The notes under the pieces: model-generated | What the model saw: the letters and a program-made list of their open reading frames with translations, nothing else | Told to the model about the DNA's origin: nothing | Databases searched by the model: none | IMG/VR virus record: IMGVR_UViG_3300028898_000252 | Span: 1-29,945 of that record | DNA length: 29,945 bases | Strand: one strand, 5' to 3' | Source of the DNA: a virus | Lineage: Duplodnaviria; Heunggongvirae; Uroviricota; Caudoviricetes | In this document: one piece after another, positions 1-29,945 of the stretch | Layout: each line of letters opens with the position of its first letter | How positions within the stretch are numbered: the first letter of the stretch is position 1 | Translations under genes and position numbers: made by a program

Positions 1-630
1 TCGGTGCAACACACCATTTCTATAATACTTGACTAATTCAATTTCATCTCGAAATTTGCCGTCAGGTTGTTTTACAGATCTAAAAACATATTCTGCTGGT
101 CCATGTTCATTATGGACAATTCCACCAACTTTATGTTGAAAATTCCATTCACTAATGGCCACCCAATTTAAGGATTTGTTAAAAATATTTTCAAGAAACC
201 AGTCTTTGGATCTTAGATATTTAAGTTGTTTTTGTATGTTCTCAACATCTTGATCTGTAATGTCTGGATATTGTTTCCTATTAGAATAGAAATAGTTAAG
301 ATCCACATGAGTTTTCTCTAAAACAGCTGATGGATAATTTATTTTTGAAATGTTTGATTCATCAAATCCCATATAACTCAAACTACAACCATTTGTAGAA
401 ATATCTGTTTCAATTCTTTTTGTTGGTTTAGCCACACATCTCCAATCCACCAAATATTTTATATCATCTTCTGAACTTAAAAAAGTTAGCAAGGATTTTT
501 TTGGCAAAGAATATAAAAAATCTTTTTTAATCCCTTTGCCGTGATAATAATAAAACCGTATTTCATTTTCAAACACATCGATAAAATTATTTGAAAATGA
601 AGGTTTTTCTAGTTCAAGTTCAGAAGACAT
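1..630 (-). CDS. Hypothetical protein with LHRxDGPA-type (MORN-variant/YwqK-like) repeats; runs off the left edge
   Basis: Not in the ORF track. Manual translation from ATG at 630 is open to position 1 (MSSELELEKPSF...IVHNEHGPAEYVF...KYYRNGVLHR). HNEHGPA and YYRNGVLHR match this repeat type. Confidence 0.8.
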   Translation of the reverse strand, partial: MSSELELEKPSFSNNFIDVFENEIRFYYYHGKGIKKDFLYSLPKKSLLTFLSSEDDIKYLVDWRCVAKPTKRIETDISTNGCSLSYMGFDESNISKINYPSAVLEKTHVDLNYFYSNRKQYPDITDQDVENIQKQLKYLRSKDWFLENIFNKSLNWVAISEWNFQHKVGGIVHNEHGPAEYVFRSVKQPDGKFRDEIELVKYYRNGVLHR

Positions 631-654
631 GAGAATTTTTCCTTTTGTTTGGGT

Positions 655-936
655 TTAGTCGTCTACGCCGCTAACCAAAAAAGCAGGCACCCAGGCAACA
701 AACTTTGTCCAAGGAATTGTAATAATACACTTATAAAAATAAGAGCTTGTTTCGATTACACGGGCATCCAAAATATTTTCCCATTCTTTCTTTCTTTCAT
801 CTTTGAGAGAAAGAGGGACATTACCTTTTGGTGAAACAAGATCAACATCAAAATAAATAAATTGTTTCGACTTGGATTCATCAAACTTTAAAGACTTGTT
901 GAGAAAAGAATCACTTGCTTTTTTCTGATTCGCCAT
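655..936 (-). CDS. Hypothetical protein (93 aa, MANQKKASD...)
   Basis: ORF track 655..1020. Start moved to ATG 936 because the upstream part is better explained by an overlapping 42-aa ORF. Confidence 0.65.
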   Translation of the reverse strand: MANQKKASDSFLNKSLKFDESKSKQFIYFDVDLVSPKGNVPLSLKDERKKEWENILDARVIETSSYFYKCIITIPWTKFVAWVPAFLVSGVDD

Positions 937-1039
937 TTGTCTTTTTTTCCTTTTTCTGTTGCTTAATATAAAGAACAATTCCCGAAATCGCTGCCGCCAA
1001 TCCAAATCCAACCAAGCCATAAACCGCAGCTTGTTTCAT
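911..1039 (-). CDS. Small single-pass membrane protein (42 aa)
   Basis: MKQAAVYGLVGFGLAAAISGIVLYIKQQKKEKKTNGESEKSK*: hydrophobic helix then basic tail. Starts 2 nt after the IF3 stop. Below the track length cutoff. Confidence 0.65.
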   Translation of the reverse strand: MKQAAVYGLVGFGLAAAISGIVLYIKQQKKEKKTNGESEKSK

Positions 1040-1041
1040 TG

Positions 1042-1548
1042 TTAGGTTTCCTTTCCGATTGTTATGAGAAGTTTGCGTTCAGAATCCTTTAAAGGTTGAT
1101 CGATTTTATACTGTCCAACCAGTTTCAATAAATCCTCAATAATTTCTCTTCCAAGATTTTTATACTCTAATTCCCTTCCAGAAAACTTGCAAACAATTTG
1201 AACTTTATGACCGTCTTCCATCCAATCTTTAATTTTGGATGCCTTTGTTTCAAGATCATTGTAATCTGTCACGGGGCGAACTTGAACTTCTTTCAAGTCA
1301 AGAACTTTTTGTTTTTGAGCCTTTTGTTTCTTTTGTTGCTCAAACTTAAACTTTCCATAATCCATAATTTTACAAACAGAGTTTCCGTCTTTTGTTTTTG
1401 CAATTTCAATTAAATCTAATTCGCTTTGTTGAGCCTCTTTGAGTGCTTCGGCAAAAGGAACACTTTTTTTGGTTTCTCCAGTTGAAGAAATTAAAACAAC
1501 TGTTGCCGATTTAATTTGATGATTGATTTTTGCTTTTACGTCTTTCAT
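1042..1548 (-). CDS. infC: Translation initiation factor IF-3
   Basis: Both domains present: INHQI...VVLI...ALKEAQQSELDLIEIA...VCKIMDYGKFKFEQQKKQK, then KEVQVRPVTDYNDLETK...GHKVQIVCKFSGRE. Confidence 0.95.
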   Translation of the reverse strand: MKDVKAKINHQIKSATVVLISSTGETKKSVPFAEALKEAQQSELDLIEIAKTKDGNSVCKIMDYGKFKFEQQKKQKAQKQKVLDLKEVQVRPVTDYNDLETKASKIKDWMEDGHKVQIVCKFSGRELEYKNLGREIIEDLLKLVGQYKIDQPLKDSERKLLITIGKET

Positions 1549-1590
1549 TTTATTATATTATTTAGAACTATTGTTAACAACTTGAATCAC

Positions 1591-1989
1591 TTATTTCTTT
1601 GATTTAGCTTCAAGCTGTTTTGGTTTTCTCTTAAACAAAGATTTCACTTTGTCGACACCAGAAGAAATCTTATTCTTTACTTTTGTTTTGAGTGTTGGGT
1701 TAATTTGCTCAATTTCTTTTTCAACTTCTTCTGTTATTTGAATGAATTTTTTAAGAGTTTCTCGACTACTATCATACTTTCTAGTAAGATAATCATATTT
1801 CTTACTTTCATGGAAATCTTTTATGGTTTCTGGAGTTTGATCCCCAACAGAAGAAAGCCAAATTTCTAATTCACTATTAGAACTTTGGGAATTTGTTTCT
1901 CTTGATGGAGGTTCTTCTGGAAGATTTGAAGATTTCTTTCCAAGAACAGACTCAATCTTTTCTTCGAGTGTTTTTAGAAAGCTCTTCAT
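1591..1989 (-). CDS. Hypothetical protein
   Basis: ORF track 1591..2004; start probably MKSFLK at 1989. Confidence 0.7.
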   Translation of the reverse strand: MKSFLKTLEEKIESVLGKKSSNLPEEPPSRETNSQSSNSELEIWLSSVGDQTPETIKDFHESKKYDYLTRKYDSSRETLKKFIQITEEVEKEIEQINPTLKTKVKNKISSGVDKVKSLFKRKPKQLEAKSKK

Positions 1990-2008
1990 GGTTTCGGCTC
2001 CCACCTAT

Positions 2009-2037
2009 GCTATAAGCCTGTGCGTCGAGCCTGTCAA
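2009..2037 (-). promoter_or_regulatory. Possible sigma70-type promoter, TTGACA-N17-TATAGC
   Basis: Perfect -35 overlapping the phosphoesterase stop, GC-rich spacer, weak -10. Confidence 0.4.
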
Positions 2038-2618
2038 TCCCCGTAATTGACATTCTCTGCGGGCTTAAACTCAAGTTTTGTGGACATTTTTGTTTTAAGT
2101 TCTTCGAAACCAACAGGAGAATAATTCCAACAGTCAACTCCAACGTCTATTCTTTTCGTGTGTTGATCTTCTGGAAGTGTTCCGTGGCAGTGCCCGTGAA
2201 GCATCCACGAACCATAAAAGCTTTTATTAAATGACAGCATTGGATAATGAGACATTACAATAAACTGTTCATCTATTTCAACTTCCATATAATCAGAATA
2301 GGAAGTAAAAAGTTCTTTTGTAGACCCTTTTAGGTCTTTATCATGATTGCCCCGAATAAAGTGTATTTCTTTTCCCTTGAGTCTCCTCACAAAAGATTCA
2401 AGTTCCCCATAGCTTTTTGAGTTTCTTGGAAAACCAAGATCACCAAGAATAAAACAAATATCTTGTTCTCCTACTCTTTCATTCCAGTTTTTGATAACCG
2501 CCTCATTCATTTCCTCAACCGAGGAAAATGGGCGATTAGAATACTTGATAATGTTTGCATGGAAAAGATGCCAGTCAGAACTAAACCATGTTTTAATATT
2601 TTTGATTTTTCGTGCCAT
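2034..2618 (-). CDS. Calcineurin-like metallophosphoesterase
   Basis: All five motifs: SDWH, LGD, GNHD, SHYP, HGHCH. Confidence 0.92.
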   Translation of the reverse strand: MARKIKNIKTWFSSDWHLFHANIIKYSNRPFSSVEEMNEAVIKNWNERVGEQDICFILGDLGFPRNSKSYGELESFVRRLKGKEIHFIRGNHDKDLKGSTKELFTSYSDYMEVEIDEQFIVMSHYPMLSFNKSFYGSWMLHGHCHGTLPEDQHTKRIDVGVDCWNYSPVGFEELKTKMSTKLEFKPAENVNYGD

Positions 2619-2627
2619 GATTTTGCT

Positions 2628-2655
2628 AGTGTGTGGTTGGCCGCATAAGAGTCAA
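2628..2655 (-). promoter_or_regulatory. Promoter TTGACT-N16-CACACT
   Basis: Same 28-bp geometry as six other sites; 9 nt upstream of the phosphoesterase ATG. The -10 is imperfect. Confidence 0.5.
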
Positions 2656-2674
2656 CTACGATTCGGAATTCAAA

Positions 2675-3097
2675 TTAGAATTTAAGATTTCCAGGTCCAA
2701 AAGCTTGCGGAAGCAACTCGCTAATGTTTGTGAATTTTCCGACCTTGCCGCTCGACACGAGCCACACGGGACAGTCCGCAGTGAATTCAGAAATAAACTG
2801 TCTACACGCCCCGCACGGCGACGCAGGATGCTCGCCTCCGACGGCGACCACAATTAGGTCGATTGATTTAGGTTTATATTGAATTAATTCAACCAAAGCA
2901 GCTCTCTCAGCACAAATGGTTAAACCATAAGAAGCATTCTCCACATTGGTTCCATAGACAACAATTTGTTCTTTGTCTTTTAGGGTTGCAACAATCGCGG
3001 CACCAACACTAAAACCAGAATATGGAGAATAAGAGAAATTGCGAAACAAGTCAGTTTGAACAACAACATCTTCATGATTTATATATTTTGCTTTCAT
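2675..3097 (-). CDS. cdd: Cytidine deaminase (homotetrameric type)
   Basis: YSPYSGFSVGAA, GTNVENASYGLTICAERAAL, PCGACRQ, ELLPQAFGP. Confidence 0.95.
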   Translation of the reverse strand: MKAKYINHEDVVVQTDLFRNFSYSPYSGFSVGAAIVATLKDKEQIVVYGTNVENASYGLTICAERAALVELIQYKPKSIDLIVVAVGGEHPASPCGACRQFISEFTADCPVWLVSSGKVGKFTNISELLPQAFGPGNLKF

Positions 3098-3390
3098 CTA
3101 ATACCTTTTAAAAGTTTATAAGTTGAAGGCATATCAAGTTTTTTAATAAACATTTCTTCTGATAAGAAATGAATGTTTTCTTTTGTTGTTTCTAAAATAA
3201 AAATAGGTGTTACTTCAGCAACGACTTTAATAAAGTTTGCAGCGAAATACTCAATAGCATTGTTTCGCTGCGATTCGTGTATTGTTGCAACAATTTGCAA
3301 CTTAGCTCCTTCATCTGCTAAGTCTTCCATAGCAGATTGAAGAGCTAACCCGACTATTTCTTCTTTTGGTTTTGGAGTTCCGAATGTCAT
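3094..3390 (-). CDS. Hypothetical protein
   Basis: 98-aa ORF with 4-bp overlaps on both sides. Confidence 0.75.
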   Translation of the reverse strand: MTFGTPKPKEEIVGLALQSAMEDLADEGAKLQIVATIHESQRNNAIEYFAANFIKVVAEVTPIFILETTKENIHFLSEEMFIKKLDMPSTYKLLKGIR

Positions 3391-3992
3391 TGTTTTTTTT
3401 CTTTCTCCTTTTTATAGGTTTCATATTCCTTTTCTAATAGATTAATAACCTCATTATTAAACTCTTCTTTTAATAACTGTAATTTTATCTCTCTGTAAAG
3501 AGAAGTTTCAGGCGACAATACACACAATTGTGCCAAACGTTCATATTGGACTATCATATGTCCAGAGATTTCAAATCCAAAAGATACCATAGTAGCTAAA
3601 CTTGAACTACCAAGATAATTTTGAAATACATATTCTGTGCCATCTATAACACCAAGACTGTAGTTTCTAACTGCATCTCCAAATTTCGAAACTATTTCTT
3701 CTTGTTTGGAAAACTTTGACCTTGCTTTAGTTATTGTTTTTTCTGCGCGACCACAAACCCAACATTTTCCTTTGGTAAAATGAGTATGGTTTGGATTTTT
3801 ACACTTTTTTCGTTTAACAGGAGGACTGTTTTCCTCAACGTAATCCTTAAATAATTTTCTTTGAAATCTAATAAAAGCTTGTTCTAAAGAAGAATCTTCT
3901 CTTGAAAAACTCAACGAAACAAACATTGATCCGTTTTGCTGTTCTTCTGCATATCCTGTTTTTACTTCTATTAAAACCTTTTTATTTTTCAT
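3387..3992 (-). CDS. Hypothetical protein with possible Zn ribbon
   Basis: 201-aa ORF containing CKNPNH...CWVC; coupled overlaps. Confidence 0.75.
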   Translation of the reverse strand: MKNKKVLIEVKTGYAEEQQNGSMFVSLSFSREDSSLEQAFIRFQRKLFKDYVEENSPPVKRKKCKNPNHTHFTKGKCWVCGRAEKTITKARSKFSKQEEIVSKFGDAVRNYSLGVIDGTEYVFQNYLGSSSLATMVSFGFEISGHMIVQYERLAQLCVLSPETSLYREIKLQLLKEEFNNEVINLLEKEYETYKKEKEKKQ

Positions 3993-4231
3993 GTTTGTTT
4001 TAGTACCTTACTATAATCCTTTAAAAGATTTGTAGCACTTTTTTTACAAAGAAAAACACCAGTTAGTCCATATAATTTCTTGTTGTGTTCTAATTCAACT
4101 TCTATTTGTTTGACAACTTCAGAAATAAAGTTTTCTACAAGTTTGTCTTTTATTAGATAATCAGAAATAGAATATCCTTTTGGTAACATTAATTCCAATG
4201 TTAATTTAACATCTGGATGTATGTCCATCAT
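3989..4231 (-). CDS. Hypothetical protein
   Basis: 80-aa ORF with ATGA overlaps. Confidence 0.7.
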   Translation of the reverse strand: MMDIHPDVKLTLELMLPKGYSISDYLIKDKLVENFISEVVKQIEVELEHNKKLYGLTGVFLCKKSATNLLKDYSKVLKQT

Positions 4232-4398
4232 TTCTTTTTGATTGTTTTTACGTTTTCTTTAAACAAATCCCAGTTAACTTGCTCTTCAAAACTATTAAGT
4301 TTTGTTCTTAGCCGCTTTGAACTTTCTTCGCCTCCAACAGAAACAATAATTCGTTTTTCATTTCCAAAATCAAACCTATATGTTTTTCTTTGATCCAT
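4228..4398 (-). CDS. Hypothetical protein (56 aa)
   Basis: Manual translation MDQRKTYRFDFGNEKRIIVSVGG...ENVKTIKKK*. Fills the gap exactly and overlaps the next ATG (ATGA). Confidence 0.7.
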   Translation of the reverse strand: MDQRKTYRFDFGNEKRIIVSVGGEESSKRLRTKLNSFEEQVNWDLFKENVKTIKKK

Positions 4399-4399
4399 T

Positions 4400-4915
4400 T
4401 TATTTAACCTTTTTTTCTTGTTTGGCTCTTAAAGTTTCAACAATTGATTGTTCGAAATAAACATTTTCATAAATTGTTTCAAATTCAAAAAAGGTTTGAT
4501 AAAAAATAAAATCTTCATCTTTTGTCGAAAATTCATATTCTAGTTTCCTACGATCAATTTCTATTTCAGAAATAGACTGATAGTCTTTGTTTGCAAACTT
4601 TTGCAAATTTGGGCAAACAACAGTTTTTAAGTGCTGCTTCATACCTTCTCGTTCTTTCTTTAAAGAATTTACAGAAGTGTAATAACTTTCTTGGTAAACT
4701 TTGTAACAACCAAGAGAATAACTCTCGCCGCTATTGTCATGAAAAGCTAAAATAGTTCTCCAAGTATTATCTTCATAATCTTCGCTTTCTAATATAGAGA
4801 CTTTGCCTTTATCCAAAACCTTGATTTTATCTTTAAACCAAAGAGTTAGTTGTTCAACCGCATCAGCTTCACCTGCGTACGAGAACAAGCAGTTTTGCAG
4901 CCTTATATAGAACAT
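4400..4915 (-). CDS. Hypothetical protein
   Basis: ORF track 4400..4948; start probably MFYIRL at 4915. Confidence 0.75.
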   Translation of the reverse strand: MFYIRLQNCLFSYAGEADAVEQLTLWFKDKIKVLDKGKVSILESEDYEDNTWRTILAFHDNSGESYSLGCYKVYQESYYTSVNSLKKEREGMKQHLKTVVCPNLQKFANKDYQSISEIEIDRRKLEYEFSTKDEDFIFYQTFFEFETIYENVYFEQSIVETLRAKQEKKVK

Positions 4916-4941
4916 GGTTTTGTTGCCTCGCTTAAAACCGC

Positions 4942-4965
4942 AAAACAACGAGTCCAGCTCGTTGC
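4942..4965 (-). terminator. Possible intrinsic terminator or attenuator hairpin
   Basis: CAACGAG-CTGGA-CTCGTTG followed by TTTT on the minus strand. Confidence 0.45.
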
Positions 4966-4993
4966 TTCTTATACTTTAATTATTATCTTAAAA

Positions 4994-5404
4994 TTATGGA
5001 TTATGTATCCAAACAGAAAATACTGTTAGCGGAATAACTTCATTGTTTTGGTTAACCGCATAAACGGTTACTTTACAAACTCTGCCCTCTGTATTTTGTT
5101 CAAGTACAGAAAGTCGCCCGTAACAATGGTTTGGAGGAATTGTGATAAAAGGCATTCCAAAATTATCAAGCTCTATATCAGAGCTAATAAATTCATATCT
5201 GCAATATTCTCCTGTTGGGGTTTGTTCTAAGGTTACAAACCCATTTGGTATTGGTTGCCCAAACCATTGATTCATTTGGATTTTATTATCTAATGCAATA
5301 TGAAAAGTTTTTTCGCTTTCATTAATGTAATTGTTTCTTGGTTGTGGCAGAGGAACACCACAAGATATTAATAAAAAAGAAAGAAATAAGAAAAGATGTT
5401 TCAT
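4994..5404 (-). CDS. Putative lipoprotein
   Basis: MKHLFLFLSFLLISC: signal peptide with lipobox LISC. Confidence 0.75.
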   Translation of the reverse strand: MKHLFLFLSFLLISCGVPLPQPRNNYINESEKTFHIALDNKIQMNQWFGQPIPNGFVTLEQTPTGEYCRYEFISSDIELDNFGMPFITIPPNHCYGRLSVLEQNTEGRVCKVTVYAVNQNNEVIPLTVFSVWIHNP

Positions 5405-5408
5405 ATGA

Positions 5409-5639
5409 TTAAATATCAAATTCTTGCTCGTATTCTAGTTTTTCTGCTGGAAAGGTTCCTTGTGTTTTGCCGCAATCAAGACAAACAGAAATCGAAACAA
5501 GATTTTTTCTGTCTCCGCGAATTGGATTTGGAACATCGCCAACGATCTTTGGACCGTTTCCCATTTGATAAACAAAACTGTTTGTTTCTGTTGTCGCGTT
5601 TAGAACGCGTTTTGAACCACAGTGTTGACAAACCTTCAT
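5409..5639 (-). CDS. Small Zn-finger protein (CxxC...CLDC)
   Basis: MKVCQHCGSKRV...VCLDCGKTQGTFP; paralog of the broken gene at 18279-18452. Confidence 0.8.
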   Translation of the reverse strand: MKVCQHCGSKRVLNATTETNSFVYQMGNGPKIVGDVPNPIRGDRKNLVSISVCLDCGKTQGTFPAEKLEYEQEFDI

Positions 5640-5650
5640 TTTGTTTTCCT

Positions 5651-6181
5651 TTACCCTTTGGTTACGTTTAGATCGTCGTTCACAACTTCAGCTTCGTGGT
5701 GAATCATTAACCAAATTTCATCCATAACAAAAGTTTCCAATAGGTTTTTAATCAAAAATGGAGCGTTAATATCAATATTAACACGCATGATTCTTTCCGT
5801 TTTATCATTGTCAAACGGGGCAAAAACTACTTCCCCGTTACAAATAAATCTATTGTTCAACTGAGGAAATCCGACCAAAGAAATATCAAACATTCCAGTT
5901 TGAGTTTCGTAGTCAAAAGAAACCGTTTCTTCCCATTCAATTTTTTTGTCCGCAATATAAGGTTTAAAAATCTCGGGAATTTTGGTTTCGCTTATGTTTA
6001 ATAAAAACCTTCTTGTAATTACTTTAACGTTTTTTCCAGTTTTACTTTGACTTTGAGTTAATGAAACCAAACTAAATTTCTTAAATGGCATTTGTTTGAT
6101 TAACTCTTCATTCGAAAAGTAATCCTCAAGAAGAACATTCATTCGACAATTGAATTTTGTTCTTATTTGCCTCGTTTTCAT
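5651..6181 (-). CDS. DUF2505-like START/SRPBCC-fold protein
   Basis: Start at 6181 via ATGA overlap. KIPEIFKPYIADKKIEWEETVSFD...NGEVVFAP...TERIMRVNIDINAPFL...LETFVMDEI resembles the DUF2505 pattern. By eye only. Confidence 0.6.
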   Translation of the reverse strand: MKTRQIRTKFNCRMNVLLEDYFSNEELIKQMPFKKFSLVSLTQSQSKTGKNVKVITRRFLLNISETKIPEIFKPYIADKKIEWEETVSFDYETQTGMFDISLVGFPQLNNRFICNGEVVFAPFDNDKTERIMRVNIDINAPFLIKNLLETFVMDEIWLMIHHEAEVVNDDLNVTKG

Positions 6182-6762
6182 CTTACTTTTATTTCCAGGG
6201 CAACAACTTCTTTGGTTGTGATCTCTTCGAGAATAAAATATCTCCATTCATATGTTGACTCTGTAAATAAAACCTTCCACATATCTTTATTCGCATCATC
6301 TATTTTTGCTATCGAGCCTTTTATTTCAGAAAAATTTTTTCTTTTTTCTTGCCAGTTAAAAAGTTTTTTTCTGAAACTAACACTTGAAGTTTTATCAGAA
6401 CAGACCAACAAGTTTTGTAAACTTTTAACAAGGTATGTGTTTTCGCCAAGTGTTTTAAACATTGGCATTGTTAAAACATCAGATAACAAAGGAGCTTTTA
6501 ATCTTTTATTTTCAATCCAATTTTCAATTAGTTCCATTTTAAGATTTTCAATTTTAGAGGCATTTTCTTTAAATTTTTTATTAATGCTTTCTTTAAGATC
6601 GGAAAGCATGTTAATGTCAAAACATAAAACGTTTTTAACAACATTAATTTTTTTGTTGTTGATTATATAATCAACAAAATAATAATCTGTTTTCAGAGAA
6701 ACATTTTCGTCTACCAAAGTTTTAAGTTCAATTTGTTTCTTTTGTTTTTCTTCTTTGTTCAT
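6178..6762 (-). CDS. Hypothetical protein
   Basis: 194-aa ORF in the co-directional array. Confidence 0.8.
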   Translation of the reverse strand: MNKEEKQKKQIELKTLVDENVSLKTDYYFVDYIINNKKINVVKNVLCFDINMLSDLKESINKKFKENASKIENLKMELIENWIENKRLKAPLLSDVLTMPMFKTLGENTYLVKSLQNLLVCSDKTSSVSFRKKLFNWQEKRKNFSEIKGSIAKIDDANKDMWKVLFTESTYEWRYFILEEITTKEVVALEIKVR

Positions 6763-6765
6763 TTT

Positions 6766-7320
6766 TTAAAATCTTTTCAAGTATAAAAATGAGTCAAGAT
6801 TTTTATTGTAAATTAAAAACATATCGTTATAAATCTGTTGAACACCAACACATCCATCCAGTTCATTTGGTGATTTAATAAAATCTAAAGTTCCGCGATC
6901 AAATGGAAGTTGATAAAGTCTTTTAAATTTAAAAACTTCGCTGTCAAACTTATAATAAATTAAATCTTCAACGTCTTTTCTATGAACTTGTTGTTTATAT
7001 ATTTTCACCCCTATTGGCAAACATTGAATTATTGCTTCAATTGGTCGACGAGAGAGTTTATTTGACCTGTTAAGAATGCTATCAAGAAAAAGTTTTTTTT
7101 CTTCTTCGATTAGTTTATTAAGCTCAAAAGACTTTGACGCGCGATCAGACTCTTTATTGTCTTTAATTACAGAAATTGTACTATCCTCATATCTTACAAT
7201 ATCTTGGACAGCAGGTAAATCTAAATTCTTTTCGAGAACTTCAAATACTTTTATTTCTTTCTCTAATGTCGTCAGTTCATCGTGGAGCGATCTTATTTTA
7301 TTTCTTTGTGTAGGATTCAT
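6766..7320 (-). CDS. Hypothetical protein
   Basis: ORF track 6766..7338; start at 7320 or 7338. Confidence 0.75.
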   Translation of the reverse strand: MNPTQRNKIRSLHDELTTLEKEIKVFEVLEKNLDLPAVQDIVRYEDSTISVIKDNKESDRASKSFELNKLIEEEKKLFLDSILNRSNKLSRRPIEAIIQCLPIGVKIYKQQVHRKDVEDLIYYKFDSEVFKFKRLYQLPFDRGTLDFIKSPNELDGCVGVQQIYNDMFLIYNKNLDSFLYLKRF

Positions 7321-7696
7321 AGACAACTTTTTCTCCAAGATAAAGTTCGCCGAATTTTTCGGCTGAACCTATTCCTTTCTTTGAATCGATATAATAAAAC
7401 GTTTTTCTTCTATATGGATCATAAGAAATCTTTGTCTTAAATCTAGGCGGCCTCAAATCTAGATTTAATTCAGAAATAAAACCTTCGACAAAAGCATGAA
7501 CATTTTTTCTTTGCTGGGAAACTACTCGTAGTCTGCCTTTTTCAGAAACAGTGAACTTACAATCTTTTAAGAGAATACTATTAGCATAGCCAGCAATTCG
7601 ATTGCCTTGTTTTATTGACCAACAAGATTTGTTTAGATTCCAATATATCTTAACTTTTTTCGTTAAATCTATTGTTTTATTTTCTTTATTTGTCAT
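7298..7696 (-). CDS. Conserved phage hypothetical protein
   Basis: VKIYWNLNKSCWSIK...KDCKFTVSEKGRLRVVSQQRKNVHAFVEG matches a phage family I recall; function unknown. Confidence 0.85.
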   Translation of the reverse strand: MTNKENKTIDLTKKVKIYWNLNKSCWSIKQGNRIAGYANSILLKDCKFTVSEKGRLRVVSQQRKNVHAFVEGFISELNLDLRPPRFKTKISYDPYRRKTFYYIDSKKGIGSAEKFGELYLGEKVVYESYTKK

Positions 7697-7707
7697 TTAT
7701 TCAAAAA

Positions 7708-8370
7708 CTACTCAACTCTCACAGTTTTAGAAATAGAAAGAATGGTACAAGTGTCAAAAGAATTTTCGGTCAAAACACTTGTTACCCCGCTACAGGTTTG
7801 CATAATAATTCTTGTTGGGGCAGAACCACAAGAAACAGAAAAAGAAAACACAAGGTCTTGAGGACCACTATCCGCGATACCCTCAATGTTTTGATGAATA
7901 ACAGAAAATCTATTCAAAAGAACATAAGAACAGCCAGAAGGAAAAATTCTACCAAAATTATCTCCAGCTGTCGCATAGTTTCTAATTCTGTTTCCTATTA
8001 TCCTCATCGTAGGATTAATTCCTGCATCGGTTGAAATCTCCACGGAATTAAATTCAATTACTCCCTCATATCCTCCATCAGAAGTTCGATACAAAACATT
8101 TGTTTCTCTTGCCGCGGCATCTGCCCTCGAAGAATCCGACCCCGAATCGGAAGAATCCGAAACAGAAGCATCTGATTCCATAACAGAAGAGTCTTCTTCA
8201 ATAACCGAAGAATCTGCATCTTCTGAAACCATTTGAGAATCAGGAAATTGCCGTGAATCTACGGAGGCATCAGAAGATTCGCGATCGGGCATTTCCATTG
8301 TTGGATTGCCGCAGGCAATCAAACCAAAAACCGCGATCAGCGAGAGATACTTGTTTTGAGAGATTTTCAT
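7708..8370 (-). CDS. Putative lipoprotein with Asp/Ser/Ala-rich low-complexity linker
   Basis: MKISQNKYLSLIAVFGLIAC lipobox, then DASVDS/DASVSDSSDSGSDSS repeats and a Cys-containing C-terminal domain. Confidence 0.8.
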   Translation of the reverse strand: MKISQNKYLSLIAVFGLIACGNPTMEMPDRESSDASVDSRQFPDSQMVSEDADSSVIEEDSSVMESDASVSDSSDSGSDSSRADAAARETNVLYRTSDGGYEGVIEFNSVEISTDAGINPTMRIIGNRIRNYATAGDNFGRIFPSGCSYVLLNRFSVIHQNIEGIADSGPQDLVFSFSVSCGSAPTRIIMQTCSGVTSVLTENSFDTCTILSISKTVRVE

Positions 8371-8401
8371 TTTGTGAGACCTTTCTGTTGTGTACACCTC
8401 G

Positions 8402-8429
8402 ACATTAACCACCGCAGCGGAGGCGTCAA
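8402..8429 (-). promoter_or_regulatory. Promoter TTGACG-N16-TAATGT
   Basis: Intergenic, 16-bp GC-rich spacer, upstream of the lipoprotein gene. Confidence 0.65.
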
Positions 8430-8461
8430 GCGACATTATGAAACACAATTGGTCTCAAATA

Positions 8462-8734
8462 TTACTCGTCCTCTTCATCATCTTCTTCGTCGTCCTCATC
8501 GTCAATATCAATATCATCTTCATCTTCGTCTAAATCTTCGTCAGACTCTTCAATTTCTCCATCAAGAATTTCAACCTCTAAATCAAGAGAATCTTCTGCA
8601 ATTCGTAACAATTCTAAATTTGACATATTTTGAACGGTTTCTAATGCTTCTTCTTCTGATTCAGCAGAAACTTCTATGACTATTTCTTGTTGAAGAAATA
8701 AATTTACAGGCACGCCATATGTTTTTATATTCAT
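8462..8734 (-). CDS. Highly acidic small protein
   Basis: VIEVSAESEEEALE motif and a D/E-rich C-terminal tail (EESDEDLDEDEDDIDIDDEDDEEDDEEDE). Confidence 0.85.
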   Translation of the reverse strand: MNIKTYGVPVNLFLQQEIVIEVSAESEEEALETVQNMSNLELLRIAEDSLDLEVEILDGEIEESDEDLDEDEDDIDIDDEDDEEDDEEDE

Positions 8735-8757
8735 GTTGTTTTTGTTTGCTCCTTTTT

Positions 8758-9144
8758 TCAGACAATCTGAAACATTACATTTTTTGGATGCTCTGAATTA
8801 TATACATTCCTAGTTTCATCTTGGTAATGTGCAACCGTTTTCGACATTTCCTTAAGAAATTCTTGGTGAAGATAGATTTCATTCATCAAATATTGTGAAA
8901 GTTTTACCTTAACTGAAAGGTTCGAATAATTGTTTCCAAGTTGTTTTACTGTAAGAAAGATAGCTGCCCCAATAGTGCCACATGCAGAAGAATTGCACCT
9001 AAGATTTTTATCTTTTGTCACAGAGACGAAAAGGTCTCTTTCTTCTAAAGGAAAAAGAGACGAGACAGGGACAACCTGAAAAGAAAAAGACTTTTGATAA
9101 CCGTTGCCCAAAGACATTTCAATTTCAAACGAGAGACTGTCCAT
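8758..9144 (-). CDS. Hypothetical protein
   Basis: Start at MDSLSF (9144) behind AAAGGA; the track's upstream extension crosses a structured non-coding segment. Confidence 0.75.
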   Translation of the reverse strand: MDSLSFEIEMSLGNGYQKSFSFQVVPVSSLFPLEERDLFVSVTKDKNLRCNSSACGTIGAAIFLTVKQLGNNYSNLSVKVKLSQYLMNEIYLHQEFLKEMSKTVAHYQDETRNVYNSEHPKNVMFQIV

Positions 9145-9159
9145 TTTTATTTTCCTTTC

Positions 9160-9320
9160 GCGGTTTAGTTGGGGTGATGCACAGGTAGGGTATCCACATC
9201 CCCAACCTCTGTAAAGAGAGAATCCCAGGGCAATATACTTTGAAACATGACTTGTCCGTGGGTTTAAACTCAAACAGCGTTTGCCACGCAGAATTTCAAA
9301 CAAATTCGGGTTTCAAACAC
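9160..9320 (-). ncRNA. Candidate structured RNA A (class unknown)
   Basis: About 200-nt intergenic gap with stems TTTGAAAC/GTTTCAAA, GAATTT/AAATTC, CGTGG/CCACG, CAAAC/GTTTG, CTCT/AGAG, GTTGGGG-ATG/CAT-CCCCAAC. Confidence 0.45.
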
Positions 9321-9349
9321 AAAAACATCAAACTAAAACTGAAATTAAA

Positions 9350-10000
9350 TTAAATGCTTATTGCCTCGTTGATTTCTCCTGATGCTTCTTTAATAGTGTA
9401 TGAGACACACATACGAATTTGTTTTATATCCTTCTTTTTACAAATACTTTGTTTAAAAGTATTTGAAGGAAATAAATCATTTATCGGTAAGTCTGTTTTT
9501 TCAGGAATGAAAAGATCTCCAAATCTTAACTTTTCTTCTAGTTCATCTCTTATCTTTTGAAGACTATTCAAAAAATAATTTTGATAAAGAAATACATTTT
9601 CAAACACACACGAATCTATTTTCTCAAAATTAACGTCACTAAAAAACTCCACATATCGGCTGTTAATTGCTTCAGCATACATTTCTTTGACTTGTGGAAG
9701 AAGACAAAAGATAACCAAATCTTGGTTTAAGATATCATCTATATTTTCTTCAATATCATCTGGTTCAAATTCAAAATAACCTAATTTATTTTTGATACTC
9801 CAATGAGCAAATTTTGAATCATATTCTTCACTATAACTTTTGCTATAGCTAAAGACTAATTCTTTTGGATTGCTTATGATAGAATCACAAATCTCCAAAA
9901 ATAAAATGTGAAGTTGTTCAAGTAGCAATTCTTGCGAGTCATACAAAAAAATTTTAGATTCTCCAAAACAGTTAAGATTTAATGCCCAAAGTTTAGACAT
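9350..10000 (-). CDS. Hypothetical protein (divergent member of the FSSE paralog family)
   Basis: N-terminus LWALNL...IFLYDSQELLLEQL; C-terminus YTIKEASGEINE. Confidence 0.8.
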   Translation of the reverse strand: MSKLWALNLNCFGESKIFLYDSQELLLEQLHILFLEICDSIISNPKELVFSYSKSYSEEYDSKFAHWSIKNKLGYFEFEPDDIEENIDDILNQDLVIFCLLPQVKEMYAEAINSRYVEFFSDVNFEKIDSCVFENVFLYQNYFLNSLQKIRDELEEKLRFGDLFIPEKTDLPINDLFPSNTFKQSICKKKDIKQIRMCVSYTIKEASGEINEAISI

Positions 10001-10014
10001 TGTGATTTGACCAA

Positions 10015-10413
10015 TTAAGCCGCGACAACCCTAACAGGTTGTTTGTCTTCAAAATGCCCAGGAGGAGGAAAAGTATTATAACTAACTTCTATGTTTTCAA
10101 AGAAAGGATTCTTTACTCTAAAAGAGTTTCTTTCAGTCCTATTGAACTGAAAACCAGATTCTTTTAGTTCTTTTTCTAACCGCTCCATCAATGTGTTTAA
10201 AACAATTCCAGACATAGGCATAGGTATGTCTATCGAACAGTTGAGTTCTATTTCAGAAATTTTTGTTGCATTAACACTTTCAAGAAATTCTCGGTTAATT
10301 TTTTCATTCCAAGTTTTTATATTCTTTTGAAACAATTCCTCAATCAATTTCATTTTATCTTTTAATATAGTTTCTTTTGTGGTTGAAAGCTGTTCTAGGG
10401 TTATTAGTTTCAT
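10015..10413 (-). CDS. Hypothetical protein
   Basis: 132-aa ORF with AAAGGA RBS. Confidence 0.8.
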   Translation of the reverse strand: MKLITLEQLSTTKETILKDKMKLIEELFQKNIKTWNEKINREFLESVNATKISEIELNCSIDIPMPMSGIVLNTLMERLEKELKESGFQFNRTERNSFRVKNPFFENIEVSYNTFPPPGHFEDKQPVRVVAA

Positions 10414-10434
10414 GTTTTGTTTTCCTTTTCTTTT

Positions 10435-11133
10435 TTATGAATTCAGTAACATAATATTTTCAACAATTTTTTCGCGAAGTGTTTCAAGGACTTCCGAAGT
10501 TTTTTGACCTTCTTCTAGGTTTGAAAGAAAAGTATAATCATATTCCGAATAGCGATTGCGTAATGCTGGCTTTAATAGAATGGAAAGGCGTGCTTGAGCT
10601 GGCTTGATTTTTATTCTTTCTTTAACTGAATATGCTTTTAATTTCCAAAGATTGTGTTTTGAAGAAAGCTCTTCATAGTATTTTTGATACTCTTTGAGAA
10701 AATTTTCTGTTGTTTTGAGCACCCAATTATGGATTAGAAGAACTGCCAAAAAAAGGCAAAAGAAAACTAAGGCAAGCAAACTTTTCACAGACGCAAAAAC
10801 AGCAGAAACGGCAATTAATAATATTAGTAACACTACCCAAAAATTAGATTTATGTGATACCACAAAAAAAGGAACAAATTTCTTTCTGTTTTCGTAGTGG
10901 TTTTCATAAAATTCCCTTTCGGTAGTAGGTGTTTTAGGTTCTTTTCCTGCTTCATCTAATTTCGGATAAGAGTTTCGATAATCAGCTTCAAACGTTTTTA
11001 CATTTCCAATTGAATCAATGTCTTTTAAATCAATAAATCGATAAGAATCTGTAATTCTAGTTCGAGAAAGTTTTACTTCTCCATATCCGTTTAACTTAAA
11101 CACCTGAATTTCAGGTATTGTTTCTTCATTCAT
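10435..11133 (-). CDS. Membrane protein (two adjacent TM helices)
   Basis: FWVVLLILLIAVSAVFASV and LLALVFFCLFLAVLLIHNWV. Confidence 0.8.
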   Translation of the reverse strand: MNEETIPEIQVFKLNGYGEVKLSRTRITDSYRFIDLKDIDSIGNVKTFEADYRNSYPKLDEAGKEPKTPTTEREFYENHYENRKKFVPFFVVSHKSNFWVVLLILLIAVSAVFASVKSLLALVFFCLFLAVLLIHNWVLKTTENFLKEYQKYYEELSSKHNLWKLKAYSVKERIKIKPAQARLSILLKPALRNRYSEYDYTFLSNLEEGQKTSEVLETLREKIVENIMLLNS

Positions 11134-11665
11134 CGTTGGTGTCCTTTACCTTTATGATCTGTTTTGCTCGGAGAATATCTCTTTGGAGTGTTAAGAGATA
11201 TTCAAGGTCGGTTGATCTAATCTCCTGATCGGAAAAATTCCCGAACCAAAACTTTAATCTATATGGAAACATATTCCAGTCTGCAACTTTGTTATTATAT
11301 TCTTCTTGTGCTAATGCGTTTTTTCCATGAAAATAAACTTCTTGTTTTTCATAATAAATTTCATAAAAACGGCAAGCCAAGAAATGGAAAAAGATTAAAA
11401 TCGATGTAATAACAACTATTAGTGGCATCTTGGCAACTACAGATGAAATAAATGCTATAAACCATATTAAAACAAGAAAAACAGGAAGGGCACTATTAAG
11501 ATCAAAAACCAATAATTTGCTTTCTTGATATTCTTTTTTTGGAGGCAGAAAAGGATGAGAAAAAATAATTTGAAGTCCTGTTAAGTTTTTAATTTCAATA
11601 TAGTAACCATCCGATGTTTCAATAAGTTTTTCATCAACTGTATATTGTTTCGTTTTGATTTTCAT
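11126..11665 (-). CDS. Membrane protein (two TM helices), similar layout to the adjacent gene
   Basis: ALPVFLVLIWFIAFISSVVA and LIVVITSILIFFHFLA. Confidence 0.8.
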   Translation of the reverse strand: MKIKTKQYTVDEKLIETSDGYYIEIKNLTGLQIIFSHPFLPPKKEYQESKLLVFDLNSALPVFLVLIWFIAFISSVVAKMPLIVVITSILIFFHFLACRFYEIYYEKQEVYFHGKNALAQEEYNNKVADWNMFPYRLKFWFGNFSDQEIRSTDLEYLLTLQRDILRAKQIIKVKDTNDE

Positions 11666-11902
11666 TTAGTCTGCCTTTTTCAGATGAGCATAATCTTTTT
11701 TTGTTTGAACCCAATCGGTTCCTTTTCTTTCAAATTTCCATTGAAAAAGTTGACCTGTTTCACATGGTCCTTCAAAAATAACATAAAGCGGAGCAACAAA
11801 AACAATTGTTCCCGTATTTATTACTCTGTTTTCTCTTTCAACATCAATAACATTAACCTTGTCACCTTTAATAAACAAAGTTAAAGTTTTCTTTTGTTTC
11901 AT
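11666..11902 (-). CDS. Small SH3/KOW-like beta protein
   Basis: KGDKVNVID...GTIVFVAPLYVIFEG pattern. Confidence 0.7.
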   Translation of the reverse strand: MKQKKTLTLFIKGDKVNVIDVERENRVINTGTIVFVAPLYVIFEGPCETGQLFQWKFERKGTDWVQTKKDYAHLKKAD

Positions 11903-11905
11903 ATT

Positions 11906-12526
11906 TTACCACCTGTCTCGAAAATCAATCATAAGACAAGGAACAAATTCTTCTGTCCCAGGATACTTGCGAACCTCTAACGTATATTCCATTACAAACT
12001 TATGATTTTGCACAAACCAATTTCTAACAATGTCCATAACTTCTTCGAGATTTTCAGAAACATTCTCTCCAGCCACTGCAAAATCGTGAGATGATCGACC
12101 CATTGTTTTAACATTGTTAACAACTTGTTGGGTCAACAAGTCTCGAATAAATTTATTGGCGATTTTTACAGCATCAAACTTTTCTGGTTGAGGTTTTCGA
12201 GAAAATTTCAAAGTTTCGTAATAACTGCCTTTGGTGATTTCAACGTCTGAATCATTCCCCAAAAACTCTTTGAGTTTTTCTGGTTGCTTGTCAAAATTTT
12301 GACTGTGAAAGCTTACTTCTGAATTAAATGCTGTCTTGTTTAATTCAACAACAGTTGGTTCAATAAGTTTGAAATGAAAAGAGTAATATGGTTTTATTCC
12401 TTTTTCTGCAAAATGTCCTAAAATATCTTGAACTTTTCCTTTAAAAAACCCAACCGTGTGGGTAGATTTCCCTTCCGCATCGCCTTCTGTTGTGACAAGC
12501 CACAGATTCATTTCTGAGTTTTTCAT
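11906..12526 (-). CDS. Hypothetical protein
   Basis: Start moved to MKNSE (12526) behind AAAGGA; the track start lies inside a tRNA. Confidence 0.8.
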   Translation of the reverse strand: MKNSEMNLWLVTTEGDAEGKSTHTVGFFKGKVQDILGHFAEKGIKPYYSFHFKLIEPTVVELNKTAFNSEVSFHSQNFDKQPEKLKEFLGNDSDVEITKGSYYETLKFSRKPQPEKFDAVKIANKFIRDLLTQQVVNNVKTMGRSSHDFAVAGENVSENLEEVMDIVRNWFVQNHKFVMEYTLEVRKYPGTEEFVPCLMIDFRDRW

Positions 12527-12553
12527 TTGGAATTTTTCCTTTGTTTGATGTTG

Positions 12554-12627
12554 TAGGCATGAATGGATTTGAACCATTGACTTCCCCGTTATAAGCAGGG
12601 CACTCTAAACCGCTGAGTTACATGCCT
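12554..12627 (-). tRNA. trnI: tRNA-Ile(UAU), no encoded CCA
   Basis: AGGCATG-TA-ACTC-AGCGGTTTA-GAGT-G-CCCTG-CTTATAA-CGGGG-AAGTC-AATGG-TTCAAAT-CCATT-CATGCCT-A; anticodon TAT. Confidence 0.93.
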
Positions 12628-12639
12628 GTTGAGTTTTGT

Positions 12640-12999
12640 TTATCTAACCAAAAACTCTGCAAAAAATTCTACTCCTTTTTCTCTAACAAACTCTGTATAT
12701 TCAATTCTCGTGGCGTCAATTAAAACCGTGGGTAAATAAGCACCACTAGCTAGTTTATCTTGAAGTTTCTTAATTGCAAGAGTATACCGATCAAGATAGT
12801 TAGATTCAATAATTTCATTTGAATCATATTGGGATAATCCAGTACCATCAGGTCCATGAGATAAATTAGATTCAAATAATCTTTCTTCTTTGCAAAGAAA
12901 AAGAAAATCTGCTCCGTTATGGACACAAGCCATATACAAAGCTTTGTCATCCAATTTTTTTATAAATTCCATTGCTCTTTCGAATTCGCGTGATCCCAT
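12640..12999 (-). CDS. Hypothetical protein between two tRNAs
   Basis: 119-aa ORF with AAAGGA RBS. Confidence 0.8.
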   Translation of the reverse strand: MGSREFERAMEFIKKLDDKALYMACVHNGADFLFLCKEERLFESNLSHGPDGTGLSQYDSNEIIESNYLDRYTLAIKKLQDKLASGAYLPTVLIDATRIEYTEFVREKGVEFFAEFLVR

Positions 13000-13022
13000 G
13001 TTTGTTATTCCTTTATTTCTTG

Positions 13023-13104
13023 TGGATGCGGCAAGAATCGAACTTGCTTGCCCATAAGGGCGAGTGATTTACAGTCACTTGCGAATCCATTTCGCATCGC
13101 ATCC
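13023..13104 (-). tRNA. trnY: tRNA-Tyr(GUA), long variable arm, no encoded CCA
   Basis: GGATGCG/CGCATCC acceptor, AGTGA-CTGTAAA-TCACT anticodon arm, GCAAG-TTCGATT-CTTGC T arm; atypical A at position 8. Confidence 0.9.
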
Positions 13105-13325
13105 TTAGTTAACACCTTGCTTGTCATCGCTCTCGTGTGGTGTTATCACGGACTTTATTTTTTGTTTAGGGATTTGGTTTGGCCACATAAACAGATTGGA
13201 GAAGTCTAACCAAGCAAACGTACAGCGTTTGCAACTGTCCTAGTTTCCTACTAGAAAAAGGTCCGAACAGCCTATTCGGCTAGGTATTTCCAAACCGACA
13301 AGTTTGGGAACATTCTTTATGGATT
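13105..13325 (-). ncRNA. Candidate structured RNA B, directly upstream of tRNA-Tyr
   Basis: About 225 nt without a credible ORF; successive hairpins at 13290-13307, 13263-13279, 13239-13261, 13214-13232 and 13110-13145. Confidence 0.55.
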
Positions 13326-13330
13326 TTAAA

Positions 13331-13582
13331 TTATTCAGTAACAGAAAGTCTAAGCGTTCCTGTTTTAACAGGAGATTCATCATCTGAGTTTTTAAACAAT
13401 CTAATTTGTGAGTTTTCATAATCCATAGAAATATGAGAAAACATTTCTCCAGGGGGAAAACCAAGCATCGGAACCAAAAGCTTGCAATTCATAAAACTAA
13501 ACATAACAGTATCAATTTGATCCCACTCTTCCCAAGAAAAGAGTTGGTTTTCAATATTTTTCTTGAGGTCTTCTGGATTCAT
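13331..13582 (-). CDS. Hypothetical protein
   Basis: 83-aa ORF in the array. Confidence 0.8.
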   Translation of the reverse strand: MNPEDLKKNIENQLFSWEEWDQIDTVMFSFMNCKLLVPMLGFPPGEMFSHISMDYENSQIRLFKNSDDESPVKTGTLRLSVTE

Positions 13583-13587
13583 TTGTT

Positions 13588-13917
13588 TTATTCTCCTGTG
13601 TTTGTGTTTTGTTCGAAGTGAACGGAAGGAAAATAGACAACCATTTTAAGTCCAAAACTATCCCAATTAATTGTTCTTAAAGAACGAAAGAAATCTTGTT
13701 GTTCGATATGGGTTGCCTCATCATCTTCGAACATTTCAAATGCTGTTTTTGTAATTTCGGAGAGAAGATTTCCAAATTCTTCTGTTGAAGTAACAACCGC
13801 CAAACATTGTTTTCCGCACATTCCTTTTCCGCTATAGTTTTTAAGTTCATAACATTCTTCTTCAAAAGAGTCGCTGTTAATTTTTTCCAAAATCTTTTGA
13901 ATGATATGCTTTGACAT
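13588..13917 (-). CDS. Conserved large-phage hypothetical protein
   Basis: YSGKGMCGKQCLAV...DSFGLKMVVYFP resembles a YSGRGMYG...D.MG...I.Y.P family I recall. Confidence 0.8.
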   Translation of the reverse strand: MSKHIIQKILEKINSDSFEEECYELKNYSGKGMCGKQCLAVVTSTEEFGNLLSEITKTAFEMFEDDEATHIEQQDFFRSLRTINWDSFGLKMVVYFPSVHFEQNTNTGE

Positions 13918-13960
13918 TTATTCTCTCTCTTGATTCTTTTGCGGGTGCCGACGCAGAGAC

Positions 13961-13988
13961 ACCTTAGCCATCACACGGCAACAGTCAA
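13961..13988 (-). promoter_or_regulatory. Promoter TTGACT-N16-TAAGGT
   Basis: Intergenic, 16-bp GC-rich spacer. Confidence 0.6.
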
Positions 13989-14608
13989 GCCCCTTCTAAA
14001 AGAGCAATTGCTGAATGTTTAACATGAACAACCCTTTCCGTGTTTAGAAGTTTTAATCTTAAAACTGTTTTGTTTTTCAATTCAGCAATAATAACAGCCA
14101 AACCATATTTGGTTTTTACTATTTTATTGGTTAAATCTTTCTGTGCTTCTTTTTTTGAGAAAAGATTTATTTCTGTTTCGGTTGGGATAAAATTTATTTC
14201 GTTATAATTTCCATAAAAAGTTTTGTTTGCAGACTTAACCAAAACAAGAGCAGTTTTTAGTTTTTCATCCCAAGAGATAAGTTCTCCAATTTTGTTTCTA
14301 ATAAGAACAGTCTGTCCCTTAGTTTTTTCTTTTTTCTTATTAGTTTGGCCGCAATATCTTTTCACTGTTTCAAATGTGAGAAACGTAACTATCGCTTCGT
14401 TTCGTTTATCAAAAACAAAGAATAACTTATTTCCTTCAAAATCAATCGTTTTTATTAATGAGTTGTTTGTTTGAATTAAGACAGTGGAAGCAAATCCATT
14501 TTTTGTTAGAGATAGGAGTTTGTCATATTTTTCATCAGTAAGAATGACTCCATATCTCTGATATGCTCTTTTTATAGCATGTCGTTTTTGTGATTCTTGA
14601 TGTTTCAT
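13985..14608 (-). CDS. Protein with N-terminal DUF4258/RelE-like domain and two KOW/SH3-like domains (tentative)
   Basis: HAIKRAYQRYG...FFVFDKRNEAIVTFL, then KGQTVLIRNKIGELI and KIVKTKYGLAVI repeats. Start at MKHQ (14608). Confidence 0.6.
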   Translation of the reverse strand: MKHQESQKRHAIKRAYQRYGVILTDEKYDKLLSLTKNGFASTVLIQTNNSLIKTIDFEGNKLFFVFDKRNEAIVTFLTFETVKRYCGQTNKKKEKTKGQTVLIRNKIGELISWDEKLKTALVLVKSANKTFYGNYNEINFIPTETEINLFSKKEAQKDLTNKIVKTKYGLAVIIAELKNKTVLRLKLLNTERVVHVKHSAIALLEGA

Positions 14609-14651
14609 ACCTTTTTGGTTTAAGATTAAAACCAAAATAGTTTTGAATTAG

Positions 14652-14723
14652 ATTCACCAGGAAAGCAAAAGGACTAGAACTTATCTGATTGTTTGAAGGA
14701 AGTCCTTTTATAGCCTAGTGAAT
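14652..14723 (-). ncRNA. 72-nt hairpin abutting the tRNA-Ile(GAU) CCA end
   Basis: ATTCACTAGG/CCTGGTGAAT (10 bp, one G-U) enclosing AAAAGGACT/AGTCCTTTT (9 bp). The G-U pair only works on the minus strand. Confidence 0.55.
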
Positions 14724-14798
14724 TGGTAGTCTGCCGCGGATTTGAACCACGAACTGCTCCCTTATCAAGAGAGAACTCTACCCTTGAGTTAGCAGACT
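14724..14798 (-). tRNA. trnI: tRNA-Ile(GAU) with encoded CCA
   Basis: AGTCTGC/GCAGACT acceptor, CTCTC-TTGATAA-GGGAG anticodon arm, CGTGG-TTCAAAT-CCGCG T arm, ACCA end. Confidence 0.93.
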
Positions 14799-14817
14799 AA
14801 TTTTTATTTCTCGTTTT

Positions 14818-14840
14818 GGTAGAAGTTTGTTGCTTCTACC
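14818..14840 (-). other. Hairpin in the tRNA leader
   Basis: GGTAGAAG-CAACAAA-CTTCTACC, perfect 8-bp stem between the promoter and the tRNA. Confidence 0.5.
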
Positions 14841-14854
14841 GCGGCGATCTACAC

Positions 14855-14882
14855 AGTATAATCACCCGACCGTCTGTGTCAA
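14855..14882 (-). promoter_or_regulatory. Promoter TTGACA-N16-TATACT
   Basis: Near-consensus hexamers upstream of tRNA-Ile(GAU). Confidence 0.75.
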
Positions 14883-14892
14883 CTGCCAAGGG

Positions 14893-15972
14893 TCATATGT
14901 TTGTTTTTTTAACATTTAAACGCCTTAATTCTTCTTTCAACCAAGAAATAGTGGATATTATCCATTCTTTTCTAAAAATTTGCAGTTGCCATTCTCTATT
15001 GCAAGGAAGAACTAAAGACTGTTCAAAATTTGAAAGTGATTTCTCATAATTTCCAAGATTGTGATAAGAAAAACCTAACATCTCTCTATATTGGTAACAG
15101 TCCTGTTCTTTTTTAAGAGAAAGATACTTTTCTAGAAAGTCAATACATTCTTTAAAATTATTTTTTTGTATCATTTCTAGTGAAGCTTTAAAAGCTGCGT
15201 GTTCTGGTAGTGTACTTTTATCACATTTAAAAGCCAATTCTTTGAAAATCGGAACATATTCATTATATCTATATTTCTTTTCTGGGTGACATAACATTTC
15301 ATCTGCGAGATAATATCTGCATCGATCAATTAACTCTGGATCAGTTTCAAACCTTAACCAGTTTTTTAAAATTGAAAAATTTCTTTCGTTGAAATTTCTT
15401 GCTCCATTTGAACGATGAATAACTTTAGATTTTGCAACCAGTTTTGTAAAACTATCTCTTCCATCTTTATGATCCAAAAATTCATGAACAGGAGTTCTCC
15501 AATACCATCCAATTTTATTTTTAACAATTCTTTCTCTAAAGAAGTTTTCGCCTTGAATGCAAACAGTTCTGTCTTCGTTCCAGCCATACATATATTGCAT
15601 TGATAAATAATTTCTTTTTCCAGCAGCTTTCAAGGTTTCAAAATCTTTTCGAAACCAATAAATATCATCAATTTGATCATCTGTATCCAACCACATAACC
15701 CAAGGTTGGGTTGCATAAGAAAAAGATTCTTCTCTCGGTGCCGCGAAAGACATTAGTCTTCCATCCAAATCAAGATATTTCTTTCCTGTTGCATACACTT
15801 TTTCTGTATATTTTTTAGCAACAGCAACAGAATCATCTGTTGACCCTGTATCAACAACAACAATCTCTTTTACAACAGGAGACATTTGTCCAAGAATAAA
15901 ATCTAAATTTTGCGCGTCATTTCTGTTGATCATACACAAAGACAAGTCTAGTTTTTCAGTTTCTTCAGACAT
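14893..15972 (-). CDS. Glycosyltransferase family 2 with C-terminal TPR region
   Basis: LSLCMINRN...EIVVVDTGSTDDSV...FAAPR...WVMWLDTDD...WRTPVHE; TPR-like LGFSYHNLGNYEKSL. Start at MSEETE (15972). Confidence 0.92.
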   Translation of the reverse strand: MSEETEKLDLSLCMINRNDAQNLDFILGQMSPVVKEIVVVDTGSTDDSVAVAKKYTEKVYATGKKYLDLDGRLMSFAAPREESFSYATQPWVMWLDTDDQIDDIYWFRKDFETLKAAGKRNYLSMQYMYGWNEDRTVCIQGENFFRERIVKNKIGWYWRTPVHEFLDHKDGRDSFTKLVAKSKVIHRSNGARNFNERNFSILKNWLRFETDPELIDRCRYYLADEMLCHPEKKYRYNEYVPIFKELAFKCDKSTLPEHAAFKASLEMIQKNNFKECIDFLEKYLSLKKEQDCYQYREMLGFSYHNLGNYEKSLSNFEQSLVLPCNREWQLQIFRKEWIISTISWLKEELRRLNVKKTNI

Positions 15973-15988
15973 TTTTGGTCTCCTGGTT

Positions 15989-16288
15989 TTAAAGGTTATA
16001 TAACTTCTTAATACAATCAACAAGTTCTTGATCGGGGTGGTCTGATTGTATTAGACCAATTTTAGATTGTTTTGTTTCGTGTTCTCTAAAATACCACTCG
16101 ATTTCAAATTCTTCATCTTGATATATGTCAAACTGTAAAAGTTTGTTATTGGCAAAATAACTTAATCGAATTGATGGATCAACACTATTTGAAAGAACTT
16201 CTTCAAATGGTTCTGCGCTTGGGTTGAACTGTCTTACAATACTCTCAACTTGTTCAATTTTTATTAGTATTTTTTTTGTTATTTCCAT
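15989..16288 (-). CDS. Hypothetical protein
   Basis: 99-aa ORF in the array. Confidence 0.75.
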   Translation of the reverse strand: MEITKKILIKIEQVESIVRQFNPSAEPFEEVLSNSVDPSIRLSYFANNKLLQFDIYQDEEFEIEWYFREHETKQSKIGLIQSDHPDQELVDCIKKLYNL

Positions 16289-16306
16289 GACACATTTTTT
16301 CTTTTT

Positions 16307-16744
16307 TTATATATTAAAAATCGCGGGATTCTTGCAGTTCTTCAAACTCCAATCAATCCAAAACTCCAACCAAATCAATCTAGCTAAAACATCATCAAAT
16401 TTTGTGTCCATAAATCCTGGTACAGCGTTTGGATGCCTCGCGATCCAATTTGTTTTAGTTTCTTGAATCTTGGATAAGTGTTCTGGTTTTAAGATAAAAC
16501 AACCTGGGTGTGCGCTCATAAGACCACATTTTTCATCAAAAAAGAAATCATTGAGTTCTGCTTTTTTAACAAAATCATGCCATCCACCATAACTTGGGTG
16601 TCTGCCGTTTTTATTACTACTTAATGGATCGCCTGTAAAACTTGGAGCTACAGGCAAACATTTTTCGTGAACCCGAGGAATATACATTCCAGAGTATTTC
16701 TCTTTTTCAAGAACTGCTTCACCGATGTAGATACTGTATCCCAT
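16307..16744 (-). CDS. Conserved phage hypothetical protein
   Basis: MGYSIYIGEA...PSYGGWHDF...GLMSAHPGC...LARLIWLEFWIDW...NCKNPAI; recalled phage family, function unknown. Confidence 0.85.
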   Translation of the reverse strand: MGYSIYIGEAVLEKEKYSGMYIPRVHEKCLPVAPSFTGDPLSSNKNGRHPSYGGWHDFVKKAELNDFFFDEKCGLMSAHPGCFILKPEHLSKIQETKTNWIARHPNAVPGFMDTKFDDVLARLIWLEFWIDWSLKNCKNPAIFNI

Positions 16745-16749
16745 GTTTT

Positions 16750-16962
16750 TTATCTTTCTATAGCTGTTGAGTTCTTTTTTTGCCCACAATAAAAACACAC
16801 CAATTCCGCATATTGATTGTTTACCACTTTTGATAATTCATAATCATGTCTTCCAAACTTACAGAGCTGTTTACTCACTACAGGAATAGAACATGGATTA
16901 AACCTGTAAAAATTAATTGTTAAAACAATTTCTTCTATTTTTGATTTAAGTTTATCAATCAT
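16750..16962 (-). CDS. Small Cys/His protein (DUF1660-like)
   Basis: LCKFGRHDY...CFYCG. Confidence 0.7.
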   Translation of the reverse strand: MIDKLKSKIEEIVLTINFYRFNPCSIPVVSKQLCKFGRHDYELSKVVNNQYAELVCFYCGQKKNSTAIER

Positions 16963-17210
16963 TCTATTCCAAGATATGTTTCATATGAATGAATTATTCT
17001 ACAGTTGCTTCCAAAACCTTTGCAAGTTTCATGTCCAAGCGAACTGGAACATTTCCTGCTTCTGTGCCCACCAATAGCGGTAATGTTTTCAAACGGATCT
17101 AAACTTTCGCAATAAGAATTTATAATTTCAACTGTATGATTAGTTGAAAGATTCAAGTCTTTTTTACAAACCTGGTCCTGAAAAAGTGATATGTCTTTTA
17201 CTTTATCCAT
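16959..17210 (-). CDS. Small Cys-rich hypothetical protein
   Basis: 83 aa; ATGA overlap with the next gene. Confidence 0.7.
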   Translation of the reverse strand: MDKVKDISLFQDQVCKKDLNLSTNHTVEIINSYCESLDPFENITAIGGHRSRKCSSSLGHETCKGFGSNCRIIHSYETYLGIE

Positions 17211-17225
17211 TTTATTTTCTCTTTC

Positions 17226-17843
17226 TTACCACGCGAAACGAATATTCTTTTTTATAAGTTTTGGACTGATTTGTTCTTTTAATTCATCCGTCAAAATTTC
17301 ATCTGACATAAGAGTCACTCCAGTTCTAAACAATTTTTTTGAAAGTGTGAAATCGTCCAATAAACTATTAACAAATGCACTGTCGGCAAAATACGGCGCA
17401 GGACGACGGCATCTATAGCAATAACTTGTCGAAACAGGAATACAGAAACAAGTTAACTGTGCTTTCCTCATTTTGTAATCATCGAGGTCTTCTGATCTCT
17501 TTTTTTGTATTTCGGCTAACCGACACAAAAGTCCAACGAAATTCTTTTCTTGCATTTCATCAAGATTTGGTATTAAATGCCTGCAATCCTTTTCTCTTGC
17601 CCCAATCATATCCCAGCGTAACCAAAATCCATAATAACTTATTAGTGAGTTTCTTGAAATCCAATCCCACGCATAAATATTTTTATATGTTTTTACTTTA
17701 TTTGTGGTCTCGCAAAATTCACCTTCAACAAGATAAACACTTGGAATAAAACCTTGTTTTACGGTAGAAAGCGCGGCGCCAGTAAAGTGTTTGTAAAACA
17801 CCTTGTCTGAATTTTCTGTAATAAATCCATAAAACTGTTTCAT
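17226..17843 (-). CDS. Hypothetical protein with Cys cluster
   Basis: 205 aa; CFC...CYRC motif. Confidence 0.8.
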   Translation of the reverse strand: MKQFYGFITENSDKVFYKHFTGAALSTVKQGFIPSVYLVEGEFCETTNKVKTYKNIYAWDWISRNSLISYYGFWLRWDMIGAREKDCRHLIPNLDEMQEKNFVGLLCRLAEIQKKRSEDLDDYKMRKAQLTCFCIPVSTSYCYRCRRPAPYFADSAFVNSLLDDFTLSKKLFRTGVTLMSDEILTDELKEQISPKLIKKNIRFAW

Positions 17844-17852
17844 TGTCTTATC

Positions 17853-18356
17853 CTATTGTTGTTTTTTGATTGATTTTATTATTTCATACTCTTCTCTGGT
17901 TTCAAACCTAAGACGAGTACCTACTTCAGAAACCAATCCAAGCTCAACATATTTGTTAAAACCTTTATTACCAATATATGATATAATCTTCTCCACAGAC
18001 CAAGGTTTATCATTTACTCCTTTTTCAGAAGCCCAGTGAGTCATTCCAGAAGTTGTATGAACACAGATTTCTGAAATGTAGTTTCCAGAAACTCCTCTAC
18101 CAAAATGAGCAGAACACCAACAATTTGGATTAGTCTTTAAACAAGAAAGATTCTTTTCGGCTTTATTTGAAATTATACGTCTAAAATCAATTGGGCTCCA
18201 ATATAAAACAACCTTGTTCACAGTGTGATTAAAACAATCTACCCCATTGAAAACATCTCCAGGTTTCAAATTCATCATCCAAACAAAAATCAAAATCAAT
18301 ATAGTCTCCACCACCAATTCCAATGTCAGATTGAACCTCTCCCTCGAAACTATCAT
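17853..18356 (-). CDS. Paralog of 20301-20795 with an apparently chimeric N-terminus
   Basis: WMMNLKPGD...NHTV...RLRFETREE aligns by eye with WAMNLKPGD...NHIV...RLRSATEEE. The first ~25 aa come from an alternative frame of the broken Zn-finger gene; the start could be 18278. Confidence 0.7.
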   Translation of the reverse strand: MIVSRERFNLTLELVVETILILIFVWMMNLKPGDVFNGVDCFNHTVNKVVLYWSPIDFRRIISNKAEKNLSCLKTNPNCWCSAHFGRGVSGNYISEICVHTTSGMTHWASEKGVNDKPWSVEKIISYIGNKGFNKYVELGLVSEVGTRLRFETREEYEIIKSIKKQQ

Positions 18357-18452
18357 TTGTTTTTAAAAATTTAACCACACACACAAGTCAGATGTTTTTC
18401 CGTTAACATGGACAAGTCTTTCAGACTGGCACCTCATACACTTTTTATTCAT
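18279..18452 (-). pseudogene. Frameshifted, truncated Zn-finger gene (paralog of 5409-5639)
   Basis: ATGA-coupled start at 18452 gives MNKKCMRCQSERLVHVNGKTSDLC. The -1 frame continues ...KTNDSFEGEVQSDIGIGGGDYIDFDFCLD and then runs into the next gene. Confidence 0.75.
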
Positions 18453-19036
18453 TTAGATTCTCCTTTAGACGGTTGCCCCAACCATTCTTCAATCTTGGTT
18501 ATAAGCTCGTCAAACCCACTGTAAAAAGCTTGTGTTGGATTCTGACTTGAAGAGAATGTGATTGACTCTGTTGCGGTTTTAGACGCGGCAACAAGCATGT
18601 AATCTGCCCCAACTTTGTTAAGTTTAAAATCATAAGAAATTCCATTCTCTAGAGAGAGTTCTCCAGTATATTTCAAACGAACATTCTCATCTCCAACAAA
18701 ATAAGAATCGTAATAAGGATCGTTAATCAGGTTATACAATTCTTGTAAAAATCCTTGGTCTGGATATTCCTCTTCTTTGTGAGCTTCAAACTCTTCTCGA
18801 ATTCTTTTCCAAAATTTTTGCTGCTCTTTGGATAAAATCTTTAACTCGCTAATAAATGTTTCTATATGATTTCCATCGACAGTATAAGATATTTCAGACG
18901 ATTCGTTTCCTTGAACTAATAATGAATCTATGTTTTGAATGACTTCGCACTGAATATCGGAAATTTTCTTCACAGAAAACTTCGCGCAACATTCCAACAT
19001 GCCATAAAACTTAAATTCATTCTTTTGTTGTTCCAT
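18449..19036 (-). CDS. Hypothetical protein
   Basis: 195-aa ORF in the array. Confidence 0.8.
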   Translation of the reverse strand: MEQQKNEFKFYGMLECCAKFSVKKISDIQCEVIQNIDSLLVQGNESSEISYTVDGNHIETFISELKILSKEQQKFWKRIREEFEAHKEEEYPDQGFLQELYNLINDPYYDSYFVGDENVRLKYTGELSLENGISYDFKLNKVGADYMLVAASKTATESITFSSSQNPTQAFYSGFDELITKIEEWLGQPSKGESK

Positions 19037-19039
19037 AGT

Positions 19040-19288
19040 TTATTCTTCTTTGTATTCGGGGCAGTCCTTGAGGAAACCTTGAGAAAAGGTTTTGCTTGCA
19101 TCTTTCACTTCAATATAAATTCTTCTCCTATATGGTCCAACAGCATTACCAATTGTAATAGAAATAACTGAACCCGTAAAAAACATTCTTTGAGTTATAC
19201 TTTTTCTTGACTGTATTTTTTCTTCGCCGTGAAAGAAAATACATAGAACGTCTTGTGTTTTATCATATGTTGTTTTACAAAGCTGCAT
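19040..19288 (-). CDS. DUF2283-like protein (divergent)
   Basis: TTYDKTQDVLCIFF...IYIEVKDASKTF. Confidence 0.6.
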   Translation of the reverse strand: MQLCKTTYDKTQDVLCIFFHGEEKIQSRKSITQRMFFTGSVISITIGNAVGPYRRRIYIEVKDASKTFSQGFLKDCPEYKEE

Positions 19289-19343
19289 TTTTATTTTGTT
19301 ATCCTTTTTCTTTATTGACTATTTGCAATATTTTACATCAAAA

Positions 19344-20012
19344 TTAATATTCAATTTTTTCTTGATTTGAAGGTTGTGGTAATAAAGAAACACGAGTTCT
19401 TAAATTTAAAATATAACGAGGATATTCCACGGGCGGCAAAACTTCGTGAATTACTTGATTTCCATTTCCGAATCCTGGTGCCCTCAAAAACATTACTGTT
19501 CCAGACTGAGTTTCAAACTCATCTATCTGTTCAATAAAACTATAGTCTACTGGTTCTGTTAAAGACTTGTATATTTTTATTTTGGCTTTACCACTTATCG
19601 TAAATGTCAGCGAAAGTTTCTTATCACTCCACCTATCTCTATGAGGAGAAATATAATCTTTCGGCGATCTATATTTCTGATATCCTATTTCATTTGGATA
19701 CCAACCAGAAAGTTCAAAAAACTTTTCCAGACCATTTAGCTTCTTTAGTTGTTTGCAAAGAGCGTTTGCAATTGGAGTATTAACATCTCCTAACATTGAA
19801 TAATATCTTTCATGAGATTGTGTAACTTTATACGTTTTATTTTGATTTATTGGATTAATAATATGATTACCATATTCAAGTGGTAAAAATTTTACTTCTT
19901 TTAAAAGTTTTTCTATAAGGTCTGAATCTGTTTCATTTGAAAAACAATATCCATTTTCATATGTTTTTTGCAAACAGTCAACTATATCAAATCTTTCTGT
20001 AAAGACCTTCAT
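19344..20012 (-). CDS. 2OG-Fe(II) oxygenase (AlkB-like)
   Basis: ISPHRD (HxD), SLTFTISG, VIHEV (distal His), RYILNLR. Start at MKVFTE (20012). Confidence 0.85.
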   Translation of the reverse strand: MKVFTERFDIVDCLQKTYENGYCFSNETDSDLIEKLLKEVKFLPLEYGNHIINPINQNKTYKVTQSHERYYSMLGDVNTPIANALCKQLKKLNGLEKFFELSGWYPNEIGYQKYRSPKDYISPHRDRWSDKKLSLTFTISGKAKIKIYKSLTEPVDYSFIEQIDEFETQSGTVMFLRAPGFGNGNQVIHEVLPPVEYPRYILNLRTRVSLLPQPSNQEKIEY

Positions 20013-20013
20013 T

Positions 20014-20292
20014 CTAAGGTCGGTCGCTTTCTTTTTCTTCTGATTCAAGTTGTTCACAGCCATCGAGAAATTTTTGAGTAAATATATTCGAAGCACCTAA
20101 AAACTCAAGACCAACCAAAGTGCTAAACCCAGCAATTTTGGCATAATCAGCCATAAAAGAAACTCCTCCTGGGGTTTCCAACTCTTCTGTTTTTGAGACC
20201 TCATATCCGTTCACATGAGTCAAGTACAAATAAACCGCATCAGCAAGTTTATCGTATGTTGCCCTGTGAACCAGTTTTTTCTTTGTTGCCAT
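20014..20292 (-). CDS. DUF2283-like protein
   Basis: ATYDKLADAVYLYL...MADYAKI...LVGLEFLGAS matches the YD..AD.LYI.L...D....LVGIEIL.AS pattern. Confidence 0.75.
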   Translation of the reverse strand: MATKKKLVHRATYDKLADAVYLYLTHVNGYEVSKTEELETPGGVSFMADYAKIAGFSTLVGLEFLGASNIFTQKFLDGCEQLESEEKESDRP

Positions 20293-20300
20293 TTTAGTTT

Positions 20301-20795
20301 CTACTTTCTTTTATGAGTTTTTGATTTACTGTAAAAACTTTCAATAAAGGCATTTTCTTCTTCTGTTGCCGAACGAAGTCTGTATCCGTTTTTATCAATA
20401 ATTCCGAACTCAATCATTTTATCAACAACCGAACCTGATATTCCACCATCAAAATAATTCCTTATTTGTTCTATTGGCCACGCTGGTTCAATACAGCCTG
20501 TCTCCGAAATGGAATGTAACCATCCATCTGTTGTAAAAATATCAACGTCCAAAACGAACACACCTCCTGGGCATCGCCCAAACGATGCACGATTATCTTT
20601 AATGATTTTCATTCTTGGTGAGACTGTTTGCCATATAATTTTAATAGATTTTACGATATGATTCCAAGAATCATATGAGTTAATACCATCTCCAGGTTTT
20701 AGATTCATTGCCCAGACATAATCTTTTCTCTTTTGTTTAGAAAAGAGCCTATGGAAAACTCTATTTGTTGTTCCTCTAGTAAGTCTAGTTTTCAT
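20301..20795 (-). CDS. Hypothetical protein, paralog of 17853-18356
   Basis: Shared MNLKPGD...NH.V and C-terminal G.RLR..T.EE. Confidence 0.85.
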   Translation of the reverse strand: MKTRLTRGTTNRVFHRLFSKQKRKDYVWAMNLKPGDGINSYDSWNHIVKSIKIIWQTVSPRMKIIKDNRASFGRCPGGVFVLDVDIFTTDGWLHSISETGCIEPAWPIEQIRNYFDGGISGSVVDKMIEFGIIDKNGYRLRSATEEENAFIESFYSKSKTHKRK

Positions 20796-21398
20796 TCACT
20801 TTCTTTCCAGAACTGTTGAGTGAATAAATCCACCTAGTTTTGACAGATCAGAAACAACATGAAAACGATTCGAAAACATTTTAATTGTTTCTCTGTCGAT
20901 ATTGCACCCAAATTCTTCCTTTGCTTTCTTTTCGACAAACTTCAAAAGAAGTTTCATAAAAAAACTTTCTGGTTTAACATGCTCAAGAAGTAGAATCTTT
21001 CCTTTTTCTGAAAGGACTCGATCCACCTCGTTCATAACTGTTTCTGGATTTCCAAATGTACAAAACCCAAGTTGGCAGACAACAAAATCCATTGAGTTTG
21101 AAGGAATGTCAACCATTGATTCAACATCTGATTGAATTGGCTTAAATTGAATTCCGTGATACAAAGCTTTTCGTTTTGCCGCTTCTAATGCCTCAGAAGA
21201 AATATCAACTCCAGTAACTTCGCAGTCTTGTTCTTGATACAGTGACAAACCTTTGCCTGTCGAAACAGCGAGCTCAAGAACTTTTCCTTTAATTGGGCCA
21301 GCTGTTTCTTTCAGCTTTTGCCGCATAGGAGAAAACAAGTGTTTCTCGGCAAAGTCTGTTTTCTCATCATACGTTCCGTCTCTGTACACCTGTTTCAT
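20796..21398 (-). CDS. Class I SAM-dependent methyltransferase (PmtA/METTL7-like)
   Basis: VLELAVSTG (degenerate motif I), VTGVDIS, DFVVCQLGFC, RVLSEKGKILLLEHV, GCNIDR. Confidence 0.9.
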   Translation of the reverse strand: MKQVYRDGTYDEKTDFAEKHLFSPMRQKLKETAGPIKGKVLELAVSTGKGLSLYQEQDCEVTGVDISSEALEAAKRKALYHGIQFKPIQSDVESMVDIPSNSMDFVVCQLGFCTFGNPETVMNEVDRVLSEKGKILLLEHVKPESFFMKLLLKFVEKKAKEEFGCNIDRETIKMFSNRFHVVSDLSKLGGFIHSTVLERK

Positions 21399-21477
21399 TA
21401 CTTGTTTCCTTTGTTGATTGGTTTTGCTTCAAATGTTTTTAAGTTAACCAATATTTCTTCATTCGAATCAAAAAATT

Positions 21478-21933
21478 TTAACTTTTGCCATTTTGAAAAA
21501 ATGACTTCTTTGTTTGGATTACTCCTTCAAATAAAAGTCTTTGATAGTCTTCAAAAGATTTGATTATGACTAAATTCGAATTTTTCGTTTTCAGCGAAAC
21601 AACGCTAGGTTTACCGAGAATTGTACTACCAGTAGTAGAGTCAAAATGATAATTATTTTTTATTATATCAAATTGATTTTGAGAATCAAACCTTGTCACA
21701 TTATAAAAAAATGGTCTAACTATTTGAAAAACTGGTTCTGCGCATCTTTCACAATAAGACTTAAACATCAGTAGATTACACTGGCTATAAAACACAACGG
21801 CTGTATAATTTTGTAGATGATCGCCCCATTTTGTGCTAAACCTTTTATGTCCCAACAATCTACACAGCAAATGGCCTTTTGATTTTGGGGTTGAATCAGC
21901 CAAAACGAGACCAGTTTCTTGATTGCGGTACAT
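21478..21933 (-). CDS. Hypothetical protein (DUF1660-like N-terminus); possible -1 C-terminal extension to 21398
   Basis: LLCRLLGHK...CERC; the -1 frame stays open across the 80-nt gap. Confidence 0.75.
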   Translation of the reverse strand: MYRNQETGLVLADSTPKSKGHLLCRLLGHKRFSTKWGDHLQNYTAVVFYSQCNLLMFKSYCERCAEPVFQIVRPFFYNVTRFDSQNQFDIIKNNYHFDSTTGSTILGKPSVVSLKTKNSNLVIIKSFEDYQRLLFEGVIQTKKSFFQNGKS

Positions 21934-21994
21934 GGTTGCCTCTGAGCGTAGGTATGCACTGATAGAGTAGCTGTAAATCCCTAGAAGAAAACCA

Positions 21995-22443
21995 TTAGAA
22001 AAATTCGTTTTTTAGTGCTGTGAGACTATCAGACAGCAAGTTATTTTCGGTAACTTCTTTTAGTTCCCAATTTGCTGGTGCAATATCTGCGCGATAATTA
22101 TAACTTTCTTCATCGCGATAGGGAAGAAAAAATACAGAAACAAGTTTTTTTCGTTTTAAACGATATTCATTGATACATTTTTTTATTACTTTTCCGAGAG
22201 AAGTTTTTTGAAACTTGCTTGTTAAAGAATTAAACATATCAACCGTTTGAACTTTATCAAGTTCATTTAACATTTCTTTTATTTCGTTTTCGAAAACTAA
22301 TTTTTGTTCTGGAGAGTCTACTGCGGGAGGCTTTAAACCCTCTTCTCGGAACTTTTCAAGAAAGTCTTTCCCCGCAAGAACTAATGCTTTTCAGATGTGA
22401 AAAGATGAACACCACTTTCAGGGTGAGATGTTAAAATGAACAT
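21995..22443 (-). pseudogene. Gene split by a -1 frameshift near 22388-22395 (FSSE-family-like)
   Basis: ATG 22443 gives MFILTSHPESGVHLFTSEKH*; the -1 frame continues ALVLAGKDFLEKF...EIKEMLNELDK into track ORF 21995..22273. Confidence 0.7.
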
Positions 22444-22445
22444 AG

Positions 22446-22904
22446 TTAATGCCTAACAAACTTAAACCTTGTTTCTTTTAGGAGTTCTTCCTTTGGAGAA
22501 AATTCATGAATTTCAATGGAGTCAAGGCTAACTCCCCAATGTTTCCATTCTGGGCTAACTTCAACCTCTTCTGCCTTTTTGGTTGCAAGCTCTCTAGTTT
22601 CGTGTACTGATTCTAATTTAATATTTCCTTTAGTAGAGCTAAAGGAGTCATATTCTGTAAAGAATACTATTACTGCATATACATTTTCAGCTTCATAAAT
22701 TTCTTTTGAAACTTCCACATCACCATATCCATCCTTAACAAAACTCTGTTTTCTCAAATGTTGAATATTATGAGTTAAAATTCTTGGTTTTCTTTCATAA
22801 GAACTACCCTTGCAACGTTCGCCGCCAGTTGAAGTAGTTTCACAAACCAAAGTCATGTAATATGAAAGTTCTTTTGAGTCACTTGTTTCTTTGTGCCGCT
22901 GCAT
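22446..22904 (-). CDS. Hypothetical protein
   Basis: 152-aa ORF; C-terminal half VYAVIVF...SVHETRELA resembles the FSSE family. Confidence 0.75.
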   Translation of the reverse strand: MQRHKETSDSKELSYYMTLVCETTSTGGERCKGSSYERKPRILTHNIQHLRKQSFVKDGYGDVEVSKEIYEAENVYAVIVFFTEYDSFSSTKGNIKLESVHETRELATKKAEEVEVSPEWKHWGVSLDSIEIHEFSPKEELLKETRFKFVRH

Positions 22905-23247
22905 TGAATTCCTTTTCCCATCTTTTCTTGTTTTCTTCTTCTAGTTTAATTGATTCTTCTGAACGAATCAATTTGCCATTATCAAAATAATGATACCTAA
23001 AATCAGATATACAATGCGAGGCTGCGGTGGTAATATAGCCAATTTCTTCTTTAGAATAAGTTTTAGAAAGAAGGTCTCTATCAATTGCATGATTAAAACA
23101 CTTTATCCCCTCCCAGGAAGCATGTTTGACAGGAAACCCATATGAAGCGAGTAGGTCTCTCAGTTTTTGTTTTTCCTCTTTTGGAAGACCAAAAACATCA
23201 TATGGGATTAATTTAATATCAAGCTTTTCTTTTGGGAGAGAATCCAT
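22879..23247 (-). CDS. Hypothetical protein
   Basis: 122-aa ORF in the array. Confidence 0.75.
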   Translation of the reverse strand: MDSLPKEKLDIKLIPYDVFGLPKEEKQKLRDLLASYGFPVKHASWEGIKCFNHAIDRDLLSKTYSKEEIGYITTAASHCISDFRYHYFDNGKLIRSEESIKLEEENKKRWEKEFNAAAQRNK

Positions 23248-23251
23248 TTTT

Positions 23252-23419
23252 TTACTCCTTATTCTTTTTGCTGATTTTAGAGACGCCTGTTATGACTGCC
23301 CCGAACGCGGCATCCACAATCGAAGAAACAATGTTTCTTTCAATTCTCTTTACCGCTGTCTTCACAACCTTCTCCGCAAGCGAAGCAGGAATTGATTTTT
23401 TAGCTTTTGGTTTTGCCAT
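23252..23419 (-). CDS. Small basic amphipathic protein (55 aa)
   Basis: Start at MAKPKAKK (23419); the track start lies in the tRNA. Confidence 0.65.
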   Translation of the reverse strand: MAKPKAKKSIPASLAEKVVKTAVKRIERNIVSSIVDAAFGAVITGVSKISKKNKE

Positions 23420-23454
23420 TTTATTTCTTTTCTCTTTTTGGTTTATTGTTTTAG

Positions 23455-23541
23455 AGGATAGCACAGGATTCGAACCTGTGGAACTCGTTAGAGTTCAGAA
23501 GTTTTCTAGACTTCCGCCTTAAACCGCTCGGCCAGCTATCC
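23455..23541 (-). tRNA. trnS: tRNA-Ser(AGA), long variable arm, no encoded CCA
   Basis: GGATAGC-TG-GCC-GAGCGGTTTAA-GGC-G-GAAGT-CTAGAAA-ACTTC-TGAACTCTAACGAGTTCC-ACAGG-TTCGAAT-CCTGT-GCTATCC-T; anticodon AGA. Confidence 0.9.
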
Positions 23542-23585
23542 ATTATTTTACTATTATAATTTAACTAGTTTTATTTTGCAGTAGC

Positions 23586-24155
23586 TTACATAAGTTTTTG
23601 AATAATTGCCAAACAAATTTTTATATGTTTATTTAAATCGACTGGATCTGGATCGCCAGAAATAAACCGAAATATTTTTCCTGTTTCTAGTTTAAATTCA
23701 AGAATATTATCTTCTGCAACTCTTATATAAACAATATTTTTATATGCAAATTTTTGATCAAAACCATCCTTTCCGTCAAATAACATTTCCTTTTCAAAAA
23801 GTTTTAGATTGCCATGTTTAACATCATAATTATTTCTTAGTTCTCTTTTGAGAGAACCATTAAATTCTCCATATAGTTTTTTGGTACCATATTTTATGGG
23901 TTCTAAAACCAAACCATTAATTTTCTCTTTAATCTTGTTTTCTTTTTCTTGTTGTTTCTTTATTTTTTCCTGTAAAATTTTATTTTTAATCTTTCGTCTT
24001 TCTTCTTTAAGAGAATCAAAATTTGAAAATTCAACTCTAGTCGCATTTGAAATCTTCTTCGTTTTAATAGATTCCCACAATAAATACACCTTGTCTTCCA
24101 AGAAAGGATCTTGTTTTGAAGAACATATCAAACCTATCAATTGTTCTTCTTTCAT
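23586..24155 (-). CDS. Hypothetical protein; may take an N-terminal TM anchor from 24250 via -1 shift
   Basis: ORF track 23586..24317; first plausible ATG is MKEEQ at 24155. Confidence 0.75.
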   Translation of the reverse strand: MKEEQLIGLICSSKQDPFLEDKVYLLWESIKTKKISNATRVEFSNFDSLKEERRKIKNKILQEKIKKQQEKENKIKEKINGLVLEPIKYGTKKLYGEFNGSLKRELRNNYDVKHGNLKLFEKEMLFDGKDGFDQKFAYKNIVYIRVAEDNILEFKLETGKIFRFISGDPDPVDLNKHIKICLAIIQKLM

Positions 24156-24187
24156 TTTTAAAACTTTTTTATTTATGAAATAACCAT

Positions 24188-24250
24188 CTATTTCTTTAAC
24201 AACGAATAATACGATACCAATACTAATCCAATCAAAATCATCAGTTCCAT
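24188..24250 (-). CDS. 20-aa hydrophobic peptide or frameshifted N-terminus
   Basis: MELMILIGLVLVSYYSLLKK*, the first ATG after the promoter at 24292-24319. Confidence 0.45.
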   Translation of the reverse strand: MELMILIGLVLVSYYSLLKK

Positions 24251-24291
24251 GTTTTATCTTCTTTCTTGTTAGATGTTGCCCCCACACTCCC

Positions 24292-24319
24292 ACCATAAGC
24301 ACGACGTCGGCGCGCACAA
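24292..24319 (-). promoter_or_regulatory. Promoter TTGTGC-N16-TATGGT
   Basis: Same 28-bp geometry; weak -35; lies inside a GC-rich island. Confidence 0.45.
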
Positions 24320-24402
24320 TCCCCCGCAGGACAATCTTAGATTAATTCTGGTTCGCCCGCTGCGAGGGCTCAAGGGACTCGACAGACATGTCGGCGGGTG
24401 TT

Positions 24403-24711
24403 TTAGCCGCGAACCAAATTGGTCACATATCCAGTTGAATAATCATAAACTTTAACTGTCTCAATGTATTTTTCGCCAAGTAAATCATAAACAAGTGCAA
24501 CCTCTTTTTCTTTGCAACCTTCAACAACCGCAGAAGCTCGATCTTCGCAAACATCTCTTGTTAAAATAGTACAAGCTTCTTTGTTATTGTTTGCTGATAA
24601 AATTTCTAATTGAAAATCCATTTCATCTGCTTCTTTTTTAAGATCATTATAGGTGATTTTTTTATCCTTGAGTTTTTTGAGAAGAGTTTCGAATTTTTCG
24701 GTGTTTGTCAT
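24403..24711 (-). CDS. Hypothetical protein
   Basis: 102-aa ORF. Confidence 0.8.
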   Translation of the reverse strand: MTNTEKFETLLKKLKDKKITYNDLKKEADEMDFQLEILSANNNKEACTILTRDVCEDRASAVVEGCKEKEVALVYDLLGEKYIETVKVYDYSTGYVTNLVRG

Positions 24712-24736
24712 TTGGAACTCACTTTCTTTGTTATGT

Positions 24737-24764
24737 TTGACAGTTATGTCCTCATACTTATTTT
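24737..24764 (+). promoter_or_regulatory. Promoter TTGACA-N16-TATTTT, overlapping an ATACTTA motif
   Basis: Ends 5 nt before the kinase ATG (24770). Confidence 0.5.
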
Positions 24765-24769
24765 CTGTA

Positions 24770-25381
24770 ATGAACCTTTTTAATATAATCTTCGAAAAAC
24801 TCTCTGTAAATACGGAGGCAAAAGTTTTGTCTCAGGTTCTAGCTAAAAAATCCTCTCATAAAGAAGTTCTTGAATTTTGTTCTTCTAGGTTTCCATTAAT
24901 TGGTGAAGGCTTTTCGAGAAAAGTATTTGATGCTGGGGAAGGTATTGTTATTAAAGTTGCCGCGACTGAATTTAACACAAACCAAAACAAAAGAGAAATC
25001 GAACTAAAAGAAACTTGCCACGCAGACAAGTATTTTACAAAAATTTTCTCATATGATTTAGTTGGTTTCATTTGGTTGATTGCGGAAAAACTAAAACCTG
25101 TAGCGTCAGAAGAAGAATTTCGCGAAATAATTTTAACCAAACTTAAAGGAATTGATTCGGAAGTTTTTAGAGCAATCCAAATAAACAAAAATCCTTCTGA
25201 TACTTTTATTGGTGTTGTAATCGAAGTTATGAACAAAGACAATGATTTTAAGGTTAATCGTTGGCTTGCGAATTTTTGCGAAGTTTTAAATAGTTGCAAA
25301 ATTGATCCAAGTGACTTTACTCCAGAAAATTGGGGAATCCGTTCAAATGGTGAACTTGTTGTTTTGGATTATGGCTTATGA
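24770..25381 (+). CDS. Minimal protein kinase-like protein
   Basis: IGEGFSRKVF (Gly loop), VIKVA, REIE (helix C Glu), DFTPENWG (DxxxxN), VVLDYG; ends right after DYG. Confidence 0.88.
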   Translation: MNLFNIIFEKLSVNTEAKVLSQVLAKKSSHKEVLEFCSSRFPLIGEGFSRKVFDAGEGIVIKVAATEFNTNQNKREIELKETCHADKYFTKIFSYDLVGFIWLIAEKLKPVASEEEFREIILTKLKGIDSEVFRAIQINKNPSDTFIGVVIEVMNKDNDFKVNRWLANFCEVLNSCKIDPSDFTPENWGIRSNGELVVLDYGL

Positions 25382-25791
25382 GGATAAAAGTTATCTTCAA
25401 CGCATTCGTTTACTTTAAGCCTTGTCAAGAATACTTTTCCTAAATCATAAGAATATCGATTGTCCCCTGTTGTGATTCTTTTAAAGAATTCTTGATAAGC
25501 CTTTAAAGAATGATCAAGTTTATTTAACTGCCAAAGATGTTTAGAAGCAGTTTCTATCTCCTTTTGCATTTCTAAATTTATAGAATTATTTTCTTCTTCA
25601 GAAAGAGTATTTGCGAATCCACTTTCTCCTCGAAGATTTTTTTCGTTGTTTTCAATACAGTTTTCAAAATATTTTTGGGTGTATTCTTTTAAATAATCAA
25701 GGGCGAATAACTCGGAAGAAAAAACACCAAGAAAGGTAATGCTATAATAAGCAGCGGGGCAAACATGAAGGGCATAAAAATCAGATTCCAT
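25369..25791 (-). CDS. FSSE-family hypothetical protein
   Basis: MESDFYAL...FLGVFSSELFALDYLKEY. Confidence 0.85.
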   Translation of the reverse strand: MESDFYALHVCPAAYYSITFLGVFSSELFALDYLKEYTQKYFENCIENNEKNLRGESGFANTLSEEENNSINLEMQKEIETASKHLWQLNKLDHSLKAYQEFFKRITTGDNRYSYDLGKVFLTRLKVNECVEDNFYPHKP

Positions 25792-26171
25792 TAGCTTTTG
25801 TACTTTCCAGACACGTTACTTGTGTTTTTCAACACTTCATTAATTCTATGTCGAACTATAGCATAGTCTTCCATTCCACCACTTATAGTTTTAATAAACT
25901 CTCTTAAAGAGTCTTGAGTGGGAGAAAGTGTTTTCAGTTTTTCTAAATCTCTTTTTATAGAATCAATAGAAAGATATGATAATTCTGATTCAAATTCAGT
26001 TGAGTTATTATTTGTAATTTGTGCTTCATGTTCCAGAATTGCCTTTTCAATTTTTCTTTGATAGAAATCTTTAAGGTAATCCAAAACAAACAACTCAGAT
26101 GAAAATGTTCCTATAAAAGAAATTGTTTTATTGGCGTTAAGCATAAAAAGTGAATAAAGTTCAGACTCCAT
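25791..26171 (-). CDS. FSSE-family hypothetical protein (tandem paralog)
   Basis: MESELYSL...FIGTFSSELFVLDYLKDF. Confidence 0.85.
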   Translation of the reverse strand: MESELYSLFMLNANKTISFIGTFSSELFVLDYLKDFYQRKIEKAILEHEAQITNNNSTEFESELSYLSIDSIKRDLEKLKTLSPTQDSLREFIKTISGGMEDYAIVRHRINEVLKNTSNVSGKYKS

Positions 26172-26183
26172 GATTATTTCCTT

Positions 26184-26519
26184 TCATTTTTCTTTTTGGT
26201 CTAAAATTTTATCAACGTGTTCTTCGTGTGCTTTTAATGTTTTATCAATAAAATTTTTAAACTCTTCGAGCTGCCTAACACCTAGAATAATATCTTCGTA
26301 ATGCCCGTATTTTTGAGGAGTCCCAAACAAGATATATTTTATTCCATACCAAAGTCTTTTATGAAATGGAAGTTTGTTTAAACTAACAGAAAGTATAACT
26401 TGTAGAGGAAGAACTTCAGATTCATAAAAATCTAAAACGACTAAATGATTAAGGTCGCCGCATCTACACGTTAGATATGCTTTTTCATCTTCCATGTCTT
26501 GAAAAGCTTTTTCTTTCAT
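26184..26519 (-). CDS. Conserved phage hypothetical protein
   Basis: CRCGDLNHLV...FHKRLWYGIKYILFG...YEDIIL; start probably MKEKAF (26519). Confidence 0.8.
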   Translation of the reverse strand: MKEKAFQDMEDEKAYLTCRCGDLNHLVVLDFYESEVLPLQVILSVSLNKLPFHKRLWYGIKYILFGTPQKYGHYEDIILGVRQLEEFKNFIDKTLKAHEEHVDKILDQKEK

Positions 26520-26526
26520 TTTTTTA

Positions 26527-26925
26527 TCATTCCTCTTCTTCAATGTCTTCTTCGTCAATGTCTTTTTTAAAATATTCTTGAAGGGACCTTGCTATTCTCG
26601 AAGAATGGCAGTAATACCAAGTATTGGTTTCTTGATCTAGCCAGTATTGGTATTCTTCCCCAATACTTTTATATTCGTCAAGAGATGAATATGTTGCAGC
26701 TTCAACATCTTGTTCGCCGCGATCAACATAATATACAGAACTTTCAGGAGATTCTCCTAGAGAAGACATATCCCCTTTCAACATAAGGGATTCAACTTTT
26801 TCAACTGAATTATAAAACTCCAAAAGTTTACTTCCGACTTCATCTGGATAGCCGTCCCAATGACAATAAACGGCTTTTACTGTGCCGTCTTTATAAAGAA
26901 CTCCGATTCTTGATCTTGTTGCCAT
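26527..26925 (-). CDS. Conserved phage protein (YCHWDGYP family)
   Basis: MATRSRIG...VYCHWDGYP...GSKLLEFY...GDMSSLG...EEYQY. Confidence 0.9.
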   Translation of the reverse strand: MATRSRIGVLYKDGTVKAVYCHWDGYPDEVGSKLLEFYNSVEKVESLMLKGDMSSLGESPESSVYYVDRGEQDVEAATYSSLDEYKSIGEEYQYWLDQETNTWYYCHSSRIARSLQEYFKKDIDEEDIEEEE

Positions 26926-27181
26926 GTTTTTTCTCTTTCTTTTTTCTGATTACTTCAATTTCTGATTTGTCTTCGCAATATATACTTTCATATGGTGGCG
27001 GTGCTCGAAAACCTCCGCACGAACCATCCCCACACATACACATAACACCGCGACCTAAATGACAAGGGCAGTCACAAGGTTTAGGACCATCAAAACTTTT
27101 TGTATTTGCTGTTTCCACATACGAGTGAGATTGTTTTTCTGAACAATCAACAGATTGAATTTTTTTCATAACCTCAACCAT
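26891..27181 (-). CDS. Cys-rich hypothetical protein
   Basis: PCDCPCH...CMCGDGSCGG; start at 27181 or 27169. Confidence 0.65.
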   Translation of the reverse strand: MVEVMKKIQSVDCSEKQSHSYVETANTKSFDGPKPCDCPCHLGRGVMCMCGDGSCGGFRAPPPYESIYCEDKSEIEVIRKKKEKKHGNKIKNRSSL

Positions 27182-27200
27182 ATGAAATATTCTGCTTATG

Positions 27201-27452
27201 TCAACAAGCCGCAATAATTTTACCAATTACTTTTTTGAAAACAGGAACACCTTTGTAATTGATTTCCTTGAAAGGAAAAGATTCCATGTCTTTTTTGGTT
27301 TCGAAATAAACAACAAACCCAAGATCCCCTTCGGAACATTCGGATTTACTATCTAAATCAACTCCAATCCCGCAACCATTTGAATATTCAGACACATTAT
27401 ATTCTTTCATGAATTCTTCATGAAGTTCTTTTAACTTCTCTTTGTTTTGCAT
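27201..27452 (-). CDS. Small hypothetical protein
   Basis: GCGIG...FVVYF...YKGVPVFKKVIGKI; recalled as a domain often found N-terminal to serine proteases, standalone here. Confidence 0.75.
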   Translation of the reverse strand: MQNKEKLKELHEEFMKEYNVSEYSNGCGIGVDLDSKSECSEGDLGFVVYFETKKDMESFPFKEINYKGVPVFKKVIGKIIAAC

Positions 27453-27467
27453 TGTTTTTTCTGCCTC

Positions 27468-28016
27468 TCAAAAACCTTCGTTTATATAAATTTCTTTAAC
27501 ACTAAAACTAAACCATCCAACTTGGCTAACAGCTGTCTGAAAATCAGAAATCGTGCTAATTTTGGTTATATCATCAAAAATTGCCAACTTAGATTCTTTA
27601 TCTTTTTGATCCAAACGGTTTGCAAATTTTTTGTATTCTTCAATAAGAGCTTCAAGAGCATGAGACTCAGAAGAAAAAATCCTTCTTCGCTCTTCGCTTA
27701 ATGGAAATCGATCTCCAGACAAATAAATTTCATCAAGTGTTACAAGAAAAGCATGTTCTCTTGAAGTTTCGGTTGATTTATGAAGAGGACACCAGTGGGG
27801 TGTTTGTATCTTGTCCCGCCATTCAACAGCTCCAGCAATCTTTTTATCTTCTGCTGCAATACAGATCCAGTCAACCATTCTATCCCATCCATCAGAACTA
27901 AAAGGATTTGTTTCTACTTTATTTGGACAAGAAGAACATTCGATCTTTAATACAGGAAGTTTTTTAGATGCCGAAGCCATTATGTTTGTTCCTTCTGTTT
28001 TGGAGTAAGAGGACAT
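27468..28016 (-). CDS. Cys-rich N-terminal domain fused to an FSSE-family domain
   Basis: CSSCP...WIC...PHWCPL, then IFSSESHALEALIEEY...FSVKEIYINE. Confidence 0.85.
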   Translation of the reverse strand: MSSYSKTEGTNIMASASKKLPVLKIECSSCPNKVETNPFSSDGWDRMVDWICIAAEDKKIAGAVEWRDKIQTPHWCPLHKSTETSREHAFLVTLDEIYLSGDRFPLSEERRRIFSSESHALEALIEEYKKFANRLDQKDKESKLAIFDDITKISTISDFQTAVSQVGWFSFSVKEIYINEGF

Positions 28017-28023
28017 TTTCTCT

Positions 28024-28051
28024 AGTGTAAGACCTCCGCAGGTCGAATCAA
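28024..28051 (-). promoter_or_regulatory. Promoter TTGATT-N16-TACACT with palindromic spacer
   Basis: Spacer contains GACCT-GCGG-AGGTC; the -10 ends 7 nt before the ATG at 28016. Confidence 0.65.
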
Positions 28052-28068
28052 CCCAAGATCGGATTTGT

Positions 28069-28491
28069 TTATTCTTTTGGTTTTTCTTGAGACCTTATTA
28101 ATGCAAACAATGCATCATACTCAAGTTTTTGTTTGTAAGCAGGATTTTTATTCATTTCAATTCTTTCCTCAAAGTGTTTGCATCCAACTTTAGCGGCAGC
28201 CTCCATAAACTTTTCTCTTACAATCAACTCTTTCCTAAGAACATATCCTTTTGCTGTAATTGGATCTCTAACAGATTCATTCTTTTCCCCTCTAGCCTCT
28301 AAAATTTCACCAAGCTCTTTATATGTCACCTCAACACAAATCTTGCACCTTATGCAAGCATACCTAATTCCATCTTTTTCAGAATCTCCTCGAACCAATC
28401 CACAGGATTTTGCCCATCCAGGTTCATAATGAGGATTTAATCCTTTTAATACTCTCTCTGTAAACTCTTGTTCAGTTTCGGTGTTTTCCAT
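28069..28491 (-). CDS. Hypothetical protein with Cys motif
   Basis: CIRCKIC...GCKH. Confidence 0.8.
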   Translation of the reverse strand: MENTETEQEFTERVLKGLNPHYEPGWAKSCGLVRGDSEKDGIRYACIRCKICVEVTYKELGEILEARGEKNESVRDPITAKGYVLRKELIVREKFMEAAAKVGCKHFEERIEMNKNPAYKQKLEYDALFALIRSQEKPKE

Positions 28492-28501
28492 TTTAGTATT
28501 C

Positions 28502-28801
28502 TCAGTATCCGTATTCTTGTTTAAAGAAGTTTTCCAACTCCCTTAATAAAGAATTAAGTTTTAACAATGTTTTTCTTTGTTCTTCATTTGAACCTACTCC
28601 ATTAAAGAATTTAACATCAGAACTCATTGCTAACCTAATACAGTTTAGGACAACTGGACAAATATCGTTGTCTCGCTCTGTTTTATCTAGAATGTTTCCA
28701 TTAAGTTTTATTTCGGCGTAGCCAAGAGCATACTTCGCTTGGGCAGTTAAAACCTTATCTTTTAATAAAGTAATTTCTTGTTTTAGTTCAACGAGAGTCA
28801 T
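28502..28801 (-). CDS. Hypothetical protein
   Basis: 99-aa ORF with ATGA overlap. Confidence 0.75.
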   Translation of the reverse strand: MTLVELKQEITLLKDKVLTAQAKYALGYAEIKLNGNILDKTERDNDICPVVLNCIRLAMSSDVKFFNGVGSNEEQRKTLLKLNSLLRELENFFKQEYGY

Positions 28802-29265
28802 TTGTTGGTTCTTGATGAATCAGCCAAAGAAACATTTTGGCGCAATAAAGAATTATCGTCTTTTTGTTTCTGTATTGCTAATTTTAGATCAGCAATTTCG
28901 TTAAGTTCAACTTCTAAAGTTCCAACATCATAATTTGAAAAGAATTCTATTCCTGGTCCATTGGAATAGGGGCTTGTTTTTAATACAAGTTTGTTAAACT
29001 CATTGAATAGTTTACTTTTGTTTTGATAAATAGAAGGAAGACTTGTTGAGTTTTCTTGAAACCATTTTAAGAGATCTGGCAAATTTTCTTTTATTGCCTC
29101 CCTAGTATTGAAATTGTAATCTGTATAATCAGATTCGGTTGCCGTTAAAACTAAACTCTGAACAATTCCTTCTATCGCCAGAGCTTGTGAAGAAAATATT
29201 CCTATTAACTTAATAGGTTCTATCATTGTTTTTGTATTCCATATTAGTGCTAGATAAAGCTTCAT
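28798..29265 (-). CDS. FSSE-family hypothetical protein
   Basis: MKLYLAL...LIGIFSSQALAIEGI...LEVELNEI. Confidence 0.85.
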   Translation of the reverse strand: MKLYLALIWNTKTMIEPIKLIGIFSSQALAIEGIVQSLVLTATESDYTDYNFNTREAIKENLPDLLKWFQENSTSLPSIYQNKSKLFNEFNKLVLKTSPYSNGPGIEFFSNYDVGTLEVELNEIADLKLAIQKQKDDNSLLRQNVSLADSSRTNK

Positions 29266-29303
29266 TCTATTCTTTCTTTGACAAGATGATATTTAACAGT
29301 GTT

Positions 29304-29795
29304 ATGATTCCTAGCCTATCCAAGTTTATTTTTGAAGACCTTCAAGAAACAACCGTTGACAACAAGTTTAATTTTGGTCCTGTTTATCACGGAGGAACCT
29401 GGGATGGTATAAAATCAATAAAAGTAAATGGGCGAGGAGCTTTGGGAGTTGGTGCATATTTCACTCCCGATAAAAGTGTTGCCGAGGATTATGCCGCCGA
29501 AGCAGGTGGCAAGGTAGTTGAAACATTTTTATCAATTAAAAATCCTCTTAAGATATATTCAATAAAAGGAGATGGGAAACATCCAGTATCAGAAGCTTTT
29601 ATTAGTTTAGGAATGGAGGCAAACAAAGCTTATTCCCTTGTTGAAAAAATAGAAGAAAAACATGGTTATGTTGGAACCCAACTCAAAACTCTTGCGGTTT
29701 TAAAAGGTTTTGATTCTATCTTTCAATACTTTAATGGAAACTTACGAGAAATTGTTGTTTGGAATAAAGAACAAGTTAAACTTGTTGAGAAGTAA
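29304..29795 (+). CDS. ADP-ribosyltransferase-like protein (ART-PolyVal-like, H-Y-E pattern)
   Basis: VYHGG, GVGAYFTPDKSVAEDYA, VVETFLSIKNPL, GFDSI, REIVVW; start at 29304 or 29286. Confidence 0.85.
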   Translation: MIPSLSKFIFEDLQETTVDNKFNFGPVYHGGTWDGIKSIKVNGRGALGVGAYFTPDKSVAEDYAAEAGGKVVETFLSIKNPLKIYSIKGDGKHPVSEAFISLGMEANKAYSLVEKIEEKHGYVGTQLKTLAVLKGFDSIFQYFNGNLREIVVWNKEQVKLVEK

Positions 29796-29945
29796 TATTT
29801 TTGAGAGCTTGTTCGACAACTTCTATTGGAATAGAAAGTTCATTAACGAAACAATAATCATCAGAGGTTTCTTTTAATTCATTACGTTTTTTGTCTGCCG
29901 CAGTTCTATCGGCATACTGTTCAATCAAAACAGTCTCATACCTTG
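29776..29945 (-). CDS. 3' end of a hypothetical gene entering from the right edge
   Basis: ...RYETVLIEQYADRTAADKKRNELK...KNITSQQV*; overlaps the ART gene's 3' end by 20 bp. Confidence 0.7.
   Translation of the reverse strand, partial: RYETVLIEQYADRTAADKKRNELKETSDDYCFVNELSIPIEVVEQALKNITSQQV

Follow-up and report, generated by a model that had tools for sequence, protein, structure and literature searches.

A phage tRNA-Ile with a gene-encoded UAU anticodon, probably a TilS-independent reader of AUA codons

Isoleucine tRNA genes with a UAU anticodon have already been reported in phages. Limor-Waisberg et al. (2011) found tRNA-Ile(TAT) in several cyanomyoviruses and in no cyanobacterium (PMC3152331), and the S-CREM1 paper (2023) says the same of S-CREM1 (PMC9964418); in these cyanomyoviruses the tRNA is missing from the host tRNA set and stands among other U34 tRNAs for A-ending codons. 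T4-type phages carry a tRNA-Ile(CAU) as AUA decoder, with a C34 that needs the host TilS (Nolan et al. 2006, PMC1524935). As to bacteria, nine species without tilS are known, and Mycoplasma mobile uses an unmodified tRNA-Ile2(UAU), together with an adapted IleRS and ribosome, as a natural TilS-independent decoder of AUA (Taniguchi et al. 2013, PMC3575796). In B. subtilis, a G34U mutation of tRNA1-Ile suppresses a tilS deletion: the unmodified U34 on the Ile1 body reads AUA strongly and AUG weakly, without lysidine (Kohrer et al. 2014, PMC3919564). For a phage tRNA-Ile(UAU), our literature search gave no published measurement of charging or of decoding.

The window analysed here, 29,945 bases long, corresponds to bases 1-29945 of one 390,884-bp virus record with 32.9% GC, bounded by direct terminal repeats and with a completeness rating of 100%. 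ARAGORN finds 21 tRNA genes in the whole genome, including two UAU copies, one Ile(GAU), one CUA suppressor and a single CAU gene (32430-32499); four tRNA genes lie within the window, all on the minus strand. The features discussed below are, in the window:

12554..12627, minus strand: tRNA-Ile(UAU) copy 1 (ARAGORN and Rfam), 74 nt, with A1-U72 and A73, without encoded CCA.
12640..12999, minus strand: 119-aa ORF (from the ORF list), co-directional and upstream of copy 1.
11906..12526, minus strand: 206-aa ORF, co-directional and downstream of copy 1, with an ATG at 12526 after AAAGGAA-N8 (read from the sequence).
14727..14798, minus strand: tRNA-Ile(GAU), reader of AUU and AUC (ARAGORN, 14724-14798; Rfam 53.1 bits), CCA encoded.
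14855..14882, minus strand: sigma70-type promoter-like site TTGACA-16-TATACT (pattern match, 11/12), about 55 nt upstream of tRNA-Ile(GAU).

A sequence-only reading of the window had placed a tRNA with a UAU anticodon at 12554-12627, giving no strand. The gene is there, on the minus strand: ARAGORN calls a tRNA-Ile(tat) at 12553-12627, and Rfam RF00005 matches end to end from 12627 to 12554 with 67.1 bits (gathering score 29, E 9e-13), filling the full model (1-71) with four regular stems and no non-canonical pair flagged. The RNA reads AGGCAUG-UA-ACUC-AGCGGUUUA-GAGU-G-CCCUG-CUUAUAA-CGGGG-AAGUC-AAUGG-UUCAAAU-CCAUU-CAUGCCU-A. Its acceptor stem is AGGCAUG/CAUGCCU, its anticodon loop C32 U33 U34 A35 U36 A37 A38, and its variable loop has 5 nt (AAGUC) with no second arm; the canonical cloverleaf, the A1-U72 pair and the AGGC start described in that reading are thus borne out by the Rfam match and the acceptor stem. 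The wobble position is U34, thus neither C34, the TilS substrate, nor G34. The bases 3' of A73 are CAA, so that CCA is absent from the gene. A CAT or GAT misread as TAT was the proposed objection to this anticodon. The same loop is found in independent samples, from three metagenomic relatives (L147, JGI 3300010338; L146, Logan SRR24742819; L155, WBZO01133698.1), and TAT is therefore no sequencing slip.

How does this gene compare with the described systems? Like the cyanomyovirus tRNA-Ile(TAT), it is a plain-length UAU tRNA of a phage with a gp23-type capsid; unlike it, it has a paralogue in the same genome, and it shows no close sequence kinship with the cyanomyovirus genes. The B. subtilis suppressor has the same combination of an Ile(GAU)-type body and U34, and is the best functional analogue for an origin in the GAU lineage; in contrast to the phage gene, it arose on the chromosome by selection in the laboratory, its U34 is proven to be unmodified, and the IleRS that serves it is known to be of Arg type. 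With M. mobile it shares a genomic UAU, but there the tRNA co-evolved with the IleRS (Arg865) and the ribosome, whereas the phage tRNA depends on what the host supplies. The T4-type tRNA-Ile(CAU) is a phage-borne AUA decoder of the same role in a T4-like genome; it differs by its C34, and the present phage has U34 and, its single CAU gene (32430-32499) aside, no gene comparable to that Ile2-type one.

Relatives were sought with the downstream protein. Its homologues, P0037 (93% identity) and P0038 (67%), occur on three metagenomic contigs, two of which extend far enough upstream, and both of these have a tRNA-Ile(tat) in the same position. A metagenome scan in which the anticodon was left free gave one further relative, L155, also with TAT. 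Relatives come from wastewater samples (JGI 3300010338, SRR24742819 and SRR32119647). In IMG/VR, the search with the downstream protein gave no relative, megablast and blastn of the region against GenBank phages gave no close DNA relative, and the anticodon-plus-T arm of copy 1 has no match in IMG/VR, in GTDB (185,579 species genomes) or in GenBank phages. Between the phage and L147, 73 of the 74 positions of the tRNA are identical (98.6%), against 74.7% identity in the downstream gene and 66.7% in the 300 nt upstream. In the four clean sequences of the family, all 84 stem cells pair (84/84), and 7 of the 21 pairs changed on both sides, with changes in all four stems, versus 0 to 1 in slid controls. 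The anticodon loop and the pairs C4-G69, U12-A23 and C29-G41 are invariant across the four. Although the family is small, its pattern agrees with that of a functional tRNA. It gives clean evidence of purifying selection, since the tRNA stays nearly identical where its flanks diverge, its stems change in a compensatory way and its IleRS identity pairs do not vary. Copy 1 is a real tRNA gene, under selection and of isoleucine type.

We consider it most improbable that copy 1 is instead a tRNA-like element that is decaying or does not decode, and that serves, for instance, in processing, in recombination or as a decoy. This scenario could draw on the lack of an encoded CCA, on the overlap of the called downstream ORF with copy 1, and on the tRNA-Tyr of the same phage (13022-13104), which scores below the Rfam gathering score. 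But the cloverleaf of copy 1 is perfect at 67 bits, its sequence is 98.6% conserved where the flanks retain about 70%, and each of the four stems has undergone compensatory changes while neither the anticodon loop nor the identity pairs vary. Concerning the called overlap, gene callers stretch the downstream ORF to 12577 (223 aa), with an ATG inside copy 1, while a start at ATG 12526 gives 206 aa and no overlap; the start is over-extended likewise in the relatives (221-224 aa). The tRNA-Tyr(GUA), called by ARAGORN on the minus strand, has a long variable arm and may be a non-canonical tRNA.

Next to copy 1, the stop codon of the 119-aa ORF lies 12 nt ahead of the 5' end of the tRNA, and the 3' end is 27 nt from the probable ATG (12526) of the downstream ORF. 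The latter matches PHROG 7661 and 12401, of unknown function; the 119-aa ORF has no Pfam or PHROG match. A consensus scan gave no strong promoter-like site between the 119-aa ORF and copy 1, and the total of promoter-like sites in the region is not above that in shuffled sequence. Given the ORF stop 12 nt upstream and the lack of a promoter-like site of its own, copy 1 is probably cut out of a polycistronic transcript. The window also holds a tRNA-Ser with an A34 anticodon (AGA) at 23454-23541 on the minus strand (Rfam 52.4 bits). An A34 outside Arg(ACG) is unusual in bacterial-type tRNA sets.

The question arises as to which amino acid such a tRNA would carry. The genome holds a second gene with the same anticodon, outside the window:

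311715-311791 (L124:716-792), minus strand: tRNA-Ile(UAU) copy 2 (Rfam 73.1 bits).

Copy 2 has G1-U72 and an encoded CCA, and is 77% identical to copy 1; the tRNA-Ile(GAU) of the window is 73% identical to copy 1. Both UAU copies present A73, A35, U36, A37, A38, C4-G69, U12-A23 and C29-G41, and these positions match the determinant set of E. coli IleRS (PMC9976931), position 34 and G16 of the D-loop apart. The E. coli set asks for G34 or lysidine-34, and copy 1 has U at this position. In the D-loop, the E. coli set has G16, D20 and D21. Copy 1 has AGCGGUUUA there and copy 2 has AGUCGGUUA, with a pyrimidine in the place of G16 and a U at 20/20a, the numbering of the extra bases being ambiguous. 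We also prepared a profile HMM for each isotype, using 531 phage tRNAs that lie on other contigs; anticodons were masked and all UAU genes left out. In this crude, sequence-only test (18 training sequences), copy 1 scored 51.1 bits with Ile(GAU) and 28.6 with the next profile, Val; copy 2 scored 63.3 bits with Ile(GAU) and 44.5 with the next, Lys. In GenBank, copy 2 comes closest to Ile(GAU) genes from phages and from Listeria (85%), and short blastn of copy 1 against GenBank phages returned only generic Ile(GAU), Asn and Val tRNAs. The suggestion that the body derives from the Ile(GAU) lineage is thus supported by the crude masked-profile test (51.1 versus 28.6 bits), the AGGC start being by itself non-diagnostic.

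The two copies appear not to have evolved separately. An element of roughly 90 nt upstream of copy 2 is kept in L155 and L146. L155 resembles copy 2 in its acceptor stem, its CCA and its upstream element, and copy 1 in its D and anticodon arms; because of this mosaic, we take copies 1 and 2 to be paralogues that have exchanged sequence. L146 (455-575) begins like copy 2, with its upstream region and the 5' strand of its acceptor stem, and continues like copy 1, with its tRNA body and the downstream gene; an A7-C66 mismatch results. We infer that it is probably an assembly chimera across a 42-nt stretch common to the paralogues in that lineage, and less likely a real recombinant.

AUA demand was estimated from codon counts in 415 ORFs that do not overlap and have 100 codons or more. 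AUA ranks 15th among the codons in use: it accounts for 23.5 of every 1000 codons and for 31% of those that specify Ile, and it occurs in 394 of the 415 ORFs. One gene departs from this pattern:

128360-130261 (L126:1462-3363), minus strand: major capsid gene, gp23 type (analysed for codon usage).

In the capsid gene, AUA falls to 3.2 per 1000 (6% of Ile codons) and AUC makes up 48%, versus 31% AUA and 12% AUC genome-wide. In this gene, the most expressed one, AUA thus seems to be selected against at the level of translation; since AUA is nearly avoided there, the capsid gene does not rely on the UAU tRNA.

The complete phage genome was also searched for the enzymes that such a tRNA would need. 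It contains no TilS (PF01171, TIGR02432), which the sequence-only reading had advised checking, no IleRS-class or other class-Ia synthetase (PF00133), no CCA-adding enzyme (PF01743) and no MnmG/GidA. It must therefore be the host that matures and charges the tRNA. No lysidine (TilS) step is needed, because U34 is encoded in the genome. In the pathway that we propose, copy 1 would most likely be transcribed together with the neighbouring early-type ORFs, released by the host RNase P and 3' processing enzymes, and supplied with CCA and with isoleucine by two further host enzymes, the CCA-adding enzyme and IleRS; it would give the phage extra AUA-decoding capacity. That the tRNA is expressed, processed and charged, how its U34 is modified and how it tells AUA from AUG are here inferred from the gene. 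With these sequence data, we put at about 0.8 the probability that the tRNA-Ile(UAU) is a functional, phage-encoded elongator that decodes AUA independently of TilS.

The proposal that an AT-rich phage would in this way read AUA without the host TilS thus stands in part: AUA is heavily used, U34 is encoded and the phage has no TilS. It missed the hurdle of charging. E. coli-type IleRS (Trp905) charges UAU tRNAs poorly, and Arg-type enzymes accept them (PMC3575796), and no phage IleRS would step in; if the host IleRS is of the E. coli type, the UAU tRNA could be inefficient. A host enzyme that accepts U34 would have Arg or Lys in the place of E. coli Trp905, or be a eukaryote-type IleRS. A different outcome of the same peculiarities would be that charging or use is ambiguous, by insertion of Ile at AUG or charging by another synthetase than IleRS, mistranslation being then the function. 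The M. mobile tRNA-Ile(UAU) indeed fails to tell AUA from AUG on E. coli ribosomes (PMC3575796). But MetRS requires C34 and ValRS requires C36 (PMC9976931), the body is of Ile type, and the B. subtilis U34 suppressor binds AUG weakly in cells that grow normally (PMC3919564); we give this idea next to no credence.

A modification of U34 might be another way to restrict reading to AUA, and the phage encodes a candidate enzyme:

About 322321-323430 (L156:1042-2151), minus strand: MnmA, tRNA 2-thiouridine(34) synthase, full length (NCBIfam NF001138).

The match scores 324 bits, for a cut-off of 284. MnmA is rare in GenBank phages: tblastn found it in 25 of 50,697 records, most of them resembling bacterial fragments, with Microcystis phage MaAM05 as the clear case. 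The present protein groups with metagenomic sequences, on contigs that reach 295 kb, in a clade that appears to belong to phages. On two related phage-like contigs (L160 and L161, 1077-2180), an RNA ligase gene (PF09414) lies about 8 kb from the MnmA homologue. Our literature search found no paper on a phage MnmA. The clients of the enzyme are likely the phage Lys(UUU), Glu(UUC) and Gln(UUG) tRNAs. If it also thiolated the U34 of both UAU tRNAs, the resulting s2U34 would read AUA and leave AUG alone, a solution to the AUA/AUG problem that would be new and would do without lysidine; we hold this to be highly unlikely. A general link between MnmA and UAU tRNAs was considered and rejected: MnmA is found neither in the 38 viral records examined that carry a UAU tRNA, 14 of which are 90% complete or more, nor in five capsid relatives, MaAM05 has MnmA and no plain UAU tRNA, and on the related contigs no tRNA lies within 10 kb of MnmA.

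The benefit of the tRNA may also be seen less as extra capacity than as independence from, or replacement of, host components that host or phage removes during infection: tRNA-Ile2 or TilS activity, tRNAs in general through decay, or tRNAs cut by anticodon nucleases, U34 being kept as it needs no host modification. This overlaps with the preferred explanation. The phage has no TilS; its two UAU copies have different transcription contexts, copy 1 in a string of ORFs and copy 2 with its own conserved upstream element and CCA; and it invests in tRNA upkeep by encoding MnmA, whose homologue on related contigs has an RNA ligase gene nearby. All of this would suit such a role. On the other hand, we found no known defence that targets tRNA-Ile2 or TilS, T4-like enterobacterial phages manage with a CAU-type, TilS-dependent tRNA-Ile (PMC1524935), and the sequence holds nothing that separates independence from plain codon supplementation. 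Ile tRNAs go unmentioned in an eLife paper that deals with anticodon nucleases and phage tRNAs. We regard independence as the main benefit as unlikely, and retain the TilS-independent supplementation of AUA decoding as our explanation.

Which host would supply the enzymes is suggested by few clues. The nearest capsid proteins are those of the uncultured huge phage LR756508.1 (43% identity) and of Flavobacterium phage immuto (41%). The likeness to a Flavobacterium phage is weak as a host clue, because the sigma70-type promoter-like sites argue against relying on it: the canonical TTGACA-16-TATACT sits uneasily with the Bacteroidota host that the nearest capsid relative would suggest. For a GC-rich SPFH gene, GTDB genomes gave no relative; the best homologues lie on metagenomic contigs, probably of phages. 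The MnmA homologues below 45% identity come from scattered phyla and give no host call. One of the contigs with both the MnmA homologue and the RNA ligase belongs to a bin, NCBI assembly GCA_029550385.1, and this assignment might point to the host.

The sequence-only reading had presented genomic UAU isoleucine tRNAs as rare exceptions. This is correct for cellular bacteria (PMC3575796) and does not hold for phages, as seen in IMG/VR, S-PM2, LR756508.1 and the published cases (PMC3152331, PMC9964418). A scan of IMG/VR, with a pattern that combines a plain UAU anticodon loop and a T arm 3' of it, gave at least 119 stretches; among the matches listed, ARAGORN called a tRNA(tat) in 109, and A73 was present in 110 of the 111 phage UAU tRNAs that could be parsed. 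Within these same 111 among the matches listed, 45 have a G1-U72 wobble pair and 38 a U30-G40; with the anticodon masked, a crude profile test placed 41 closest to Ile(GAU), 31 to Lys and 10 to Met/Ile2. This spread suggests that phage UAU tRNAs have several independent origins. The huge phage LR756508.1, the nearest published one, and cyanophage S-PM2 each carry a UAU tRNA. In a sample of ten cultured tRNA-rich phages, S-PM2 was the only one with a plain UAU tRNA (1/10), and T5, KVP40, Syn9 and S-RSM4 were among the nine without; the UAU tRNA is thus not a general need of AT-rich phages.

The present gene is therefore an ordinary member, of plain form, of a set already reported, and by itself it carries small weight: one more phage on a long list of those with a UAU tRNA-Ile. 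The puzzle that it poses is common to all phage UAU tRNAs, which are poor substrates of E. coli-type IleRS and can misread AUG, and yet are kept. If the type of the host IleRS (Arg versus Trp at the wobble contact) limits their use, UAU tRNAs could become a marker of host range.

What the first reader, a model, noticed from the sequence alone, without database searches (positions are those of the whole stretch)
12554..23541. Two non-bacterial-type anticodons in one phage: a possible modification-independent decoding set
Ile(UAU) and Ser(AGA) both pair by plain Watson-Crick rules with A/U-ending codons that a high-GC host would use rarely. The tRNAs are dispersed among ordinary genes, and three of four lack CCA. 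Hypothesis: the phage re-anticodoned host-type tRNA bodies to fill codon gaps or to escape anticodon nucleases aimed at host isoacceptors.
Basis: inference. Interest (0 to 1): 0.7.

Follow-up and report, generated by a model that had tools for sequence, protein, structure and literature searches.

The report
Phage tRNAs Ile(UAU) and Ser(AGA)
A giant, AT-rich wastewater phage carries real, conserved tRNA genes for Ile(UAU) and Ser(AGA) that pair directly with its own abundant AUA and UCU codons; the Ile type is common in phages, while the serine tRNA with an A-starting anticodon is rare but recurrent.

Summary
The window holds four minus-strand tRNA genes: Ile(UAU), Tyr(GUA), Ile(GAU) and Ser(AGA). 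Only Ile(GAU) encodes CCA.

The window is the start of a complete 390,884-bp phage of 32.9% GC with a T4-like terminase and 21 tRNAs. The rest of the set is ordinary: one more Ile(UAU), one CUA suppressor and no further A34 tRNA.

Ser(AGA) is not an assembly error. Five independent assemblies are identical. Diverged relatives keep it at the same site with compensatory stem changes and an invariant CTAGAAA loop. Other relatives lack it there.

Ile(UAU) is commonplace in viral contigs (at least 119 IMG/VR hits). Ser(AGA) is rare: 3 in 185,579 species genomes and 37 distinct sequences overall.

The two anticodons match abundant phage codons (AUA 31% of Ile; UCU 35% of Ser, the top Ser codon). This fits codon supply by direct Watson-Crick pairing.

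The "high-GC host" premise is unsupported, because the host is unknown. Nuclease escape is untested. The phage encodes no TadA-like deaminase, TilS, SerRS, IleRS or CCA-adding enzyme.

This scan has already reported phage Ser(AGA) and other A34 tRNAs on other DNA. I rate it a new member of a known kind, of moderate interest.

The parts
12553..12627 (-). tRNA-Ile(UAU), 75 nt, A73, no encoded CCA
   Evidence: ARAGORN; Infernal 67.1 bits; kept in close relatives L170-L172 with a single D-loop change over the part of the tRNA their contigs cover, complete and ARAGORN-confirmed only in L171; paralogue of a second Ile(UAU) at genome 311715-311791
13022..13104 (-). tRNA-Tyr(GUA), bacterial class II type with long variable arm, no encoded CCA
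   Evidence: ARAGORN; Infernal 47.6 bits with relaxed filters; conserved in L170 and L171
14724..14798 (-). tRNA-Ile(GAU), the only one of the four with encoded CCA
   Evidence: ARAGORN; Infernal 53.1 bits; conserved in L170
23454..23541 (-). tRNA-Ser(AGA), 88 nt, class II with long variable arm, loop CTAGAAA (A34), U73 discriminator, no encoded CCA; the only Ser tRNA of the phage
   Evidence: ARAGORN; Infernal 52.4 bits; identical in 5 assemblies; syntenic AGA orthologues with compensatory stem changes in L041, L042, L043 and L046
22879..23247 (-). 122-aa ORF downstream of tRNA-Ser, used as the synteny anchor to find relatives
   Evidence: Homologues at 96-60% identity; their contigs either keep tRNA-Ser(AGA) or carry GC-rich hairpins in its place
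12640..12999 (-). 119-aa ORF between tRNA-Tyr and tRNA-Ile(UAU), used as the synteny anchor
   Evidence: Homologues at 93% and 86% identity; their contigs keep Tyr and Ile(UAU)
2675..3097 (-). Cytidine deaminase (Cdd), examined and rejected as a candidate A34 deaminase
   Evidence: TIGR01354 116.9 bits, above its cut-off; PDB sequence hits are all cytidine deaminases

Best explanation
These are functional phage tRNA genes that top up decoding of the phage's own most-used A/U-ending codons in an AT-rich (33% GC) jumbo phage. They are charged and given their CCA ends by host enzymes.

tRNA-Ser(AGA) is the phage's only serine tRNA. It most likely reads UCU, the phage's commonest Ser codon, through a direct A34:U Watson-Crick pair, probably with A34 left unmodified.

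The two tRNA-Ile(UAU) paralogues read AUA without needing lysidine (TilS).

Shown here: the genes are real, conserved under structural constraint, and cognate to abundant phage codons, and the phage encodes no dedicated modifying or charging enzyme for them.

Inferred: they are expressed and charged, A34 and U34 stay unmodified, and they give a benefit relative to the host tRNA pool.
For: 1. All four tRNAs have canonical structures and high covariance-model scores.

2. Ser(AGA) is kept at the same site in a lineage whose neighbouring protein is only 64% identical. In an alignment of five U73 Ser(AGA) tRNAs, 12 of 25 helix pairs show compensatory double changes, while the loop CTAGAAA and U73 are invariant.

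3. Codon usage over 470 ORFs gives UCU as 35% of Ser (rank 1 of 6) and AUA as 31% of Ile. In all six families of four or more codons that are served by a single phage tRNA (Ser, Thr, Gly, Ala, Pro, Arg), the Watson-Crick codon of that tRNA is the top codon. Usage is uniform along the genome. In the relative L041, UCU is again the top Ser codon at 34%.

4. The phage has no TadA-like enzyme. Cdd is a nucleoside deaminase. The second, 117-aa deaminase folds like tetrameric cytidine and blasticidin-S deaminases: pLDDT 86.8, and all 50 top PDB matches are of that type.

5. The phage has no TilS, no SerRS-class or IleRS-class enzyme, and no CCA-adding enzyme.

6. Independent Ser(AGA) genes recur in other viral and metagenomic tRNA clusters, several of them beside a Ser(UGA), which fits an added dedicated UCU reader.

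7. Literature: Ser-tRNA(AGA) made in E. coli is expressed, stays unmodified and is tolerated (bioRxiv 10.64898/2026.05.15.725136). Unmodified U34 tRNA-Ile(UAU) decodes AUA in Mycoplasma mobile (PMC3575796).
Against: - The host is unknown, so enrichment of AUA and UCU relative to the host, which is the core of the codon-compensation idea, is untested. A low-GC host might already read these codons well.
- There are no expression, charging or modification data.
- U73 is atypical for bacterial tRNA-Ser: G73 occurs in 27 of 37 distinct Ser(AGA) genes. It could lower charging by SerRS.
- tRNA-Ile(UAU) is a poor substrate for IleRS enzymes with Trp at the wobble-contact site, and it misreads AUG on E. 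coli ribosomes (PMC3575796).
- Some close relatives lack the Ser tRNA at this site (L048-L050), so it is dispensable.
- Retention of A34 in only two lineages about 16% apart is by itself weak evidence of selection on that particular base.
- The top-codon match partly reflects the general rule that U34 tRNAs pair with A-ending codons, which are favoured in AT-rich genomes.
Confidence: 0.6

Rival explanations
1. Inosine decoding. A34 of Ser(AGA) is deaminated to I34 by the host's TadA (one with widened specificity, as in Leuconostocaceae/Oenococcus) or by a phage enzyme. A single tRNA-Ser(IGA) would then read UCU, UCC and UCA, about 68% of the phage's Ser codons.
For: The phage has only one Ser tRNA. 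UCU + UCC + UCA make up 0.35 + 0.07 + 0.26 of Ser codons. Some bacteria carry extra A34 tRNAs together with TadA (PMC8007984). The phage has two CDA-fold zinc deaminases.
Against: The anticodon loop is U33-A34-G35-A36, not the U-A-C-G of the TadA substrate tRNA-Arg(ACG) (sequence; TadA specificity is from general knowledge). In E. coli, Ser-tRNA(AGA) stays unmodified (bioRxiv 10.64898/2026.05.15.725136). Both phage deaminases resemble free-nucleoside deaminases; no TadA or ADAT appears among the sequence hits at E<=1 or among the 50 best fold matches. PF14437 gives no significant hit.
Confidence: 0.2
2. Counter-defence. The tRNAs replace host isoacceptors that are cut by anticodon nucleases or degraded during infection, and the unusual position 34 makes them poor nuclease substrates. 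This does not exclude codon supply.
For: Phage tRNAs with anticodon-loop changes are proposed or shown to evade tRNA-targeting defences (PMC10264068, PMC11555353). This phage also carries a T4 Rnl1-type RNA ligase and two Rnl2-type ligases, the enzyme class T4 uses to repair cleaved tRNA. No bacterial Ser isoacceptor normally has A34 (PMC8007984).
Against: No nuclease, host or cleavage site is known for this system. The described nucleases that hit Ser NGA anticodons cut at G35-A36, and Ser(aga) is listed among their targets (PMC10264068), so A34 gives no obvious protection. Close relatives do without the Ser tRNA. Apart from position 34, the loop is identical to the ordinary Ser(UGA) loop.
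Confidence: 0.15
3. Neutral accident. Ser(AGA) is a recent U34-to-A or G34-to-A point mutant, or a decaying gene, with no role of its own.
For: The anticodon stem-loop equals a widespread Ser(UGA) stem-loop except at position 34. Some relatives have lost the gene. 4-fold-box ANN tRNAs are tolerated in E. coli (bioRxiv 10.64898/2026.05.15.725136).
Against: AGA is kept in a lineage about 16% diverged in the tRNA and 36% in the neighbouring protein, with compensatory changes in all four stems. In total 37 distinct Ser(AGA) sequences occur in viral and metagenomic contigs. It is the phage's only Ser tRNA and matches its top Ser codon.
Confidence: 0.05

Closest known systems
tRNA-Ile2(UAU) of Mycoplasma mobile and redundant tRNA-Ile(UAU) genes of some bacteria such as Lactobacillus (PMC3575796; Tomikawa 2018, cited in PMC10688831)
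   Same: UAU anticodon in a bacterial-type Ile body with A73. It decodes AUA without lysidine. The element that carries it encodes no TilS.
   Different: Here the gene is phage-borne and present in two paralogous copies beside an Ile(GAU). In M. mobile the system needs an IleRS Trp-to-Arg change and a ribosome that rejects AUG. Neither can be checked here, because the host is unknown and the phage has no IleRS. T4's own tRNA-Ile gene is the CAU (lysidine) type.
Ser-tRNA(AGA) engineered in E. coli (serX G34A; bioRxiv 10.64898/2026.05.15.725136) and natural unmodified A34 tRNAs such as Mycoplasma tRNA-Thr(AGU)
   Same: A34 in a four-codon box on a bacterial class II Ser body. The engineered tRNA was expressed, unmodified and tolerated.
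   Different: This one is natural, conserved across phage lineages, has U73, and is the sole Ser tRNA of its genome. That preprint and PMC8007984 state that such tRNAs are absent from phages, which contradict.
Eukaryotic tRNA-Ser(AGA) with ADAT2/3 (I34), and the expanded A34 sets of Leuconostocaceae/Oenococcus with TadA (PMC8007984)
   Same: The same AGA anticodon.
   Different: No TadA- or ADAT-like enzyme is encoded here. The body is of bacterial type. Whether I34 forms is unknown.
Codon-compensating tRNA sets of large phages (T4 tRNA cluster; XacN1, cited in PMC10688831)
   Same: A T4-like terminase lineage, many tRNAs, and anticodons cognate to the phage's favoured A-ending codons.
   Different: T4 carries Ser(UGA) and Ile(CAU). 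This phage has Ser(AGA) and Ile(UAU) instead, and some of its tRNAs are scattered among ORFs.
Nuclease-evading phage tRNAs (PMC10264068; T5 tRNAs, PMC11555353)
   Same: Phage tRNAs whose anticodon loops differ from the host norm.
   Different: No target nuclease is known here, and the change lies in the anticodon itself, so it alters which codon is read rather than only how the tRNA is recognised.

Membership tests
tRNA (Rfam RF00005) | Cloverleaf scoring above the gathering score of 29 bits | tested here: met
   67.1, 47.6, 53.1 and 52.4 bits for the four genes; ARAGORN agrees
Bacterial class II tRNA-Ser | Long variable arm that forms a helix | tested here: met
   An 18-nt arm with a 6-bp stem; the arm pairs are kept in the alignment
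Bacterial class II tRNA-Ser | G73 discriminator (typical of bacterial tRNA-Ser; general knowledge) | tested here: not met
   U73 in this phage and its relatives. Among 37 distinct Ser(AGA) genes, N73 is G in 27, U in 8 and A in 2
Bacterial class II tRNA-Ser | Charging with serine by SerRS | not testable with these tools
   The phage has no class IIb synthetase, so a host SerRS would have to act
I34 (TadA/ADAT-dependent) tRNAs | A34 encoded in the gene | tested here: met
   Loop CTAGAAA
I34 (TadA/ADAT-dependent) tRNAs | Co-occurring A34-specific deaminase | tested here: not met
   For the phage genome only. Cdd is a cytidine deaminase, the 117-aa deaminase has a CDA/blasticidin-S-deaminase fold, and PF14437 is absent. 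The host enzyme is unknown
I34 (TadA/ADAT-dependent) tRNAs | Inosine present in the mature tRNA | not testable with these tools
   Needs tRNA sequencing or mass spectrometry
TilS-independent tRNA-Ile(UAU) | UAU anticodon on an Ile-type body (A73, A37, A38) | tested here: met
   the same type occurs in at least 119 IMG/VR contigs
TilS-independent tRNA-Ile(UAU) | IleRS able to accept U34 (Trp-to-Arg at the wobble contact, PMC3575796) | not testable with these tools
   Host unknown; the phage has no IleRS
Codon-compensating phage tRNAs | Cognate codons frequent in the phage | tested here: met
   UCU is rank 1 of 6 (35%) and AUA is 31% of Ile; the match to the top codon is 6 of 6 for single-tRNA families
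Codon-compensating phage tRNAs | Cognate codons rarer in the host, or host tRNA scarce | tested here: inconclusive
Anticodon-nuclease-evading phage tRNAs | Resistance to a host tRNase that cuts the host isoacceptor | not testable with these tools
   Only context is available: Rnl1-type and Rnl2-type ligases are present, and VapC-type cleavage at G35-A36 would not be avoided (PMC10264068)

The most novel reading that the evidence does not exclude
tRNA-Ser(AGA) is a selected, unmodified-A34, dedicated UCU decoder that phages have evolved repeatedly, here as a conserved U73 lineage and the phage's only Ser tRNA. That would make phages a natural reservoir of the four-box ANN tRNAs that reviews call absent from bacteria and phages. 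It would also give a system for asking why cells avoid A34 while viruses tolerate or favour it.
Probability: 0.4. Interest if true: 0.55.

Novelty: new member of a known kind. Interest (0 to 1): 0.4.

Why it matters
Reviews and a 2026 experimental preprint state that A-starting anticodons other than Arg(ACG) are missing from bacteria and from phages. Here a complete jumbo phage relies on a conserved Ser(AGA) as its only serine tRNA, and dozens of further distinct Ser(AGA) genes occur in viral and metagenomic tRNA clusters. That corrects the literature statement. It also offers natural material for testing whether unmodified A34 is a good Watson-Crick reader of U-ending codons, and what U73 does to serine identity.

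The Ile(UAU) part is ordinary for phages. The idea of a coordinated 'modification-independent set' aimed at a high-GC host is not supported.

Tried and rejected
- **Cultured phages.** Megablast of 12 kb of the window found no match. Distant blastn with the Ile(UAU) and Ser(AGA) genes found no homologous tRNA.
- **Relatives through the 243-aa upstream ORF.** None in IMG/VR.
- **Terminase relative G001** (79% identity, 185 kb fragment). It contains no tRNA, so it was uninformative.
- **The genome search 'relatives'.** Not available for a virus record.
- **Host identification.** The cdd protein scan of 185,579 species genomes found no relative. ESM Atlas neighbours of Cdd and IF3 span many phyla. 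The host remains unknown.
- **My recollection that T4 tRNA-Ile is UAU was wrong.** The T4 gene has CAT.
- **Own promoter for tRNA-Ser.** The consensus scan found none. Only a TATAAT about 12 nt upstream is conserved.
- **Shine-Dalgarno usage as a host clue.** The count was too crude, because start codons were not refined, so I did not use it.
- **Phage-encoded A34 deaminase.** Rejected for both CDA-fold proteins.
- **L085 'Ser(aga)'** from ARAGORN did not align as a Ser tRNA and was disregarded.
- **Complex prediction.** Not used; no binding claim is made.


Full report
**1. What is there**

ARAGORN finds four tRNA genes in the window, all on the minus strand: Ile(UAU) 12553-12627, Tyr(GUA) 13022-13104, Ile(GAU) 14724-14798 and Ser(AGA) 23454-23541.

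Infernal against Rfam confirms all four. Three pass with default filters at 67.1, 53.1 and 52.4 bits. Tyr scores 47.6 bits with relaxed filters. The gathering score is 29 bits.

The cloverleaves are canonical. Ile(UAU) has the loop CTTATAA and A73. Ser(AGA) has the loop CTAGAAA, a long paired variable arm, G1-C72, G2-C71 and A3-U70, but U73. Only Ile(GAU) is followed by CCA.

**2. Context**

The window is the first 30 kb of a complete 390,884-bp IMG/VR virus record with direct terminal repeats.
- GC content is 32.9%.
- The standard genetic code gives about 90% coding.
- The large terminase is T4-like at roughly 30% identity.

The whole genome has 21 ARAGORN tRNAs. Sixteen lie between 12.5 and 37.2 kb, one CUA suppressor lies at 61.5 kb, and four lie at 308-312 kb, among them a second Ile(UAU) that does encode CCA. 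Every other anticodon starts with U, G or C. Ser(AGA) is the only A34 tRNA and the only Ser tRNA.

The phage encodes no CCA-adding enzyme, no class IIb (SerRS-type) or class Ia (IleRS-type) synthetase, and no TilS. Host enzymes must therefore mature and charge these tRNAs.

**3. Is A34 real and maintained?**

The protein downstream of the Ser tRNA (122 aa) occurs letter for letter on 14 contigs. In the five assemblies whose DNA could be read, the flanks and the tRNA are 100% identical to the window. An assembly error is therefore excluded.

Homologues of that protein at 64% identity lie on contigs that carry a tRNA-Ser(AGA) at the same position (L041, L042, L043, L046). Compared with the window copy, these orthologues have paired changes in the acceptor, D, anticodon and T stems. 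The loop CTAGAAA and U73 are unchanged.

In an RNAalifold analysis of five U73 Ser(AGA) genes, 12 of 25 pairs show compensatory double changes. This is the signature of a working tRNA.

Two caveats apply:
- With about 16% divergence between the two lineages, an unchanged base 34 alone is weak evidence of selection on that base.
- Three other relatives, whose neighbouring protein is 96%, 93% and 66% identical, have GC-rich hairpins instead of the tRNA. The gene is therefore dispensable.

The Ile(UAU), Tyr and Ile(GAU) genes are kept in close relatives (L170-L172). The two Ile(UAU) genes of the phage share an identical T arm and are paralogues. They do not resemble the phage's Ile(GAU).

**4. 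How unusual are the anticodons?**

Ile(UAU) is thus an ordinary phage tRNA, although T4 itself carries the CAU, lysidine-dependent type.

*Ser(AGA).* The exact anticodon stem-loop with any base at position 34 occurs in IMG/VR tRNAs only as Ser(UGA). A pattern for this D-arm type plus CTAGAAA gave the following:

| Collection | Pattern hits | Confirmed Ser(AGA) tRNAs |
|---|---|---|
| IMG/VR viral contigs | 5 | 5 |
| 185,579 species genomes | 5 | 3 (all in MAGs) |
| Metagenome contigs | 42 loci | most |

Together with the syntenic relatives L041 and L043, the loci in this table give 37 distinct Ser(AGA) sequences, many inside tRNA clusters and several next to a Ser(UGA). The discriminator is G in 27, U in 8 and A in 2.

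Ser(AGA) is therefore rare but recurrent. This contradicts the statements in PMC8007984 and in bioRxiv 10.64898/2026.05.15.725136 that such tRNAs are absent from phages. Earlier follow-ups of this scan reached the same conclusion on other DNA (e1-4037748, e1-5386063), and PMC10264068 lists tRNA-Ser(aga) among mycobacteriophage tRNA types. The kind is therefore not new.

**5. What they do**

Over 470 non-overlapping ORFs, AUA is 31% of Ile codons (23.7 per 1000). UCU is 35% of Ser codons (26.5 per 1000) and is the commonest Ser codon. Usage is even along the genome.

In all six amino-acid families with four or more codons that are served by exactly one phage tRNA (Ser, Thr, Gly, Ala, Pro, Arg), the codon that pairs by Watson-Crick rules with that anticodon is the family's top codon. 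Ser is the one family whose top codon ends in U, and it is the one with an A34 tRNA. In the relative L041, UCU is again the top Ser codon at 34%.

This fits codon supply for the phage's own AT-rich genes, with direct pairing. The supporting literature is as follows:
- In E. coli, an engineered Ser-tRNA(AGA) is expressed, stays unmodified and is tolerated (bioRxiv 10.64898/2026.05.15.725136).
- In M. mobile, an unmodified UAU tRNA reads AUA, but it needs an adapted IleRS and ribosome (PMC3575796).

**6. Inosine rival**

The phage has two CDA-fold proteins.
- The one in the window (2675-3097) is a tetrameric cytidine deaminase: TIGR01354 at 116.9 bits, and its PDB sequence hits are all cytidine deaminases.
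- The other is 117 aa, at genome coordinates 348353-348706, and has HAE and PCxxC motifs. With an alignment of 17 sequences it folds at pLDDT 86.8. All 50 best PDB matches are tetrameric cytidine deaminases or blasticidin-S deaminases, and none is TadA or ADAT.

There is thus no sign of a phage A34 deaminase. A host TadA with broad specificity cannot be excluded.

**7. Defence rival**

The phage carries a T4 Rnl1-type ligase and two Rnl2-type ligases, so pressure from tRNA-cutting nucleases is plausible. Nothing, however, links Ser(AGA) or Ile(UAU) to a nuclease. The described VapC enzymes that target Ser NGA anticodons cut at G35-A36 (PMC10264068), a site that A34 leaves intact.

**8. Host**

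The 'high-GC host' premise is unsupported. The phage is 33% GC. A scan with Cdd found no close bacterial relative, and Atlas neighbours of Cdd and IF3 are spread over many phyla. Enrichment of AUA and UCU over the host therefore remains the main open test.

**9. Verdict**

- Ile(UAU) is ordinary.
- Ser(AGA) with U73, as the sole and conserved Ser tRNA of a jumbo phage, is a good new member of a rare but already noticed kind.

Noticed in passing
L048:1-110, L049:455-635, L050:245-425 (relatives); syntenic with window 23454-23541: In three relatives, the slot that holds tRNA-Ser(AGA) in this phage is filled by a sequence with one or two GC-rich hairpins (TTTGCCGCG-TTTA/TAAA-CGCGGC). This is a presence/absence polymorphism among close relatives. 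The exact hairpin is absent from this genome, although TTTGCCGCG occurs 16 times.
   Followed up: partly
G000 genome 348353-348706 (-), = L004:1465-1818: A 117-aa minimal zinc deaminase (HAE...PCGGC) with about 18 homologues, mostly on phage-like contigs. The predicted fold resembles tetrameric cytidine and blasticidin-S deaminases. Its substrate is unknown.
   Followed up: yes
L170:2640-2776, L171:1270-1446, L172:905-1053 versus window 12553-12640: Close relatives have an extra stretch of about 100 nt, with a possible tiny ORF after a GGAGG, between the 119-aa gene and tRNA-Ile(UAU). This stretch is missing in the window phage.
   Followed up: no
L172:420-520: In this relative the tRNA-Tyr region has a 5-nt deletion and changes around the anticodon stem, and ARAGORN no longer calls a tRNA. 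It may be a decaying copy.
   Followed up: no
window 23542-23575 (-) and L041/L043 upstream of tRNA-Ser: A TATAAT hexamer about 12 nt upstream of the tRNA-Ser 5' end is conserved between the two diverged lineages. The strict sigma-70 scan finds no complete promoter, because the -35 element is weak.
   Followed up: partly
L181, L179/L205, L180/L218 (metagenome contigs): Some tRNA clusters hold several A34 tRNAs together: Ser(AGA)+Val(AAC) on a 26% GC contig, Ser(AGA)+Pro(AGG), and Ser(AGA)+Leu(AAG)+Arg(ACG). Some Ser(AGA) genes that are followed by T-runs and lack CCA may be eukaryotic nuclear genes.
   Followed up: no
L176 (855-bp contig binned to a Flexilinea MAG), L035, L202, L186: U73 instead of G73 recurs in 8 of 37 distinct Ser(AGA) genes, including this phage lineage. 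Its effect on serine identity is unknown.
   Followed up: partly
G000 genome 376652-377290 (-), 231187-231600 (-), 337163-337735 (-): One T4 Rnl1-type and two Rnl2-type RNA ligase genes, a possible tRNA-repair kit.
   Followed up: no
G000 genome 30868-30942 (-): ARAGORN's tRNA-Leu(UAG) is only 75 nt and lacks the long variable arm expected of bacterial Leu tRNAs. An earlier follow-up on the adjacent array (e1-1688200) also noted non-canonical members.
   Followed up: no
window 1042-1548 (-): A full-length IF3 homologue (IF3_N and IF3_C domains) is encoded 11 kb from the tRNAs.
   Followed up: no

What the first reader, a model, noticed from the sequence alone, without database searches (positions are those of the whole stretch)
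23455..23541. tRNA-Ser with an A34 (AGA) anticodon
In bacteria A34/I34 tRNAs are essentially limited to Arg(ACG), with a few Leu(AAG) cases; Ser(AGA) is typical of eukaryotes (established). This tRNA has a bacterial Ser-type D loop, perfect stems and a long variable arm, so it looks maintained, although U73 is atypical. It matches UCU, which appears common here. It is unknown whether A34 stays unmodified or is deaminated by host TadA or a phage enzyme.
Basis: partly seen in the sequence, partly recalled or inferred. Interest (0 to 1): 0.75.

Follow-up and report, generated by a model that had tools for sequence, protein, structure and literature searches.

The report
Conserved phage serine tRNA, anticodon AGA
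A giant uncultured phage carries an intact serine tRNA whose anticodon starts with adenine, a type nearly absent from bacteria; diverged relatives keep it, it pairs exactly with the phage's commonest serine codon (UCU), and it gives a natural case for asking why such tRNAs are normally avoided.

Summary
Window 23455-23541 (minus strand) is a well-formed class II tRNA-Ser with anticodon AGA (A34) and discriminator U73. It is the only serine tRNA among the 21 tRNAs of a complete 390,884-bp T4-like jumbo phage (33% GC, standard code).

It is neither a sequencing error nor a singleton mutation. Assemblies from five samples are identical over the locus. A diverged syntenic lineage (neighbouring proteins 50-96% identical) keeps AGA and U73. 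Its tRNA differs at 16-17 of 87 positions, and all but one or two lie in stems and keep the pairing (seven compensated pairs).

UCU is the phage's top serine codon (35%). The phage encodes no TadA-like enzyme. Its two deaminase-fold genes are a cytidine deaminase and a small enzyme with the same fold. The loop CUAGAAA does not fit published TadA consensus motifs. Two E. coli studies found AGA anticodons unmodified, and one found them nearly UCU-specific.

Most likely this is an unmodified-A34, UCU-dedicated tRNA-Ser charged by the host SerRS. Inosine formation and escape from anticodon nucleases remain possible.

Ser(AGA) genes also occur in at least three other phage tRNA families in IMG/VR, but on only three contigs among 185,579 prokaryotic species genomes. 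This scan noted Ser(AGA) earlier in a Streptomyces phage and A34 tRNA sets in a peat phage; I did not test those notes.

The parts
23455..23541 (-). tRNA-Ser gene, class II (long variable arm), 87 nt from G1 to discriminator U73; no CCA encoded
   Evidence: ARAGORN. Rfam RF00005 at 52.4 bits, E 1e-8. Cloverleaf recovered by RNAalifold on three orthologous variants, with 7 compensated pairs.
23505..23507 (-). Anticodon AGA (A34 at 23507, G35 at 23506, A36 at 23505) within the loop CUAGAAA
   Evidence: Direct reading. Invariant in orthologues L113, L114, L115, L117 and L118 and identical in contigs from five samples.
23553..23558 (-). Perfect TATAAT -10 hexamer, 11 nt upstream of the tRNA 5' end; inferred dedicated promoter
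   Evidence: Direct reading. TATAAT is conserved at the same place in L113/L114/L118 and L115, while the surrounding spacer has diverged. The generic promoter scan did not call it because the -35 element is weak.
23576..23581 (-). -35-like hexamer CTGCAA, 17 nt upstream of the TATAAT (TTGCAT in L113, with a 16-nt spacer; TTGCAA in L115, with 17 nt)
   Evidence: Direct reading of the alignment. Matches TTGACA at only 3-4 of 6 positions, so this is an inference.
23449..23454 (-). 3' trailer C-TAAAA directly after the discriminator. About nine of the phage's 21 tRNAs share the pattern of discriminator, C, then TAA(A/T). 3' trimming and CCA addition by host enzymes are implied.
   Evidence: Script over all 21 tRNAs. 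No CCA-adding enzyme family (PF01743) found in the phage.
23586..24317 (-). Upstream neighbour, 243-aa ORF of unknown function; 77% identical to the 234-aa ORF upstream of the tRNA in L113
23252..23419 (-). Downstream neighbour, 55-aa ORF (starts MAKPKAK), 96% identical in L113; it anchors the synteny of the tRNA slot

Best explanation
This is a functional, selection-maintained phage tRNA-Ser with a genomically encoded A34 (anticodon AGA). I infer that it is transcribed from its own TATAAT promoter. The host would process its 5' end (RNase P), trim its 3' trailer and add CCA. The host SerRS would then charge it through the long variable arm and the G1-C72/G2-C71/A3-U70 acceptor stem. Most likely A34 stays unmodified. 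The tRNA would then read UCU, the phage's most frequent serine codon, by a Watson-Crick A34-U pair, with at most weak reading of UCC and little or none of UCA and UCG. It would act as a dedicated UCU supplement to the host tRNA pool during infection. This fits the rule seen for this phage's tRNAs in the Thr, Pro, Ala, Gly, Arg (AGA), Gln, Lys and Glu (UUC) families, whose anticodons are Watson-Crick cognate to the phage's top codon. Shown here: the gene, its structure, its conservation with compensatory changes, the codon match, and the absence of a phage TadA. Inferred: transcription, processing, charging, the unmodified state and the decoding range.
For: (1) Structure. Rfam scores 52.4 bits, all stems are perfect, and the loop CUAGAAA is canonical, with U33 and A36-A37-A38 as in NGA serine tRNAs.

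(2) Not an artefact. Contigs from five samples are identical over the locus.

(3) Selection. The syntenic lineage L113/L114/L117/L118 and the variant L115 have neighbouring proteins 50-96% identical to the window's. Their tRNAs differ from the window's at 17 and 16 of 87 positions. In L113, 16 of the 17 differences lie in stems. Fourteen form 7 fully compensated pairs and 2 give G-U pairs, so every stem change keeps its pair. The anticodon loop, the T loop and U73 are invariant.

(4) Promoter. A TATAAT box 8-11 nt upstream is conserved while the spacer around it has diverged.

(5) Codon match. TCT accounts for 35% of serine codons (rank 1 of 6) and TCA for 26%. For Thr, Pro, Ala, Gly, Arg (AGA), Gln, Lys and Glu (UUC), the phage anticodon is likewise Watson-Crick cognate to the top codon. 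TCT is also the top serine codon in the L113 contig.

(6) Dependence on the host. AGA is the phage's only serine tRNA. The phage has no class II aaRS core of the SerRS type (PF00587) and no CCA-adding enzyme.

(7) Against deamination. The NCBIfam TadA model finds nothing in the complete genome, and PF14437 scores only 15.9 bits. One deaminase-fold ORF is a cytidine deaminase (TIGR01354, 116.9 bits). The other is a 117-aa protein whose model (pLDDT 86.8) best matches tetrameric cytidine and blasticidin-S deaminases, not TadA. Published TadA consensus motifs are YUACGAA (E. coli) and YUAMGRA (S. pyogenes) (PMC11472039). This loop differs from both at positions 35 and 36.

(8) Experiments by others. 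E. coli serX carrying G34A gives a mature, unmodified, tolerated Ser-tRNA(AGA) (bioRxiv 10.64898/2026.05.15.725136). An orthogonal tRNA with anticodon AGA read UCU at 19.7% and UCC at 1.4%, with UCA and UCG below detection. Only 3 of the 15 A34 tRNAs tested in that study showed any inosine (PMC11066159).
Against: - The host is unknown, so neither its TadA specificity nor its UCU usage and tRNA pool could be examined.
- No RNA data were available. Expression, charging and the state of A34 are all inferred.
- U73 departs from the G73 of E. coli-type tRNA-Ser, and I know of no direct measurement of SerRS activity on U73.
- The conserved A34 alone is weak evidence, because a neutral site would survive about 20% divergence four times in five. 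The argument rests on the tRNA staying under structural selection while it carried A34.
- The codon-match rule has exceptions in this phage: Leu(UAG) and Leu(CAA) are cognate to rank 4 and rank 3 codons, and there is no A34 tRNA for GUU (60% of Val).
- Three relatives lack the tRNA in this slot, two of them closest by the neighbouring 122-aa protein: L111 (96% identical), L112 (93%) and L120 (66%). The tRNA is therefore dispensable for some lineages.
Confidence: 0.6

Rival explanations
1. A34 is deaminated to inosine by a host TadA with widened specificity, or by a non-TadA deaminase such as the phage's 117-aa HAEAR...PCxxC protein. One phage tRNA would then read UCU, UCC and UCA, which is eukaryote-like I34 decoding and would cover 68% of the phage's serine codons.
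For: - Some Firmicute TadA enzymes have widened their range to tRNA-Leu(AAG) (PMC11472039).
- Oenococcus oeni encodes four A34 tRNAs, two of which are modified (PMC11066159).
- 88% of bacteria with a non-ACG A34 tRNA encode a TadA homologue.
- UCU, UCC and UCA together make up 68% of serine codons, and the phage has no other serine tRNA.
- The phage encodes an unclassified zinc deaminase family with an invariant HAE...C..C motif.
Against: - The loop CUAGAAA differs from both known TadA consensus motifs at positions 35 and 36.
- AGA was not modified in two E. coli studies.
- No TadA was found in the complete phage genome.
- The 117-aa protein folds like tetrameric cytidine and blasticidin-S deaminases, and its chain ends about 27 residues after the PCxxC motif. 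TadA, from my knowledge, has an additional C-terminal helix that contacts the tRNA.
- Homologues of the 117-aa protein occur in relatives G001 and G006, in whose tRNA regions no Ser(AGA) was found. No homologue was found in seven of the eight other Ser(AGA) contigs, most of which are fragments.
Confidence: 0.2
2. The main benefit is counter-defence. A serine tRNA with A34 escapes host anticodon nucleases, or other tRNA-targeting immunity, that recognise the host's U34- or G34-modified tRNA-Ser(NGA). Serine decoding would then continue when host tRNA-Ser is cleaved.
For: - Phage tRNAs with anticodon-loop changes are proposed to evade anticodon nucleases, and tRNA-Ser(NGA) species are known VapC targets (PMC10264068).
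- Several defence systems cleave tRNAs and are countered by phage tRNAs (titles and abstracts).
- The tRNA sits as a movable cassette in a variable slot, present in some relatives and replaced in others. Accessory counter-defence genes often show this pattern.
Against: - The VapC cleavage described for tRNA-Ser is at the GA of the anticodon, which AGA retains. The same paper lists Ser(aga) among the avoided anticodons.
- No nuclease specific for tRNA-Ser position 34 is known to me.
- The exact match to the top serine codon is explained more simply by decoding.
- This reading does not exclude the decoding role.
Confidence: 0.12
3. It is a dead or neutral gene: a recent T-to-A or G-to-A mutation of a Ser(UGA/GGA) tRNA, or a sequencing error, with no function.
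For: - A34 is one mutation away from UGA or GGA.
- Every other four-fold-box tRNA of this phage has U34.
- Some close relatives lack the gene.
Against: - Contigs from five samples are identical.
- AGA is shared by lineages whose tRNAs differ at 16-17 positions, with seven compensated pairs and no unpaired stem change.
- The -10 box is conserved.
- A second, unrelated phage tRNA family also keeps AGA, across five compensated pairs.
Confidence: 0.03

Closest known systems
Engineered E. coli Ser-tRNA(AGA) (serX G34A; Raval, Lim, Gallie and Agashe, bioRxiv 10.64898/2026.05.15.725136) and an orthogonal tRNA with anticodon AGA (PMC11066159)
   Same: Both put the anticodon AGA in a bacterial cell. 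The serX version, on a bacterial tRNA-Ser body, was matured, tolerated and left unmodified at A34. The orthogonal version showed a strong preference for UCU.
   Different: Those are laboratory point mutants or orthogonal constructs. This is a natural gene kept by selection in a phage lineage, with U73 and its own promoter. Its modification state and decoding range have not been measured.
Eukaryotic cytosolic tRNA-Ser(AGA), read as IGA after ADAT2/3 deamination
   Same: The genomic anticodon is the same, on a class II serine tRNA.
   Different: The eukaryotic tRNA is deaminated by heterodimeric ADAT2/3 and reads UCU, UCC and UCA. Here no ADAT- or TadA-like gene is present in the phage, and the body is of bacterial type in its D arm, T arm and acceptor stem.
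Bacterial non-Arg A34 tRNAs: Leu(AAG) of Lactobacillales and Streptococcus pyogenes, the A34 set of Oenococcus oeni, and Thr(AGU) of Mollicutes
   Same: All have A34 in a four-fold box in AT-rich genomes rich in U-ending codons. Some are edited to I34 and some are left as A.
   Different: The amino-acid box differs (Ser). The gene is carried by a phage, not a cell. In those bacteria ANN replaces GNN beside other isoacceptors, whereas here AGA is the only serine tRNA the phage brings.
Other phage tRNA-Ser(AGA) genes found here in IMG/VR: L121/L122/L125/L127/L128, L123/L124 and L126
   Same: All are class II tRNA-Ser genes with the loop CUAGAAA on phage contigs. The first family keeps AGA across five compensated pairs.
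   Different: They are not orthologous to the window's tRNA. No BLAST match to the window's tRNA was found among deposited phages, and the specific patterns found nothing. Most (L121-L124, L126) sit inside arrays of 20-36 tRNAs together with Ser(UGA) and Ser(GCU), and most have G73 and an encoded CCA. L121, L122 and L127 also carry Thr(AGU).
Phage T4 tRNA cluster (from my knowledge, not tested here)
   Same: The virus is T4-like (Gp23-type capsid protein) and carries its own tRNAs. Several of them lack an encoded CCA and so depend on host 3' processing and CCA addition.
   Different: As far as I recall, the T4 serine tRNA has a U34-type anticodon. No A34 serine tRNA is described for T4.

Membership tests
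Bacterial-type class II tRNA-Ser | Cloverleaf that scores above the Rfam tRNA gathering threshold | tested here: met
   RF00005 at 52.4 bits against a gathering score of 29, over the full model; ARAGORN calls tRNA-Ser.
Bacterial-type class II tRNA-Ser | Long variable arm (stem-loop), the main SerRS identity element | tested here: met
   A 6-bp stem (GAACUC/GAGUUC) with a 4-nt loop. The stem is kept in all three variants, with one C-to-U change that gives a G-U pair.
Bacterial-type class II tRNA-Ser | Ser-type D arm (3-bp stem with G13-A22, G18G19, extra residues in the D loop) and an acceptor stem starting G1-C72, G2-C71, A3-U70 | tested here: met
   Direct reading. The D arm UGGCCGAGCGGUUUAAGGC is close to E. 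coli tRNA-Ser; that comparison is from memory.
Bacterial-type class II tRNA-Ser | Discriminator G73 | tested here: not met
   U73, invariant in L113 and L115. U73 also occurs in other phage Ser tRNAs: L126, G009_tga and Atu_ph07. Its effect on charging is unknown.
Bacterial-type class II tRNA-Ser | Aminoacylation with serine | not testable with these tools
   No RNA or biochemical data. No phage class II aaRS core of the SerRS type, so a host enzyme would have to charge it.
I34 tRNAs (TadA/ADAT substrates) | Genomically encoded A34 | tested here: met
I34 tRNAs (TadA/ADAT substrates) | Anticodon loop that fits a known bacterial TadA recognition motif (YUACGAA, or YUAMGRA in S. pyogenes) | tested here: not met
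   The loop is CUAGAAA: G at position 35 where the motifs have C (or A/C), and A at position 36 where they have G. Motifs from PMC11472039.
I34 tRNAs (TadA/ADAT substrates) | A tRNA adenosine deaminase available, here one encoded by the phage | tested here: not met
   NF008113 finds no match and PF14437 scores 15.9 bits against a cut-off of 27. The two CDA-fold ORFs are a cytidine deaminase and a protein with a cytidine/blasticidin-S deaminase fold. The host enzyme is unknown.
I34 tRNAs (TadA/ADAT substrates) | Inosine at position 34 in the mature RNA | not testable with these tools
   Needs tRNA sequencing or RNase T1 mapping.
Phage-encoded tRNAs that match phage codon usage (codon compensation) | Encoded in a phage genome next to phage genes | tested here: met
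   Complete 390,884-bp record with direct terminal repeats, a Gp23-type capsid gene and 21 tRNAs.
Phage-encoded tRNAs that match phage codon usage (codon compensation) | Cognate codon frequent in the phage | tested here: met
   TCT at 35% of serine codons, rank 1 of 6, and 34-38% in five of six genome regions (24% in 300-330 kb).
Phage-encoded tRNAs that match phage codon usage (codon compensation) | Cognate codon or tRNA under-supplied in the host | not testable with these tools
   Host not identified.

The most novel reading that the evidence does not exclude
Phages are a natural reservoir of four-fold-box A34 tRNAs, which a recent preprint lists as absent from bacteria and from phages. In this phage Ser(AGA) would then be converted to IGA by an enzyme outside the TadA family, for example the small HAEAR...PCxxC deaminase, or by a retuned host TadA. 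That would give eukaryote-style inosine decoding of serine in a bacterial cell. Alternatively, A34 could be an escape from a tRNA-Ser-specific defence nuclease.
Probability: 0.15. Interest if true: 0.85.

Novelty: new variant of a known kind. Interest (0 to 1): 0.58.

Why it matters
Reviews and a 2026 preprint treat A34 anticodons of four-fold boxes other than Arg(ACG), with rare Leu(AAG) and Thr(AGU) cases, as missing from prokaryotes. The preprint adds organelles of bacterial origin and bacteriophages, and calls their absence a paradox because engineered versions are harmless in E. coli.

Here a natural Ser(AGA) gene is shown to have been kept under structural selection across diverged phage lineages. 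It matches the phage's top serine codon. Further phage Ser(AGA) families exist, while a matching pattern occurs on only three contigs among 185,579 prokaryotic species genomes.

This gives natural material for several tests:
- whether unmodified A34 is a precise U-reader or a four-way reader;
- whether any bacterial system makes I34 on a serine tRNA;
- how SerRS handles U73;
- whether phage tRNA sets are tuned by Watson-Crick matching to phage codon use.

It also cautions that tRNA surveys based on cultured phages miss such anticodons.

Tried and rejected
- **Deposited phages.** A megablast of window 22000-25000 and a blastn of the tRNA against 50,697 deposited phages found nothing.
- **Exact-pattern scans for orthologues.** Scans of IMG/VR and of JGI metagenomes found nothing. 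Records of the window's own genome or of very near ones may be left out of these scans.
- **Upstream ORF as a probe.** The search for related loci with the 243-aa upstream ORF found no relative.
- **Capsid-based relatives.** These are at most 65% identical over full or partial matches. Their Ser tRNAs are only 41-58% identical to the window's and are not orthologous. The ARAGORN calls of Ile(aat) and Tyr(ata) there have odd loops (no U33, a pyrimidine at 37, or a 9-nt loop), so I did not count them as A34 tRNAs.
- **55-aa ORF homologues.** P0025 and P0026 lie on short contigs without a serine tRNA.
- **The 117-aa deaminase as a tRNA editor.** The fold search favours cytidine and blasticidin-S deaminases. 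Its distribution does not follow Ser(AGA).
- **A 164-aa deaminase in the unrelated Ser(AGA) phage G029.** It gives only weak, ambiguous matches: TadA 24 bits against a cut-off of 150, ComEB 20 bits. Left unresolved.
- **Cultured phages carrying Ser(AGA).** BLAST with four metagenomic or MAG-derived Ser(AGA) tRNAs turned up none among the five hits inspected. It did turn up Ser(ACU) in Rhizobium phage RHph_TM2_3B.
- **The neighbouring SAM methyltransferase.** It is generic and has no link to tRNA.
- **Literature.** Searches found no paper describing phage A34 serine tRNAs.
- **Host.** I did not try to identify the host.

Full report
**Observation.** ARAGORN finds four tRNAs in the window. One is tRNA-Ser(aga) at 23454-23541 on the minus strand. 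Rfam's tRNA model matches 23455-23541 at 52.4 bits (gathering score 29, E 1e-8) over its full length.

Read directly, the gene has these features:
- a perfect 7-bp acceptor stem;
- a Ser-type D arm (UG-GCCG-AGCGGUUUAA-GGC, with G13 opposite A22);
- a 5-bp anticodon stem closing the loop C-U-A-G-A-A-A;
- a 6-bp variable stem with a 4-nt loop;
- a canonical T arm;
- discriminator U73 and no encoded CCA.

The anticodon is at 23505-23507.

**Context.** The window is the first 29,945 bases of a 390,884-bp virus record with direct terminal repeats, rated complete. The genome has 33% GC and 21 tRNAs. It has a Gp23-type capsid gene, so the virus is a T4-like jumbo phage. Stop-to-stop coverage is high under the standard code, so the genome is not recoded, although it carries a tRNA(CUA).

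AGA is the phage's only serine tRNA. All its other four-fold-box tRNAs have U34: Leu UAG, Thr UGU, Gly UCC, Ala UGC and Pro UGG.

**Not an error.** Looking up the neighbouring 122-aa and 243-aa proteins by identity returned contigs from five samples: three SRA runs and two JGI metagenomes. All are 100% identical to the window over 1-6 kb, including the tRNA.

**Not a singleton.** Homologues of the 122-aa neighbour exist at 96, 93, 66, 64 and 60% identity. I fetched their contigs.

The 64% lineage (L113, L114, L117, L118) and a variant with a different upstream context (L115) carry tRNA-Ser(aga) in the same slot, just upstream of the conserved 55-aa ORF. Syntenic proteins between the window and L113 are 50-96% identical.

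The tRNAs differ from the window's at 17 (L113) and 16 (L115) of 87 positions. In L113:
- 14 differences form seven fully compensated pairs: two in the acceptor stem, one in the D stem, one in the anticodon stem and three in the T stem;
- two give G-U pairs;
- one lies in the D loop.

The anticodon loop, the T loop and U73 do not change.

The survival of A34 alone would not be significant at 20% divergence. The tRNA nevertheless stayed under strict structural selection while it carried A34, so the A34 form is the functional form. A perfect TATAAT box 8-11 nt upstream, with a weak -35-like TTGCAA/TTGCAT/CTGCAA 16-17 nt before it, is conserved while the surrounding spacer has diverged. The generic promoter scan does not call it, so I give it as an inference.

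**The slot is variable.** Three relatives have no tRNA there, two of them closest by the 122-aa protein: L111 (96% identical), L112 (93%) and L120 (66%). In its place they have repeated hairpins (GTTTGCCGCG-loop-CGCGGCTTTG) and a TTGACA-N16-TAACAT promoter-like module in front of the same 55-aa ORF. In L119 (60%) the slot holds no tRNA and no 55-aa ORF. The tRNA therefore behaves as an accessory cassette in a mosaic region. L114 has a TnpB-like gene (PF07282) two genes upstream.

**Codon match.** I called 481 ORFs covering 91% of the genome with a simple greedy caller. In these, TCT is 35% of serine codons (rank 1 of 6), TCA 26%, AGT 15%, TCG 9%, AGC 8% and TCC 7%.

In the Thr, Pro, Ala and Gly boxes the A-ending codon leads, and the phage carries the matching U34 tRNA. 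For Ser the U-ending codon leads, and the phage carries A34. Nine of its anticodons are Watson-Crick cognate to the top codon of their family. The exceptions are Leu(UAG), Leu(CAA), Ile(UAU), Glu(CUC) and the G34 tRNAs of two-fold boxes and of Ile. TCT stays at 34-38% in five of six genome regions (24% in 300-330 kb) and also leads in the L113 contig.

**Modification.** The complete genome has no match to the NCBIfam TadA model and only a 15.9-bit match to PF14437. PF00383 finds two ORFs.
- Window 2675-3097 (minus strand) is a tetrameric-type cytidine deaminase (TIGR01354, 116.9 bits).
- A 117-aa ORF at about 348.4-348.7 kb belongs to a small metagenomic family with an invariant HAEAR...C..C motif. 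Its AlphaFold model (pLDDT 86.8) best matches tetrameric cytidine deaminases and blasticidin-S deaminase (TM 0.6-0.69), not TadA.

Homologues of the 117-aa protein occur in relatives G001 and G006, in whose tRNA regions no Ser(AGA) was found. No homologue was found in seven of the eight other Ser(AGA) contigs, most of which are fragments.

Published TadA editing motifs are YUACGAA in E. coli and YUAMGRA in S. pyogenes (PMC11472039). The loop CUAGAAA differs at positions 35 and 36.

Two experimental studies bear on this directly:
- E. coli serX with G34A yields a mature, unmodified, well-tolerated Ser-tRNA(AGA) (bioRxiv 10.64898/2026.05.15.725136).
- An orthogonal tRNA with anticodon AGA read UCU at 19.7% and UCC at 1.4%, with UCA and UCG below detection. 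Only 3 of the 15 A34 anticodons tested showed any inosine (PMC11066159).

I therefore favour an unmodified A34 that acts as a near-dedicated UCU reader. Inosine remains possible because the host is unknown.

**Dependence on the host.** The phage has no class II aaRS core of the SerRS type (PF00587) and no CCA-adding enzyme. The tRNA's 3' trailer, C-TAAAA after the discriminator, recurs in similar form at about nine of the 21 phage tRNAs. This suggests a common 3' processing route followed by host CCA addition.

**How rare is it?** I scanned for a pattern combining a Ser-type D arm, the loop CTAGAAA and GGTTCGAATCC.
- In IMG/VR it matches eight contigs, and that scan was complete. ARAGORN confirms Ser(aga) in all eight. 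They fall into at least three sequence families: L121/L122/L125/L127/L128, L123/L124 and L126. L121-L124 and L126 hold it inside arrays of 20-36 tRNAs beside Ser(UGA) and Ser(GCU), and L121, L122 and L127 also carry Thr(AGU).
- The first family keeps AGA across five compensated pairs.
- Among one genome for each of 185,579 prokaryotic species, the AGA pattern matches only three contigs, all short MAG contigs of 855 bp to 10 kb.

The preprint counts 695 non-ACG A34 genes among 246,393 bacterial tRNAs and states that four-fold-box ANN tRNAs are absent from bacteriophages. My scans show that this statement does not hold for uncultured phages. I found no paper that describes phage Ser(AGA).

Earlier notes of this scan report Ser(AGA) in a Streptomyces phage group and an A34 tRNA set in a peat phage. 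I did not test those notes.

**Verdict.** This is a real, conserved, probably expressed phage tRNA-Ser(AGA).
- Best reading (about 0.6): an unmodified-A34, UCU-dedicated supplement charged by the host SerRS.
- Rivals: I34 formation (0.2), escape from tRNA-targeting defence (0.12, and not exclusive of the decoding role), and a dead gene or artefact (0.03).
- Class: a new variant of a known kind, namely a phage-encoded tRNA with an anticodon class held to be absent from bacteria and phages.
- Interest: moderate to high for tRNA and phage translation biology.

Noticed in passing
L111:1-110, L112:400-640, L120:190-430 (relatives' loci): In three relatives (neighbouring 122-aa protein 96%, 93% and 66% identical) the tRNA slot is filled by repeated hairpins (GTTTGCCGCG-loop-CGCGGCTTTG) and a TTGACA-N16-TAACAT promoter-like module in front of the same 55-aa ORF. 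The hairpin repeat is absent from the window's own genome.
   Followed up: partly
G000:C1:61455-61527 (+), outside the window: There is a tRNA with anticodon CUA (amber suppressor type) although ORF coverage shows the genome uses the standard code. Earlier notes of this scan link it to a UAG-interrupted peptidyl-tRNA hydrolase gene.
   Followed up: no
G000:C1:348353-348706 (-) = L003:1465-1818 (-): A 117-aa zinc deaminase belongs to a small unnamed metagenomic family (18 clusters) with an invariant HAEAR...C..C motif. It has a cytidine/blasticidin-S deaminase-like fold, and its substrate is unknown.
   Followed up: partly
L130 (Rhizobium phage RHph_TM2_3B, MN988523.1 127413-127502): This cultured phage has an annotated, well-formed tRNA-Ser with anticodon ACU, that is, A34 in the split AGN box.
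   Followed up: no
L121:7547-7622, L122:2840-2915, L127:4134-4207: tRNA-Thr(AGU) genes lie 230-330 nt from tRNA-Ser(AGA) in the same phage tRNA arrays, so some phages carry several four-fold-box A34 tRNAs. The 118 control loci also held 4 Thr(agt), 1 Leu(aag), 1 His(atg) and 1 Ser(act) among 588 tRNAs.
   Followed up: no
window 20796-21398 (-): A 200-aa class I SAM methyltransferase (UbiE/Methyltransf_11-like, generic) is 95% identical between the window and L113, while its neighbours are 50-81% identical. It is the most conserved protein of the neighbourhood after the 55-aa ORF.
   Followed up: partly
L114:306-1379: A TnpB-like gene (PF07282, Cas12f1-like TNB) sits two genes upstream of the tRNA-Ser(AGA) in one relative only. 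This suggests a mobile element inserted next to the slot.
   Followed up: no
whole genome G000, 21 tRNA genes: About nine tRNAs share a 3' trailer of the form discriminator-C-TAA(A/T). Seven others encode CCA. This may mean two 3'-end maturation classes within one phage.
   Followed up: no
L252, L253, L254 (MAG contigs JAFZKK010000036.1, JBEKZK010000506.1, JBFLFU010000020.1): These are the only three Ser(AGA) pattern matches among 185,579 species genomes. They lie on short contigs of MAGs (Salinivirgaceae, Xanthobacteraceae, Flexilinea). The 855-bp Flexilinea contig has 40% GC and a U73 tRNA, and may be phage DNA binned with the MAG.
   Followed up: no
L087:3353-3427, L094:694-767, L102:636-1177 (capsid-based relatives G002, G001, G015): These tRNA-shaped genes, called Ile(aat) or Tyr(ata) by ARAGORN, have non-canonical anticodon loops (G33, C37 or a 9-nt loop). 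They are probably not ordinary decoders.
   Followed up: no
L257:1360-1854 (G029, a complete 191-kb phage with Ser(AGA)): A 164-aa deaminase gives weak, ambiguous matches to TadA (24 bits, cut-off 150) and ComEB. It could be a dCMP deaminase, but it deserves a proper look because this phage also carries Ser(AGA).
   Followed up: partly
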